Under the pieces are notes generated by a model, which was given only the letters and a program-made list of their open reading frames with translations, did no database searches and was not told the origin of the DNA. A stretch of 64,000 nucleotides of DNA from Candidatus Latescibacterota bacterium. Its GTDB lineage: Bacteria; Latescibacterota; CBDEFO01. Position numbers and translations under genes: made by a program. Below, one piece after another: positions 1 through 64,000 of the stretch. Numbering within the stretch: the first letter of the stretch is position 1; each line of letters starts with the position of its first letter. The stretch covers positions 32,001-96,000 of the forward strand of contig CBDEFO010000008.1 in NCBI GenBank assembly GCA_965237525.1. The letters run 5' to 3'.

Positions 1-256
1 AGACCTTGCAGACATATAGGGGCACACTCATGTATCTGCCCTCTCAATACGGATAACTCAGGCGAACCACTTCGTGGCTTGTTGCCGGCTCTTCGTCTGC
101 CCTGCCCGCTTTGTGGGTTGCTGCCACATCTCCTGCCCACTGCTACAGGGGTTCACCCCTACACAGAAATGAAAAAAAGCAAGGAAAAAACTCTTGCCGC
201 TTGATCCTAAAGATAACGGCTTTGCCATCTCCCTGCTTATTCTGTTATCAGTTTAA

Positions 257-1775
257 AAGCCTTGTGAAAAACCCTTAGATTCAGAAAATAGTATAAAACA
301 AGCATTGATAAAGCAGCTCCGATGTATTATATTATGTTATTGATAATATTATACATGGAGGAAACAATGACCCCACAAAAGCAGGAACAGACAAATCCGA
401 TGTTTCACTATTTTCAGATGGAGGATTTAGTTCCCGAGGATCATATCCTTCGTCAGATTGATGAGGCAGTTGATTTTTCATTTGTACGAGACGTTGTATC
501 AGATTGTTATTGCCCTGACAATGGCAGACCCGGTATTGATCCTGAATTAGTTGTTCGAATGATCCTTATTGGCTATCTGTATAATTTGAGTGAGAATCGG
601 CTCTGTCAGGAAGTGGGGATGCATGCGGCATATCGGTTGTTTTGTCATCAGACATTTGATGATGCGGTTCCGGATAGGAGCACGATCAACAAGCTTCGCA
701 ATCACAAGTGGGCATCCAGTGGGTTGTTTGAACGGATAATGCGTCAGGTAGTCCAGTGTTGCATAGATGTCGGTCTTGTGAGCGGTAAACACCTTAGTGT
801 CGACGGCACTCAGATACAAGCTGATGCTTCAGTGAAAAGTATTGAGCCGATAGAACCCCCTGTTTCTCTTGATGATTATCTCAAGGGAATCGGTTTTGAA
901 GGTGATAAGACAAAGGGTAGGTCCGGGCATCCTCAGGATAAAGACTTTCATGGTGAAAAGTGGACGAACCAAACACACCGTTCGACTACAGACCCCGACG
1001 CGCGCTTATACAGCAAATCGAAGGGCAAAGGGGCTTTTCTCTCGTTTATGGGCCATGATCTGATCGACACAAAAAGCAGAGTAATCCTTGAGACTCAGGG
1101 CACGCAGGCGACAGGGACAGCAGAGCCCGAAAGTGCCCTTAAGATGGTAGATGACCTTGAAACATACACCATGCCCAAAGACATTCAGACACTTAGTGCC
1201 GATACCGGTTACGGTTCTGGTAATTTTATCGCTGATGTACTTGACCGGGGAATCATACCCCATATTCCTCTGCGAGCCGATGAGAAGATTGAACCGATTC
1301 CTACATGGAAAAACAAGACAAATTCAGCACATATTCAGGCCGAACGGGATAGAAAAGTGCGAGAGGCGAAAGCCAGAAATCATGCACGGTCTATCTCATT
1401 AACAGCTGACTACAAACTCTCCCGGAGACTCCGTAAACGCAGTGAACATATCTTTGCTGAAGCCAGGCAACAACACGGTATGGGACGAGCCCGTTATAGA
1501 GGACCAGCCTCACTGAATGAACAGTTGAATCTTGTTGCAACAGTACAGAATCTCAAGAGGCTTGTATCTTTCATAAGAAGGGGGAAAGCGTCTATGTGTG
1601 CCCTGCCTGTCAAAGACAGTGCATCCTGTTCTTCAAACAGCTCCTGTTCCTTGCTGACCAGAACTCTGATAAGACTATTTTGCTTATTCCACAGCAAAAC
1701 GATACGATATGCTACTCTTTGACCCATAATCGGCGCTTCAGACGCTGCCTGGGACATAACTATTTCACAAGGCTT
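257..1775 (+). mobile_element. IS1182-family insertion sequence, apparently complete
   Basis: Perfect terminal inverted repeats AAGCCTTGTGAAA (257-269) and TTTCACAAGGCTT (1763-1775). TTAA flanks both sides (253-256, 1776-1779). Encloses a single transposase ORF. Confidence 0.9.
367..1722 (+). CDS. IS1182-family DDE transposase
   Basis: N-terminal LVPEDHILR...GRPGIDP (DUF772-like), SVDGTQIQADAS, TTDPDARL, ADTGY and a C-terminal RKRSEHIFAE motif. ATG at 367 follows GGAGG; the ORF track starts at 322. Confidence 0.9.
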   Translation: MTPQKQEQTNPMFHYFQMEDLVPEDHILRQIDEAVDFSFVRDVVSDCYCPDNGRPGIDPELVVRMILIGYLYNLSENRLCQEVGMHAAYRLFCHQTFDDAVPDRSTINKLRNHKWASSGLFERIMRQVVQCCIDVGLVSGKHLSVDGTQIQADASVKSIEPIEPPVSLDDYLKGIGFEGDKTKGRSGHPQDKDFHGEKWTNQTHRSTTDPDARLYSKSKGKGAFLSFMGHDLIDTKSRVILETQGTQATGTAEPESALKMVDDLETYTMPKDIQTLSADTGYGSGNFIADVLDRGIIPHIPLRADEKIEPIPTWKNKTNSAHIQAERDRKVREAKARNHARSISLTADYKLSRRLRKRSEHIFAEARQQHGMGRARYRGPASLNEQLNLVATVQNLKRLVSFIRRGKASMCALPVKDSASCSSNSSCSLLTRTLIRLFCLFHSKTIRYATL

Positions 1776-1874
1776 TTAAGGACAACCGCTTTGTCCTTAT
1801 GAGGATAAAGGGCAATCGAAGTCAATTCCCCTCGGAATAGATAGCAGCCCTATGCCTATCCTGCGGTGAACACT

Positions 1875-2210
1875 TTAAGAATCTGAACCCAACACAGATT
1901 CAACTTTATCCACCAGCTGCTTCTTCGGAACAGCGCCTATTATCTGATCTGCTACTTTGCCGTCTTTGAAAAAGAGCAGTGTCGGTATGCTTCGAATATT
2001 GTACTTCATCGCTGTGCTCTGCTCCGAGTCCACATCTATCTTACCGACTTTCAGCCTGCCACTGTACTCTTGCGCTAATTCTCCAACAATAGGAGACACC
2101 ATGCGGCAGGGACCGCACCACTCAGCCCAGAAGTCTATCAACACCGGATGTGAGGACTTCAAAACTTCCTCCTCAAAATTGTCATCGGTCAAGACTATAG
2201 GTTCTCCCAA
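1875..2210 (-). CDS. trxA: Thioredoxin
   Basis: DFWAEWCGPC active site and SIPTLLFFKDG. Start uncertain (TTG 2210 or GTG 2219). Confidence 0.95.
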   Translation of the reverse strand: MGEPIVLTDDNFEEEVLKSSHPVLIDFWAEWCGPCRMVSPIVGELAQEYSGRLKVGKIDVDSEQSTAMKYNIRSIPTLLFFKDGKVADQIIGAVPKKQLVDKVESVLGSDS

Positions 2211-2427
2211 CTTTTTCACCGCCTTTCCATAAACTTTGTCTGTCTGAACAAGCTCGATATACACTCATATTTAGTATACAAGGTTTTCATCCTGATGTCA
2301 AGATCAAAACCTCTGTACTCATAGAATCTACTCGATAATACAAAAATCGTTTGCCTTAGTCAAAGCGGTTTTATATATTACAGTTGCGAAAGCGGAACAA
2401 TTTGGATAATACAGCACGGAGGGATCA

Positions 2428-2901
2428 ATGACAGATACTGAAACGATGGTAGGTGTTCATCACGTGAGCTTCACTGTGAGCAATCTGGAGCGTTCAGTTG
2501 CCTTTTATCGGGACATCCTGGGGATGGAAATGATACTCCAGCAGGACGCCAGCAGTGAATATGTAAAGAAGGTTGTCGCTTTTCCCAACGCCTATTTGAG
2601 GCAGGCTTTTCTAAAATTGCCCGGCCAGTCTGAGATATGTTTAGAGTTGATAGAATACGAAGAGCCGAAGGGAACTCCTGTGGACATGAAAACGTGCAAT
2701 CCCGGAAGCGCTCATCTGTGCTTCATTGTGGACGATCTGTTAAAGGTTTACGACGATCTGAAGAGCAAAAAAGTTCGTTTTAAGTCGGAGCCTGTCGCTA
2801 TCGATGCGGGCACAAATAGGGGAGCACATGCTGTCTATTTCCTGGATCCTGACGATATTACCCTGGAGTTACTTCAGCCTCCCAAAATAAGTGGACAGTA
2901 G
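2428..2901 (+). CDS. VOC/glyoxalase superfamily protein
   Basis: HHVSFTVSNLERSVAFY, ELIEY, AHLCFIVDD and YFLDPDDITLEL motifs; GGAGG RBS. Confidence 0.9.
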   Translation: MTDTETMVGVHHVSFTVSNLERSVAFYRDILGMEMILQQDASSEYVKKVVAFPNAYLRQAFLKLPGQSEICLELIEYEEPKGTPVDMKTCNPGSAHLCFIVDDLLKVYDDLKSKKVRFKSEPVAIDAGTNRGAHAVYFLDPDDITLELLQPPKISGQ

Positions 2902-3388
2902 TGGTTATTAGTCATATGAAATCGGAACGCTTCCCTTTGGGCATTTGTATTGAGCTTGAATTATAGCGCTGTGCTGATCTCAGGCTCTTGGTGCTTTTCA
3001 AGATGGATGTATAACCCTTGTTCTTTTGGATTCCGTTCACCCACGAAAAAGCATTTGATGTAAGAGGAGTTAGGAAACACTTTCTCATCTAACACATCCC
3101 CGATAGAATCAATCGGGGATAAATGCTTTGTCTGTCTGTACCGTATCCTGTTGAACCTATATTTCAACATAGACTTGGAAAAAAATCTTGCTTCGTTTGG
3201 ATCCTTCTACTTGGGGGAGGGTAACCGTTGTATCGTTGGGATGCAGTTTAGACCATTGAAATCTCTGATACACTTCTTGTAGGCTTTCAAACCCGGTTCT
3301 GTTCCAGAATCTTCCAGAAAACTTAGAACTGCTGCCTTTACTATATGAACCCATGTCCAGCGTTCTGATTTCATCTGATATTTAACCG
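2902..3388 (-). mobile_element. Internally deleted, degenerate derivative of the IS at 12990-14293
   Basis: Both termini resemble the IRs of the 12990-14293 element. The interior translates to pieces of that transposase's C-terminus (FSGRFWNRTGFESLQEV versus FSRKFWNRIQFKSLQEV). Confidence 0.85.
3099..3117. repeat. 19-nt hairpin micro-element, copy A
   Basis: CCCGATAGAATCAATCGGG in ATC^GAT. The homologous position in the intact IS (14095-14100) reads ATCGAT. Confidence 0.9.
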
Positions 3389-3464
3389 TTACACAGCGGT
3401 ATTCAGTGGAAGGAACTTCCCCGATGTTGAGGCATGTTCGTATTCCCGCAGGATTGCCCCGGAG

Positions 3465-3643
3465 GATTGTTCGTGGAACACACGCACAATTGGATCAAGC
3501 GCTTCCGACGTGTGCTAATTCGATGGGGAAAGAAGGTGGCGAACTATCCAGCTTTTTTCCATTTGGCGTTTGCCTACGTCTCCATGCGTGCTGCACAAGC
3601 TCCGGACGAAGGCCAATCCTTACTAAGGTTTTCGGATAGGCTC
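3465..3643 (+). pseudogene. IS5-family transposase C-terminal fragment with right end
   Basis: VEHTHNWIKRFRRVLIRW.KKVANY.AFFHLA matches the IS5-family C-terminal signature. It is followed by TTTTCGGATAGGCTC, an IS5-like terminus. Confidence 0.75.
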
Positions 3644-4163
3644 ATGGACAGCTTGGGCAAGAATTGAATCTATCACAAGCCAGGTTGTCGTTTTCGGATT
3701 AGCACGCCCTACCTTTAACACATTTTCTCCTTCCGGTCATCAGAAATTCTGACTTTTCTTTGATTTTTCTCGCCTTTTGGAAAATTTCTCCCTTTACCCC
3801 TTCCTTGGCGGCACAAGCGGCAGGCGCAACTATAGCCAGAAGCCACGTGAGAGGAACAGCAGCACTGATTTGTTCTCTACAACACGAGGTGGATGACATG
3901 CACTGCCACCAACCCTCCGAGAGCGTCTTGCTATCGTAAGGGTTCTTGGCCTTGGACGTATGCAAAGAGGAGGGTCATGAGCGGAATATTAGAGATCACA
4001 ACTGCGCCGAGACCATCCGATACGCGGAGAAGAACCCGGTATTTGAATGCACGGTATGCCGCCAAGTTATGAGCCCCCAAGAGCGCCGCTCCCAGGAGAG
4101 CTTTGCCGCGAGACAGTGTAAGCTCCCGCGCTAGAACCATAAGCGTCCTTAGTGCTATTCTCT

Positions 4164-6149
4164 TCAGAAGACCCCGAGCGGATTGCCCCTCATCCCTGTG
4201 AAGTAATCTATCGTGAGCCACGTCGCTGCCACGACCATCTGCCCTAAGATCAGACCCAAAAAGAAAGGTCGAGTCTTTCTGAATACTGCAGCGCCGCCGT
4301 ACTTGATTATGATCACCTTGAAGAACCACGCCAAAAAGACATTAAGCCACATCTGATTTATTAAGTAAACGGGGCTGATTACGTAGCCGATGGGATGGAT
4401 AGGCCACCATATAAAGCGGTATCGGATAAAGCTCAAAAGGCCCATAACAGATGCCCCTATGCCGGTGGCTACCCATCCTCCGATGTTGGGAGTAAGGGCC
4501 CCTGCTACCCTTGAGGTTATGTAATCGAAGGGTTCTCGCGGAGCCCCGCCAAAAAACCAGGCGTAGAGGTTGATTCCGCCTTCCTGGTATGCCATGTTTA
4601 AGACCATCCACATCGATCCTGCCAGGCTCACAACGATGGAAAGCATCATCGCCCAGAAGAGCGGCCTTCTATTACCTACCACCACATTGATCAACTTGAG
4701 CCCGTTGGCGCACGAAGCCATAACAAACGTCCTCAACTCACCGTGCCAGGCGTGTGTGTACGCCAGCGCGACTAATCCTTTAGGTCCTAAAACTGTGGTC
4801 CCAAGCCCGGATACCACGAAGTCCGAACCCAGTATAGGCGGCCGCATATCAGGCATCCCTCCCTCTGATACTACACGGGTCATCCCTATAAAGATAACAA
4901 AGGCAACAAACACGAATATGGGGACGATCCAGAGGGGCATTCCGGTAGTCCACAGCCAAAAGCCTATAAAAAGGAGCCCTAAAACCATGCCAAAGAAAGC
5001 GGTCCGGTAAGATAGAATCTCGTCCGAGTCGTCCACGTTTGGGTCGTTCTTGAATGCCTTCCTGAGGACGCCCTTTAGGTGCTCCCGACCTGTCCACAGT
5101 CCTAACATGACAAAGACTATCATAGCTCCCATGCCCTGATGGAGCAGGTATGGTGACGAGGCCCAGGTGTAAGCATAGAGGCTCATTATCTGTGGGCTGT
5201 GGAAACCTATCATATTGAAAATGCCGTGCTCCACGTTGGACAGCAGGGAAAAGGACCAAATCGCAAGGGCGATGTCGCGGGGTATAAGATAGACGAATCC
5301 TATAATATGAAAACGGAGATCGAAATGAATGTTGATTGCGTTGCGAAACATGGACATATTGGCGAAAAGGTCTATATCTGGAACGAACGGATAGTACCCA
5401 TGGAGGGCATCTACACTGTCTATGACAAAAGGAATGGCAAATCCGAGCCACATAACGGGGCTTTTGAAAAATGGCGCAAGATAACCGCCTTTATCGTCCC
5501 TTATCATTTCCATAGGTGTCTGAATCAGCGGATAGATCACCCTCTCCCTCTCTACCCACTGCCTCCTTAAGATCACCATTATGCATATCATCACAAAATA
5601 AAGGACAATGGCAAAGGAAGACCAGTACAAAAGGGGCCTAATCCACATCCCCCAGGGTATCGTCTCTCCCTCAGGCAGACCTTCGTAGAAATACTTAATA
5701 TACTCTGGATCTCGAGGGGATATCCAGTCGGGGATATATGGATGGATCAGATTTACCCAGTCGTTCTCAGGGGTAGCAAAGTAGTATACACCCACGATTG
5801 CCGGAAGTAGGTGTTCGGTGAGACCTACAGCCACTATAGACGAAGCTACGATCATCATAATGTAGATCGTAACTAATTCGGTGGATTCAAACTCGATTCC
5901 CCTTTTGGTCAGCTTCAAAAGGGTGTTTACTATCCCTACGAAGATAAATAGAAGGAAGAGAGCTCCACCGGTGCTGAACGTACCAGCCATCCAGGAACCC
6001 ATGATCAGGGAATCGCTGTATGGGGCGGCTATGGATATAAAAAAGGAGAGCGCCGCTCCCACAACAAAAGATCTGACGGTAAAACGTCGAGGCGGTCTGT
6101 CCTGGCTAACGGTACGATCAGTCTTGAAATCCTCAGTCCTTGTCTCCAT
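4164..6149 (-). CDS. Polytopic membrane protein, DUF6785/DUF6784-like putative transporter (paralogue 1)
   Basis: 661 aa with many hydrophobic segments; motifs LRRQWVERER, WWPIHPIG and RPFFLGLILG. Confidence 0.8.
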   Translation of the reverse strand: METRTEDFKTDRTVSQDRPPRRFTVRSFVVGAALSFFISIAAPYSDSLIMGSWMAGTFSTGGALFLLFIFVGIVNTLLKLTKRGIEFESTELVTIYIMMIVASSIVAVGLTEHLLPAIVGVYYFATPENDWVNLIHPYIPDWISPRDPEYIKYFYEGLPEGETIPWGMWIRPLLYWSSFAIVLYFVMICIMVILRRQWVERERVIYPLIQTPMEMIRDDKGGYLAPFFKSPVMWLGFAIPFVIDSVDALHGYYPFVPDIDLFANMSMFRNAINIHFDLRFHIIGFVYLIPRDIALAIWSFSLLSNVEHGIFNMIGFHSPQIMSLYAYTWASSPYLLHQGMGAMIVFVMLGLWTGREHLKGVLRKAFKNDPNVDDSDEILSYRTAFFGMVLGLLFIGFWLWTTGMPLWIVPIFVFVAFVIFIGMTRVVSEGGMPDMRPPILGSDFVVSGLGTTVLGPKGLVALAYTHAWHGELRTFVMASCANGLKLINVVVGNRRPLFWAMMLSIVVSLAGSMWMVLNMAYQEGGINLYAWFFGGAPREPFDYITSRVAGALTPNIGGWVATGIGASVMGLLSFIRYRFIWWPIHPIGYVISPVYLINQMWLNVFLAWFFKVIIIKYGGAAVFRKTRPFFLGLILGQMVVAATWLTIDYFTGMRGNPLGVF

Positions 6150-6248
6150 AAATTGAAAAGGGTCCTTACACTCTTCTGATGTGGTATATCAGATATTTAT
6201 CAAATGCACCAGTTGCTTGTATTTGCAGGTGTCTTGGCGCCATTTTCT

Positions 6249-8234
6249 TCAAAATTGCCCGAACGAATTGCCCCTCATCCCTGTGAAGTAATCTATCGTG
6301 AGCCACGTCGCTGCCACGACCATCTGTCCTAAGATCAGACCCAAAAAGAAGGGTCGAGTCTTTCTGAATACTCCAGCGCCGCCGTATTTGAGTATGACTA
6401 CCTTGAAGAACCACGCCAAAAATACGCTAAGCCACACCTGATTTATTAAGAACACGGGGCTGATTACATAGCCGATGGGATGGATAGGCCACCATATAAA
6501 GCGGTATCGGATAAAGATCAAAAGGCCCATAACAGATGCCCCTATGCCGGTGGCTATCCATCCTCCGATGTTGGGAGTAAGGGCCCCTGCTACCCTTGAG
6601 GTTATGTAATCGAAGGGTTCTCGCGGAGCCCCGCCAAAAAACCAGGCGTAGAGGTTGATTCCGCCTTCCTGGTATGCCATGTTTAAGACCATCCACATCG
6701 ATCCTGCCAGGCTCACGACGATGGAAAGCATCATCGCCCAGAAGAGCGGTCTTCTATTACCTACCACCACATTGATCAACTTGAGCCCGTTGGCGCACGA
6801 AGCCATAACAAACGTCCTCAACTCACCGTGCCATACGTGTGTGTACGCCAGCGCGACTAATCCTTTAGGTCCTAAAACTGTGGTCCCAAGCCCGGATACC
6901 ACGAAGTCCGAACCCAGTATAGGCGGCCGCATATCAGGCATCCCTCCCTCTGATACTACACGGGTCATCCCTATAAAGATAACAAAGGCAACAAACACGA
7001 ATATGGGGACGATCCAGAGGGGCATTCCGGTAGTCCACAGCCAAAAGCCTATAAAAAGGAGCCCTAAAACCATGCCAAAGAAAGCGGTCCGGTAAGATAG
7101 AATCTCGTCCGAGTCGTCCACGTTTGGGTCGTTCTTGAATGCCTTCCTCAGAACGCCCTTTAGGTGCTCCCGACCTGTCCACAGTCCTAACATGACAAAG
7201 ACTATTATAGCTCCCATGCCCTGATGGAGCAGGTACGGTGACGAGGCCCAGGTGTAAGCATAGAGGCTCATTATCTGTGAGCTGTGGAAACCTATCATAT
7301 TGAAAATTCCGTGCTCCACGTTGGCCAGTAGAGAGAAGGACCAAATCGCAAGGGCGATGTCGCGGGGTATAAGATAGACGAATCCAACAACATAAAAGCG
7401 GAGATCGAAGATAATCCGAGTTGTGTTGTGAAGTATGAACATGCTAGTGGAAAGGTCAATATCCGGAACGAACGGGTAGTAGCGATGGAAAGCCTTTGCG
7501 CTGTCTATGAAAAAAGGGATGGCAAATCCAAGCCACATAACTGGATTTTTGAAAAATGGCGCAAGGTAACCACTCTTATCGTCCCTTATCATTTCCATAG
7601 GCGTCTGAATCATCGGATAGATCACCCTCTCCCTCTCTACCCACTGCCTCCTTAAAATCACCATCATGCATATCATCACAAAATAAAGGACAATCGCAAA
7701 CGAAGACCAGTACAAAAGTGGCCCCATCCACATCCCCCAGGGTATCGTCTCTCCCTCAGGCAGACCTTCGTAGAAATATCTAATGTACTCTGGATCTCGA
7801 GGGGATATCCACTCGGGGATATATGGATGGATCAGATTTACCCAGTCGTTCTCAGGGGTAGCGTAGTAGAATACACCGGCGCTGGCAGGAAGGAGGTGTT
7901 CGGTGAGACCTACGGCCACTATGGACGAAGCTACGATCATCATAATGTAGATCATAACTAATTCGGTGACTTCAAACTCGATTCCCCTTCTGATCAGCTT
8001 CAAAGGGGGGTTTACTATCGCTACGAGAATAAATAAAAGGAAGATTGCTCCACCGGTGCTGAAGGCGCCAGCCATCCAGGAGCTCATGATAACGGAATCG
8101 CCGTATGGTGCGGCTATGGATATGAAAAAGGAGAGCGCTGCTCCTACAACAAAAGATCTGACGGTAAATCGTCGTGGTGGTCTCTCCTTCTTAACGGCAT
8201 AATCGGTATTGAAATCCGTAGCTCTTATCTCCAT
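6249..8234 (-). CDS. Polytopic membrane protein, DUF6785/DUF6784-like putative transporter (paralogue 2)
   Basis: 661 aa tandem paralogue of 4164-6149 (offset 2085 bp). Confidence 0.8.
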   Translation of the reverse strand: MEIRATDFNTDYAVKKERPPRRFTVRSFVVGAALSFFISIAAPYGDSVIMSSWMAGAFSTGGAIFLLFILVAIVNPPLKLIRRGIEFEVTELVMIYIMMIVASSIVAVGLTEHLLPASAGVFYYATPENDWVNLIHPYIPEWISPRDPEYIRYFYEGLPEGETIPWGMWMGPLLYWSSFAIVLYFVMICMMVILRRQWVERERVIYPMIQTPMEMIRDDKSGYLAPFFKNPVMWLGFAIPFFIDSAKAFHRYYPFVPDIDLSTSMFILHNTTRIIFDLRFYVVGFVYLIPRDIALAIWSFSLLANVEHGIFNMIGFHSSQIMSLYAYTWASSPYLLHQGMGAIIVFVMLGLWTGREHLKGVLRKAFKNDPNVDDSDEILSYRTAFFGMVLGLLFIGFWLWTTGMPLWIVPIFVFVAFVIFIGMTRVVSEGGMPDMRPPILGSDFVVSGLGTTVLGPKGLVALAYTHVWHGELRTFVMASCANGLKLINVVVGNRRPLFWAMMLSIVVSLAGSMWMVLNMAYQEGGINLYAWFFGGAPREPFDYITSRVAGALTPNIGGWIATGIGASVMGLLIFIRYRFIWWPIHPIGYVISPVFLINQVWLSVFLAWFFKVVILKYGGAGVFRKTRPFFLGLILGQMVVAATWLTIDYFTGMRGNSFGQF

Positions 8235-8573
8235 CTACAGGTCTTACTGAGGCAAAAAAAGATTGAACAGCCACGACCTTCCAAAAAAACTGCTGTCCAT
8301 TCAATGGCGGGCGTTTGGGAGGGCTTTATTATTGTCCAGAGTTTTTTAATACACCCATACAGACGACATAACCACGCATCACAGCGATATCGCTAGAATA
8401 ACTTATCTACGAGGATCCAGTTCTTATACTTTCGACACCACAAGATATTGGGGTGACCCACCCGGTTACCCGGGAAACCATAAAAAATCGCGCTCTATGC
8501 CCGGAGCAGTGACCATAAGTACTGGAACTTAGAACGCCAGGGTCACGTGGATATCGAACTGTCGGGGAGCAGA

Positions 8574-9446
8574 TCAGACCACCGTATTTTCCACTTCGTA
8601 GTATCGGTTGACTCCCGGGACCTCGCTCATGCCGTGCCATACGCCCCTGAAGAGGGTCTGTCTCTTTGCTGGCATGGCCTGAATCACTTCGAGCGGCGGG
8701 CGCCCCTTGCCCCATTTGGAGTTGACCGTGTCGTAGCAGGTAAACAAACACAGCCGGTCCCGCTCCTTGTTGTTCCAAAGCGTTCCAGAATGACACAACG
8801 ACTCCGTAAAGATCACGGCCGACCCAGCCGGGCAGGTGTAGGTCTCCCACAGCTCGCTGTCGCGGTCGCTGACTTCCTCAGGCCGTGAAAAGGCCGCCTT
8901 GTGGCTGCCCGATAGAAAGAGGGTACCGCCGTCATCCGGAGCCACCTCGTTTAGTTCCCAAACTACCCGCGTCAGACCCGAGTGCACCTTTCCCGGTAGC
9001 ATCTGGTATATGTGAGAGTTGCCGCGGAAATTAAAGTAACCGCCACCGCCGTGGGGTGCATAGTTGTCGTTCCCGGCCTGGCGGTGGCTCGTATAGGTAT
9101 GGTCGTAGCGGAAGCCGTAACACTCTTCGGTAGCCAGGGCTTGGCAGGAGAGAACTTCGTTGAGTACGCCCACCACAGCGGGGTGATCTAGCAACACCTG
9201 TGACGGTCCACCGTGGTTGTCCCTCTCGTGTGGTGGCAGCTCATCTCGCTGCTTCAGGAATTTCATCTGATGTTCGCGAATGAGTTGGAGTTGCTCCTCG
9301 TCGAGCAAGCCGGGCAGGGCTATCCAGCCTTTGATATCGAACGTGTACCTCTGCCCATCTGTCATCGGAATGACCGGCAGACCGTCAGCGTTAGTAGTGG
9401 GAAGCAGCAATTCGGACATGGTTATCTCCAGTAGTTTGTAAGTCAC
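8574..9446 (-). CDS. Phytanoyl-CoA dioxygenase (PhyH)-family Fe(II)/2-oxoglutarate-type protein
   Basis: FDIKGWIALPGLL, GGTLFLSGSHK and AGSAVIFTESLCHSG motifs. Confidence 0.85.
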   Translation of the reverse strand: MTYKLLEITMSELLLPTTNADGLPVIPMTDGQRYTFDIKGWIALPGLLDEEQLQLIREHQMKFLKQRDELPPHERDNHGGPSQVLLDHPAVVGVLNEVLSCQALATEECYGFRYDHTYTSHRQAGNDNYAPHGGGGYFNFRGNSHIYQMLPGKVHSGLTRVVWELNEVAPDDGGTLFLSGSHKAAFSRPEEVSDRDSELWETYTCPAGSAVIFTESLCHSGTLWNNKERDRLCLFTCYDTVNSKWGKGRPPLEVIQAMPAKRQTLFRGVWHGMSEVPGVNRYYEVENTVV

Positions 9447-9703
9447 ACTGTGGTAGGTGCCAATTCTTATTGGTGGTTCCGGGAACTACCATCGCCTTTG
9501 TCCTTCCTTTTTCTTGTCTTAGCCATCACTTGCTCCTTTTTTGACAGTTCCTTCAAGATGTTCTTCTCCTGTCCCTACTCTGCCTGCGCTCATCCAAACG
9601 TGAGCTCTGAAACCTTGAACTTGATGAACTGGCTTCCCGGAATCTTGTGTTCTGACCCGTTAAAGTGGTTGGAGAGCCCTGCAGTTCGAATTGAGAACAC
9701 TCC

Positions 9704-11083
9704 TCAGCCATTTAGCCCGTCGTAGAACCAAGAGATGGGCAAGCCCACACAGATACCTGTTCTCATACCTCGCCACTTTGCGGCGGGCAGGTCATAACCC
9801 ATCTTGCCATCCTCTTCAATGATATAATAGGCTCGCTCTATGCACAGGTAGCGGATGATGACTACATCCTTGCAGAATGACACTAACGGATATCTTCCTT
9901 CGAGGTTGTTCAGAGATATTCTGGGTGAGTGTTCCATAGCTCTATAGTACCGGATGGGTGGAGGTTCGACGCGGGTGATGTCGCTTTCTTTCAGGCAGAC
10001 GATGTTCCTTCCACGGTTCCATGTGGCCCCGCCGTCTTTGCTGATGGCACAGGATAAGCGGTGACGCTGCAGTCCCATCTCAATCTCATCTGCAGATGCC
10101 TGGTTCCAAATGACCAACAGATCATCGGTTCCGGGGATCCTGACCAGCTCCGCTGGCGCCCTTGAGGAAGCCAACGTTGTGGGCTCTGGCTGTGACCAAC
10201 TTGTGCCGTTGTCTTGAGACCAGGACTGATATAGACGTCCGAGAGGTGTCCTCAGAATCATCATGAGATGTTCTGGACTGACCTCAGCTACCACAGGCTC
10301 CTCGCAGGAATAGTGTCCGCCGGCACTATAAGCCAGGGTTACAAAGAGTTCTCCACCACCCGCCCGAATCCCCATTCCCTCGTTTGTCTGCCAGGTCTCA
10401 CCCTCGTCATCGGAATAGTAGACCCAGCAATAACACATATGATTTTCGAAACCGTGGTAACCTACCAGAACGCTGTCGTCGCCAAATAGAGCCCGACCTT
10501 TCTGCCGAAGAAGCTTGCCGATGTGAGTGTAGACAGAGGCGACTATACGGCCCGTGCTGGTGACAGTGGCGCCGTACATCGCTGCTTTGTCAGATGGCTG
10601 TGAGACCCTTATGGGCTTGGACCAAGTCTTTCCCTCGTCATCGGACCGGAAAAACCAGTTACCTACTCCAAATTCTTGATCGGATCGCCCCGCAAAGAAT
10701 CCACCGATGCCACCCGACTTCAACCGTACAAGACTCTCAGCATACCCCTCCATCGACTGCCCCTCTGCATCGAGCATGGGTTCAGGTTCGCTCCAGGTCT
10801 TTCCGCCATCAGACGAAGTGGCCCGACCCAATAGAGAGTTGGTGGCTACAATGTAGGTTCCACCGCTTTGGGCCGAAACATTCAGCAGGCTCCCGTCCTT
10901 CAGTTCGATCATGCCTCCTTCGTGTGGGATATGACCGATATGGAGGAACAGGCTCTCTTTGGGTACACATGAACGAACTTTGCTTACGAAGTCCGGATCT
11001 ATATTTGCATTCTGCATACTTACTGTCTCCTCTTTATATTTACTGTCTGCTCGTTGTCCTTTTAAGCAAACTTTCTGGACCAC
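9704..11083 (-). CDS. BNR/Asp-box repeat sialidase-family protein
   Basis: Asp boxes SSDGGKTW, SDDEGKTW, SDDEGETW, SQDNGTSW and SKDGGATW. The real start may be the downstream MQNAN. Confidence 0.85.
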   Translation of the reverse strand: MVQKVCLKGQRADSKYKEETVSMQNANIDPDFVSKVRSCVPKESLFLHIGHIPHEGGMIELKDGSLLNVSAQSGGTYIVATNSLLGRATSSDGGKTWSEPEPMLDAEGQSMEGYAESLVRLKSGGIGGFFAGRSDQEFGVGNWFFRSDDEGKTWSKPIRVSQPSDKAAMYGATVTSTGRIVASVYTHIGKLLRQKGRALFGDDSVLVGYHGFENHMCYCWVYYSDDEGETWQTNEGMGIRAGGGELFVTLAYSAGGHYSCEEPVVAEVSPEHLMMILRTPLGRLYQSWSQDNGTSWSQPEPTTLASSRAPAELVRIPGTDDLLVIWNQASADEIEMGLQRHRLSCAISKDGGATWNRGRNIVCLKESDITRVEPPPIRYYRAMEHSPRISLNNLEGRYPLVSFCKDVVIIRYLCIERAYYIIEEDGKMGYDLPAAKWRGMRTGICVGLPISWFYDGLNG

Positions 11084-11380
11084 TTTACTTTATTGGATCA
11101 TCAACCCCGCTTGGCCATCACCTGATTCGCCGTCAGCCCGCAGATGTGGCCACTGCGGCGCGTCGTAACTACGTCACGCCCGTCACGAAGCGGCCAATGT
11201 TCTGCGGTTGCGCCATTGCGTAAAAGGCCGTTATCCTTTCCACGTTCTTGTGATCAGATCGTCGGAAGTTCCGTCCTGATTCTATCACATTCCTAAAGAG
11301 CCTCAAGGAACTGCTCTTCAGTCACCGGTGCCATCTATATATATTCCTTTTAAAAGAATAATCCGCGTGTATTCTTACGT

Positions 11381-12214
11381 TTATCGGATGTGCGGAGGCT
11401 CCATCACTGCACGCTGCTGCTCTGTCATGTCCAGAATATAGTCGGGGAATGAAATTTCGTGGGCGTACTTGCCGTAAGCCTGAAACCCCGGACTGAACTT
11501 GTAAAGCAGCGCGCGGCGCTGGTGCTTGCCCTTCCACGGCAGCGCGCCGTGCGTCAGGGCCTCCGTAAAGATCACCGCGTCGCCCGCTTTAACGTTGGCC
11601 TCCATCACATACTGCTGATACTTCTCATAAAACTTCAAGCTCTGCGGGCAGGGGAGGTTCGCCTTGTGGCTGCCCGGAATGAACGCCAGTCCGCCATCTC
11701 CCGGCCCTTCGTCTGCCAGCATAAACTCCACAACTGTTAGCCCGCAGTAGATGGCCCCGTTCTTGAAGGAGTAAGCCCGCGAAAAGTTGGAGCACTCTTC
11801 ACCACCGCCGTGCAGGCGGTGGCCCTCGGTGCCCTCGTCCATCGCAATTACGCCTGGCCCATGATCCAGCCGATAGCCCTCTCCCAGGATGACATTGAAG
11901 TAGGGCACGATGCCCGGGTGCACCAGAATGTCCCGGAACAGTTCACACCATGGACGCTCCCATGCCAGCATTCCACCAATATCCTTCCGGTGTGAAGTAC
12001 CTCCCAATGTCTTAGACTCAAACGCCAGCGATCTTGGGTACTCCGTAAGTTGGTCAATGTGGTGGTCGATGGCGGCGTTGCAGGACTCCACCTCCTCGGG
12101 CGTCAGCACCTCTGGGATGATAAGATAGCCCGTCAGGTCGAACAAATACTTTTCGTCGTCGGTCATGACACTCCACCTCCTTATCGGCTTCAAGATATGT
12201 GTGTTATCCCTCAC
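11381..12214 (-). CDS. PhyH-family dioxygenase
   Basis: YLFDLTGYLII, GGLAFIPGSHK and AGDAVIFTEALTHG. Likely start is MTDDEK after GGAGG. Confidence 0.85.
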   Translation of the reverse strand: MRDNTHILKPIRRWSVMTDDEKYLFDLTGYLIIPEVLTPEEVESCNAAIDHHIDQLTEYPRSLAFESKTLGGTSHRKDIGGMLAWERPWCELFRDILVHPGIVPYFNVILGEGYRLDHGPGVIAMDEGTEGHRLHGGGEECSNFSRAYSFKNGAIYCGLTVVEFMLADEGPGDGGLAFIPGSHKANLPCPQSLKFYEKYQQYVMEANVKAGDAVIFTEALTHGALPWKGKHQRRALLYKFSPGFQAYGKYAHEISFPDYILDMTEQQRAVMEPPHIR

Positions 12215-12329
12215 TGTCTAAACTTCTGCTGGCACAGCACTACTCATGCTGAATTCGCCCCGGGCAAGCACCTACCGGACCAAAAGACTCTAGCTGTTGT
12301 TCAGTGCTACTCTTTGCCGTTGATAATCA

Positions 12330-12545
12330 TCAGTCTTGCTCTGCAAGCTTCACATACTTTCCGTCGTAGAAGATAAGCAGTTGGCCGTCGCTCACATCGC
12401 CCGTTATGATCTTTCCAATTATGAAGTCATGGTCGCCGCCCGACAAAACTTCAACCACCTGACAATCCACGAACGCCAGTTCCTCTTAGATGATCGGGTA
12501 GATCGGAAGCGTGACCAGGATTCTGGTCTTCGTGACCTCGAGCAT
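12330..12545 (-). pseudogene. Flavin reductase-like C-terminal fragment with internal stop
   Basis: Manual translation PII*EELAFVDCQVVEVLSGGDHDFIIGKI...LIFYDGKY shows the GDH motif of flavin reductases. Confidence 0.7.
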
Positions 12546-12989
12546 GACTGAACCGATCCGCAATGTTGTTTGAACTTGTGGGAAATCTCCTTTCCAGGGG
12601 AAACCAGCCGCGGCATGGCGTGTGTCCCATACACTGCCCCTCCCCCTTTAGAGACGGCGGAGATTACTATGCTCTGGGTAATAAAGTACGGAACTTTCAG
12701 GATTTGTCAAGAGAAAAGGAAGTATCATACACAGGAGGTTTATGCGAACGATGAGTTTATAGCGTGGGGCCCTTTGGTTGGATAGTTCGGTATACCGATG
12801 AAAGCGAGGCAACTGGAATTTGAACAATCGAGCCAGTTTCTTAAACCGGATCTCGGGTTTCTCACCAGGATATTGAAAAGCTCTCCGCCGATCTGATAAA
12901 ACTACAGTTTTTTCAAACCGGAGTCATCTCTCAAGCTCGTTACCGTATACAATTACACCAATCTGGTTGATACCCTAATTACGACTTAA

Positions 12990-14293
12990 CGGTTGAATAT
13001 CAAATGAAATCGGTGCACCTAATTTGATCTTTGTTTAGAGTATTAGTAGATTAAGTTGAGTTGATTGTCTTAACTTTAATCTACGGAGTCCTATGGACAA
13101 AGAGAGATTGGCCGTATTAAGACAAGAAGTCAACGAGATGTATTTTAAGAAAGAAATGTCAAAGCGAGAAGTTATCAAACAAGCGAGAGTTTCCAATGAT
13201 TTCGTTACAGCTTGGACTAAATCTCCGGATCAGGATTTTGCCATAGATAATCGGGGTTGGCCAAAAGGAAAAAGGCGAAAATTGGCTAAAGTTGACGAAC
13301 AGAGAATCAAAGAGATTTACCATAGCTTAGAGGACGATCCTTATCAGTTCTATTCAGGAGCCACTGTTATTGAACAAGAATGGAGGAATCGATATTCTAG
13401 CACCCCTCCTCCGTCGTTGCCGACTATCGGCAGAATGCTTTCAGATTTAGGACTTTCCCAGAGAAGGAAGAAAGGTAAAAACAAGGGTGCATCTCGTTAT
13501 CTTTGTTATCCAGAGTATACCATTTACTATCTTTCAGGAGGCAGAGTCCTAGAATCAGACTTTATTGGTAAAAAGTATCTTACCGGCAGAACTGAGCCGG
13601 TCAACTTCGTTGGATTTTCCTTTAAGAAAGAGCCTAAGTTAAGGTATTTTCGGCGGGTTGACGGTCAAACAGCAACTAACTTTATCGAGAAGTGTCAGTC
13701 TTTCTTTGACAGGTTTGAAAAACCAGATTTCGTTAAGGTGGACAATTGCTCGGCGACTATTGGCAGTGTTTCAGGTAAAAGGAATGTCAGCAAAGCAATG
13801 CAGTTTCTCTTGAAAAATCAAGTGATTCCGATATTTGCCGTTCCCAGAAGGCCCTTTTCTCAAGCATCTATAGAAGGCAACAATTCTGTATTTTCAAGGA
13901 AGTTCTGGAACAGAATTCAGTTCAAAAGCTTACAAGAAGTTGATCAGAAGTTAGAATGGTTTAATCTTTCATCACAGAGATACACCGGCTACCGTCCACC
14001 TAAGCAAGAGAAGTCAAACGAGAAAGATTTCATTCCCAAGACCTATTTTATCAGACAAGTCAAACAGGACACAGAACAGACAGATAAAGCCTTTATCGAT
14101 GTCCTAAATGAGAAAGTATCTCTTCCCTCCTCTTACACCAACTACTTTGTCCTGGCTGAATGGAACCTAAAAGAAGAACAATTATACATCCATTTTGAAA
14201 AAGAACAGAAACCAAAGATTGTCGAAAACCTATCATTCAAGATCAATCAAAGATCGAAAGAGAAGTGCACCGATTTCATTTGATAAATAACCC
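12990..14293 (+). mobile_element. Complete IS, family unassigned (rve/IS481-like DDE), TTAA target
   Basis: 29-bp imperfect IRs with a perfect inner core TATCAAATGAAATCGGTGCAC. TTAA at 12986-12989 and 14294-14297. Confidence 0.88.
13093..14283 (+). CDS. DDE transposase with integrase-core-like domain
   Basis: N-terminal HTH-like region; candidate triad ESDF / KVDN / SIEG. The stop codon lies inside the right IR. Confidence 0.8.
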   Translation: MDKERLAVLRQEVNEMYFKKEMSKREVIKQARVSNDFVTAWTKSPDQDFAIDNRGWPKGKRRKLAKVDEQRIKEIYHSLEDDPYQFYSGATVIEQEWRNRYSSTPPPSLPTIGRMLSDLGLSQRRKKGKNKGASRYLCYPEYTIYYLSGGRVLESDFIGKKYLTGRTEPVNFVGFSFKKEPKLRYFRRVDGQTATNFIEKCQSFFDRFEKPDFVKVDNCSATIGSVSGKRNVSKAMQFLLKNQVIPIFAVPRRPFSQASIEGNNSVFSRKFWNRIQFKSLQEVDQKLEWFNLSSQRYTGYRPPKQEKSNEKDFIPKTYFIRQVKQDTEQTDKAFIDVLNEKVSLPSSYTNYFVLAEWNLKEEQLYIHFEKEQKPKIVENLSFKINQRSKEKCTDFI

Positions 14294-14580
14294 TTAACCT
14301 TTGGTACTCTATGTAGGGATACTCTATGAGGGATTCCATGTAAAGCTGTTTCCGGCTCCCAAGATGTCAGCTGAGAGATGCTCGGCTAACAGGCTATCCA
14401 CAGCATCTTTGTGGGCTGCAGGAATAGGCCAAGTGACGGAGACAGATCGAAAGAAGGTAAATGCTCTCTGGCGCTGACTGCGAGAATGTGGCCGTTCTTT
14501 TCCTCCCATTCGTAGGATCGGTTGCCACTTTATAAAACGAATGAAATGTAAGACTTCTCTTTCCCTGATCTCCAGAACGC

Positions 14581-15441
14581 TTAATCCCCCGGAGGAGAAA
14601 CGTCCACGGGTACCCAGATATTCGGGTCAAAAGGAGCCAGGTAGTAATCGACGAAAAAGTCCGCGTTGCGGTTCAACTCTGTCTGGCCGCTGTTCGCCCA
14701 GAAAGTGTAGTCAGTTGGGAGGTTATCGCTGTCAATAACGGCAAAGCCTATTCCGATTATGGCGCCCTCTTCATAGGTATGTACTACGCTGTCATCAACA
14801 CTCCTAAAATCTATATCGTCAAATCCCATGAAGTATGTCTCCACATTCAGCGTTCCTGGTCCGCCTGCTTCGCCTTGAAAGGTCCAGCGCAGGTCGGCAT
14901 AAGGAGGCAAGCCGGCCCACGAGGCCGTCCCCCAAAACCAGATCGGATGCTCTCTTTTCAGAAAATAGTGATAGTTCTGAGCTTGAGCTGAGTTGTACCT
15001 GTCCGGGTCCAGATCAAGCTTATCCATAACTTGGTACTGGCCACCGCTGTGGTCAGCATCTATGACCCACTCGAGCATCTCGTAAATGTCTTCTGATGCT
15101 TGGTAAAGAGAGACATCGTCGTACCTATCTTCCATCGTATATATCAGGTTGGTCACCGGACTCCATCCTACGATTATCCTTTCAGCAAGGCTACAGGAGT
15201 CCGGATCTCCCAGGCCCCTGACAGTCTCTACCAGATCGTTGTGCGTCACCCAGAGCGAATCAGGAACGTTAGCCCACTCGCTGAGGTCACCGTCTACCTT
15301 AATGTTCTGGTACTTATCGGTGCCAATAGGCACCTGGACAGCAACGAAGGTCCTATCTGACCGCAGATGAGCAGAACCCGTGCTGATCGTAAAAAGCACA
15401 GATACTAACATCGTGAATATTGCAATGATTTTGTCTGTCAT
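14581..15441 (-). CDS. Secreted acidic protein, CBM9/DOMON-like
   Basis: Signal peptide, IKVDGDLSEW motif, Asp/Trp-rich, GIGFAVIDSD. Confidence 0.6.
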   Translation of the reverse strand: MTDKIIAIFTMLVSVLFTISTGSAHLRSDRTFVAVQVPIGTDKYQNIKVDGDLSEWANVPDSLWVTHNDLVETVRGLGDPDSCSLAERIIVGWSPVTNLIYTMEDRYDDVSLYQASEDIYEMLEWVIDADHSGGQYQVMDKLDLDPDRYNSAQAQNYHYFLKREHPIWFWGTASWAGLPPYADLRWTFQGEAGGPGTLNVETYFMGFDDIDFRSVDDSVVHTYEEGAIIGIGFAVIDSDNLPTDYTFWANSGQTELNRNADFFVDYYLAPFDPNIWVPVDVSPPGD

Positions 15442-15489
15442 GATATCCTTTCATTAGAGAATGATTCACCAACAAAAAGGTGCACGATT

Positions 15490-15700
15490 CCCTTATAATA
15501 TCCTTCGGCGATCCACCTGGCCCCTGCCTCCGGCCCTGAGGCAGTCGTTCCGAACGGCGCCCCCTGGTTCGGGCACAGATCTAGGATCCCACCCATCGCC
15601 TTTTCGAGATACGGGTGATCGTATTCACCGGGATAGCCATCCATATAGAAGAGTGATAGGGTCCCACACACGCAATGTCCAGGTAGTGATGCAGGCATCG
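15490..15700 (-). pseudogene. Probable HpcH/HpaI aldolase C-terminal fragment
   Basis: GYPGEYDHP...GAPFGTTASGPEAGARWIAEG resembles the HpcH C-terminus; the N-terminal part is absent. Confidence 0.45.
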
Positions 15701-15992
15701 CCTGACCATTAGCCGAGCAGGCAGTCGCCGGATTTGAGTCTACGCTTGAAGGATCGTCCGAGGGAGTAGGCTCGTGTGTGCAGGTGCTCTAGCCGTTACT
15801 TTCCAGACCGTTTATGCGTCCATTGAAAAGCTGGTTCAGCTGGACAGAGAAAACCGTCAGTACGTCATGCTGAGTCCTGCCCTGAGCAAAGTCGAACGGA
15901 CAGCGAGGTATCTAACTCATCAAGGTCGAGATAATTGGCTCTACTCAGGATGTCAAGCGCCGAGGCGCTTGCTCCCAGCTCCATTAGATCCA

Positions 15993-17120
15993 TCATTCAT
16001 AGAGCCACCGCGTCGGATGCGTCAGCCATATTGGCTCCAGGGTACCCGCAGGTGAACTGACGCGAATGAAAATGTAAAGATTCTCACCGTCGTCGCTGAA
16101 ATACACCTCATGATAGTGAAGATGCATAAAGTCATGGGGCAGTTCGCCCAGAATCTCATCAGGACCGCTACCCCCACGGACCATTGTCGTGAGGGGCGGA
16201 GGCTCAACACGCGTGACCGACTCCACACCGGGACTCTGGACAAGGGTCTTGAAATTGTCCCAGGTCTGGCCGTCGTCCCTCGAGATGGCTACGGAGAGCC
16301 TTCCACGACGATACCCGGCTTTGATCTCATCAACCGACATCTGGTTCCACACGAGCACCAGATCCCCTGTGTTGGGAATGCGGTTCAGGCGGCATGGGGA
16401 GTTGGACATCGCAAGGTCGGTCGTCTCCACCTTCGTCCACGCTTTGCCGCCGTCAGCGCTGTAACTCTTCAAAATCCGGCCGCAAGTCGACCGCATGAAG
16501 CACAGCAGACGTCCGCCTTTCAGTTCAGAAACGACTGGCTCCTCACAGCTCCAGTGCCCGAGGTGACCGTCTTGAAGGTAGCCCATCAGGAAGCCCTTGG
16601 AATGCTGCCAGGTCTGGCCATCATCGTCTGAGAAATTCATATAGCTTCCAGCCATCTCCGGGACATGAGTGTGTGTCTCCAGCGGGATCTTCTGACCTTT
16701 CCAGATGGCATAACCGCCACGCTGTTCGCGAGTATAGTCGGGGTGCTCGCCCTTCATTTCGAGGTAGAAGGGGATCACGATCCGGCCCCGGTAGTCTCCC
16801 TGCTCTATCTGGATGGCGGCGTTCCCGAGTGAGGTGGGTTCGACCGTGCCAACGTCAGAGCTGAACTGATCTCCTTTGATCCAACTCGCGCCACCGTCGG
16901 CTGACGTGTACGAGCGCCACTGATCGTACTTGAAGAGCTTGCCGGAGTTCAACTTCAAGAACGTACCCTGTTCCTTAAGCTCTTGTGGGCGCTCGGTTCC
17001 TGGCCTCTCCCCGGAAGGTAGTTGCATAGAGGTCTGGCTGCTCAATGTGCTCTCCTTTCCGTGTCGCAAACCATGACCACCCAGAAAATGACAGCGACGT
17101 GATGAATGTCCGGCACACAA
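15993..17120 (-). CDS. BNR/Asp-box repeat sialidase-family protein (5' end uncertain or degraded)
   Basis: SADGGASW, SDDDGQTW, SADGGKAW and SRDDGQTW. Shares SCEEPVV and LVWNQ motifs with 9704-11083. Confidence 0.8.
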   Translation of the reverse strand: MCAGHSSRRCHFLGGHGLRHGKESTLSSQTSMQLPSGERPGTERPQELKEQGTFLKLNSGKLFKYDQWRSYTSADGGASWIKGDQFSSDVGTVEPTSLGNAAIQIEQGDYRGRIVIPFYLEMKGEHPDYTREQRGGYAIWKGQKIPLETHTHVPEMAGSYMNFSDDDGQTWQHSKGFLMGYLQDGHLGHWSCEEPVVSELKGGRLLCFMRSTCGRILKSYSADGGKAWTKVETTDLAMSNSPCRLNRIPNTGDLVLVWNQMSVDEIKAGYRRGRLSVAISRDDGQTWDNFKTLVQSPGVESVTRVEPPPLTTMVRGGSGPDEILGELPHDFMHLHYHEVYFSDDGENLYIFIRVSSPAGTLEPIWLTHPTRWLYE

Positions 17121-17248
17121 TATCCAGATGGCTATGACTTATGCCGTGCCCTTGGTCATTGGAAGTTAGCCGTTGGATATTCGACCACACACGGCAATAG
17201 CTGGGATTTAGTGGCTTCCTCCGAAATACAAATGTTAACGATCTTAAC

Positions 17249-17581
17249 TTAAGACATTTTGGACAACCCGATGATCTCCCGCGCCTCCTCGGGTGAGGCT
17301 ATCTCTCGTCCCACCTCACGTGCGATGCGCACCGCCTTTTCCACCAGTAAGGCGTTGGTTGTGGCCAATGTGCCCTCTTCAGCGACGATGCCGGCTGGCT
17401 CATGGCCCATAATAAACGGCAACTCCGGTACGTAGCCAAAGCCGTCCATTAACTTCAGGTCTGTCCCATCAGTGCCACAAGCCATGACTTGCACGAGTAC
17501 CTCGTCGGGGCCGGGTCGTGGCGTTTCCACCTCCTCCAGTTGCAGGGGCTTGCCAAATTCTCTCAAGACTGCTGCTTTCAT
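17249..17581 (-). pseudogene. Chimera: Zn-alcohol dehydrogenase N-terminus fused to BKACE (3-keto-5-aminohexanoate cleavage family) C-terminus
   Basis: MKAAVLREFGKPL...CGTDGTD...GHEPAGIV runs in frame into ATTNALLVEKAVRIAREVGREIASPEEAREIIGL. Confidence 0.75.
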
Positions 17582-17594
17582 AGTACGTTTCTCC

Positions 17595-18447
17595 TTACAT
17601 GGAAGAGATCCTTGAGTCGAGAAACGCCTTGCTCTCAGTGAGAACCTGCCTGGGGTCTCTTTCATAGCCCCAAGCGAAGGCTTCATACTCGACCGAAATG
17701 TAGCCCGCGCAGTCCACAGCCACTATGGCACCCAGCAGGGCATCGAAATCTATATCACCCATTCCCAGCGGAGGGAACTCAAAGTCCTCCACGTCGCCCC
17801 TGGCATCCTTGATATGTACATGTGCCACGCGCTCGCTCAACGCCCTGTATGCGCCAACTTCATCAGCCCCTCTGATATGGTAGTGGCTCGGGTCAAAGAG
17901 GACCCCCAATTCCTCCAGCCCATCGTAGCTCAGTAGCTCCTGCATCCGGCTCAGGTTATGTACCAAGACCCTAGGCAGCCCCGCTGCTTCGAAAGCCAGC
18001 GTTACGCCCAGAGGAGCTGCAATGGTCATCAGTTCCCGAAGGGCAGCGATCAACCACTCCCACTATTGGCTTTCCCGGCCATAGAAGTCCTTCCGCCCGG
18101 AGCCTACAACGACATATTTCGTTTCGAGATCCGAAGCGAGTTCCACTGCCCCTTTGACAAACTGAAAGTTCATCTGTCTCGTTTCGGGCACGGTGTGGAT
18201 CAAGTTGGTGTGCGCGTTCAAAGCAGCGATGGTTACGCCGGACTGCTCTGCGGCCCTACGGACCAGCCTTCTGGCCTTTGAGTCTGCCTGAGGACTCATG
18301 TGCGGCTCAGGAATCGGCAAGAAGGGGGGGTTGGGCGACCTCCAGACTGATGTCGATGGCCTGGTACCCGACTTCTGCCAACACGTTGATTGCCTCTTCT
18401 ACGCTGTACATACACAAGAGCCCCGAATTGCAGCTTAGACCTTGCAT
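17595..18447 (-). pseudogene. Sugar phosphate isomerase/epimerase (xylose isomerase-like TIM barrel), disrupted
   Basis: LAFEA, FDPSH, HVHIKD and ISVEYE motifs. Frameshift at the G7 run 18324-18330 and in-frame TAG at 18063-18065. Confidence 0.85.
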
Positions 18448-18550
18448 TTGAATATTCCTTCTTCCTATGTTGAATGTTGCTGCAATAAGATCGAATAGTT
18501 TAATAAGTAAGGCACGGTCATTGCTCTATCGGTTGGGTCCACTGTTTACG

Positions 18551-18579
18551 ATTTTAACACATTTTCTCCTTAATGGCAA
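18551..18579 (-). promoter_or_regulatory. Sigma70-type promoter for the epimerase/ADH operon
   Basis: TTGCCA-N17-TAAAAT; nearly the same sequence as 28554-28582. Confidence 0.65.
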
Positions 18580-18709
18580 AAGAATTGTAGTGCCCCCCTG
18601 TAAGGATGATCGTTATTCTGTAGATGCGCTGCGTTCGAAGGGAAAAAGGTAAGCCTTCTATTTTTCATCAGTATTTAGATGTTATCGCAGCCACAAGCTG
18701 AGCCAGTGA

Positions 18710-18843
18710 GCATGACGTTTTGGTCATAAGCCGCGTGCGGCCGCGGCAATCAGATCGATTGAATTATTATAGCGTTTTGCAGCGGAGGACGACACCACAA
18801 AGCTATAATAATTTAGCCCGTCGGCTTGATGATCGTGTTAGCC
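18710..18843 (-). other. Integron attC site (solitary)
   Basis: Minus strand: R'' GGCTAAC, L'' ATCAAGCCG, internal IR AATTATTATAGC/GCTATAATAATT, L' CGGCTTATG and degenerate R' GTCATGC. The upstream gene's TAA lies in R''. Confidence 0.7.
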
Positions 18844-19335
18844 CGCACCGTCTCCACCAGGGACGACCATGTTGACCGCTTCTGACGGAAATGTATGCTC
18901 GATATACCAATTCTCCGCAGCCGCCCAGCGTTGAATCCCGTCCTCTTTTTCGTTGCGATCTCTCATTCTCTGGACGCACACCTTATGTGGAGTGTCAACG
19001 TAAAGAGAGAAATCGTAAAACGGTTGGAGTTAAGGTCGAAAAGAATAGACCCTTCAACAGTGATGAGACCCTTCGGCTCAACTTGCACCGCTGGCCCAAG
19101 CCGCTGAAGATCCCAATCGTACTGTTCGTATCTGGCAGCCTTCCCCTTTCGTAACGGCTCAAGTTCCTGGGTGCGCAAACGTGGCCAATCGAAGTACCGC
19201 ATGTAAGCTTCTTCAGGTTGAAGCGCGCCTCGTTGTGTTTCGCTCATCACACGATAGAAGTCATCGCCTTCTATGACCTGCGCCTCGATCATGTCACGCA
19301 ACTCCTTGGCGAGCGTCGACTTGCCTGCTCCAACT
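18838..19335 (-). pseudogene. Uridine kinase-like P-loop protein, disrupted cassette gene
   Basis: GAGKSTLAKEL...IEGDDFY. After a frameshift near 19050 it reads VYSFRP*LQPFYDFSLYVDTP...RMRDRN...ENWYIEH to TAA at 18838. Confidence 0.75.
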
Positions 19336-19546
19336 GCTTGCCGGACTGATCACTTATCTACTTTTGGTACTCTATTTCCAGCAACAACACCAACAACAAC
19401 CTTCTATCCAACGCTTACGCGAGTTGCGTTGGAAGATCTGTCAGGAAGTAAAATCCACAATATATATGCCTATCTACATTATAATACCAACAAATATGAA
19501 ATCACTAATGCTACTCTTATGGTCTAAAATGCATGCAATTTTCTAA

Positions 19547-20431
19547 TCAGAAATTACTGGGTTTGGAGTAGCTAAGATTAGGACGAGGGAAGAAAAATTG
19601 TTCATCGGCTGTTTCGTAAAGAGTTATGCTATCATATTTCAGGTGATGTAGCTGAGGCCAGTGGTCCGGCTCATTACCCATTACCATGCGGTGTTCAAAA
19701 GAAAGCAAAAGGCCATCAATATTGCGGTAGTCCATGTAACTGATTGTTGCGACAACAAAGCTGCCTTGGTCTCTCACCGAAAACGTCATATAATCCAATC
19801 GTTCTGTTTCACGGGAAATCCACAATACATACTGGTCAATAGTCTTCTTGGGCTCAAAACCATCCCAGGTTGCCATCACAAGATCATAAATCTTTCCTTC
19901 CCATTCTCTCTCACCAATTAATGCAACTGTATTGGCCTCCTGAATGCGGAATGGTAATAACAAAAAGTAGGGCCCGGTGGCCACATAAAAAAACACACCG
20001 AAATCTTGCTCAAATACAGGCTCTTCCCCAGGTTCTATCTTATAACATGCCCAGTTCTGTAGTCCCCACTGCTTGCCCTGCCGAGGGCCATCCAGGAACT
20101 CCCACCGACCATTATCCGTCCCAAGCAAAGTTGTCATCTTTATTCGCTGTGGGTAGTGCGAATAATAGCCAAACATCCAGCGATAGGGTGCAAATGTGAT
20201 GTTGTGTGTTACCACTGCCTCACTTGTCTTGTATTTTTCCCAATGCGATTTCCCCCCATGTGTAAGAAGCATTTTGTTAAGAATGTCCCGTCCCTTTTTC
20301 TCTTCAGCGGTAGTGGGATCATGCATTTGTATGCTTTCCGGCAAAGGGATGGAAACCTTCCGCATTATCATTCCAAAAATCAATGCCATGAGTGCTATGG
20401 ATGCCAGGCCAATAATGATTTTTTTTCTCAT
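19547..20431 (-). CDS. Hypothetical exported or membrane-anchored protein
   Basis: 294-aa ORF with N-terminal hydrophobic segment; THGGKSHW; no family recognised with certainty. Confidence 0.7.
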   Translation of the reverse strand: MRKKIIIGLASIALMALIFGMIMRKVSIPLPESIQMHDPTTAEEKKGRDILNKMLLTHGGKSHWEKYKTSEAVVTHNITFAPYRWMFGYYSHYPQRIKMTTLLGTDNGRWEFLDGPRQGKQWGLQNWACYKIEPGEEPVFEQDFGVFFYVATGPYFLLLPFRIQEANTVALIGEREWEGKIYDLVMATWDGFEPKKTIDQYVLWISRETERLDYMTFSVRDQGSFVVATISYMDYRNIDGLLLSFEHRMVMGNEPDHWPQLHHLKYDSITLYETADEQFFFPRPNLSYSKPSNF

Positions 20432-20450
20432 CTTATATTCCTTTAATCAT

Positions 20451-21330
20451 TTAACCTCTGAACTCGGCAATATGTGCTCGAACGAACTCCTCCAACGCCT
20501 GCGGCGACTGGCCACCGATTTTTTCCACCACGTCAGTTTCAGCACTGAAGACACCATCTTGATGGTCTTGAGCCACCGCCGCCAGATGGGTCGCCAGGAA
20601 CTCGGGGAAGCCGACCTTTTCCACTAGCACCCGACGCCACTCAGCAATCGGCAGGTTCACGTACTCGACGGGTCTGTCGAGTTCCTTCGCAAGCACCTCG
20701 GCTATTTCCGCGATCGTCATGTCCCGGGGGCCGGTGAGGATGTAATGCTGACCGACGTGGGGTTCTGGATCCGCCAGAATCCCGACGACGACCCGCGCGA
20801 TGTCCTCGGCCGTTACCGGTGCATGCTTCCCATCACCAAACGGAAGAACTAACTTGCCCGCTTCAGCAATGCTTGGGCCGCTGAACAGATAAAGGTCTTC
20901 CGCAAAGAAGGTCGGGTGAATGTGTGAGGCGCCGATTTTGGCCCAGTCCAGTACCTGTTCCGACAACCAATGGTGGCGGGCCAGGGGGCTCGCGGCTTTC
21001 TCCCGCGCAGAGAGACATATTGACGAGCGCCTCCACGCCCGCATCGCGGGCCGCTACGGCCACGTTGGTGGCGGCTTCGAGCAACCGATCACCCTGAGGT
21101 GGGTAACAGAAGTAGATTCGCTTGACGCCCTGCATGGCAGATCGGACTGACTGGAGGTCCAAAAAGTCGCCCTGGAGTATCTCGGCCCCGAGCGCTTCCA
21201 GTCGCTCCGACCGTTCATCAATCCGGTGCACGAACGCCCGCACAGGCAATTCAAGCGCCAAGAGCTGCTCGACTACAGGGTTACCTGTTTTTCCAGTGGC
21301 TCCGGTAACCAGGATTATTGGCTTAGACAT
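20451..21330 (-). pseudogene. NmrA-family NAD(P)-binding protein, frameshifted
   Basis: ILVTGATGKTG N-terminus and the C-terminal half (PVTAEDIARV, LTGP) are in different frames. Small deletion near 21012. Confidence 0.85.
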
Positions 21331-21592
21331 GATCATTCCTCCTTATTAAATTAGTTAGCATAATGTCATGTCGATTAAGGCATTCGTTTCAAAATTTAAT
21401 TTTTTTATCTCTTCGCATCCACGGCAAGGCCGCTGTACCATTTGGCAAGTTCCGAACCAATAAGATGCGTCTTTCGATGTCGATCGGCGCCATCGTTTGG
21501 CTCGGTACTCCGATCGTCTCTGCAGGAATTAGTGGATGGGCCTGATTCAGAAATTCCCTGGCGGCACATAGGGTCTAAATTGTGAGTGTCGC

Positions 21593-22699
21593 CTACCTAA
21601 ACCAGTCGTAATTGAGCCTCAGTGAGCGGTCTTCAAGCGGCAGGTCGACTCGCACGCCCCCCTGGACTGCAGACTGCTTCAGGGCGATCTCTACCTCAAG
21701 AGCCACGGCGACCCTTCTGCCGGAGTTCTTGGGCTCATCAAGCTTGCCTTCCAGACAGGCTAAGACATCCGCAACCCCGTAAACAGCACCAAATGGCCCT
21801 TTCATCTGAGATACCATCTGGGGCTCCGGCCACGGTATCTCCACCCGGTGTCTGCCAGCGGGGGTATCTATGTCCTGCCACAGTCTCCATATCCCGCTGT
21901 GGACAAGCTCTCCGGAAGATCCGGACACGCGGACAGAAGGGGCCCCCTTTCGGAAGTGAACGACGAGGCCGTCTACGGTTCCCATCATCCCTTCACCCCT
22001 GAACTCATCGCTGCCCGATTCGGTTCGCTCCTGGTCCCCGACGCCGAAGGCCCAGGCAGGAGCGCTTTCCACAAAGTACGACCACTGCTGATTCTGGGAA
22101 ATTGGAACACCTGGCGCCTCGATGGAGATGACATCGCCTATGGCCCCACTTGTAACCAGTTCCTTTGCCCTGCCAAAAGAGGGATGATTGGTGATGAGAG
22201 AACCACAGCAGAGAGGCACACCGGCATCCACGCACGTCTTGACCATCCGGTCGGCCTCCTCAAGAGTGTGCGCCATGGGCTTTTCCGTCATGATCCCCTT
22301 GGCGCCGCACTGGACGGCCAGGCAGGTCAGGTCAGCGCGGAACTTGGTGTTCGTGGAGATGATTAAGATATCCAGCTTTTCCTCCTTAAGCATCTGCTCA
22401 GCGTCTGTGTAGAGAGCCTCAACGCCGTAGCGCTCCTCAAAGGCCTTTAACCGCTTTCGGTCGCGGTCTGCACCGGCCACCAGATCGACATCCGGACGAT
22501 CCCACAGCGCCTCAGCGTAGGTGCTGGGTACACGTTCTTGTCCAGGGTGATCGTGGTAGTGGAATTTCCGGTGGATGTCAAGTTCAGGCGTTGGACGATC
22601 AACATTGTCGATGTCGAAGCGGTCGGAGATGCGATCAGCCATGTCGTAGAGCATTCCCATCCATCCCAACCCGATAATTCCCGCGCTATAGTTTGCCAT
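21593..22699 (-). CDS. Gfo/Idh/MocA-family oxidoreductase (copy 1)
   Basis: GIIGLGWMG and TEKPMA motifs. Confidence 0.9.
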   Translation of the reverse strand: MANYSAGIIGLGWMGMLYDMADRISDRFDIDNVDRPTPELDIHRKFHYHDHPGQERVPSTYAEALWDRPDVDLVAGADRDRKRLKAFEERYGVEALYTDAEQMLKEEKLDILIISTNTKFRADLTCLAVQCGAKGIMTEKPMAHTLEEADRMVKTCVDAGVPLCCGSLITNHPSFGRAKELVTSGAIGDVISIEAPGVPISQNQQWSYFVESAPAWAFGVGDQERTESGSDEFRGEGMMGTVDGLVVHFRKGAPSVRVSGSSGELVHSGIWRLWQDIDTPAGRHRVEIPWPEPQMVSQMKGPFGAVYGVADVLACLEGKLDEPKNSGRRVAVALEVEIALKQSAVQGGVRVDLPLEDRSLRLNYDWFR

Positions 22700-22805
22700 G
22701 GTAACCCTCATTCTCTTCTTCGTAAGACTATTACTATGATTTCGTGGGTGAGGCTTGATTCAGAAATTCCCTGGCGGCGCATAGGGTCTAAATTGTGTGT
22801 GTCGC

Positions 22806-23912
22806 CTACCTAAACCAGTCGTAATTGAGCCTCAGTGAGCGGTCTTCAAGCGGCAGGTCGACTCGCACGCCCCCCTGGACTGCAGACTGCTTCAGGGCGA
22901 TCTCTACCTCAAGAGCCACGGCGACCCTTCTGCCGGAGTTCTTGGGTTCATCAAGCTTGCCTTCCACGCAGTCTAAGATATCCGCAACCCCGTAAACAGC
23001 ACCAAGTGGCCCTTTGATCTGAGATACCATCTGAGGCTCCGGCCAGGGTATCTCCACCCGCTGTCTGCCAGCGGGGGTATCTATGTTCTGCCACAGGCTC
23101 CATATCCCGCTGTGGACAAGCTGTCCGGAAGAGCCGGAGACCCGGACAGAAGGTGCCCCCTTTCGGAAGTGAACGACGAGGCCGTCTGCGGTTCCCATCA
23201 TCCCTTCACCTTTGAACTCATCGCTGCCCGATTCGGCTCGCTCCTGCTTCCCGACGCCGATGACCCAGGCAGGAGCGCTGTCCACAAAGTAGGACCACTG
23301 CTGATTCTGGGAAATTGTAACAGGGTGGGCTTCGATCGAGATGACATCTCCTATGGCGCCGCTCACCACCAGTTCCTTTGCCCTGCCAAAAGAGGGATGA
23401 TTGGTGACGATACCACCGCAGCAGAGAGGCACACCGGCATCAGCGCACGTCTTGACCATCCGGTCGGCCTCCTCAAGAGTGTGGGCCATGGGCTTTTCCG
23501 TAATGATCCCCTTAGCGCCGCACTCAACGGCCAGGCAGGTCAGGTAAGCGCGGACGTTGGTGTTGGTGGAGACAATTAAGATGTCCAGCTTTTCCTTCTG
23601 GAGCATCTCCTCCGCGTCTGTGTAGAGAGCCTCAACGCCGTAGCACTCCTCGAAGGCCATTAACCGCTTCCGGTCGCGGTCTGCACCAGCCACCAGATCG
23701 ACATCCGACCGATCCCACAGCGCCTCAGCGTAGGTGCTGGGTACACGCTCCTTTCCAGGGTGATCGTGGTAGTGGAATTTCCGGTGGATGTCAAGTTCAG
23801 GCGTTGGACGATCAACATCGTCGATGTCGAAGCGGTCGGAGATGCGATCGGCCATGTCGTAGAGCATTCCCATCCATCCCAACCCGATAATTCCCGCGCG
23901 ATAGTTTGCCAT
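22806..23912 (-). CDS. Gfo/Idh/MocA-family oxidoreductase (copy 2)
   Basis: Same length; tandem duplicate at 1213-bp offset including flanks. Confidence 0.9.
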   Translation of the reverse strand: MANYRAGIIGLGWMGMLYDMADRISDRFDIDDVDRPTPELDIHRKFHYHDHPGKERVPSTYAEALWDRSDVDLVAGADRDRKRLMAFEECYGVEALYTDAEEMLQKEKLDILIVSTNTNVRAYLTCLAVECGAKGIITEKPMAHTLEEADRMVKTCADAGVPLCCGGIVTNHPSFGRAKELVVSGAIGDVISIEAHPVTISQNQQWSYFVDSAPAWVIGVGKQERAESGSDEFKGEGMMGTADGLVVHFRKGAPSVRVSGSSGQLVHSGIWSLWQNIDTPAGRQRVEIPWPEPQMVSQIKGPLGAVYGVADILDCVEGKLDEPKNSGRRVAVALEVEIALKQSAVQGGVRVDLPLEDRSLRLNYDWFR

Positions 23913-23991
23913 GGTAACCCTCATTTTCTCCTGCGTAAGACAACTGTTATTGTGGGATACTATACTCTGATTTCTTCCCAGAAAGTTGTTC

Positions 23992-24010
23992 CGCGATAGA
24001 ATCAATCGGG
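23992..24010. repeat. 19-nt hairpin micro-element, copy B
   Basis: CGCGATAGAATCAATCGGG in TTC^GAT. Confidence 0.85.
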
Positions 24011-24223
24011 GATGCCAAGCTTCGCCTGCGACGGGCAGTCAACGCTCGACCTTAATGGGGACCAATTTTGCGGTGCTTTCTCCTACACAAGCCGTCAGTA
24101 GTCAGGGCACAAGCGGCGGCAGTTAAGTTTCTGTCAAGCAGTTGTTGCAAGTTAAGCGTCATCGTTAGCTATCTTCTGTAGAGCGTCCAAATAGGTTTAC
24201 GCCCGATTAGATCTGTCCGGGGT

Positions 24224-25726
24224 CTACGATTCCGGTGGGTAGTTCAAGGTCGACGCATACGGACCGTGTTCCACGGCGATTTCCACATCTTCAATTATCA
24301 CTCCACCTTCGAACCCGTCAGGTCTCTTCTCCAGCGACACCTCTAACAGGTTCTGGCCTTTCTGCGGGCGTTCCCCTTCCAGGCGAAATTCCAACCACTG
24401 ACCGGGGTACGGAACATTACTATCTGTGATCTTATGTGTTCCACCAAAGGTGCGCGTGCAAGTCTCATGAGATAGAGACCTCCCGTTCAGCAGGATCGCA
24501 AGGTTGTCCGCCGTCACCAGATTACTCACGTTGATCTTAAGTCGTACTTCACGCACGCGTTCAGAAGATCCTTGCATATCATCTGATATATAGAACGGGA
24601 TCTTATAGCTTATGTTCGGGTCAGCAGACGGGATTTGGATCGGCAGTGCCGCATCGTAGACAAGCCCGGAACCTGCCGCATTTTCGCAGCGCCTCGGCAG
24701 GACATAGTGCTTTCCCCCTTCTTTTGATAGTTCAGGATTGCCTATCTCCGTGAGAATTCTGCGTTCTGAATCTCCTAATGGCCACTTCAAGAACCAGGTG
24801 TAGAGACCATCGGCGCCTCGATCCCAGAAGTTTCCCGCAGCAGCCCGCATCATCTCAGGCGTGGCGTACTTTCTGAGGTGAGATCCTACGCTCTCGTCTT
24901 CTGACCAGGGTTGAAGCACTGGGTAGACAGATGCGCTGTCGTTTTGATGAGCCGATTGAATGAGCCAATCGATGGGCATGTCAGGTTCGAGTATAAAGTA
25001 GCCGTACAAAAACGGCACCACAAAGTCAACGATTCCCTCCTCAAACCACGTGCGCACATCCAATCCCGCCTCAAGACACATCTTTTCGGTGGGGAATACT
25101 CGAGCACCGATCTGACCGGGCTTGCCGGGCCTGTTCCGGACCATGTGAGAAATCTTACCGATGTACTCTGTCATCAGCGGTGTGTGCTTTTCCGCTTCAT
25201 CGGGCTTGAAGAAGAACGGGGGAGCGCAAAAGTCCAGCTCGACTCCCTCTACAGAATAGTCTGTGGCGAGTTCCTCAAGGACTGCGAACTGATGATCGCG
25301 CGCCTCTGGATGAGCAAAGTTCAGACAGCCCTCCATCGGTCCGGGAACGCCGATCTGATAGCTTGGGTCGCTGCCACTGAAGGCTCCCATGCGCAGGCTT
25401 GCGAAAAAGTCTATACCTGCCTCATGCGCCCTGTCGATGAGCACAGTTAGTGGGTCGAGGCCCCTGTCAATAAGGCTCTGCATATTCTCCGATGCACGCC
25501 ACGCATACGCATCTTTGAATGGGCGCTGCTTTGCGTCCCATCTTAGTCCAACCTTGGATGGGTAGAAGAGTCCGCCGCTTGAGACGCCGTAGCTGAATGT
25601 GTCAACGGCAGTGCCTGCCACTTCGTCTATCGGTCTCCAGGCGTCCTCCAACTGCATGGGCGGCTCAAAGGCGTACAGGTAGTAATGCCGCGCATCATTA
25701 AAGTAGATCGTTCGACGTCGTCTCAT
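24224..25726 (-). CDS. Glycoside hydrolase-like TIM-barrel protein (GHL10-like)
   Basis: IYFNDA, FFASLRM, LNFAHPEAR and VEGVELDF motifs. Confidence 0.65.
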   Translation of the reverse strand: MRRRRTIYFNDARHYYLYAFEPPMQLEDAWRPIDEVAGTAVDTFSYGVSSGGLFYPSKVGLRWDAKQRPFKDAYAWRASENMQSLIDRGLDPLTVLIDRAHEAGIDFFASLRMGAFSGSDPSYQIGVPGPMEGCLNFAHPEARDHQFAVLEELATDYSVEGVELDFCAPPFFFKPDEAEKHTPLMTEYIGKISHMVRNRPGKPGQIGARVFPTEKMCLEAGLDVRTWFEEGIVDFVVPFLYGYFILEPDMPIDWLIQSAHQNDSASVYPVLQPWSEDESVGSHLRKYATPEMMRAAAGNFWDRGADGLYTWFLKWPLGDSERRILTEIGNPELSKEGGKHYVLPRRCENAAGSGLVYDAALPIQIPSADPNISYKIPFYISDDMQGSSERVREVRLKINVSNLVTADNLAILLNGRSLSHETCTRTFGGTHKITDSNVPYPGQWLEFRLEGERPQKGQNLLEVSLEKRPDGFEGGVIIEDVEIAVEHGPYASTLNYPPES

Positions 25727-25919
25727 AGGTGATCTCCTCTCTTTGTCGATTCCCCACCAGCCTATGACTTAATTCAGTATTGTGATTCCTCGCCATAACC
25801 TGAGAAAACTGGACTCCCATTGTGGCATCCTCTGCTGTGTTACCCTCACTTTCTCGTTCCTTATACGATGTATTATGCTACAGACTATTGCCCCCAGATT
25901 CCTTCCCAAGAAGCTCTTC

Positions 25920-25950
25920 GCCGATAGAATCAATGATAGAATCAATCGGG
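25920..25950. repeat. Hairpin micro-element, copy C (12-nt internal duplication)
   Basis: GCC-GATAGAATCAAT-GATAGAATCAAT-CGGG in TTC^GAT. Confidence 0.85.
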
Positions 25951-26087
25951 GATGGCGAGCGTCGCCTGCGACACCGAGTTGATATTCGACCTTTTTGGGG
26001 GCCGTCTGCCGTTTCTGTCTCTGACAGACGCGGAGTGCACACTTCGCCGCCTCCTTACAGTCAAAGAGGCAACCAGCCGGCGTCTTT

Positions 26088-28463
26088 CTATGCGTCCTCG
26101 GGCCGCGTCGCAGCGAAGATATCTTCACCTTCGGTATCCTCTCCAGCCGCGAAGGTCATTGAAATCCCCACGCTGGAATCTCTGCCCGCTTCTATTACTC
26201 TACCGACAAACCCATCCGGGCCACAGAGCGCGCTTAAGTCCTGCCCGGCCAGCGCTGCCGGCATCGCCCACAAGAGCATATTTTGATTGTAATCGGTTCC
26301 GAACGTCCATTCGCCCGTGTCACAGCGAATAAGGTTAGGTAGATCCCAGGGATGGGGATGTCTTATCACGTTGTTGTAGAGGCACTTACGTACGATCTCG
26401 AGCCCGGTTTCGCGATCCCCCTTGTAGATGTAGGTCATCCCCACAAGGTAGGTTTGCGGGGGAAAGATTCCGTAGCTGGTCAACTGGGGTGTCCCATCTG
26501 CGTCAGCAAAACCGACGGCGCCGCCAATCTCGACCAGACAGGTTCGCTTGATGGTTGTCAGCCCCTGTTCCACCCGCTCGGCACGAAATACGCCAGGCAG
26601 ACCGTGGAGGTGGTTCGCCCACTCGCCGTCAAATTGGCTTGCCATAATCTCGTCAGAGATCTTTCCCCGCTCCGGATCGCTATAGCGAAGATAGGACAGG
26701 GTCTTATCATTCCACAGATTCTCTTCCAGCGCCCTGCTCCCCTGATCAAACCACTGTTGGCACTGATCGGCAAACTGCCTGTCTTTCATCTTCTCCGCCA
26801 TGCGCTGAGCTATCTTCAGATTCGACAGACGCAGGCCGGCCACGTGAGCGCACATGCCGTACCAGTCCATATGCTCGTACCAGTGCTTTGGGGTTCCGCT
26901 GAACTTTCCGCCGGCCGGATCGAACGTGACGCTGATGACGCCCTCCGGCCCGGGAACCTGGTTCATCGTCCAGGTGGTGCTCTTTTTCACGGCAGGGTAG
27001 AACTCGGAAACAACGGTGTCATCCGCCGTGCATTGCCAGAGGCGATCCACCATATCCACAAAACAGACGCCGTTGAGCGGGGCCTGGTACTCATAGAGAG
27101 AAAATCGAGGTATCAGCTCCATTTCACTGCCAAGTGTGAACGGAGGAGCCCCGTCCTCCCGCATAAACTCTGTAAAGCCCTTTAGGGTTGACCTGGCCAG
27201 TTCGGGGAAGAAGTAATTGAGGGGCAAGTTGCCATACCAACTGCAGGGAATACACTCGATGTTGGCACACGAACGAGGGCTCTCGTATTGTCCATAGACA
27301 CCGCCTGGGAATCTTGAGTCGCCCAGGGGAGGCTGGGGCAGGGCCCAGATACTGGTCTCGGTCATCAGGCAGAGGTGGTTGATCAGGGAGTCGCTCAGCC
27401 AGCCGGGAATCTCCCGCTCGCCGTAGATCGCGCCTTGCCAGGCAAGGATCCGCTTGAGAAGCGAAGCATGGTCCGCTGCCAGGCGGCGGGCAACGTCCAG
27501 GCTGTTACGATACCGAATAGTGTACATTTGTCTGTAACAGTTGCCCTTTTCGCCCTGCCATTGGGGAGCATACCAGGCCAGCACAACGCGCGCTGTTCTT
27601 GCTTCATCCGGTTGCAGATCGAAGTCAATCGCAAGAGATGCTCCCGGATCGTCGGCTGACGCCGCGGGCTGTTGGGACGAAATCTTAGTCCAGGCAGCCC
27701 CGTCCGCGCCGAGACTCCCTCCCAGACGCGGGGCCTCCTCTCCGATCACACCCAGCACGTAACCTACATCGCCCTCACCGGTCACCTGCACTCCACGGAC
27801 TCCTTCCGCCACATCTTCCCGCCGAAACCGCTTTGTGCCCGCCTCCTCTTCGGTTGGTCCAGAGAAGTCGAAGGCAACCGCCCCCTGACAGCGCGTGCCC
27901 GACGTGTTGCGCAAGTGAATCTCGAAGATGGCGCCGGGTATACTGGAGGCGGCCAGATCACCCGGGATAAAAGGCGCCCACGCGCGTAGCCCCACACTCA
28001 CCGGAGCATCCGTCTCGTATTCCAGATCGGCCACCGGATAGTGACCCCAGTAATGGATCTCTCGGGCGCACTTTACGCCTTCTATCGGAGATGTCTGCAC
28101 TGTCCAGTCTTCATCAACCACCTTGTTGGCAGCGCGCGGTCGCGTACACGCCTGCAAGGCGCCACCCCTTATTACCTTCTCCGTCGCAAGGACCCAGACC
28201 TCCTCACCCACGGACAGACCCAACAGGGGCGAAAAGCGGGGTTTCTGACGCGGGACAAACGAGTTGAATATCGTGTTAAACCCTATGACACCTGATCCGT
28301 CAATGTCGAGACACCCCGTACCTATTCCACCCACCGGTACCCCGCAACAGGGTGGCCGCTGGTTTCGATAGATCACTCCGCACACCGGCTCGGAGAACCC
28401 CAGAGCGGAGAATTCCGTCCACTCCAGTTCGGTAAGATCAGTGGGGAACAATTTCTGGAACAT
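26088..28463 (-). CDS. GH116-family glycoside hydrolase (non-lysosomal glucosylceramidase-like)
   Basis: GVPVGGIGTG, WGHYPVADLEY, WAPFIPGD...SSIPG, SQFDGEW and HPWD motifs. Confidence 0.85.
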   Translation of the reverse strand: MFQKLFPTDLTELEWTEFSALGFSEPVCGVIYRNQRPPCCGVPVGGIGTGCLDIDGSGVIGFNTIFNSFVPRQKPRFSPLLGLSVGEEVWVLATEKVIRGGALQACTRPRAANKVVDEDWTVQTSPIEGVKCAREIHYWGHYPVADLEYETDAPVSVGLRAWAPFIPGDLAASSIPGAIFEIHLRNTSGTRCQGAVAFDFSGPTEEEAGTKRFRREDVAEGVRGVQVTGEGDVGYVLGVIGEEAPRLGGSLGADGAAWTKISSQQPAASADDPGASLAIDFDLQPDEARTARVVLAWYAPQWQGEKGNCYRQMYTIRYRNSLDVARRLAADHASLLKRILAWQGAIYGEREIPGWLSDSLINHLCLMTETSIWALPQPPLGDSRFPGGVYGQYESPRSCANIECIPCSWYGNLPLNYFFPELARSTLKGFTEFMREDGAPPFTLGSEMELIPRFSLYEYQAPLNGVCFVDMVDRLWQCTADDTVVSEFYPAVKKSTTWTMNQVPGPEGVISVTFDPAGGKFSGTPKHWYEHMDWYGMCAHVAGLRLSNLKIAQRMAEKMKDRQFADQCQQWFDQGSRALEENLWNDKTLSYLRYSDPERGKISDEIMASQFDGEWANHLHGLPGVFRAERVEQGLTTIKRTCLVEIGGAVGFADADGTPQLTSYGIFPPQTYLVGMTYIYKGDRETGLEIVRKCLYNNVIRHPHPWDLPNLIRCDTGEWTFGTDYNQNMLLWAMPAALAGQDLSALCGPDGFVGRVIEAGRDSSVGISMTFAAGEDTEGEDIFAATRPEDA

Positions 28464-28553
28464 CCTGAACTCCCTTCGGTATCTTAAATCAGAGACAGCA
28501 ATAATTAAAGTTTGGCAGCTTGTGCTACCAACACCGAAAAAGAACTGTTAACG

Positions 28554-28582
28554 ATTTTAACACATTTTCGCCTTCATGTCAA
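28554..28582 (-). promoter_or_regulatory. Sigma70 promoter for the GH116 gene
   Basis: TTGACA-N17-TAAAAT with TG extension. Confidence 0.75.
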
Positions 28583-28846
28583 AGCGATATTCTCCAAGTT
28601 CTCTTTTTTTGATCTTTCGGAAATCTGGGCAAATCCCACCGTACACCTCATGTGTTATTCTTAAACTAATCATCCTCGGCTAAATTTGATCGCTTGAATT
28701 TTACCTTACATCTTATTTCTTCATTTTGAATCAACCAGTTTCTTCGTTTCTGATTCTAAACCGCATATGTCCCCGTCACATTGGCGGAAGTATGCTTCTT
28801 CTCGTTGAAACCACAAACAACAGTCGCTTTTAGTATATTCTCAAAA

Positions 28847-30994
28847 TCAGTTCTTCAACTCCGCTAACTTCGCTTTCAGGGGACGATAGACATATTCGCT
28901 CATCACCGCAATCGCGCCGCGGTCCGACTGGTCGCGGGCTACGCGGGCGTACGATTCTAAGGAGCGACGCGCAGTCGCCAGCGCGGTCTCAGCTAGCATC
29001 AAGGCCTCGGAGAGCTTCTCATCATCTTCGGCGGCCGCAGCACGACGGACGGCCTCAATCGTGTCCAGATACCCGATGCCGAACTCCAACCGCCCAACCC
29101 AGTAGTCCACGTAGCTGGAGGATGACGCCACCTCGCTGCTGCTGTGTGGTTGAATATGAACCTTTGCCTGCGCCCGCCGCGCCGCTGCCAATGCGCGTTC
29201 ATAGCTGCGTCGGTCTTCGATGAGTTCGGCTGGCATCGAGCTTGGCGTCCAGTGTTTCATCATCATTCCTGGCACGGGAAAAGTCAACCCCAGCCCGTGC
29301 CACTCTAACCCAACTGTCGTCGCCTCTGCCTTGCGGAGCACCGTTAGCATGTCCCCCACGCACGCCGCCCCGCACACCACGCGAATCTGGTCGCGGTAAA
29401 CGGCTTCGGGCCTTGCGTTGGCGTCCCACGCAGCTTTTGACAGATACGCCACGCATGGGTCATGGTCGCCAATAAGCCAGTAGCGTGTTGAAAACCCCGC
29501 CCAACCGTAACGACGTAGGTCTTTGGTCAACTCGTGCAGCGACCCGGTCGTCAGCTGCGGAAGCACACCCAGGTTGTCGTCGTGCAGTGTATAAATCAGC
29601 GTGCACGGTACATCACGGCTGGGGATGTGCTTGAGCACCTCCCTGCGCCGCAGGATTCGCGACGCAGTGTAATCCACGAAATTCATCGTCTCGGAACCCG
29701 GCGGGAGGATGCGCGATAGCACCGGAAAGAGCTCTTCTGCAATACCGTCGAAGACAAACTTCATATTTGGTCGAAGAGAGCCCTGCAGCGCGTTCCGTTC
29801 GGTGAGCAGGTGGTCGTAGAAACACAGAGCGACGATGTCTCCCTTTACTTCCTGCACAGCGCGCTCCGAACCTCCGGGGTAGTCGGTACGCTTGCCCGCC
29901 GCAGCGAGTATCTCAGCCAGCGGTTCAATCTTGCTGAGACCATACTTGGCGTCCAACGCACTCCAGGCGCATTCGTATTGTCCCACCCACTGTCTCCACT
30001 CCGGCATGCCCAAGGACACATAGTCGACCTCGGGATAGGTGTTGACCGTGCACTGGAGGACGGCGGTGGACATCTTCGCAAGGGCCGCGTCAGTGACGTC
30101 CGTGTCGGGGCCGGGTACGACGCTCATCTGGCCAAGTTGGTGAACCTTCTGCGCGTCTTTAAGCAGGGATGCGAATTCGGGCGGAAACTCGGTCAGCGTG
30201 GCGACAAGGCCGCATTCCATGCCGCGGCGGTGGGCGTAGTCCATCAGATTGTGGACTAACTTCTCCCCGGCCGCTGCAAACTCCTCGTAGGGAGCACAAA
30301 GGGGGAGATCAGGGTTCCAGAACTCCACGGTGTCCCCAAACAGATGCCGTCCGGGCATGTCGTCGGTAATCGGGTAGTGGTAGTCGAACCACAGTGCCCC
30401 CGACTGCCGCTTGATACCCGAGACCTCAAGGGGCAAAAACGGTTGAAAGGTCCAGGTGCTCACTAAGATGCGGTTGAACTTGAGCTTGGCCAACTGGTCC
30501 AGCACTCCCCGATAGTCCTCCATGCCCCACGATTCGGGCCCGCAAGCAAAGTCGTTGATGACGCGCCACTCGCGGACTGGCAGCGTCGGCTCCATGACGA
30601 CGGTTACATCGGGCAGATGGAACTTACTTCCATTCTCAGGCAGCACGTCGCTGTGCAACAAGTAACGCACGCCCCAGCGTTCGACCAGTTCATAGACAGC
30701 CCAGAGTGTTGCCTTCGGGCTACCCCCGACTATGACCATCGTGGGCTTGTCCATGAAAGTTATTTTTCGCAAAAGAAAACCCTGTTCGCTCAATTGCGGG
30801 AAATTCTCTTCGCCCAAAGCTTGGACGACAACAGGATTGCTCTTCAGATTGCCCAGAATAACCAAGAATTCCGCCGTTTTACCTGGTGAATTGGCAATAG
30901 TGGCGGATAGACCGAACAAACGCTTCAGATAGCCCTGCAGTTCAGATGCCGCAAACCGTTCTACTTCATGTGCCTCTTCTGAAATAATCAACAT
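28847..30994 (-). CDS. Putative glycoside hydrolase with GH67/GH20-like N-terminal domain
   Basis: ERFAASELQGYL...IVGGSPKATLWAVYELVE.WGVRYL N-terminal module, then LDQLAKLKFN. Confidence 0.6.
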   Translation of the reverse strand: MLIISEEAHEVERFAASELQGYLKRLFGLSATIANSPGKTAEFLVILGNLKSNPVVVQALGEENFPQLSEQGFLLRKITFMDKPTMVIVGGSPKATLWAVYELVERWGVRYLLHSDVLPENGSKFHLPDVTVVMEPTLPVREWRVINDFACGPESWGMEDYRGVLDQLAKLKFNRILVSTWTFQPFLPLEVSGIKRQSGALWFDYHYPITDDMPGRHLFGDTVEFWNPDLPLCAPYEEFAAAGEKLVHNLMDYAHRRGMECGLVATLTEFPPEFASLLKDAQKVHQLGQMSVVPGPDTDVTDAALAKMSTAVLQCTVNTYPEVDYVSLGMPEWRQWVGQYECAWSALDAKYGLSKIEPLAEILAAAGKRTDYPGGSERAVQEVKGDIVALCFYDHLLTERNALQGSLRPNMKFVFDGIAEELFPVLSRILPPGSETMNFVDYTASRILRRREVLKHIPSRDVPCTLIYTLHDDNLGVLPQLTTGSLHELTKDLRRYGWAGFSTRYWLIGDHDPCVAYLSKAAWDANARPEAVYRDQIRVVCGAACVGDMLTVLRKAEATTVGLEWHGLGLTFPVPGMMMKHWTPSSMPAELIEDRRSYERALAAARRAQAKVHIQPHSSSEVASSSSYVDYWVGRLEFGIGYLDTIEAVRRAAAAEDDEKLSEALMLAETALATARRSLESYARVARDQSDRGAIAVMSEYVYRPLKAKLAELKN

Positions 30995-31668
30995 AATCTC
31001 TCCCGGAAACCTTAGGGATATTCCTGATTTTGGGTGAACAGTTTTTTGCTTTCATTATCAAAATTGGACCATCTTGGCATGAGGTGCTTTCACAAAGAGG
31101 CTCATATCTCCTCGCTTACACTAAACACACTGTGCGTCAGGAGGCTTCTAACTCAAGACAGAGTGGAAGCCTCTTTGATGCCACATTTTCGTAAGTCAAG
31201 CAGTGGGCGGTTTCCATCGCTTCAACGCAACAGAGTCCTTCAAGCCAGGTTAGTCACGGCTTCTTTTTTCCGTGACCCCGCGTACGAAATCTCCTTCCCT
31301 TTACGGTAGGCGTAGTCGAAACCCAAGTCGTCAACCCGTTGGAAGTGCGGGTACGGTTCGTCGTTGTGTTGGCAGTAAAAACTACATGTTCGACAAAGGG
31401 GACAGGCCGCAATTTTCTTGTCAATTCGTCGAGGGGTGTGCACAATTAAAACTTGAGAAGCTAAATAGGATAGTGTTCTCTCCTTTGAGGGCATGAAGCA
31501 CTACTTACAAAAGGGGTACACTATGTCACAATCGGCTCTTATCGACTATATTTACAGCTTTTGCTGTCATTGAAATCTATCGTGTTTTCGCTATCTTTTG
31601 GGCAGATAAAATAAGCTCCTGTACGTGAAAAGTCAAGTCAAAATTTGACGCCACATCTTCGTTTTTCC

Positions 31669-31697
31669 TTGACAGTATAAAGTATCCAGACTATTAT
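31669..31697 (+). promoter_or_regulatory. Sigma70 promoter upstream of the TPR/CRTAC1 genes
   Basis: TTGACA-N17-TATTAT. Confidence 0.7.
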
Positions 31698-31789
31698 TAG
31701 TCGAGATTTGGTTCTGCGAATTCTATAGAGTTGCTTCCCGCTTGTATGGTAACTGAACCCGTAAGAGTCCATGCTCCATTGGAGATAGG

Positions 31790-33352
31790 TTGATGTTGAC
31801 GCACCCAGCAAATGTCTGGAAGGCGCAAAATATGCCCCTCTGCCTTCTTGGAGCTATCTTAATAGTGTGTTGCTCTGGGGAAGTTTACGGGCAGAAACTA
31901 AGTAAAGAGGACTCCCTGAGGAGCCAAGAGCATTATAAACTCGGCCGGTACTTTTCGAAAAGTGGGTACTATGAAGACGCAGAAAGAGAGTATAAAAAAG
32001 CGATTGAAGTAGATCCAAACAACGTCCGCGCTCACGACGGCCTCGGTTTTGTCTATTTCACACAAGCCAGACATGCCCAGGCAGTGGAGGAGTTGAAAAA
32101 GGCGATACAGATCGATCCGAACTATGTCCCTTCGCTATACAAGTTAGGTAAACTATCCTTTATACGCAAGGAATACGACAAAGCGAAAGACGCTTACGAA
32201 AGGGTTCTTAAGATAGATCCCAACTACTTTCCCGCGTATCATGGCCTGGGTGTTATCTACTCTCTAAATAGGGAGAAAGATAATGCTGAAAAGAGCTTGA
32301 AAATGGCCCTCAGGCTCAGTCCTAATTACGGACCTTCTCACTACAGACTCGGGATGATCTACCTGGAAAAACAGGAATACTCCGAGGCTATAGCAGAATT
32401 ACGGGTGGCCTTAAAGTTACTCCCCGACGAGCCGTCTATCTATTACGTTCTCGGGAACGCTTATATAGCAATGGGAAAACTCCCAGCAGCTGTAGAGACC
32501 TTCAAAAGGTCTTTAGAGCTGGATCCGAACCGTGCAGATGTGCACGATAAACTGGGATTGATTTATGCCCAACAGTCCCTTGCCGCTTTGGGGGCTGTAT
32601 ATTCGAACCAAGAGGAACTTGCAGCAGCCGTCGAGGAACACCGAAGGGCCGTGGAACTTGCTCCTGATAACGGATGGTTTCAGCACAATCTCGGCATGGC
32701 CTATGCGCGACAGCGAAAGTACGACACAGCGGCAGAGCAGTTCAGGAAAACGATCCAGATAGACCCGAATATAGCTCAGACGCACTATGAGCTCGGGCAG
32801 ATATACTCAAGAGACAAAAAATACAGCCAAGCCGCAGAAGAATACGAACAGGCCATCCGTCTTGAGCCCGACAATGCAGAGTTTCATTACAGTTTAGGCG
32901 CAGTCTGCGCTGAGTTAGGAAGAGGTGAAGAGGTGATCGAAAAATACAGGAAAGCCATCGAACTCGACCCTCATCATGCAGAAGCCCATTTCAGACTGGC
33001 TAACGCCTATATGAAAGGGGCCAGATTTGATGAGGGCGAGGAGGAGATGGAGATTTTCAGAGAACTGCGCGGAGATGATATACTCGATTTACAGGGGAGG
33101 GTAAAGATGGGTCCTGACGTTCCGCAATTTCACTACGACTTAGCGGTTGTCTATGCCAAACGGGGCAGACACGTAGAGGCTATCAGTGAGTATAAGCTCG
33201 CTATCGGTCTGGATCCCCATAATCCAGAGTATCACTATCGTCTCAGAGATTCCTATACAAAATTAGGCAGATATCAAGACGCCGAGAGGGAATTAGAGAT
33301 CTTCCGCAGACTGAAAAGACAAAAGCAAGAAACGATGGATCAACAGGACTGA
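31790..33352 (+). CDS. Exported tetratricopeptide-repeat protein
   Basis: More than 10 consecutive 34-aa repeats (AIxxDP...H..LG) after an N-terminal hydrophobic stretch. Confidence 0.92.
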   Translation: MMLTHPANVWKAQNMPLCLLGAILIVCCSGEVYGQKLSKEDSLRSQEHYKLGRYFSKSGYYEDAEREYKKAIEVDPNNVRAHDGLGFVYFTQARHAQAVEELKKAIQIDPNYVPSLYKLGKLSFIRKEYDKAKDAYERVLKIDPNYFPAYHGLGVIYSLNREKDNAEKSLKMALRLSPNYGPSHYRLGMIYLEKQEYSEAIAELRVALKLLPDEPSIYYVLGNAYIAMGKLPAAVETFKRSLELDPNRADVHDKLGLIYAQQSLAALGAVYSNQEELAAAVEEHRRAVELAPDNGWFQHNLGMAYARQRKYDTAAEQFRKTIQIDPNIAQTHYELGQIYSRDKKYSQAAEEYEQAIRLEPDNAEFHYSLGAVCAELGRGEEVIEKYRKAIELDPHHAEAHFRLANAYMKGARFDEGEEEMEIFRELRGDDILDLQGRVKMGPDVPQFHYDLAVVYAKRGRHVEAISEYKLAIGLDPHNPEYHYRLRDSYTKLGRYQDAERELEIFRRLKRQKQETMDQQD

Positions 33353-33397
33353 GGTTTAGCATCCTCTCTGAATCTTTTCCGTAGGTTTAAAGATTCT

Positions 33398-35209
33398 ATG
33401 GTGGTACGTACTCTCTTTTACATTTTTCTCCTTGTGGTATCGTTTGTGGGATGTCAGGAGGGGCAACAATCCTCAAAGAATAGTGCCAGAGATTTTGCAG
33501 AGGGCGATCGAGTTGATGTGTCACAGGACAGAAGCATATCGTCTCAAAAGACGGACAACGCCAAAGCCTTTCCGGAGGACGGTCGAGTTAAGTTCGTGGA
33601 TGTAGCACCGGATTTGGGCGTCGTTTTGAGGAACGTCTCCGGAGACAGCGAGCAGTCATACATCGTGGATGCTATCATGGGAGGATCGGTGTTTTTTGAT
33701 TATGACAACGATGGGGATTTAGATCTGTATGTTTTGAACGGATCGAAAGTTGTGGGGTTTCCAGACGGAGATCATCCCCGAAATGCTCTTTACAGGAACG
33801 ATGGCAGCAAGTTCTACGATGTGACGGAAGAATCGGGATTGGGAGATGAGGGTTGGGGGATGGGCTGCGCAGCGGGGGACTACGATAACGATGGGGATCT
33901 GGACGTCTATGTGACTAATTATGGGGGAAACGTGTTGTATTGCAACCAGGGAGACGGAACCTTTCAAGATGTGACAGGATACGCCCGGGTGGGGAATGAA
34001 GGTTTCAGCACAGGATGCGCGTTTTTCGATTACGACCTCGATGGAGACCTGGACCTGTACGTCGCAAACTACGTCGATTTTAAACACTTCATGGAGACCA
34101 CTCCCGATAAGAGGTACACTTGGAAAGGCTTAACGGTCCACTTCGGGCCTCGTGGGATAAGAGGAGGTGCGGATATGTTGTATCGCAACCAGGGAGACGG
34201 AACTTTTTCGGATGTGACAGAGGAGGCGCAGGTTGTGGGTGAAAAGATGCTCTACGGTCTCGGCGTGATCTGCGGAGATTATGACAACGACGGAGACCAA
34301 GACATCTATGTGGCAAACGATACCGGTCCTAACTATTTCTGGAAAAACAACGGTGACGGGACGTTTGTCGACGTAGCCTGGATGATTGGTGCGGCCTACA
34401 GCGGAAGCGGTGAGGCACAAAATGGTATGGGTATTGCCTTTGGAGATTACGACAACGACGGCTATCAGGACTTATTGGTCACCAACTTTTGGGGAGATAC
34501 CAATACTCTCTACCATAACGATAAAGGAGCATTCTTTTCAGATGTCAGCTTCGATGCCAGAATAGGGTTGGAGAGCTTCAATTTCCTGGCTTGGGGCACA
34601 GCATTCTTTGACTACGACAACGACGGGGACAAAGACCTTTTCGTCGCCAACGGGCATCTCTTCCCGCAGTTAGATAAAGCAGATTGGGGAGTTAGCTATG
34701 CCCAGACGAATCAACTCTTTGAGAATCTGGGAGATGGCACATTCGACGAAGTGTCCGAGCTTTCAGGTGATGGATTGCTGATCAAAAAGGTAAGCAGGGG
34801 AGCTTCCTTCGGAGATTACGACAACGATGGGGATATAGACATATTCGTCCTGAATCTGAACGATACTCCTACTTTTCTGCGCAACGAAGGCGGCAACCGA
34901 AACAACTGGTTAATGGTCAAGACTGTGGGGGTTGAAAGTAACAGGGACGGTATAGGAGCAAAGATAAAGGTTAACTGTGGGGGACTCACCCAGGTAAATG
35001 AGGTCAGAAGCGGCTCTAGCTATCTATCGCAGAACGATCTTAGGGTTCACTTCGGCCTGGGGAAGAGCGACACTGTAGATCTGTTGGAAGTAATCTGGCC
35101 AAGCGGCCTCGTCGAAAGGTTTGAAAATCTCTCTCCCAACCGAGTTGTAATAGTCCAGGAGGGCAGTGGAATAATGAAGGGAACCTCGTTATCCGGCATA
35201 TCGCCTTGA
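33398..35209 (+). CDS. CRTAC1/ASPIC-UnbV family FG-GAP repeat lipoprotein
   Basis: Repeated DYDNDGDLD motifs, C-terminal SNRDGIGA...SYLSQND.RVHFGLG, lipobox-like FVGC. Confidence 0.92.
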   Translation: MVVRTLFYIFLLVVSFVGCQEGQQSSKNSARDFAEGDRVDVSQDRSISSQKTDNAKAFPEDGRVKFVDVAPDLGVVLRNVSGDSEQSYIVDAIMGGSVFFDYDNDGDLDLYVLNGSKVVGFPDGDHPRNALYRNDGSKFYDVTEESGLGDEGWGMGCAAGDYDNDGDLDVYVTNYGGNVLYCNQGDGTFQDVTGYARVGNEGFSTGCAFFDYDLDGDLDLYVANYVDFKHFMETTPDKRYTWKGLTVHFGPRGIRGGADMLYRNQGDGTFSDVTEEAQVVGEKMLYGLGVICGDYDNDGDQDIYVANDTGPNYFWKNNGDGTFVDVAWMIGAAYSGSGEAQNGMGIAFGDYDNDGYQDLLVTNFWGDTNTLYHNDKGAFFSDVSFDARIGLESFNFLAWGTAFFDYDNDGDKDLFVANGHLFPQLDKADWGVSYAQTNQLFENLGDGTFDEVSELSGDGLLIKKVSRGASFGDYDNDGDIDIFVLNLNDTPTFLRNEGGNRNNWLMVKTVGVESNRDGIGAKIKVNCGGLTQVNEVRSGSSYLSQNDLRVHFGLGKSDTVDLLEVIWPSGLVERFENLSPNRVVIVQEGSGIMKGTSLSGISP

Positions 35210-35398
35210 ACTGCAAAGCCGCGGCAATTAAGGATAAGGACATAATGGGTTGCTCTCTTGAACACCTACCACTTTTATCGAAAAAATGTATTGATATTCG
35301 GAGGCAAGATATCGCTATATTCGGAAATCAGAATTGCCATGATTTCATAAATAGATTATATACCACATCAGAAGAGTGTAAGGACCTTTTTTTAATTT

Positions 35399-37387
35399 AT
35401 GGCGACAAGGACTGAGGATTTCAAAACTGATTATACCTTTGGCCAGGAGAGACCACCTCGACGTTTTACCGTCAGATCTTTTGTTGTGGGAGCAGCGCTC
35501 TCCCTTTTTATATCCATAGCCGCCCCATACAGCGATGCCCATATCATGGGCTCCTGGATGGCTGGAGCCTTCAGCAACGGCATCGCTCTCTTCCTGCTAT
35601 TTATCCTCGTAGCGATACTAAATCCCCTTTTGAAATTGATCAGGAAGGGGATCGAGTTTGAAGCCACCGAATTAGTTACGATCTACATTATGATGATCGT
35701 AGCTTCGTCCATAGTGGCTGTGGGCCTCACAGAGCACCTCCTTCCTACCATTGTCGGTGTATACTACTTTGCTACCCCTGAGAACGACTGGGTCAATCTG
35801 ATTCATCCATATATCCCCGATTGGATATCCCCGAGCGATCCAGAATATATCAACTATTTCTACGAAGGTCTGCCCAGGGGAGAGGCGATGCCGTGGGGTA
35901 TATGGATCGGGCCCCTCTTGTACTGGTCTTCTTTTGCCATTGCCCTGTATTTTGTGATGATATGCATGATGGTGATCTTAAGGAGGCAGTGGGTGGAGAG
36001 GGAGAGGGTGATCTATCCGTTTGCCCAGACACCTATGGAGATGATAGGGGACGATAAGAGTGGTTATTTTGCGCCATTTTTCAAAAATCCCGTCATGTGG
36101 CTCGGATTTGCCATCCCCTTTATCATAGACAGCATAAATTCTCTCCATGGATTCTACCCATTCATCCCAAGGATAGACGTTTGGTCCTCTATGTCTATAT
36201 TTCGCAACACAATTCGCTTTTCTTTCGCAACCATCTTTCATGTCATCGGATTCGTTTATCTCATACCCCGCGACGTCGCCCTTGCGATTTGGTCCTTCTC
36301 CCTCTTTGCCAACGTGGAGCAGGGCATATTCAATATCATCGGTCTTCAAGAGACCAGAATGACGAGCATCTATATTTCTCACTGGACATCCAATTCACCG
36401 TATCTGCTCCATCAGGGCATGGGAGCTATGATAGCGTTTGTCATGTTAGGGCTGTGGACAGGTCGCGAGCATCTCAAAGGCGTCCTGAGGAAAGCATTCA
36501 AAAACGATCCCAATGTGGACGACTCGGACGAGATTCTATCTTACCGGAGCGCTTTCTTTGGCATGGTTGCAGGGCTCCTCTTTATGACCTTTTGGCTGTG
36601 GGCCAGCGGAATACCCTTGTGGATCGTCCCGGTATTCTTGTTTGGAGCTTTTGTCGTCTATACAGCGATGACCCGTGTAGTAGCAGAGGGAGGGATGCCT
36701 GATATGCGGCCACCGATGCTTGGTGCAGACTTCGTCATAACGGGGCTTGGGACCTCTGTTTTAGGGCCCAAAGGATTAGTTGCTCTGGGGCACACGTTAA
36801 CCTGGCACGGTGAGATGAGGACGTTTGTTATGGCTTCGTGCGCCAACGGGCTCAAGTTGATCAATGTGGTTGCAGGTAATAGAAGGCCACTCTTTTGGGC
36901 GATGATGTTATCCATCGTTCTGAGTCTGGCAGGATCGATGTGGATCGTGCTGTACCTTGCATACGAAGAAGGCGGTATCAACCTCTACTCCTGGTTTTTC
37001 GGCGGGGCTCCCAAAGTACCCTTCATTTACATAACTTTAAGGGTGAAGGAGGCCCTTACTCCCGATATCGGAGGATGGATAGCGACAGGCGTAGGGGCAT
37101 CTGTTATGGGCCTTTTGACCTTTATCCGCTACCGCTTTATATGGTGGCCTATCCATCCCATCGGCTACGTAATCACCCCCGTGTTCTTAATAAATCAGTT
37201 GTGGTTCAGCGTCTTTTTAGCGTGGTTCTTGAAGGTAGTCATACTCAAATACGGCGGCGCTGCAGTATTCAGGAAAACTCGACCTTTCTTTTTAGGTCTG
37301 ATCTTGGGGCAGATGGTCGTGACAGGGACATGGCTCATTATAGAATTCTTTACAGGGATGAGGGGCAATGGCATCAGGGTCTTATAG
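35399..37387 (+). CDS. DUF6785/DUF6784-like membrane protein (paralogue 3)
   Basis: 662 aa; collinear with paralogues 1 and 2. Confidence 0.8.
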   Translation: MATRTEDFKTDYTFGQERPPRRFTVRSFVVGAALSLFISIAAPYSDAHIMGSWMAGAFSNGIALFLLFILVAILNPLLKLIRKGIEFEATELVTIYIMMIVASSIVAVGLTEHLLPTIVGVYYFATPENDWVNLIHPYIPDWISPSDPEYINYFYEGLPRGEAMPWGIWIGPLLYWSSFAIALYFVMICMMVILRRQWVERERVIYPFAQTPMEMIGDDKSGYFAPFFKNPVMWLGFAIPFIIDSINSLHGFYPFIPRIDVWSSMSIFRNTIRFSFATIFHVIGFVYLIPRDVALAIWSFSLFANVEQGIFNIIGLQETRMTSIYISHWTSNSPYLLHQGMGAMIAFVMLGLWTGREHLKGVLRKAFKNDPNVDDSDEILSYRSAFFGMVAGLLFMTFWLWASGIPLWIVPVFLFGAFVVYTAMTRVVAEGGMPDMRPPMLGADFVITGLGTSVLGPKGLVALGHTLTWHGEMRTFVMASCANGLKLINVVAGNRRPLFWAMMLSIVLSLAGSMWIVLYLAYEEGGINLYSWFFGGAPKVPFIYITLRVKEALTPDIGGWIATGVGASVMGLLTFIRYRFIWWPIHPIGYVITPVFLINQLWFSVFLAWFLKVVILKYGGAAVFRKTRPFFLGLILGQMVVTGTWLIIEFFTGMRGNGIRVL

Positions 37388-37454
37388 GGAACTGGCGCAT
37401 TTATAATAGCTTATATACCACATTAGAAGGGTGTAAGGACCCTTTTTTTAATTT

Positions 37455-39461
37455 ATGGAGACAAGGACTGAGGATTTAAAAACTGATTATACCTTTGGCC
37501 AGGAGAGACCGCCTCGACGTTTTACCGTCAGATCTTTTGTTGTGGGTACAGGACTCTCCTTTTTTATATCCATAGCCGCCCCATACAGCGATGCCATGAT
37601 TATGGGCTCCTGGATGGCTGGAGCCTTCAGCACCGGTGGGGCTCTCTTCCTTCTATTTATCCTTGTAGCAATACTAAATCCCCTTTTGAAATTGATCAAA
37701 AGGGGGATCGAGTTTGAAGCCACCGAATTGGTTACGATATACATTATGATGATCGTAGCTTCGTCTATAGTGGCTGTAGGCCTCACCGAACACCTACTTC
37801 CGGCAATCGTGGGTGTATACTACTTTGCTACACCTGAGAACGACTGGGTCAATCTGATTCATCCATATATCCCCGATTGGATATCCCCTCGAGATCCAGA
37901 GTATATCAACTATTTCTACGAAGGTCTGCCCAGGGGAGAGGCGATACCGTGGGGGATATGGATCGGGCCCCTTTTGTACTGGTCTTCGTTTGCGATTGCT
38001 CTGTATTTTGTGATGATATGCATGATGGTGATTTTAAGAAGGCAGTGGGTGGAGAGGGAGAGGGTGATCTATCCGTTTGCTCAGACACCTATGGAGATGA
38101 TAGGGGACGACAACAGTAGTTATCTTGCGCCATTTTTCAAAAATCCAGTTATGTGGCTGGGATTTGCCATCCCTTTTGTCATAGACAGCGTAAGGGCCCT
38201 CCATGGATACTACCCATTCATTCCAGACATACGCATTGGAGTCGGGCACGCCGCCGCGCCCAGTATGTTCATGTTTGGCGGGACAATTCACATTCTTTTC
38301 ATGTTCCGCTTTCATGTTATTGGATTCGTTTATCTCATACCCCGCGACGTCGCCCTTGCGATTTGGTCCTTCTCCCTGTTAGCCATTCTGGAGCAGGGCA
38401 TATTCAATATGCTCGGTCTTCCACAGACCACAATGACGAGTATCTACATTTCTCACTGGACATTAAATTCACCGTTTCTGCTCTTTCAGGGCATGGGAGC
38501 TATGATAGCCTTCGTCCTGTTAGGGCTGTGGACAGGTCGGGAGCATCTCAAAGGAGTCCTGAGGAAAGCCTTCAAGAACGATCCGGATGTTGACGACTCG
38601 GACGAAATTCTATCTTACCGGAGCGCTTTCTTTGGGATGGTTGCAGGGCTCCTTTTTGTGACCTTTTGGCTGTGGGCCAGCGGAATACCCCTCTGGATCG
38701 TTCCGGTATTCTTGTTTGGAGCTTTTGTCGTCTATACAGCGATGACCCGTGTAGCAGTAGAGGGAGGGATGCCTGATATGCGGCCACCGATGCTGGGTTC
38801 GGACTTCGTCATAACGGGGCTTGGGACCTCTGTTTTAGGGCCCAAAGGATTAGTTGCTCTGGGGCACACCTTGACCTGGCACGGTGAGATGAGGACGTTT
38901 GTTATGGCTTCGTGCGCCAACGGGCTCAAGTTGATCAATGTGGTTGCAGGTAATAGAAGGCCGCTTTTCTGGGCGATGATGTTATCCATCGTTGTGAGTT
39001 TGGCAGGATCGATGTGGATTGTGCTGGACCTTGCATACGGAGAAGGCGGTATCAACCTCTACCGCTGGTTTTTTAACGGGGCTCCCAAAGTACACTTCAT
39101 TTACATAACTTTAAGGGTGAAGGACGCCCTTACTCCCGATATCGGAGGATGGATAGCCACCGGCATAGGGGCATCTGTTATGGCACTTTTGACCTTTATC
39201 CGCTACCGCTTTATATGGTGGCCTATCCATCCTATCGGCTACGTAATCACCCCCGTGTTCTTAATAAATCAGCTGTGGATTAGCGTCTTTACAGCGTGGT
39301 TTTTGAAGGTAGTCATACTCAAATACGGCGGCGCTGCAGTATTCAGAAAAACTCGACCTTTCTTTTTAGGTCTGATCTTAGGGACGATGGTCGTGGCAGG
39401 GACGTGGCTAATTGTAGATTTCTTCACTGGAATGAGGGGCAATGGACTTTATGTCTTATGA
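37455..39461 (+). CDS. DUF6785/DUF6784-like membrane protein (paralogue 4)
   Basis: 668 aa; 6-aa insertion in the variable loop relative to paralogue 3. Confidence 0.8.
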   Translation: METRTEDLKTDYTFGQERPPRRFTVRSFVVGTGLSFFISIAAPYSDAMIMGSWMAGAFSTGGALFLLFILVAILNPLLKLIKRGIEFEATELVTIYIMMIVASSIVAVGLTEHLLPAIVGVYYFATPENDWVNLIHPYIPDWISPRDPEYINYFYEGLPRGEAIPWGIWIGPLLYWSSFAIALYFVMICMMVILRRQWVERERVIYPFAQTPMEMIGDDNSSYLAPFFKNPVMWLGFAIPFVIDSVRALHGYYPFIPDIRIGVGHAAAPSMFMFGGTIHILFMFRFHVIGFVYLIPRDVALAIWSFSLLAILEQGIFNMLGLPQTTMTSIYISHWTLNSPFLLFQGMGAMIAFVLLGLWTGREHLKGVLRKAFKNDPDVDDSDEILSYRSAFFGMVAGLLFVTFWLWASGIPLWIVPVFLFGAFVVYTAMTRVAVEGGMPDMRPPMLGSDFVITGLGTSVLGPKGLVALGHTLTWHGEMRTFVMASCANGLKLINVVAGNRRPLFWAMMLSIVVSLAGSMWIVLDLAYGEGGINLYRWFFNGAPKVHFIYITLRVKDALTPDIGGWIATGIGASVMALLTFIRYRFIWWPIHPIGYVITPVFLINQLWISVFTAWFLKVVILKYGGAAVFRKTRPFFLGLILGTMVVAGTWLIVDFFTGMRGNGLYVL

Positions 39462-39469
39462 AGGGCCAT

Positions 39470-39974
39470 TCAGTTCTTGCAATGTTGCTTCAGGTAGTTG
39501 GAAACATGACAGAGTTGTTTGACATCGATCTGGATATGTTCAAAGGGGCGTAGTTTCTCTTTCCACTGGCAGGCAAGTCTCTTTCGCTTCCATCTTCGCC
39601 TGCGTTTGTTTATGAGTCGGAGCTTTACGATGAGCTTTCTGATCTCCTCCGGTAACAGACAGTGAGGGTTTATGGGTGCTTTCGTGTGATTTTCAAGACT
39701 CTTTACAGTCGGCCTTCACGATAACGCTTGAGCCATTTTCTTACGCTCTTGCGTGTTGTATTAAAAGCCCTTGCAGCATACGAGACACCGTATTGTTGTG
39801 CAGTCTGAACCATCTTGATACGCAGATCAACAGGATTAGGATTATGTGCAAGAACGTCGCTATAAGTGATTGTATTCTCCCTGGTATCTACCCTCCTTTC
39901 TTCGCCCCTAACTTAAATATAGACAAAATTATCCCGTGTGGATGGATACCATGTTCCTTTACTCTTCTTGGACA
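39470..39974 (-). pseudogene. IS481-like transposase remnant with probable left end
   Basis: Manual translation LRIKMVQTAQQYGVSYAARAFNTTRKSVRKWLKRY / SLENHTKAP.NPH / LRPFEHIQIDVK. Frameshifted and truncated; 5'-TGT at 39974. Confidence 0.7.
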
Positions 39975-40094
39975 CTAAAATTACTGTTGACAAAATAGGA
40001 TTATTATCTTATAAATAAACAGGATGATTCTTGCGATCTGAACACTCTGTACATATAGAAGAGAGACATTCTTATGTAATATGAAGGGGGGTAA

Positions 40095-40751
40095 ATGGCT
40101 GATTTCCAAGGTCTATCTGATAGCATAATTACAGGAGATGCTCCCAGGGCGAAGGAGTTGACAATAGAAGCGGTGGAGGAGGGAATAGACCCCAAGGTGA
40201 TTCTGGATGAAGGAATGATTCCGGGGATGGCTGTTGTAGGCGAAAGATTCAGAAAAAATGAGATATACGTGCCCGAAGTCCTGATCTCTGCGCGAGCCAT
40301 GAAGACGGCAATGCAGATCATAAGGCCACTGCTGACGGAGACGGGAGTCGAAGCTGTGGGCAGTGCTGTCTTGGGAACCGTGAAGGGAGATCTCCACGAC
40401 ATAGGCAAGAATCTTGTAGGAATGATGATGGAGGGCGCGGGTATAACGGTGGTGAATCTGGGTGTAGATGTTCAGATAGACCAGTGGATTGAATACGTCG
40501 AAGAGCACAAGCCAGATATATTGGGCATGTCCGCTCTTTTGACGACTACGATGCCCGGGATGGCAGATGTCATTGAGGCCCTCGAAGAGGAGGATTTGAG
40601 GGATGACATTATTGTAATGATCGGCGGGGCACCTGTGACTCAGAGCTTCGCAGATGAAATAGGAGCGGACGGCTACGCCCCCGATGCTGCTTCGGCTGTG
40701 GACAAGGCCAAGGAACTCTTGGGAGTAACGGCAAAGCAAGAAAGTTCATAG
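40095..40751 (+). CDS. Corrinoid (cobalamin-binding) protein, MttC/MtbC-like
   Basis: GDLHDIGKNLV, SALLTTT and MIGGAP B12-binding motifs. Confidence 0.93.
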   Translation: MADFQGLSDSIITGDAPRAKELTIEAVEEGIDPKVILDEGMIPGMAVVGERFRKNEIYVPEVLISARAMKTAMQIIRPLLTETGVEAVGSAVLGTVKGDLHDIGKNLVGMMMEGAGITVVNLGVDVQIDQWIEYVEEHKPDILGMSALLTTTMPGMADVIEALEEEDLRDDIIVMIGGAPVTQSFADEIGADGYAPDAASAVDKAKELLGVTAKQESS

Positions 40752-40770
40752 ATCCCTGCCAGGCTTGAAA

Positions 40771-41562
40771 TTAATCCCACTCAGACCCCATAACTTCCTG
40801 CGTCATCCTCATCATTCCCGCTGTGAGTCCGCCGTCTATGACGAATACAGCCCCAGTGGCAAAGGAGGATTCATCGGAGGCTAAAAAGAGGACTGCGTTA
40901 GCAATATCTTCAGGTTTTCCCACTCTCCCTAATGGATACCATTTAGCAAGTCTGTCAAGGACGTGGGGATCTTTGGCGACTCTTTCTTCCCATATTTCGG
41001 TGTGTATAGTTCCAGGGCAGATGGCGTTGACTCTTACTCCCTTCTGCCCATAGCGAACGGCCATAGTCCTCGTGAGGGATAAGACTCCGGCCTTTGCCGC
41101 ACTGTAAGAACTTGCTCCGAATCCCATAAGTGCATTGACAGAGGATATATTGACTATGGATCCTCCTCCTCCTTCCATCATGTAAGGGAGGACAGCCTTG
41201 GAGCAGGGGTATTGACTCTTTAAGACCACTTGTATATCAAGGTCCCACGTCTCCTCGTCAGTTTCGTGGACTTCCTCTCCCTTACAGATAGCGGCATTGT
41301 TTACAAGGCAATCTATCCTCCCGAACTCGTTGAGTGCAGATTGCGCCATAGTCTGGACCTGGTCGGATTTCGTCACGTCTGTGTGGAGGTAGATCGCTGG
41401 TCTTTTTTTGTCTTTGATGACCTGAACGGTCTTTTCTCCCCCACGGTCATTTATGTCTGCAACTACAATATTTGCCCCTTCTTCCGACAGAAGGTAAGCT
41501 GTAGCGCGTCCGATGCCTGAAGCCGCGCCTGTGATTACGGCGACTTTGTCTTTAACTCTCAT
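40771..41562 (-). CDS. Short-chain dehydrogenase/reductase
   Basis: TGAASGIG, NNA, YSAAK and NAICPG motifs. Confidence 0.93.
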   Translation of the reverse strand: MRVKDKVAVITGAASGIGRATAYLLSEEGANIVVADINDRGGEKTVQVIKDKKRPAIYLHTDVTKSDQVQTMAQSALNEFGRIDCLVNNAAICKGEEVHETDEETWDLDIQVVLKSQYPCSKAVLPYMMEGGGGSIVNISSVNALMGFGASSYSAAKAGVLSLTRTMAVRYGQKGVRVNAICPGTIHTEIWEERVAKDPHVLDRLAKWYPLGRVGKPEDIANAVLFLASDESSFATGAVFVIDGGLTAGMMRMTQEVMGSEWD

Positions 41563-41588
41563 GGGAGACCTCTGTCTCGTAGGCTCTT

Positions 41589-42172
41589 TCAAGACTCAAA
41601 CTCAAGATTTATCTCGTTGGTCAAGATGAATTGGGACAGCTCGCTGCGCTTGAGTTCGAGGTAAAAATCGATGACACCACCGAAATTGCCTCTGACAATA
41701 CCTTTTCCCCTATATGAATAGGCATGCATAGGGGCATAGCCACCCGATGCGCTGTCTTCTTCAGCGGTCTAGTCCTTGCATTCAAAGTTAACAGGGCTAA
41801 CATCGTGGGTAGGTTCGAAAACATACCCTTGCATCGATCGGCCAGAGTCTTATCAAAGATCTCAAACGAGAAGTTGAATTCGGTGCTGGCGATCTTCTTT
41901 AAGGACTTGATTGAGATGCTGATAGGAGGGGTCGCTCTGGCTATGGCTCTTTTGAACTCTTCCACGACGCTGTCTTCCAGACACAGATGGACGAGATTCT
42001 CAAACTCGAACAGTTCCGATAACAAATCCCTCAGGGTGTGCCGCCTGATACCTACCTTTCGATGAAGAAAGTATCTTGGGAGCTCAGGGTAGGTGCAGAG
42101 AAATCCCACCAAGAATCCTTTCACCAGCGCGAAAGGACCCTCAATCACCAATTCTGAGAATGTCGTTTTCAC
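41589..42172 (-). pseudogene. Hypothetical protein, probably frameshifted
   Basis: A more natural C-terminus (GYAPMHAYSYRGKGIVRGNFGGV...LEFES*) lies in another frame after ~41805 and contains a TAG. Confidence 0.55.
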
Positions 42173-42292
42173 GCCAGCTTCTCCTTTGACTATCTGAGTT
42201 ATATTAAAAATATGAAAAGAGCGCTTGAATGTAAAGAGATTTCTTGAGTAAGGCGAAGGTCACTTTGTTTTAGCCTTCAGGAGGTGGCTACA

Positions 42293-43189
42293 ATGAAAGT
42301 CTTCGTAACAGGAGGGACGGGCTTTGTGGGACGTAATATCGTTCATAAGCTTCTGGATGAAGGACATCAGGTTCGCTGTCTGGTGCGGCCTTCATCCCGG
42401 CGGGACCTCTCTGATATAGACGGTGTGGAGTATAAAGAGGGGGATATTACAGAGCGGGATTCCCTGAATGGCGCTGTGGATGGCTGCGATGGGGTTATCC
42501 ATATTGTGGGGATAATCAAGGAGATCAAAGGGGCCAGGTTCGAGAAGGTTCACGCTTCAGGGACAAAGAACGTGGTGGAAGAGGCAAAGCTCACAGGTGT
42601 GAGCAAATTCGTGCACATGAGCGCTATGGGCGCGCGCCCTGATGCTGTGAGCCGGTACCATAAGACCAAATGGGAGGGCGAGGAGGCTGTGAAAGAAAGC
42701 GGCATCCCTTATGTAATCTTGAGACCCTCCATAATCTGCGGAAGGGACGATGAGTTCGTGAACCTCTTTGCAAATATGATGAGATTTCCTGGAGTTATTA
42801 CGAGGACGCTGCCGGTTATAGGATCAGGGGAATCCAAGATGCAGCCCATATCCGTCGAGGACGTGGCTTTCTGCTTTGTTAAGGCTCTGTCAGATGAGAA
42901 TATAACCAATAAAGAATACGACCTGGGTGGACCGGAGCAGTTGACGTTCAACCAGATTATGGATACGATTATGCATGTGACAAAAAGGAGAAGGTTCAAG
43001 GCGCATATCCCTTCGATCCTAATGTATCCTGTAGCATCGATTTTAGAAAAGATCCATCCGAATCCTCCGTTCAACAGAGATCAGTTGAAGATGCTCAAAG
43101 AAGACAACGTGGGGGACATAACAGCTATGAGAGAGGATTTCGGGATCGAGCCTGCAAGGTTTGAGGATGTTATAAGAACCTACTTATAA
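42293..43189 (+). CDS. NAD(P)-binding NDUFA9-like extended SDR
   Basis: VTGGTGFVG, HMSAMGA, YHKTKWEGE and QPISVEDVA motifs. Confidence 0.88.
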   Translation: MKVFVTGGTGFVGRNIVHKLLDEGHQVRCLVRPSSRRDLSDIDGVEYKEGDITERDSLNGAVDGCDGVIHIVGIIKEIKGARFEKVHASGTKNVVEEAKLTGVSKFVHMSAMGARPDAVSRYHKTKWEGEEAVKESGIPYVILRPSIICGRDDEFVNLFANMMRFPGVITRTLPVIGSGESKMQPISVEDVAFCFVKALSDENITNKEYDLGGPEQLTFNQIMDTIMHVTKRRRFKAHIPSILMYPVASILEKIHPNPPFNRDQLKMLKEDNVGDITAMREDFGIEPARFEDVIRTYL

Positions 43190-43319
43190 AGTATTTATAA
43201 TACTATAAGTCTTATATGAAAATCAATTGCGTCAAAGACAACGGTGTATTACCAGTAGGAATGACTTTGATCGCGCGCTTTATCAGGATATATTTATATT
43301 TGGTGAGCAATAATCAGTA

Positions 43320-43560
43320 GACAGGAAGAAGAAGATCATCAGACAGATGGACGGAGAGCTCAGAACAAGGTGCTATCAAATTAATACAGATACCCAAACT
43401 TGGATCTCTAAAGGTTGTCAAAACAACAACAGAAAGTTATCAAAACAACAGCAAAAAGTTGTCAAAACAACAACAATTCTTCCTCTAATTCATTGTCCCA
43501 CAAGGCGATGCAGAGCCCGAAGGAAGTACCTAAGGAAGTATCTAAGAAAATATATGATGA
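43320..43560 (+). pseudogene. Remnant of a phage replication (lambda O-like) gene
   Basis: KIIRQ...YQINTDTQTW followed by internal direct repeats and PKEVPKEVSKKIY. Confidence 0.5.
43414..43476 (+). repeat. Three 22-bp tandem repeats (iteron-like)
   Basis: GTTRTCAAAACAACARCA starts at 43414, 43436 and 43458. Confidence 0.85.
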
Positions 43561-43885
43561 AGGTGGCACTATGGTCACCAAGTCCCAGACGAGCCAGCGT
43601 TGCCATCATGAAGATCGAAGGCATCAGCATCATCTTTCATAGAAATTCTGTCGGAGAATAAGGCCGACTTCCCCAAATACGCAGGAATACCTGATGTAGT
43701 TCAACGATGCATCGAAGACGACCTGGGTGTAGATGAAGGCAAAATTGCCCAAAATCTTATAAATTGGGAGAATTGTCGTTCACTCAAATATGAGCTTTTT
43801 CAAGACATAGCGTACAGATTTTCAATTGACTGTCAAGCCTTCGGTAATTCTCTTTCTTCCACGAGCAAAAACAATAGAGATTTTT

Positions 43886-44855
43886 ATGAACGACGGAGTT
43901 ACACACAGACTCGCTCCGAAGGTCTATTATTACACCTTCGGACCCAATGAGCCAGCTCTTGTGGTCAAGAGCGGGGATAGGGTCACCGTCAAGACCCGCG
44001 ACGCGTATGGATTCGACGAAAATATGAACCCTATCACACAGGAGGAAAAACAAAAGAGCGAAAACACAGAGCTCCGAGAATCGAATCCGGTAGTGGGTCC
44101 TATCTACGTCGAAGACGCCCAAGTTGGCGATGCACTATCTGTGTTCATCGAAAAGATCGCTTTGAACAGACCCTACGCATGGTCCATGCACTTGCCCAAC
44201 TTCGGTTCTTTCACAGGAGAGGGCCCCGGCAGATCTTTGCTTTTGAACGATCCTATTCCAGAGGCGAAGTATGACTGGAATCTGGATTTAGACGGAATGG
44301 TAGGGACTCTGGGACTCTCCAAGAGCAAGATAGGAAACGTAGAGATCTCTCTGCATCCATTTATAGGCTCAATAGGCGTGGCACCGCGCTATGGGCGCGT
44401 GGAGATGACGCTGACGCCGGGAGAATACGGGGGCAATATGGACTGTGTCGAGACGAAGGAGGGGACAACTCTCTATCTGCCCGTCGGGTACAGGGGAGCG
44501 TATTTAGAGTTTGGAGACATCCACGCCGCTCAGGGCGACGGAGAAATATGCGGCGTGGGTCTGGAAAACCACAGCGGAAGTGACCGTTCGGATAGAAGTG
44601 ATAAAAGGATGGAACATCGAAATGCCCAGGCTCGAAGATGAGACACACATTATGAGCGCAGCAAGCTCGCGGCCCTTTATGGAGGCCCTCCAAGCAGCTT
44701 ACATAGATATAGTCAAGTGGCTTGTGAAGGACTACGGGCACGAAAAATGGGAGGCCTTTCAGGTCTTATCTCAAGTGGGCACGATGCGAGTGGGAAATGT
44801 AGTCGATCCCAACTACACAGCAGTGGCTAAGTTTCCCAAGAGATATCTGTCGTAG
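43886..44855 (+). pseudogene. Acetamidase/formamidase-family protein, frameshifted
   Basis: NPVVGPIYVE, PGEYGGNMD and GDIHAAQGDGEICG. An extra A at CTGGAAAACC (~44565) shifts the C-terminus (TTAEVTV...KFPKRYL) out of frame. Confidence 0.85.
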
Positions 44856-44865
44856 GGAACCTTAT

Positions 44866-44940
44866 GTAGGGGCAATCCCCGATTGACTCTATCGGGGGTC
44901 GGGGACTACTCGCCTCAAGGGCAGGGAACCGTGCCCCTAC
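44866..44940. repeat. GTAG-type REP-like palindrome carrying micro-element copy D (44878-44903)
   Basis: GTAGGGGCA...TGCCCCTAC ends; inside, ATC^CCCGATTGACTCTATCGGG-GGTCGGG^GAC. Confidence 0.7.
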
Positions 44941-44992
44941 GATAGCTTATTGAGGAAATTGGAATGATTGAAGAATAAACCCTCCCGATAGC

Positions 44993-45467
44993 ATGCGATT
45001 TAGCAGAACAATAAAGCTTAATAAGAATCTGTCCCAAGCGTCAGATCTTGTGCGCAGATATTTTACAGAAGAAGGATACAGCCTCAAACAAGAGTCGGAA
45101 GGAAGCTATATCTTCGAGCGCGGGAAAAGATGGGTGTCACTATACACCTTCAGAATAGAGAAGTGTCACACTCTCCTGAACGCTGAGCTTGAAGAGATAG
45201 ACACCAATTCTACAAAATGCACTCTTTCGTATAAGGTACAGTCCCCGATTGAATCTATCGGGGATCGGACAGATTATCTTGAAGCTCGACAGGGAATTCT
45301 GGGAATATGAATTGAATAACTTGATCTCTTTTGTGGAAGGCGGCAAAAGAGCTGAGGAGAAACATGAGTTCAATCAATACAGAAGGCGGAGGGTCGTCGG
45401 ATGGATATTGAAGTACGGCACCATTCCCGGTGTAGTGATAGGCATAATCAGTGTCAAAGGCTGCTGA
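44993..45467 (+). pseudogene. Hypothetical membrane protein split by micro-element copy E (45244-45262)
   Basis: Deleting the 19 nt joins ORFs 44993-45310 and 45249-45467 in frame (SYKVQSIGQIILKLD). Confidence 0.8.
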
Positions 45468-45518
45468 AGGCAAAAAGGAGATAATGTATAGCAGAATATC
45501 AGGTGCAAACAAAAACAC

Positions 45519-45547
45519 TTGCGTTGTACCATCAACCTTATTATATT
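45519..45547 (+). promoter_or_regulatory. Probable tRNA promoter
   Basis: TTGCGT-N17-TATATT about 60 bp upstream of the tRNA. Confidence 0.55.
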
Positions 45548-45556
45548 TTTCTGGTC

Positions 45557-45594
45557 CCCGATTGACCCCCCGATTGAATCTACTGGGGGTCGGG
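45557..45594. repeat. Nested pair of 19-nt micro-elements (copy F)
   Basis: 38 nt = outer CCCGATTGACCC^GGTCGGG plus inner CCCGATTGAATCTACTGGG (45569-45587); outer site GTC^GAG. Confidence 0.75.
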
Positions 45595-45605
45595 GAGACG
45601 ATAAC

Positions 45606-45681
45606 GGCGCATTCGTCCAGTGGCCCAGGACGCTGGCCTCTCACGCCAGAAACAGGGGTTCGACTCCCCTATGCGCCACCA
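45606..45681 (+). tRNA. tRNA-Glu (CTC)
   Basis: Acceptor stem GGCGCAT/ATGCGCC, anticodon arm CTGGC-CT-CTC-AC-GCCAG, GGTTCGACTCC T-arm, encoded CCA. Confidence 0.97.
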
Positions 45682-45694
45682 ATTTAGAGTCTTC

Positions 45695-45742
45695 AAAAGG
45701 TCGTAAGCGTGTCCCTCAAAGCACCTGCACTTACGACCTTTT
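45695..45742. terminator. Bidirectional terminator-like hairpin between tRNA and convergent gene
   Basis: AAAAGGTCGTAAG...CTTACGACCTTTT inverted repeat. Confidence 0.65.
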
Positions 45743-45743
45743 C

Positions 45744-46820
45744 CTATATCTTCTTGATATTCTTCTTATTCAATACGATCCAGCTTTGGTCTATCTCAAC
45801 GCCCGCTACGATGTAGCCGAAAGCGGTGTGGTCAAGGGCCTGTTGTATCTGGCTTTTCAGTTCGTCCTCTGTCACGTCCCAACCCTGAATCACTGAGATG
45901 AGCCTCTGATCCCTGTCGTAGAGTCTGTATCTATCCAGGATGGCGCCGACCCAGGCGGCTTGGCATCCGTAGGCGGGGTCGTCCCTGTCGAAGACTTTAT
46001 AGAGGGAGAGTATCCCGACCGCCTTCAGAGGACTTAGAGTCTTTATAAGCGTGGGATATGTCTCCAATCCGTCGGGATGAGAACAGAGCATTCTTCCGTA
46101 TCCCAACGTAGTTTCAGGATCTTTGACGCCTCCGACTTCAAGGCCCGCTTCGCACTCTTCAGTAATGATCGGGACTACGTTAAACCTGGGGAAAAGAGAT
46201 TCTACGGCTTCTACAAACCTTAAGACAGCTATGGGGTTCTTTCCAAAGTAATCGGGCCAATCCCCTGACAACTTCTCACCTTCCGAGTTATCCCACATCC
46301 TGCACAGGGCGTTCCCGCAGCCGCAGCCTTCGGGAGCGGACTGGACATCGTTGAGAAAGATGCCGAGGGCACGCTCCGGTCCTGCTCTTAGGATGAGGGA
46401 TTTTACCCTATCCTTTTCGTAGTCGAAGACACCCTTGTTGTTGATGGAGACCCAGGGGTAGATGGACACAGAAGAGCCGCCGTAGAACCCAGTCTTATGC
46501 GGACGGTGCATCCATTTTCGGTTTTTGGCTACGGCAGACCTGTCTCTTCCAACCTCGATCCAGTAGTACAGACCGAAGCCGCTTGTGATTATGCTGTCCT
46601 TGACACTAGAAATATCGGCGTCTTTTTTGATCCTGGATATGTCAAGGACTACCGAATTGTATCCCTCGTCTCTTAATTTCTCAAGGAGACTTTGATCTAT
46701 CTTGTCAGGAGATGTGAGGTATCCCCTGAGGGTTTCTTCTCCTTCAGTATATGCATTTATAGCTGTAAACAGGACTAAAAGGGAAATAATTAAGATTATG
46801 CTCGTTGGGCGCATTTTCAT
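45744..46820 (-). CDS. Exported hypothetical protein with Cys cluster, possibly a TIM barrel
   Basis: Signal peptide; GIFLNDVQ.AP.GCGCGN.LCRMW. Confidence 0.7.
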   Translation of the reverse strand: MKMRPTSIILIISLLVLFTAINAYTEGEETLRGYLTSPDKIDQSLLEKLRDEGYNSVVLDISRIKKDADISSVKDSIITSGFGLYYWIEVGRDRSAVAKNRKWMHRPHKTGFYGGSSVSIYPWVSINNKGVFDYEKDRVKSLILRAGPERALGIFLNDVQSAPEGCGCGNALCRMWDNSEGEKLSGDWPDYFGKNPIAVLRFVEAVESLFPRFNVVPIITEECEAGLEVGGVKDPETTLGYGRMLCSHPDGLETYPTLIKTLSPLKAVGILSLYKVFDRDDPAYGCQAAWVGAILDRYRLYDRDQRLISVIQGWDVTEDELKSQIQQALDHTAFGYIVAGVEIDQSWIVLNKKNIKKI

Positions 46821-46936
46821 CCTCCGTTATAGAGTTATCTAATACTGAACAGACTATCTTTCCTCTCTTGTTTAATATAAATATGAAGTGACTATTAACG
46901 ACTGGCTACGAGGCTTCCGACTATGAATCTCGACTC

Positions 46937-48076
46937 CTATTCAAAACCGTATACTTTCACATGATTACCATTGCGATAGAATAACTCAGGCACCGCATCA
47001 CCTATTAGATTGCCGAGCAGAAGATAATTCTTCATAGTTGGATTACGTGCAAAATCCTCAGGCATCGAGATATAACGATCAAAGACGAATGTCCCATTTT
47101 CCCACTCAAAGCACCAGACTCCACTTCCAAGGGGTTCATCATCCTTGTAATATCTATAACCACTTGCTACCAATTCAATTCGTCCATCTCGGTCAACATC
47201 TCCCGCACCGTGTAAACGACCAGCCCCGGCATGTAAGAATCGCTCAAAGTGCCAGGACGTATCTCGGACAAGGTAATAGAAACTGGCAGAGTCACCATAG
47301 GGGCCAGAAATAACGATCTCATCGGCTTTATCGTTATTGAAGTCCGCTGTCACGACTGTAGGATGAAAAGAGAGGAATGCAAAGTCAACCTCCGCAATCT
47401 TGATAAACTGCTCCTCGTGACGAAACAAGACAAATTTATAGCGTTCGCCAATGGTACCGGGTGTGATCTTAACAGATGAAATGAAGCCGATCAGAAACAA
47501 CGTCCCGGAAGGATCCTGTAAAATATTTACAGTTCGGATGGGAAGTCCTGTGTTTCCCGGAGAAAAGTAGGTGTATCTTGTTCCGCTGCCAAAGTTGCAG
47601 GACGTCAGATCTCGCCCTTGCCCAGTCCAAATACCCAATTTATGACACGCAAAGTCATAGACATCTCTCAGTTCGCATTTCTCATACGTGGTGACTTGAC
47701 GGAACGTGTCACCGTCCCAGGTATAGCCAGCCGGATGTCCATCGAATCCCATCAAGTGAGTTTGTTGCCCGCCATCTACGTAGACAATATCATCCTTTTG
47801 ATCGTGGTTTATATTTCCCAGTTTAACGAGCCTATTGTTCGCATATTTTGATGGAAGAGGACGCTCAGAAATAAGATTGAAATCAAGTTCGCCCTCCCAG
47901 AGAAGCTTTACAGGCACGGGTTCATTTGCACCGCTCCCGGGTGTCACGTTCAGAAACAAACTTAAGACTGACAGAACTTTAATCAGTTGATAGCGGATTT
48001 TTCTCAAAATGTAGACTCCCTTTTTTCTTCTCAATATTCTCGTCCCCACCGATTTGTTCGACCCATCTGCCTCCAT
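46937..48076 (-). CDS. Exported FG-GAP/VCBS-repeat protein
   Basis: GNINHDQKDDI, ADFNNDKADEI, GDVDRDGRIEL and GNLIGDAVPEL. Start likely downstream of 48076. Confidence 0.75.
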   Translation of the reverse strand: MEADGSNKSVGTRILRRKKGVYILRKIRYQLIKVLSVLSLFLNVTPGSGANEPVPVKLLWEGELDFNLISERPLPSKYANNRLVKLGNINHDQKDDIVYVDGGQQTHLMGFDGHPAGYTWDGDTFRQVTTYEKCELRDVYDFACHKLGIWTGQGRDLTSCNFGSGTRYTYFSPGNTGLPIRTVNILQDPSGTLFLIGFISSVKITPGTIGERYKFVLFRHEEQFIKIAEVDFAFLSFHPTVVTADFNNDKADEIVISGPYGDSASFYYLVRDTSWHFERFLHAGAGRLHGAGDVDRDGRIELVASGYRYYKDDEPLGSGVWCFEWENGTFVFDRYISMPEDFARNPTMKNYLLLGNLIGDAVPELFYRNGNHVKVYGFE

Positions 48077-48480
48077 CCGATATAGGACTGGATAGCGTAA
48101 CTCTCAAAGTTAGGTAACTTTATCTGCAAGCATCCAGTACTCGGACTTATCATGAGTCTGTACTTCGTTTTTTGATAGCTGAGCAGATTTTATCCTTTCT
48201 ATTTCCTTCTTTAGGGACAATGTCTTCCTTCCCGTTGACCCGACAGCGTTTCAGGAAAGCTTCCATAACGTCACATCAAAAACGTTTACAGGCATCTCGT
48301 GGCCGATCCAGTGCTGCGGCCTATAGATCACAGTGTAGCCGTTGCGGTGGCCGAAGTACGGTTGCGGGCGTCGTCGGGTAGCGTTGACTCGTAATGCTTG
48401 CTTGGCTCTTATCCTGGACTTTCCACTTAATCTTTAAACTCACCAACCTGTTATCGACGAAAAGCAAGCTGATACATCAT

Positions 48481-49596
48481 TTAGCCAATCTGAGTCAATA
48501 CCTCTTTACATCGTTCGGCCACAATCCGTTCCTGCCCAGGCCGGAGTGTGTGAGGGTTTATCACAATGCTGTCCTGAGTAAAGTGTTGACCAACGACAAT
48601 ACTCGGTTCGCCCTCTTGTAACGCCTCTGCTATCATCTCTAGGGTGAGGCCAGCGTCTGCCTCCGGGCGGATGTAGAGCATCGGCACCCTATACGTCTCC
48701 CCTTTGGTGAAACGGCCTACCTCTACATGCGGGACACCCTTCAACGCTTCTTCGATATAGTCCCTTTGAGCCGCCCAGCGAACGCTATCGGCCTCGTGAT
48801 CTCGCGCCAGATACAGTTCCAGGGCCTTCAGAAATCCGATGATCTCCTCCCTGCTCACCTTCATAGGGCGACCGACTGTGGCGAATGGGTTGCCGTTGGC
48901 AGCGCACGCTGCAATGAGGTCTTTGCGACCGATGATCATCCCGGTGGATTGCGGTCCCATGATGCTCTTACCACCACTGAAGATAACAAGATCGACACCT
49001 GCCCGCCAGAAACGCGTCAGGGTGGAGACCGGAGGACACTCCGAGGCTGTATCCACAATTACCGGCACGGATGCAGCCCCGGCCATGGCCACGACCTGAT
49101 CCAACGGCACTGAGGTTGGATGGTCCATGACGTTGGCCATGTAGAAGATGGCCGCTGTGTTCTCATTGATGGCATGGTACATCGCCTCAGTTGGTGGTGT
49201 CCCTTGATCATCAATCTCAATCAGAGTCGCCCCAGCCAGACGAATCGCCTGATCATAAGCAATTCGGTGCGCCTTCTGGATGATGACTTCATGCTTCATA
49301 CCGGTCGTATCAGGCAATTGTTCAATCTTAACCGGGTCGTTCCCGGCCATACAGGCAGCGGTGGTCAACACCAAACCACAGGCCGCGCCCGCCGTCACAT
49401 ACGCGGCCTCTACCTCAAGCATGGCGGAGATCTTTTGGCCGACCCTCTCGTGCAACTCGTCCAAAAAACAGAACTCTTGGGATGCTTGGCGCATACTCTC
49501 CAATACTTCGGGAGCCATAAGGGAACCGCCGTACCGGGTGACAGTCCCAGCTGCATTGATTAGCGTGCGCACGCCTAATTCCTCATAAATGCTCAT
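48481..49596 (-). CDS. SelA-like / DgaE-family PLP-dependent enzyme
   Basis: INAAGTVTRYGGS, VIVDTA, IFSGGKSIMGPQSTG and GRPMKVSREE motifs. Confidence 0.85.
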   Translation of the reverse strand: MSIYEELGVRTLINAAGTVTRYGGSLMAPEVLESMRQASQEFCFLDELHERVGQKISAMLEVEAAYVTAGAACGLVLTTAACMAGNDPVKIEQLPDTTGMKHEVIIQKAHRIAYDQAIRLAGATLIEIDDQGTPPTEAMYHAINENTAAIFYMANVMDHPTSVPLDQVVAMAGAASVPVIVDTASECPPVSTLTRFWRAGVDLVIFSGGKSIMGPQSTGMIIGRKDLIAACAANGNPFATVGRPMKVSREEIIGFLKALELYLARDHEADSVRWAAQRDYIEEALKGVPHVEVGRFTKGETYRVPMLYIRPEADAGLTLEMIAEALQEGEPSIVVGQHFTQDSIVINPHTLRPGQERIVAERCKEVLTQIG

Positions 49597-49818
49597 AGCT
49601 GGGTCTTCCTCCTCCCTGGGCGTGATTCTTGAGAATGCCAGGGGATGCGAGAATCACAGTGAGGTATTAGTACAGCCTACTATATGGAGTTTGACAAGCA
49701 TAACGACCAAGCTGGCTGGCGGCGATGGAGTGCCAGCCGAATCCCCGTCCACTCCAGCGCCTTGTCAGGATGGATTAGTAACAATCCTTTGTACTGCCCC
49801 CCAGGAAAGCGACACCAA

Positions 49819-50720
49819 TTAAGCGACCTGGGGTAGTAGATAAAATTGTTTTCTCCACTCTTCCGGGGTCTTATATCCCAGGGATGAATGAAGCCTGTTC
49901 TTGTTGTAATTATCGATCCACTGAGATATGATCTTCTCAGCCTGTTCAAAGGATTCAAACTTGTGAAGCCAAACACACTCTTGCTTGAGGGTCCTGAAAA
50001 AACGCTCTACAACACCGTTCCAATCGGGATTACCACTTGGTATGTATTCCTGACGAATTCCCCAATATTCGGTACTTGCCAAATAGGTCCGAGACAAAAA
50101 GATGGAGCCGTTGTCAGAGCGAAAAGTGAGACCCTGGGGGACAGCCTCCTTGGAAGTGTATCGAGAGATCACGGCCCGATCCAGGGCATCTGTGGCCTCC
50201 AGTGCCCTCCCTTTTCGACTAAAACGATACCCGGGAACCTCCCGACTCCCGTTGTCCACCACCGCAATAAGAGGACACCAACCGTCTTCCCCACAATAGA
50301 CCTTGGTCAAGTCAGCCGACCAGAGACTGTCAGGACGATCCATCACAGAACGCTTCTGGGCAACCTGTGGCCCCTTTCTCCCGGGGTCCCCGATTGATTC
50401 TATCGGGGATTCCACAGCTTACACTGCCACCCCTTAAGCTTCATTATCCTATGAACCTTCTTGATGCTGACACATTCCCCTTCCTTGAAACGAAGATGCG
50501 CCCAAACCCGCCTGTGACCAAATGCCTCTTCTTGGTCGAGTATCCCTCGAACACGAAAAGCAAGCTGTTCATCTATCACAGACTCTTCGACAGAAGAACT
50601 GACACCTCTATACCTAAGCCTATACAGAGTCGAACGATGCAAACCCAAAGCCAAAGCTACCACCTTACGGGAATAGCCTCGACCCAAAAACCGCCCACTC
50701 AAGGCAACCGCTTCGTTTTT
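49819..50720 (-). pseudogene. IS3 orfB (DDE), interrupted by micro-element copy G (50389-50407)
   Basis: GHRRV, WSADLT, RSDNGS, VERFFRTLKQE and HSSLGY motifs; the element introduces a TAG and a frameshift. Confidence 0.85.
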
Positions 50721-51027
50721 TTAGACGGGCTACCTCCTCGAGTATCTCCAACTGGAGGGTTAACTGCCCTACCTTACGCTCCAACCGGCTGACCTCCCAC
50801 TCCTTCGGATCCTTGCGACCACGCCGAGACTTCAGACTCTCCTGCCCTCCTTCCAGGAAACTATCACGCCAGGCATACGCCTGTGACTGGCTAATTCCAT
50901 TCTTCCGACACACCTCTGATACATTCGCTCCTTTCAAAACAGCCAACACCACCTCTACCTTACGGGTCGCCGTCCAGCGCTTACCATCTTTCACTTCGGG
51001 GCTTGACAATTTGACCTCCCTTCTCAA
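50665..51027 (-). CDS. IS3 orfA (HTH)
   Basis: KRWTATRKVEVV...VSEVCRKNGIS...W, followed by a leucine-zipper-like segment. Confidence 0.85.
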   Translation of the reverse strand: MRREVKLSSPEVKDGKRWTATRKVEVVLAVLKGANVSEVCRKNGISQSQAYAWRDSFLEGGQESLKSRRGRKDPKEWEVSRLERKVGQLTLQLEILEEVARLKKRSGCLEWAVFGSRLFP

Positions 51028-51292
51028 ACCCCAATTTGCGAAATATTTGTCGCTCTGTCAAGGGGAGCGGTATGTTACGATCGGAGCCCCACCAATTTCA
51101 ACTAAAAATAGGACTTGACCTATGAGATCATGCGTGAGAGTTATCAGGATAACAGGCAAAGGTGGGATGAGGTCCTCAACATGGAAGAGGTGATCCTACA
51201 CATCTACAAAAAATTCTGACATACTTGCATCGATTTCAGAATTGTGCTACATCATGATACCTAAATCGGCAAACGTGGAACCTCTACATATA

Positions 51293-52147
51293 TTACTCAG
51301 AATTCACAGGGCTCTGTGCCTCGTTTTTTGATTTCTGGGCAGATCTTATCTGTTCTATCGCCTTCTGTGCTGCAATCCTATTAACATATCTATCTTCACC
51401 ATATACAGATCTGACCCATGAATCCTGCTTTACGATTTGCTCCAAAATGGGGATAGTCGAGGCATCACCAAAGTGTACTAATCCGCCGATAGCTATGTTC
51501 CTTATAATACCATTCTTGTCTCCTAAAAGGTCTACAAAACAGCTCCGGATATTGTCCTTTTCCTCTTTCGTAAAAAAAGAAGGATCTAGCTTATCCATGC
51601 GGCGAAGCGTTCCTTTAGCTCCTATTTTCATGAGATCTTGGGTACTGCCTAGCGAATCAATAATATCTGGCACTACGGAGTGCCTAATAGCCAACATACC
51701 TTCGGCAGGTGATCCTTGAGACAATACCTTAAGTAAAACGGATTTGGAGCCCTCGTCACCTATTTTGTTCAATAACCATATGATATTATCTAAGACTTCG
51801 TCGTACACTTCATATGAAGTCTCTTCTGAAGGTATTTTTAGTATTTCGTTGGCTCTGTATATTAACGCAGGCGCAGCAACCCTCACCGCCTCTTTTCCCT
51901 CTTTTCGAAAAAGAACATGCAATTTAGCAACCACACATTCTGCAGAGAAAATATCGCCGTGTTTGATTACTTGGGCATCATCATCTGAGAAGGACCAGCC
52001 TTTCAGATCAGGTAAGGTTGATTTCTTCTGAGCATTCAGGTTAGTAGGAAACCAAAGAATAGCGTAAAGACCTACAATTATGCCTATGAAGAATAAAAGC
52101 AGTAGCGTTTCAAAGTCAGTATTCCCGTTTGCTTTGCTTTGAGTCAA
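51293..52147 (-). CDS. Membrane-anchored HEAT/PBS-lyase repeat-like protein
   Basis: N-terminal TM segment; LLGDKNGIIRNIAIGGLVHFGD...IPILE and NRIAAQKAIEQI. Confidence 0.65.
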   Translation of the reverse strand: MTQSKANGNTDFETLLLLFFIGIIVGLYAILWFPTNLNAQKKSTLPDLKGWSFSDDDAQVIKHGDIFSAECVVAKLHVLFRKEGKEAVRVAAPALIYRANEILKIPSEETSYEVYDEVLDNIIWLLNKIGDEGSKSVLLKVLSQGSPAEGMLAIRHSVVPDIIDSLGSTQDLMKIGAKGTLRRMDKLDPSFFTKEEKDNIRSCFVDLLGDKNGIIRNIAIGGLVHFGDASTIPILEQIVKQDSWVRSVYGEDRYVNRIAAQKAIEQIRSAQKSKNEAQSPVNSE

Positions 52148-52373
52148 GGCGATTCTCCTCTCTTTCTGTCTTGCTCCTTTTGGCCGCCTTATCTTTGAGC
52201 CTTTTCAGCTCGTCCTCTATATCTATCTTCTCAAACTCCTTCTTCAGGGCGTAATCCTCCCACGATTCGTCAAAAGATCCTACTTCCCAATCGGGGATGT
52301 CTCGACCGCATATCTCAGATGCAGCGATTCCTGCTACCCCTCCGAGATATATTCCGGATATAAAGCGCAGCAT
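52116..52373 (-). CDS. Small hypothetical protein
   Basis: Strong AGGAGG RBS, hydrophobic N-terminus, IEDELKRLK tail. Confidence 0.55.
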   Translation of the reverse strand: MLRFISGIYLGGVAGIAASEICGRDIPDWEVGSFDESWEDYALKKEFEKIDIEDELKRLKDKAAKRSKTEREENRLDSKQSKREY

Positions 52374-52386
52374 TCTAATCCCTCCT

Positions 52387-53049
52387 TTACGGCGTGCTCA
52401 TTTCGAGCCTCTGATAGTAATATGGTCCGATATAGAGCCGATGGGTTACGGATTCTGGCAGCAAATATAAGAGCATCACAGCTAATATGCCGTGAGAAAT
52501 CGAAATTGTCACAAGATTCGGGTTTTTTCGAAAGGAGAAAGACCAGAAGATGCCCGCTACGAATGTTACTACGGATAAAAATAGATTGGGCCAGTGCACT
52601 GAGCCGAATATAAAAGCGTTCAAAAGGACCGTCCAGCGGACGTCTCCGAAGGCGTCCTTTAATCTGTTGTTAAAGAAGGACTGAAAGAAGTACTGCTGGA
52701 AGAACGCCCAGACGAAATATCCAAAAGGGAGTATAAAGAGACGATCGTCTATGTGCATCCCTTTGAGGCCTATTCCTCCCGCTATTAGGATAGCCGCTGA
52801 GATGAGCGTGAATGTCCCTACCTCTTTCAAGGAATCTGGAATGTTGTCCGTCCTGATGCCTATGCTCTTTAAGCTGTCGTTATGGATCAGATGGGACACA
52901 ACTGTGAATGCGATTGCAAAGATCACCACGAAAAAGGTCAAGAGCAGATTCTGAAGAGGATGAACTATCCAGATAAAGACGAAGATGTAGGATAACAGAA
53001 AGACGCTTTCAATCAGTGGAAAATATGCCTTTTTTGCAGGTGTCTTCAT
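52387..53049 (-). CDS. CPBP (CAAX/Abi)-family intramembrane protein
   Basis: FQQYFFQ (QQ in place of the usual EE), FGSVHWPN and SISHG; ATG overlaps the upstream stop. Confidence 0.8.
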   Translation of the reverse strand: MKTPAKKAYFPLIESVFLLSYIFVFIWIVHPLQNLLLTFFVVIFAIAFTVVSHLIHNDSLKSIGIRTDNIPDSLKEVGTFTLISAAILIAGGIGLKGMHIDDRLFILPFGYFVWAFFQQYFFQSFFNNRLKDAFGDVRWTVLLNAFIFGSVHWPNLFLSVVTFVAGIFWSFSFRKNPNLVTISISHGILAVMLLYLLPESVTHRLYIGPYYYQRLEMSTP

Positions 53050-54221
53050 CTTACCCCCGGCGGCATTGAGTCTATTAATTGTGCTATGCGAAGTCCTAAT
53101 CTTCCTGCCCTCTCTAAGGCTTTGGGATCTATACCATCTGGGGTATCTCTGGGAGAATGAGCTTTGAAAAAGGGTCGGTTGAACTTCTCTCCCAACAGGG
53201 TGATAGCGTCGAATCCTCTCCAAGCTATCGGCATGTGGTCCATTCCCGCTCCGAACGGGAGATAGGATCGCAAAACCCGTAATCTTTCCTGCTCTGCGGC
53301 ACGAATGACTATTTTGCTCAACCGTTTAGCTGTCCGAACAGGAGGGACACCGTGAGCAGAGATCAACGACAGTTTGTCTCCTACTCCGACCATCTCATAG
53401 TTGACAAAAAATGTGTTCTCTACCTCCAAGATATCTCCCTCCCTTTGAATATATCTCATCGCCCCGACCATGCCCTCCTCTTCAGCATCTGTAGCCAGAA
53501 ATGTTACATTTGTCCTTTCGAGATCCAGCTCCTCTGTGCACCTTGCAAGTTCTAAAAGCACGCCCACCCCCGATCCATTGTCCAGTGCTCCCGGCGATTC
53601 GTTCTTAGATCTTATCGCCGAAAGAGGTAAGAATAAGATAAAAGACGCAAACGCTGTCCACCTCAAGAAATCGTAGGGGAGGACTATATCTCCCATAATC
53701 GCTGAGATAATTACAGCAAGACAGACGCCCAGAAGCAGAAGAACACCGCTGAAGAATAGTAGAAACCTGAGGACAAGGGATAAAGGCTGGGACTTGGAGT
53801 CGTAGTGAGCCACAAATATTAAGTCCACTTCCTTACTTGCTGAAGTCCTTCGGGCGATGATGTTGCGCGCTGTTTTTTCAGGTCCGATGTTGAATATCTT
53901 CTCCACAAGTCCATTCCACCTGCTCATAGCGCATATTGCAAAGAGGATAGCTGTACACGAAACGCCTGACATCAGCCTCATATTCGGCAGTAGATGGAGG
54001 GCGATTATGCAAACTGAACTTAGAATGAGCGGTGTTGTGCTCCACCCTAATCTGTGAGGTGTTGTCGAGAATCGGAACTCCTGAACTTCAACGTCCAGAC
54101 CTATGTCTCTAAAGAAGTCGAGTATATATTTTGCAGCTTTATCCTCTCCCTGGCTTCCTGTCCGCCTCGGGAAGGAGAGATTTTCTACGTGACTGTACGC
54201 ACTGGAACCGTCAAAGGGCAT
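53046..54221 (-). CDS. M28-family metallopeptidase with inserted transmembrane segments
   Basis: AHYDS, GALDNGSG, DAEEEG, MDH and HSPRD motifs. Confidence 0.85.
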   Translation of the reverse strand: MPFDGSSAYSHVENLSFPRRTGSQGEDKAAKYILDFFRDIGLDVEVQEFRFSTTPHRLGWSTTPLILSSVCIIALHLLPNMRLMSGVSCTAILFAICAMSRWNGLVEKIFNIGPEKTARNIIARRTSASKEVDLIFVAHYDSKSQPLSLVLRFLLFFSGVLLLLGVCLAVIISAIMGDIVLPYDFLRWTAFASFILFLPLSAIRSKNESPGALDNGSGVGVLLELARCTEELDLERTNVTFLATDAEEEGMVGAMRYIQREGDILEVENTFFVNYEMVGVGDKLSLISAHGVPPVRTAKRLSKIVIRAAEQERLRVLRSYLPFGAGMDHMPIAWRGFDAITLLGEKFNRPFFKAHSPRDTPDGIDPKALERAGRLGLRIAQLIDSMPPGVR

Positions 54222-54885
54222 AAGCTTTGATCGCCGTTACCAAAAGACCGTGGGCTGCATTGCAAACGATAATATCTTCAAACCCCGCCTCTGCAAAGTA
54301 ATTATTAAGCTCCTTTTGGGAGTAAAGAACGAACTTCGAACCTCCGCTTACCATAGGGAAGGAGATCTTCAGAAAGCGTGAGATAACTCCCGTTCCTCTT
54401 GTCCAGAGGATAATTTTCCCACCGTTACAGAGGACGCGCCCTATCTCTTTGATGGCCATCTGTGGCTCCACGATGTGGCACAGCACGCCAAAAGATGTCA
54501 CGATCTCAAAAGTTTCACTATCAAATGGCAGTGCAAGCGCGCTCGTTTGAATAAGTTTCAATCTATCCTGAAAGCTATCCTCTGCCTCTGCCGCTTTCAA
54601 AATATTATACGAAAGGTCAACTGCTACAACATCTGCTTTTGGATACATTTTGGCAAATGTCTTCGCCACCAGCCCTGTTCCTGTACCCAGATCCAGCACA
54701 CTCGAAGGCGCTCCATCGATCATTTCGGCGGTCTCTTGGATCAACTTGTAGTAGCCCGTGCAACCTATCAGCTTCAACCACAGCGGATAGCCCTTTGCGT
54801 AAGGCGTTGACCAGCGCAGGAGTTTGGTCTCTTGCTGCGTGGATCTTAAGGATTTACGAACGTCAGCCGAAGTTGCTCTCACCAT
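54211..54885 (-). CDS. Class I SAM-dependent methyltransferase
   Basis: VLDLGTGTG, VDLS, ALPF and RVLCNGG motifs. Confidence 0.9.
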   Translation of the reverse strand: MVRATSADVRKSLRSTQQETKLLRWSTPYAKGYPLWLKLIGCTGYYKLIQETAEMIDGAPSSVLDLGTGTGLVAKTFAKMYPKADVVAVDLSYNILKAAEAEDSFQDRLKLIQTSALALPFDSETFEIVTSFGVLCHIVEPQMAIKEIGRVLCNGGKIILWTRGTGVISRFLKISFPMVSGGSKFVLYSQKELNNYFAEAGFEDIIVCNAAHGLLVTAIKAYAL

Positions 54886-54890
54886 CTTAT

Positions 54891-55534
54891 TTAATCGACA
54901 TTTCCTTTACGAGCGAATTTCTGAAGAAAGTCCTTCACCTGATTGAAAGCCTCATTATCCCACGACAAGTATCCCGCCTGGGCTGCTTCACTAACTGTTT
55001 TCCTGCCTCTGGTTTTGAAGCTAAAAAGACCTGTACTCTGGCCTTAGATTCGTTTTTGGGCAAAGAGAGATCTTTCTGTTTCAAACATTCAAAGTATTGT
55101 TCTACACAGACCATGGCAGGGTTCTGCTCTTCGGATTCGATACAGACGTCTTCTAACATCCCAGGTTCGTCCTGTGCAGGCAAAATCATGACGGTGACCT
55201 GAGGACTATGGCCGGTGGGTATCAAAGAGTGTTCGGGCGCAGGTAAATCCACAGATCGCAAGGCGTCACAAACGCTTTGAAAAGCACCACCGGGATTATC
55301 ATTTGCGTCTCTGACCACACCCAGGGAAGCGACTATATCAAAATTTGGAGATGAGATAAGAGCATTCAAATTCCTTCGCAATTGATCTTTACCTCCGATG
55401 GGCAAAACTTGAACTTCCATCAATCCCAAATGATCTATCAGTGCTCCGAAGAACTGTTTATCCTCTTTGCCCTCGACTGCCAGCACATTCGGTTGTTCTA
55501 TGGTGATTGGTTTCTCTGTCTTGATCGGCATCAC
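54891..55534 (-). pseudogene. DUF3226-like TOPRIM-fold protein, frameshifted near the C-terminus
   Basis: VEGKED, VRDAND and GMLED motifs. A 1-nt deletion near 54991 moves (G)EAAQAGYLSWDNEAF...FL out of frame. Confidence 0.75.
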
Positions 55535-56616
55535 CTGACCTCCAGGCCAGTCTCAATAGCCGCTGTCAAGGCTTCCTGGTCATAGGTTACAGCGCGGATG
55601 TCGCCATCTTTGCGTTCCAAGCGATGCAATCGAAAGTCGTACGGCTTGCTCTCTGTGAACGCCTCCTGAGCAGCCACGATGCATTCCCAACTGTGAGTGG
55701 TAGCAAAAACCTGAGTGTTAAACTGTCGGGCCGTTTCTCCAATAGCTTCCCATATCTTGGTCATAGCCGAATGGTAAAATCCGTTCTCTATTTCATCTAT
55801 AAGCACAACACCGTCTGGGGCATTGCCAATAGCCATCACCAAGCTTGCCAGACGAACCATGCCACCTCCCATGAAGGGCAGGGGTATAAGGCGCCCGTTG
55901 CCAACATCCCCATGCAACATCGATTCCCCTGCCGCGGCCACTGCTGTGATGCGTTCGAGCCGCGGTTCAATGAGTTTCAATATCTGTAATATCATGTCCT
56001 GTTTACCCTCTTTCTCCAACTTCCCAAAACGCTCAGCCTCTTCCGACACGGGGATATGCATTCGGGCAGGCAAGAAGAATGTTGGGAGCGCAGAGACGGG
56101 AGGAATGGGCACAGTGCGCATGCCGCTTTCATCAAGAATCAAGTAATAGTTGCCACATTCTCCTTTCTGTTTGTATTCGAGCTTAAGCACCTCGGCAATT
56201 CCAGATGAGATAAGAACTCCCTTAGAGTTCTCAGGACTATACTGGATGGCTTGCGGTATTTTCTTTAACTCTGACCGATCACGAACTGCCCTTAGTTGGA
56301 GGGATCTACGACCGGTTATTGTGTCTTTGCCCACCAACTCTATGTTCTCTGAGCTGTCAAATTTAGTAAAGAGAAAATCCCAGGGGAGTTCTTCACGCCA
56401 CTGTCCAAGCTGTGCCTTCATTGCCTCAACGCCGCGAAAGGCTCTGATTTTGAAGACAAGTGCGGGTATCCACGCACCACAGTGTAGAAACATTGCTTCT
56501 AAGAGGGACGTCTTACCAACATTGTTGACTCCAGCGATCAGATTGATTCGTTCGAGAGAAGGAATCGTCAACTTGCGCAAGCACCCAAAGTTCTTAACTT
56601 CAAATGATTTGTACAT
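55531..56616 (-). CDS. AAA_15/AAA_21-type ABC-like ATPase
   Basis: GVNNVGKT, MGGG signature, LIDEIENG, TTHS and C-terminal GLEVR. Confidence 0.9.
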   Translation of the reverse strand: MYKSFEVKNFGCLRKLTIPSLERINLIAGVNNVGKTSLLEAMFLHCGAWIPALVFKIRAFRGVEAMKAQLGQWREELPWDFLFTKFDSSENIELVGKDTITGRRSLQLRAVRDRSELKKIPQAIQYSPENSKGVLISSGIAEVLKLEYKQKGECGNYYLILDESGMRTVPIPPVSALPTFFLPARMHIPVSEEAERFGKLEKEGKQDMILQILKLIEPRLERITAVAAAGESMLHGDVGNGRLIPLPFMGGGMVRLASLVMAIGNAPDGVVLIDEIENGFYHSAMTKIWEAIGETARQFNTQVFATTHSWECIVAAQEAFTESKPYDFRLHRLERKDGDIRAVTYDQEALTAAIETGLEVR

Positions 56617-56805
56617 CGGTTACCTCCTCGTGAGGCGGTGATGTATTCTAAATATAAAGACTCCTATCCGGTCCGGCAGTTTAACTAGTAGTTTAAAAAG
56701 GAGCGAACTTCTTCCTTGATTTCAGCCCATTAAAAGAAGTAAGGCGATTCCGCGCGCTCGGTTGATTTTAGCGGAGAATATTACAGTTCCTAAACACAGT
56801 ATCCC

Positions 56806-57240
56806 TTACTTCAAAGCTGCCTTAAGATGCTCAATCAGTTCACGATCTTGATTAGTCCGATCCTTGAAGCTTTGCAGAGGGGTTACATCTACTTTCACGA
56901 TGCCCCAAATGGGCAAGCTCTGCAATAGACGACTTAACTCCTCGTTGGATGATGCCTGCACGATAAACACAGCAGCCCTGGCTCCAGCCACAATCCCTCC
57001 AGCCAGGATTTTCTTCTCAGCCTCCATCTTTGCCAAAGCCTCCAGACTGGGAATAACCATCTGCTCCACAAACTGTATAGCCTGCTGAGGGGGATGCATC
57101 TCACCAGTTTCAACACTTTCCATGGTTACGAGATATATCATCTTACCCTTTTCCTGACCTTGAGGAACATTGACTGATAGGAAAAGAGCTATAACAGCCA
57201 CCAATGTTAGCGTAACAATGGTTTTTATATTTCTACGCAT
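56806..57240 (-). CDS. Muconolactone delta-isomerase-like protein with signal peptide
   Basis: AGGIVAG.RAAVFIV.ASSNEEL..LL.SLPIW...DVTPL; N-terminal hydrophobic leader. Confidence 0.6.
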   Translation of the reverse strand: MRRNIKTIVTLTLVAVIALFLSVNVPQGQEKGKMIYLVTMESVETGEMHPPQQAIQFVEQMVIPSLEALAKMEAEKKILAGGIVAGARAAVFIVQASSNEELSRLLQSLPIWGIVKVDVTPLQSFKDRTNQDRELIEHLKAALK

Positions 57241-57588
57241 AGTTCTTTCTCCTTATTGTTTTGTGTTTTACCTCGGGAGCGCCGTTTCTCCTATAGTGTA
57301 TTTATGCACAAAGAAAGTCTAGACTCGTTGCAAACGGACTCCTGTCTGGAAGTCTGTGTATTATGGATCTGGTTTAAGTCCGAAAAGTGTTGACACTTTT
57401 GGAAAAGGTGTTATTGGGAGCGCGTACCGGCCTGCTTTTCATGTAATTGGCCATATTTTTCTTTGAGTTCACGAAGGAATCCCTCACGATTAGATAAGTA
57501 CTTTTTGCTCAATTCTTCGCGAACCTTCCGCTGAAATTTCACCGCATCAAATTTCTTCTTCACGGATGACCTCGCAATGGTATATCAT

Positions 57589-58710
57589 CTACACCATTAC
57601 CCTGTCAGAAGCCCTTATGCACTCTGCCAGCAGCCGTACACCTTCCCTTATGTCATCGTGCGAGGGATAGCCGAAGGAGAGCCTAACGTAATTTATATCC
57701 TCATCCTTACAGTAAAAGTCCCTCCCCATAGCGCAGTTGATGCCTTTGCCCGCGACCAGTTTCTCTACTCCGGATATATCTACACTTTCTGGCAATTTAA
57801 TCCATATAAAGAGGCCCCCGGTAGGACGGCTCCACGTACAGTAGCCGCCTAAATTTTCTTCCAATTCCTGGAACATTACATCACGCTTTCCCTTGAAGAT
57901 GCCGCACACTTCCTTGATATGAGTCCAGAGATTCTCCTTGAGATATTCGGCCAAGATGCAGCTTGCAAGCGCCGTCGTCCCGCCGTCTATCTTATTGCTT
58001 ATTATCCTCTGTATGATCTCTTCAGAGGCGGCGAAGTATCCCAATCTGATGCCCGGCCCCATTATCTTGGAGAAGGAGGCGAGATAAAGTGTAGACTTTG
58101 TGTCGTCCAAAGCGTACAAGGACGAAACGTTCTCACCTTCAAAGCGCAGATCGGCGTAGCAGTTGTCCTCAACGACCATAACGCCGTAATTGTACGCTAT
58201 GTCAAGTAGCTCTTTCCTGCGAGGGTGGGGCATAACCGAACCGGTGGGATTCTGGTTTGTGCCGATGGTGTATATGAACTTGGGGGTTTTCCCCAGATCC
58301 TTTAAATCGCTCAGGGCACCTTCGAGTTCGTCCATCCTCATCCCGTCCTCATCGAGCGGGATTCCGACAATATCCGCGCCGTGGTGCCTGAAGGCTCTGA
58401 GCGTTCCTGAGTAAGTGAATTCCTCAGTGATCACAGGTTCCCCCCTGTTCACAAAGGTCTGGGCGATAAGGCTTATCGCCTGCATCGAGCCTGTTGTCAG
58501 GACTATATTATCGGCAGGAAGTTCGGCACCTTCGCGTCTGTAGAATCGGCCTGATGCGACTTCCCTCAAGCCCAGGTATCCTTTAGAGTCCGGGTAGAGG
58601 ACAAGGCTATGTCCTATCTGGGGCAGAATCCTGGCCGCCGCTTCGGCAAGCTCGACGGAGGGGAAAGACCCCGGGTCGGGAGACCCTCCTCCGAAATTGT
58701 AGGTCTTCAC
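57589..58710 (-). CDS. PLP-dependent aminotransferase class I/II (LysN/Aro8-like)
   Basis: QNPTG, EDNCY, SFSKIMGPGIRLG and GGLFIW motifs. Confidence 0.9.
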   Translation of the reverse strand: MKTYNFGGGSPDPGSFPSVELAEAAARILPQIGHSLVLYPDSKGYLGLREVASGRFYRREGAELPADNIVLTTGSMQAISLIAQTFVNRGEPVITEEFTYSGTLRAFRHHGADIVGIPLDEDGMRMDELEGALSDLKDLGKTPKFIYTIGTNQNPTGSVMPHPRRKELLDIAYNYGVMVVEDNCYADLRFEGENVSSLYALDDTKSTLYLASFSKIMGPGIRLGYFAASEEIIQRIISNKIDGGTTALASCILAEYLKENLWTHIKEVCGIFKGKRDVMFQELEENLGGYCTWSRPTGGLFIWIKLPESVDISGVEKLVAGKGINCAMGRDFYCKDEDINYVRLSFGYPSHDDIREGVRLLAECIRASDRVMV

Positions 58711-58797
58711 GTAAATGTCCTTTCTTTGGAAGGCTAAGGCAAAGGCTGAGGCTAAGACCTCACTGTCTTCCCCTCCGCTCTCTCCTTGGCTTTCATT

Positions 58798-59769
58798 TTA
58801 AATGCTGTTGTAGTCCAATACGACTTTGATTGCGCCATCCGTCCTTTTCGTAAAGATCTCGAAGCCCCTTTGAACCTCATCGAACGGGATAACGTGGGTG
58901 ACTATGGGAGATACGTCTGTCCTGCCCTGCACTATCATATCTATCGCCAGCGGGAAATCTCTTTTTACCTCCGGGCCTCCAGAACCGACCATGCTGAGAT
59001 TTTTCCTCAAGATATCCTCGTATCTGAAATCGTACACAGGTTCGTCCGGCACTCCGAAGCAGAACACTGTGCCCTCATGCTTTACCAGATCCAGACATGT
59101 ATTGATCGTGCCCGTCTGGTGTCCCACAGCCTCGATGACAAGGTCTGCCATCTTTCCGTCTGTAATATCTCTTACCTTTTGGATGGCGTCTTCCCTTATG
59201 ACATTCACAGTATGCGTGGCTCTCATCTGCATGGCGACGTCCAGGCGATAATCCAGCAAATCGAGGCCGATGATCCTCTTTGCGCCCAAATTGCTGAGCA
59301 GGCTGTCCATCAAAAGTCCAATGGGGCCCTGACCGACTACTACTACGTTCCAATGGATGATATTCTCCAACTTCCGGAACGCCCATATTATCGTTCCCAA
59401 GGGTTGGGAAAGGACGATATGCTCCTTCTTTTCGTACCTCGGGAGATGCACGGTGCAATCTTCGTCCGAGGGAAAGTACTCCATCAGTCCGCCCGGACCA
59501 GCTGGTAGAGATAGGACTTCGTCGCCTTCCTTGAATTCTTTAGATCTGCTCTGGGCGATAACGCCCACGCATTCGTGGATTGAGGCCCCGGGGGGACGAG
59601 GGTATTCGGAGGCTGGATGTTCATAGGCAAACTCGGGAACATCGGTGCCGCATATCGCAGCCTTATCGACTTTAACCAGCACGCTCCCGTCCTTGGCGCT
59701 GGAAACATCAGGCTTTGCTACATCCACGATCTCAAATCTTTGTGGTCCCACAATCTGAGCCGCTTTCAC
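58798..59769 (-). CDS. Zinc-binding MDR dehydrogenase
   Basis: ICGTD, HECVG, GQGPIGL and IEAVG motifs. Confidence 0.9.
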   Translation of the reverse strand: MKAAQIVGPQRFEIVDVAKPDVSSAKDGSVLVKVDKAAICGTDVPEFAYEHPASEYPRPPGASIHECVGVIAQSRSKEFKEGDEVLSLPAGPGGLMEYFPSDEDCTVHLPRYEKKEHIVLSQPLGTIIWAFRKLENIIHWNVVVVGQGPIGLLMDSLLSNLGAKRIIGLDLLDYRLDVAMQMRATHTVNVIREDAIQKVRDITDGKMADLVIEAVGHQTGTINTCLDLVKHEGTVFCFGVPDEPVYDFRYEDILRKNLSMVGSGGPEVKRDFPLAIDMIVQGRTDVSPIVTHVIPFDEVQRGFEIFTKRTDGAIKVVLDYNSI

Positions 59770-60182
59770 GCTGATCTCCGTTGTGCATTAGAGTTGAAAA
59801 CGTCGTCCTGTTCTTCGGGGATAGAGGATCTGATAGCTACCTCCACCTGTGGCAGAGCTGCAGCCACTGCATCCTGATCCACGCTCGATGCGAAATCCTT
59901 ATATCCTGCCGTCTGGATAATAGAGAGTAGATTGCTACTCAACTGCTCCAGCGTCCACGCAACAGGGTCCGGAACTTCCCCCTTATCCAGATCCCTCTTA
60001 TCGTCTTTTCCGATGGAGTCAAAGTGATAGTGCGGATCTTTCTCGAAGCAGTCGAATCTAAGGAGTTGAACTCTTTTCCCCTCGACCTCCTCAAAGACCT
60101 TAACGGCCGGGCCTCTGTCGCTTCCAAAGACTCGGTACTCCACTTCTAAATGGACACCACCTACGTCGAACGACTGACTCAT
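59766..60182 (-). CDS. Conserved hypothetical protein
   Basis: LLRFDCFEKDPHYH motif, GGAGG RBS, stop overlaps the next start. Confidence 0.75.
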   Translation of the reverse strand: MSQSFDVGGVHLEVEYRVFGSDRGPAVKVFEEVEGKRVQLLRFDCFEKDPHYHFDSIGKDDKRDLDKGEVPDPVAWTLEQLSSNLLSIIQTAGYKDFASSVDQDAVAAALPQVEVAIRSSIPEEQDDVFNSNAQRRSA

Positions 60183-60339
60183 AGTTTAACCTCCCTCTAA
60201 GGTCGCGGTAACCCCATCTCCAAGCTATCGTAAACTAATGCAATGATAGAATCGACTTATCTTTATCGTCAAGCGATCTGAACCAGAGAACGAGCATAGG
60301 CATTCTATTCTTTTTCATCGGATCAGGGAGCTTGCTGGG

Positions 60340-61341
60340 TCAACGGCGCATCAGGGACTTAATCTTGCGTCCAGTTTTCAAGATAGCTTCTGACATGGCG
60401 GACGTATATTTCTCCGTGACGTAGTAGGGAGTCAAGACTCCTCCAAATCCGCGTTTGAATTTGGCGATTGAAGGGATGTTCGCCCCCACAAAATCGAAAC
60501 TATGACACTGAGAAGACATCTCTTTAAAGACTTCCGAGTACAGAAGCGAGGTCGCCCCACTGCTGTTGTATTCCGGGTCGGCCCCCGCTATCCATGCGTA
60601 GAGCGTCTTGAAGCCGTGCACGAAGACCACAGTCGAGACGGTGGCACCCGATGGTTCTTCCGCTGTGTACATACGGCAAAGACCCGACTCCTGAGCGGCT
60701 CTGTGGAAGACATCTACTATCCTATCGGGGACAGGCTGTACGCAACTTTTTTCATAGATCATTTTATATTGACAAATTAAGAGATTAAGATCGTCTTTTT
60801 GATGAATGGAAAAGCAGTTCTTTTGGGCTTTTCTTATGACAGTGTTCGTTCGGTTCTCAAATGCACTCCACAACTTGTCAGGTTCAGAAAGACCTATTCT
60901 GTAAGTGTATTTGACCTGGATTTGCCAGTCTCTCCAGATAAATTCCCGGATATCTTCTATGTCCGGGGAGTGAGAAAGGAGGATGTAGTCGAAGTCACTC
61001 TCCAATCTGGTGATTATGCCCGCGGTGGCCTTATGGCGTTCGGCTTCTACTTTCGCAGCACGTATGGCGGGAATGTGAGCGTATATAAATCCTCCATATG
61101 GGGTTAAGGTGGGCGTAGTGAATCTGTCCAACCGGGCTTTTTTTGTTCTGAGACCTGAGCAGCCTGCAATGAGGTTGCCCTTCTTGTAGCACCCGTAGAT
61201 TACTATGTCCCCACCTGTGGATTTACGAGCGGCAGAGAGCCATGCGGACGTGGAAAAGACGGTGCCGCCGGGCGAATTTTCTACAAACTGATCCCACGTT
61301 TCCCAATCCTCTACTATTTCGACTTCGTAATTATCGGTCAT
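60340..61341 (-). CDS. GNAT-family (FemAB-like) acyltransferase
   Basis: WDQFVENSPGGTVF...W and FDFVGANIPSIAKFKRGFGG motifs. Confidence 0.85.
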   Translation of the reverse strand: MTDNYEVEIVEDWETWDQFVENSPGGTVFSTSAWLSAARKSTGGDIVIYGCYKKGNLIAGCSGLRTKKARLDRFTTPTLTPYGGFIYAHIPAIRAAKVEAERHKATAGIITRLESDFDYILLSHSPDIEDIREFIWRDWQIQVKYTYRIGLSEPDKLWSAFENRTNTVIRKAQKNCFSIHQKDDLNLLICQYKMIYEKSCVQPVPDRIVDVFHRAAQESGLCRMYTAEEPSGATVSTVVFVHGFKTLYAWIAGADPEYNSSGATSLLYSEVFKEMSSQCHSFDFVGANIPSIAKFKRGFGGVLTPYYVTEKYTSAMSEAILKTGRKIKSLMRR

Positions 61342-61609
61342 TTTGCCTCTGAGGCTGAGGCCATAGTTTCTTAAAATAGCTCTTGACTCTCTCTTTAAAG
61401 ACCTTCTTCTTATCTTTGAGACACAGATCTCGGATAGCCTTTCTGGATGTCCTTTCTGGCTCTTCTCTGATGAAGGAAGTGGCGCTTTTCTTCATATTGT
61501 GCGCGTGTTCCATCAGATTGCGGAAGGCCTCAATGTCTACAGGATCTTCCAATTGTTCGAGTATAGCGTCGTCTTCGCTGAAATCCCGTTCTTGTTCCCG
61601 CTCAGACAT
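61331..61609 (-). CDS. Small hypothetical protein
   Basis: Charged ORF from MSERE; overlaps the GNAT start. Confidence 0.5.
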   Translation of the reverse strand: MSEREQERDFSEDDAILEQLEDPVDIEAFRNLMEHAHNMKKSATSFIREEPERTSRKAIRDLCLKDKKKVFKERVKSYFKKLWPQPQRQNDR

Positions 61610-61766
61610 AGGGCGATGACCTCTCCCAGAAGAGGGGCGGTTAGAGTGGATCAATTCTTCACTCAGAGAATATATGAAAGCTGCAATCCGAAGTCAACTG
61701 CAAAAGGGAATAGCCTTGCAGAATCTTGAAGCCCTCACAAATCTGGGATGCATCGCCTTTTTAAAG

Positions 61767-61795
61767 TTGACTTTCCTGTATATCTATCGTATATT
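61767..61795 (+). promoter_or_regulatory. Probable sigma70 promoter for tilS-ftsH
   Basis: TTGACT-N17-TATATT. Confidence 0.6.
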
Positions 61796-61894
61796 CAATG
61801 GTAAGGATGCTATTTGATAAAGTGTGGGGGTTGAATTGGCAATTCTACTATTATGGCTTTAGCAGGGCCGCTGTTTGTCTGAGGTGCAAGACAG

Positions 61895-63295
61895 ATGGAA
61901 CTCACAGATAGGGTTCAGGCGTTTATACTCAGGCATAATATGATATTGCCCAAAGAGAAGGTTCTGGTGGCACTATCAGGTGGACCCGATTCTGTGGCTC
62001 TTCTGGACGTACTCTACCGTCTGAAGACGGATCTGGACATAGAACTCCACGCGGCTCATCTGAATCACAGCCTGAGGGGCGCCGAATCAGATGAGGATGC
62101 ACGCTTTGCAGAAGAGCTTGCACAGAGCATGGGGATAGGATGCGCAGTCGGAATAGAGGATGTCAAATCCTTTGTGAAAAGGACAAAAGTCTCTACCGAG
62201 AACGGGGCAAGGATTCTCAGGTACCGCTTCTTGCAGAGAGCAGCAGAGGATGTCGGGGCCTCAAAGATCGCCACAGGTCATAACCTCAACGATCAGGCAG
62301 AGACGGTACTGCTGCGTCTCTTAAGAGGGACAGGAGCCCGGGGATTAGGAGGGATACGGCCGATGAGGCAAAGCTCCATCATCAGGCCGCTATTGAGCGT
62401 GGAAAGATACCAGATAAAACGCTATCTATCAGAGCGCGGCTTGTCCTTTCGTGAGGATTCGTCAAATTCGGATACCAACTTTGCCAGAAATAAGATCAGA
62501 AACGAGTTAATTCCCCTTTTGGAGGAGGACTATAGCCGGAATATCTTGAAGATCCTTGACAGGACAGGCCACATCCTTCAAGATGAAGATGATTTTCTGG
62601 ATGACGTCTCACAAAAGGTGTTTGAGGATGTGGTAGAAAATGAATCAAAAGGCAAGATCTTCCTCAACCTGGCGCGCCTTTTGGACTACCACGTGGCGGT
62701 ACAACGACGCATCATAAGGATATGCCTGGAGCGGCTCTTTGAAGGAGAAGTAGGATCGGACTTTGAATCCGTGGAAGCTGTTCTCCTGGTTGCAGAAGGC
62801 AAAAAGGGGAAAGTCGATCTTCCAAAAGGAATCGGGGTACAAAGATCGGGGGGACTGCTGATCCTTAAGAGAGGGGCGATCCCGCCCTTTAGAACCAGGG
62901 TGAACCTCCCTGGACAGACCTCTATCGCCGAGTTGGGTGCGACTCTTCGAACTCGCATTGTCCCCTTCGCCGGGCAAGTCCAGATGTACAAATATTCCGA
63001 TTCCTACAGGGCGGCGTTTGATGTGAATTCAGTGGGGAATTGCTTGGAGATCAGGAGCCCGCTTCCAGAAGATACGATGCGTCCCTTCGGGATGCACGGT
63101 CACAAAAAGATCAAGAACCTTTTGATAGATGAGAAGATCCCCCGTGTTTTGAGGGACGAAGTCCCGATCCTGTCGGACGAAAATGGTATCTTATGGGTCG
63201 TAGGCGTGAAGATAGATGAAACCAGACGTGTGAGTCCACAGACACAGAAAGTCTTGGAAGCTGAGTTTCAAAGCCCCTCATGTTTTGAAGCTTGA
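61895..63295 (+). CDS. tilS: tRNA(Ile)-lysidine synthetase
   Basis: SGGPDS, HLNHSLRG, GHNLNDQAET, RPLL, EDSSN and RNKIR motifs. Confidence 0.97.
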   Translation: MELTDRVQAFILRHNMILPKEKVLVALSGGPDSVALLDVLYRLKTDLDIELHAAHLNHSLRGAESDEDARFAEELAQSMGIGCAVGIEDVKSFVKRTKVSTENGARILRYRFLQRAAEDVGASKIATGHNLNDQAETVLLRLLRGTGARGLGGIRPMRQSSIIRPLLSVERYQIKRYLSERGLSFREDSSNSDTNFARNKIRNELIPLLEEDYSRNILKILDRTGHILQDEDDFLDDVSQKVFEDVVENESKGKIFLNLARLLDYHVAVQRRIIRICLERLFEGEVGSDFESVEAVLLVAEGKKGKVDLPKGIGVQRSGGLLILKRGAIPPFRTRVNLPGQTSIAELGATLRTRIVPFAGQVQMYKYSDSYRAAFDVNSVGNCLEIRSPLPEDTMRPFGMHGHKKIKNLLIDEKIPRVLRDEVPILSDENGILWVVGVKIDETRRVSPQTQKVLEAEFQSPSCFEA

Positions 63296-63314
63296 GCGCA
63301 GGAGAATATAGCTT

Positions 63315-64000
63315 ATGAATCGGCCGGATAGTGAGGATAAAAATAAAAAGGACAAAAGGCGAAGATTACTGGTGCCGCGTATACCCCGGCGTGGAAAGCG
63401 TCAGGACGAAAACAAACCAAGTGAGGGGAGATTTCAGCAGGCGCTAAACGAAAAATCGCGGAAGTCCGGAGATCAGCAGGTTCCCCCTCCAAAATGGAGA
63501 AAGTTGTCCAAGACGTTCCTGTTCTGGATGCTCATCGTGATGATATTCATAGCGGTAACGAAGTTCTTTGACAGCGATCCGCAGCAGTTCGAGATAGACT
63601 ACAGCGAATACAAGGAACTGCTACTGTCAGGAATGATCGCTGAACTCACCATAATAGATGCAGAATTACACGGGGTGCTTAAGGAAGATTACGAACCCAC
63701 GGAGAGTTACGAACCTGGGGTAGAGGAGATAAAGAGACACTATGAAAACCGTTTTGTGGTGAATATAGGCATCGTGGATTCGGATACTATTAAGGAGTGG
63801 GTAAAATGGGGCGTCGTTATAAAGTTTGAGGAGAAGTCCTCAAACTGGTTGGGAGTTGTGCTTCAGATATTCCCGTGGTTTATATTCTTCGGCGTGTGGC
63901 TCTTCCTTTTAAGGCAGATGCAGGGGGGGCCAAAGGGATTGTTTTCGTTCGGAAAGAGCAAAGCAAAGCTCGTAGCTGAAGACAAACCCAAGGTGACGTT
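63315..64000 (+). CDS. ftsH: ATP-dependent zinc metalloprotease FtsH, 5' part (runs off the window)
   Basis: Two TM segments, then RQMQGGPKGLFSFGKSKAK...KVT; directly downstream of tilS. Confidence 0.93.
   Translation, partial: MNRPDSEDKNKKDKRRRLLVPRIPRRGKRQDENKPSEGRFQQALNEKSRKSGDQQVPPPKWRKLSKTFLFWMLIVMIFIAVTKFFDSDPQQFEIDYSEYKELLLSGMIAELTIIDAELHGVLKEDYEPTESYEPGVEEIKRHYENRFVVNIGIVDSDTIKEWVKWGVVIKFEEKSSNWLGVVLQIFPWFIFFGVWLFLLRQMQGGPKGLFSFGKSKAKLVAEDKPKVT

Follow-up and report, generated by a model that had tools for sequence, protein, structure and literature searches.

A 19-nt hairpin inserted into a transposase relic belongs to a family of very small repeats that appear to come and go between two Latescibacterota genomes

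How does a 19-nt hairpin come to lie between two adjacent nucleotides of a transposase remnant? Very short palindromic repeats are common in bacteria, but to our knowledge it has rarely been proved directly that existing DNA gained a unit of about 20 nt. The locus considered here lies in a 64,000-nt stretch of DNA (the window) from a Candidatus Latescibacterota bacterium, whose genome, G000, comprises 4.58 Mb in 8 contigs at 49% G+C. On the minus strand of the window the 19-nt block CCCGATTGATTCTATCGGG (positions 3099-3117; arms and loop CCCGAT-TGATTCT-ATCGGG) sits exactly between the C and the G of ...TTTATC/GATGT..., where the slash marks the point of insertion here and below, such that positions 3130 to 3093 read CAAAGCATTTATC-CCCGATTGATTCTATCGGG-GATGTG and the sequence downstream of the insert continues GATGTGTTAGATGAG. 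In an intact insertion sequence (IS) of the same window the site is uninterrupted and reads AAAGCCTTTATC-GATGTC on the plus strand, with the C at 14097, the G at 14098 and the continuation GATGTCCTAAATGAG. The first-pass annotation of this DNA had described the insert as 19 nt between this C and this G and as an addition to pre-existing sequence, and both statements are borne out. MAFFT alignment of the reverse complement of 2902-3388 with 12990-14293 opens a single 19-column gap exactly at 14097/14098, and an ungapped scan of all positions places the gap there as the unique optimum, with 16 mismatches against 17 one base either way. The aligned segments are homologous (blastn, 70.3% identity over 448 columns, E 2.4e-48).

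Which of the two states came first? The empty site, ATC/GAT at the centre of the palindrome ATCGAT, falls between transposase codons I335 and D336, and the surrounding motif (K)AFIDVLNEK is unbroken in 13 of 13 aligned homologues (61-70% identity). Moreover, the sequence on either side of the insert still encodes ...TDKAFI and DVLDEK..., in frames offset by 19 nt. The rationale for treating the empty state as ancestral is based on these two observations, and the alignments confirm, as far as sequence comparison reaches, that the 19 nt were added to pre-existing sequence without target duplication.

What is the sequence that carries the hairpin? The intact IS (12991-14292, plus strand, ~1302 bp with ends placed to within 1 nt) has 28-nt inverted repeats, GGTTGAATATCAAATGAAATCGGTGCAC, flanking 4-6-nt direct repeats of the type NTAN, an ORF and multiple copies. 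Its 396-aa transposase ORF (13093-14283, plus strand) has 865 homologues in public data at E up to 1e-5 and no Pfam match, and its matches to NCBIfam models are weak, of IS481/IS21 type and below cut-off (42 bits for the IS481 model vs 224 required). The carrier (2903-3387, minus strand) is 485 bp long and joins the left inverted repeat to IS positions ~880-1303, the last ~425 nt, which comprise the 3' end of the transposase gene and the right inverted repeat. For this reason it is best described as a MITE-like internal-deletion derivative: both IS terminal inverted repeats are present, the interior is deleted, and no transposase or other intact ORF remains, with stop codons in all frames. The first-pass annotation had called it a decayed derivative of the intact IS, and this description does not hold. 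A congeneric sister genome, G001, has the orthologue of this relic in the same place, with 93% identity and with the hairpin inserted, and contains three IS fragments but no full-length IS, whereas G000 has 49 near-full-length copies at ≥98% identity, of which the intact IS is one. Because a genome without a full-length IS holds the filled orthologous relic, the relics are remains of an earlier invasion, and the set of 49 near-identical copies represents a recent burst in G000. The G000 set of IS copies thus points to a recent burst or acquisition, and the carrier is, on these comparisons, evidently a relic of an older relative of the IS.

Was this one site filled once? Among the 55 BLAST segments that span it in G000, 52 are empty, comprising the 49 near-full-length copies at ≥98% identity and three partial ones at ≥99.8%. 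The remaining three are filled relics, located at 2903-3387 of the window, at C8:1336344-1336076 and at C3:106719-106992 (contigs C8 and C3), and an empty relic lies at C8:1567509-1567440. The state of the site thus varies between copies, and the single pair first compared is insufficient to describe it. The most direct case is the C8:1336k relic. Its surroundings (G000 C8:1337415-1334576) align collinearly with G001 locus L140 over 2851 nt at 93.4% identity, and only the G000 copy is filled: the G001 orthologue lacks the hairpin, and the alignment places a unique gap of 19 nt at this same ATC/GAT. A maximum-likelihood tree built on the 189 nt downstream of the site separates the window relic of G000 and G001, both filled, from a group holding the empty IS, the filled C3:106k relic, and a subgroup in which the empty C8:1566k relic stands beside the pair formed by the filled C8:1336k relic of G000 and its empty G001 orthologue. 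On this tree the state must have changed at least three times at one nucleotide position, either by three gains or by one gain and precise losses, and we infer that the three filled relics reflect repeated hits on the site or precise excision from some copies. All three share the loop TGATTCT, a minority variant found in 31 of 306 perfect-stem copies in G000 (~10%, both orientations), which favors common descent, or copying from one paralogue to another, over independent hits from the general pool. Gene conversion was considered as the origin of the filled C8:1336k relic and set aside, given that no donor-specific substitutions flank the hairpin in comparison with C3:106k; a tract shorter than ~30 nt is possible.

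The tree also bears on the opposite direction of change, in which the 19 nt would be ancestral to the IS and precisely deleted in the lineage of the intact IS, so that the window pair would record a loss. One gain followed by three precise losses comes within one event of three gains, but we regard this account as highly improbable because the motif is contiguous in every aligned homologue and the insert would shift the reading frame. In addition, the empty alleles of other events differ from the filled ones in flanking bases (AC vs GTC) and are for this reason not simple excision products. In metagenome contigs the junction of ATC, hairpin and GATGT (26 specified bases) had no match, and in Logan contigs of four public runs (X1, X3, X4 and X6), which drop rare variants, the sites at 3099-3117 and 45244-45262 were found in the filled form only.

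What kind of sequence is the insert? Together with the target ATC/GAT pair it forms a 25-nt hairpin (3096-3120, minus strand) with a 9-bp stem and a 7-nt loop, whose DNA fold of -8.6 kcal/mol (z -4.68) is matched in stability by none of 200 shuffles; the empty site folds at 0 kcal/mol. It belongs to a family with the consensus CCCGAT-TGANTCT-ATCGGG, mostly extended to YC...GR, that is the commonest short repeat of G000: the hairpin 14-mers head the list for the genome outside long repeats, which occupy ~13% of it (595 kb). At up to three mismatches the window holds seven distinct sites, compared with none expected from 100 shuffles. At up to two mismatches the 19-mer matches G000 284 times forward and 284 times in reverse, with none for a reversed control, and 527 copies are counted at this threshold. 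Perfect 6-bp arms enclosing a 7-nt loop occur in 306 copies, against 0-21 for other loop lengths.

Both the loop and the stem are conserved in ways that depend on position. In the loop TGANTCT the N is most often A, followed by G, T and C in that order, and the four positions left free by the search are 92-98% conserved (the flanking T's being fixed by the orientation rule and N excluded). The left flank reads R-Y-C and the right flank G-R, with C at -1 in 93% and G at +1 in 94% of copies, and their conservation fades gradually across -1, -2 and -3. Positions -2 and +2 co-vary, with TA in 195 and CG in 124 of 402 copies against TG in 28 and CA in 24, and the functional unit is therefore ~23 nt long, including a stem of 8 bp. 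Among 426 copies the inner G-C pair shows 32 compensated doubles (23 A-T and 9 T-A) as against 10 wobble and 30 mismatched pairs. These compensated changes indicate that the paired stem matters. When genes are approximated by a crude ORF call, intergenic DNA makes up ~18% of the genome but holds 228 of the 317 copies outside long repeats (72%), an enrichment that has the pattern of a selfish element. The same call gave no orientation bias of non-repeat copies relative to neighboring genes. Orientation showed no pattern with GC skew, itself noisy, along the G000 contigs; in G001 118 copies are forward and 88 reverse. A scan against Rfam assigned no family to the hairpin, and its sole match above threshold was a tRNA.

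If these hairpins move, closely related genomes should differ in them, and G001, whose orthologous regions are ~94% identical (1.2 of 4.5 Mb compared), provides the comparison. An orthologous G001 site could be assigned for 140 G000 copies, of which 69 are filled in both genomes, 44 are lacking or altered in G001 and 27 are ambiguous; the reverse comparison covers 101 G001 copies whose orthologous position in G000 could be assigned: 74 of these positions are also filled, at 22 the hairpin is missing or altered, and 5 are ambiguous. The two genomes thus differ in about one quarter to one third of the copies. Gapped parsing further identified, for 98 G000 copies, a paralogous site without the hairpin. 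Clean delimitation was possible for 31 events, whose alleles differ in size by 19 nt (11 events), 18 nt (6), 27 nt (6), 21 nt (4), 20 nt (3) and 15 nt (1). In all six clean +19 events the empty allele has C/G at the junction (ATC/GAT, ACC/GGT, ATC/GAC, CTC/GAA, CTC/GAT and GAC/GAT), and five of the six lie at the centre of TCGA or CCGG. These events show a preference for C/G in YC/GR tetranucleotides, and no target duplication was seen at insertions. In other events a 23-nt unit substitutes ~4 target nt, as in GC/GT to CC[19]GG, TAATC/GAGA to TAACC[19]GGGA and GAC/GA to GGTC[19]GA, where [19] stands for the inserted block. Nested events place the new copy in the loop of an older one (GATTGAN/NCTA/TCGGGG) whose outer copy is intact in the other genome. 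Two of these, one in each genome, involve the same compensated variant CCCAAT...ATTGGG, which speaks for variant master copies as the source.

Copies of a 27-nt variant, CCTGTCCCCGAATGANTCTATCGGGGG, cluster at C8:739000-753000 of G000, some of them in tandem, and show clean 27-nt presence or absence relative to G001. Variants of 27 nt correspond to nine codons and may be in-frame insertions in coding DNA.

The window itself contains six further copies. The copy at 45244-45262 (plus strand) reads GTC[19]GAT, and its G001 orthologue is empty (GAC/GAT). It breaks an ORF at 44993-45467 (plus strand) into pieces at 44993-45310 and 45249-45467, and since G001 has a single uninterrupted 151-aa ORF at this locus, the direction of change is fixed a second time. 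The genome comparison shows, at the level of sequence, hairpins that evidently come and go between genomes and break genes; annotators should bear in mind that a 19-nt hairpin can put a gene, including one for a transposase, out of frame. The copy at 44878-44896 (plus strand, event C8_76878) lies within a 27-nt block missing from G001, in the loop of a GTAG-headed palindrome. A nested or composite copy at 45569-45587 (plus strand), present in both genomes, lies ~20 nt upstream of a tRNA-Glu(CTC) gene at 45606-45681. The copy at 50389-50407 (plus strand) is a passenger in another IS family, at 49789-51077, among whose paralogues both empty (GGGAC/GATT) and filled (GGGGTC[19]GATT) forms exist. 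On the minus strand, a copy with one mismatch (23992-24010) lies in a flank repeated at 25932, and the copy there (25932-25950) has a duplicated 3' half-arm.

Several other features of the window were noted in passing. The GTAG-headed palindromes form a family of their own (GTAGGGGCGAGGT.TACTCGCC ... GCCCCTAC; window 44865-44945 and the C8:1336k and C3:106k relics) that is a target for the small hairpin, and in one relic the small hairpin replaces the palindrome loop. The IS at 49789-51077, with many G001 copies at 92-96% identity, is held within 48023-51985, ~4 kb missing from the collinear G001 region. An ORF at 322-1722 encodes a DUF772/DDE_Tnp_1 (IS5-like) transposase with related G001 copies at 88-98% identity, and tandem 661-aa DUF6785 + DUF6784 genes (4164-6149 and 6249-8234) recur as a pair in G001 at 84-86% identity.

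By what means would such a unit spread? We hypothesize, with about equal measures of confidence and doubt, that the hairpin family is a non-autonomous, very small mobile element moved in trans, as a folded single strand, by a hypothetical hairpin-specific enzyme. A protein of this kind would recognize the hairpin and its loop, movement would be copy-like and proceed from variant master copies, and a copy of the genome-wide 19-23-nt hairpin would in this manner have entered between the C and G of ATCGAT in the transposase remnant of the relic. We favor a hairpin-specific enzyme because the loop is conserved, the stem has to be paired, and the copies are scattered over unlinked sites and over several phyla. 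Against it stand the empty state of all 52 young IS copies and the filled-only contigs of the four public runs, in which ongoing movement was not directly observed.

The main rival is replication template switching without a dedicated enzyme, in which a nascent strand ending in ...YC jumps to another copy of the hairpin, is extended through it and returns via microhomology at GR; acting between paralogous relics, it would be equivalent to very short-patch gene conversion. Fuzzy boundaries, with inserts of 15-27 nt and fading flanks, would fit template copying better than a transposase cut, and the replacement of ~4 target nt by the YC...GR ends of a donor, the common half-arm duplications and nested forms, the T loop variant and homologous flanks shared by the three filled relics, and the lack of any enzyme in our searches all agree with it. 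A generic replication error, on the other hand, should amplify any hairpin, and what is found is an exact 19-mer with a conserved loop at hundreds of unlinked loci and across phyla. One clean 27-nt insertion (event C8_750956) occurred without microhomology, and no conversion tract is seen at C8:1336k relative to C3:106k. We consider template switching rather doubtful, and a hairpin-specific enzyme remains the reading that we prefer.

Could the mover be one that is already known? REP and REPIN sequences, mobilized by RAYT proteins, are short, abundant, mostly extragenic palindromes that act as non-autonomous mobile DNA (Bertels and Rainey 2011, PMC3116915). The present hairpin resembles them as a short, high-copy (306-527 copies), mainly extragenic (72% intergenic) palindrome; it differs in its shorter unit, in occurring as singlets instead of inverted doublets and in the absence of a RAYT gene. 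Six-frame searches for PF01797 (Y1_Tnp) gave no match in G000 or in G001, whereas control genomes matched. None of the 527 copies has a GTAG head at its left or its right end, and among 35 neighbor pairs within 100 nt in the same 527 copies 29 are direct and 6 inverted, contrary to the doublet arrangement of REPINs. The same 19-mer occurs elsewhere: among the matches listed, exact copies with the same RYC...GRY extension are found in Deltaproteobacteria-labelled MAGs (at least 18, at least 6 and at least 2 copies), as well as in one Thermodesulfobacteriota MAG and elsewhere, while none of the 39 other same-phylum genomes searched contains it. Hairpin-bearing Deltaproteobacteria-labelled MAGs do contain Y1_Tnp genes (10, 4 and 1 matches), which together with the lack of target duplication speaks for an ordinary REP/REPIN system whose RAYT is too divergent to detect or was recently lost. 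None of eight Y1-transposase loci in these MAGs has a hairpin at up to three mismatches within ~1.5 kb, and such a system is improbable; with no Y1_Tnp in G000 and G001 and no hairpin at the eight loci, a RAYT/Y1 link is rejected for these two genomes.

IS200/IS605 elements, which move by 'peel and paste', recognize hairpins, generate no target duplication, use a short specific target alongside the element and excise seamlessly. Seamless excision would explain the empty orthologues, but G000 and G001 lack a Y1 transposase and a single hairpin has no separate left and right ends.

For the families without a RAYT, namely the cyanobacterial small dispersed repeats (SDRs) and the CGTC-tagged REPs, we know of no mover, and in the case of SDRs of no enzyme. 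SDRs, described by Elhai and colleagues in 2008, are reportedly units of ~21-27 nt that form hairpins with compensatory changes, nest in one another and reside in mini-transposons; SDR1-8 are said to be confined to Nostocaceae, and movement through an RNA intermediate is reported to have been proposed. The present family answers to this description, being a hairpin of 19-27 nt with 32 compensated doubles and -2/+2 co-variation, with nested events around an intact outer copy and an insert (3099-3117) resident in a MITE-like relic. By description, then, it is similar in its dispersed ~20-27-nt units, compensated hairpins, nesting and mini-transposon residence, and in the short-palindrome target of one SDR family. 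It differs in its hosts, which are a Latescibacterota lineage and Deltaproteobacteria-labelled MAGs instead of cyanobacteria, and in a smaller modal net insert of 19 nt. A cyanobacterial origin or a HIP1 target was considered and rejected, as HIP1 is not enriched (57 vs ~70 expected). An SDR-type element moving via RNA would account for the size, hairpin, self-nesting and residence, but mispairs at -2/+2 are without strand asymmetry (T-G 28 vs C-A 24), no gene-orientation bias is seen and no Rfam family matches, so that movement through RNA is, in our estimate, slightly less credible still than a concealed RAYT. The palindromic target has its counterpart in SDR5, which inserts in a palindromic octamer (PMC5861425).

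CGTC-tagged REPs carry an unpaired terminal CGTC, TGTC or CCTC tag on an 8-9-bp stem that starts with A-T and encloses a loop of 4-5 nt, and include Neisseria dRS3 and Rickettsia RPE-4 and RPE-6 (Di Nocera et al. 2013, PMC3733652). The likeness lies in 8-9-bp stems, no known dedicated transposase, some copies in genes and occurrence in several phyla (PMC3733652). In the present hairpin, by contrast, the tag nucleotides are paired (-2,-1 with +1,+2), the loop has 7 nt, the stem starts with Y-R and C-G, and head-to-head dimers are rare. Over both ends of the 527 copies the tags number CGTC 10, TGTC 63 and CCTC 17 (90 of 1054 ends), and membership in this group is not supported.

A gene family shared beside the hairpins might reveal the mover. 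Three low-copy genomes, two Deltaproteobacteria-labelled MAGs and a single-copy Pleurocapsa-labelled MAG, were used for this purpose, and comparison of 31 ORFs at nine loci with Pfam gave no shared family; most of the neighbors are housekeeping genes unrelated to one another, and one is a small HTH ORF. It is possible, and we put it forward tentatively, that the 19-23-nt hairpin represents a class of mobile DNA in its own right, smaller than any so far described: inserting site-specifically at YC/GR, commonly at the middle of a short palindrome or in the loop of a pre-existing copy, capable of precise exit, independent of RAYT, transferred between bacterial phyla and served by a family of enzymes that has yet to be connected with transposition. 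The G000/G001 hairpin system is tractable for finding the mechanism, as it offers a filled and empty pair resolved to the codon, a gain or loss between orthologues at that exact nucleotide, an interrupted gene from which the direction of change can be read, a defined YC/GR target, and two genomes ~94% identical that differ in many of their copies.

Two copies in other genomes lie in or beside genes. In MAG H14-bin053_1 (Deltaproteobacteria-labelled; locus L143, position 4001-4019) an exact copy lies inside an unbroken 727-aa RelA/SpoT ORF (HD_4, RelA_SpoT, TGS and ACT domains), and since this ORF is uninterrupted the hairpin is evidently tolerated in frame there. At locus L149 of genome G043 a copy (position 658-676) lies in the 10-nt gap between a 159-aa HTH_28/29/32 ORF and a 162-aa ORF without a family, and the pair may be another transposase split by the hairpin.
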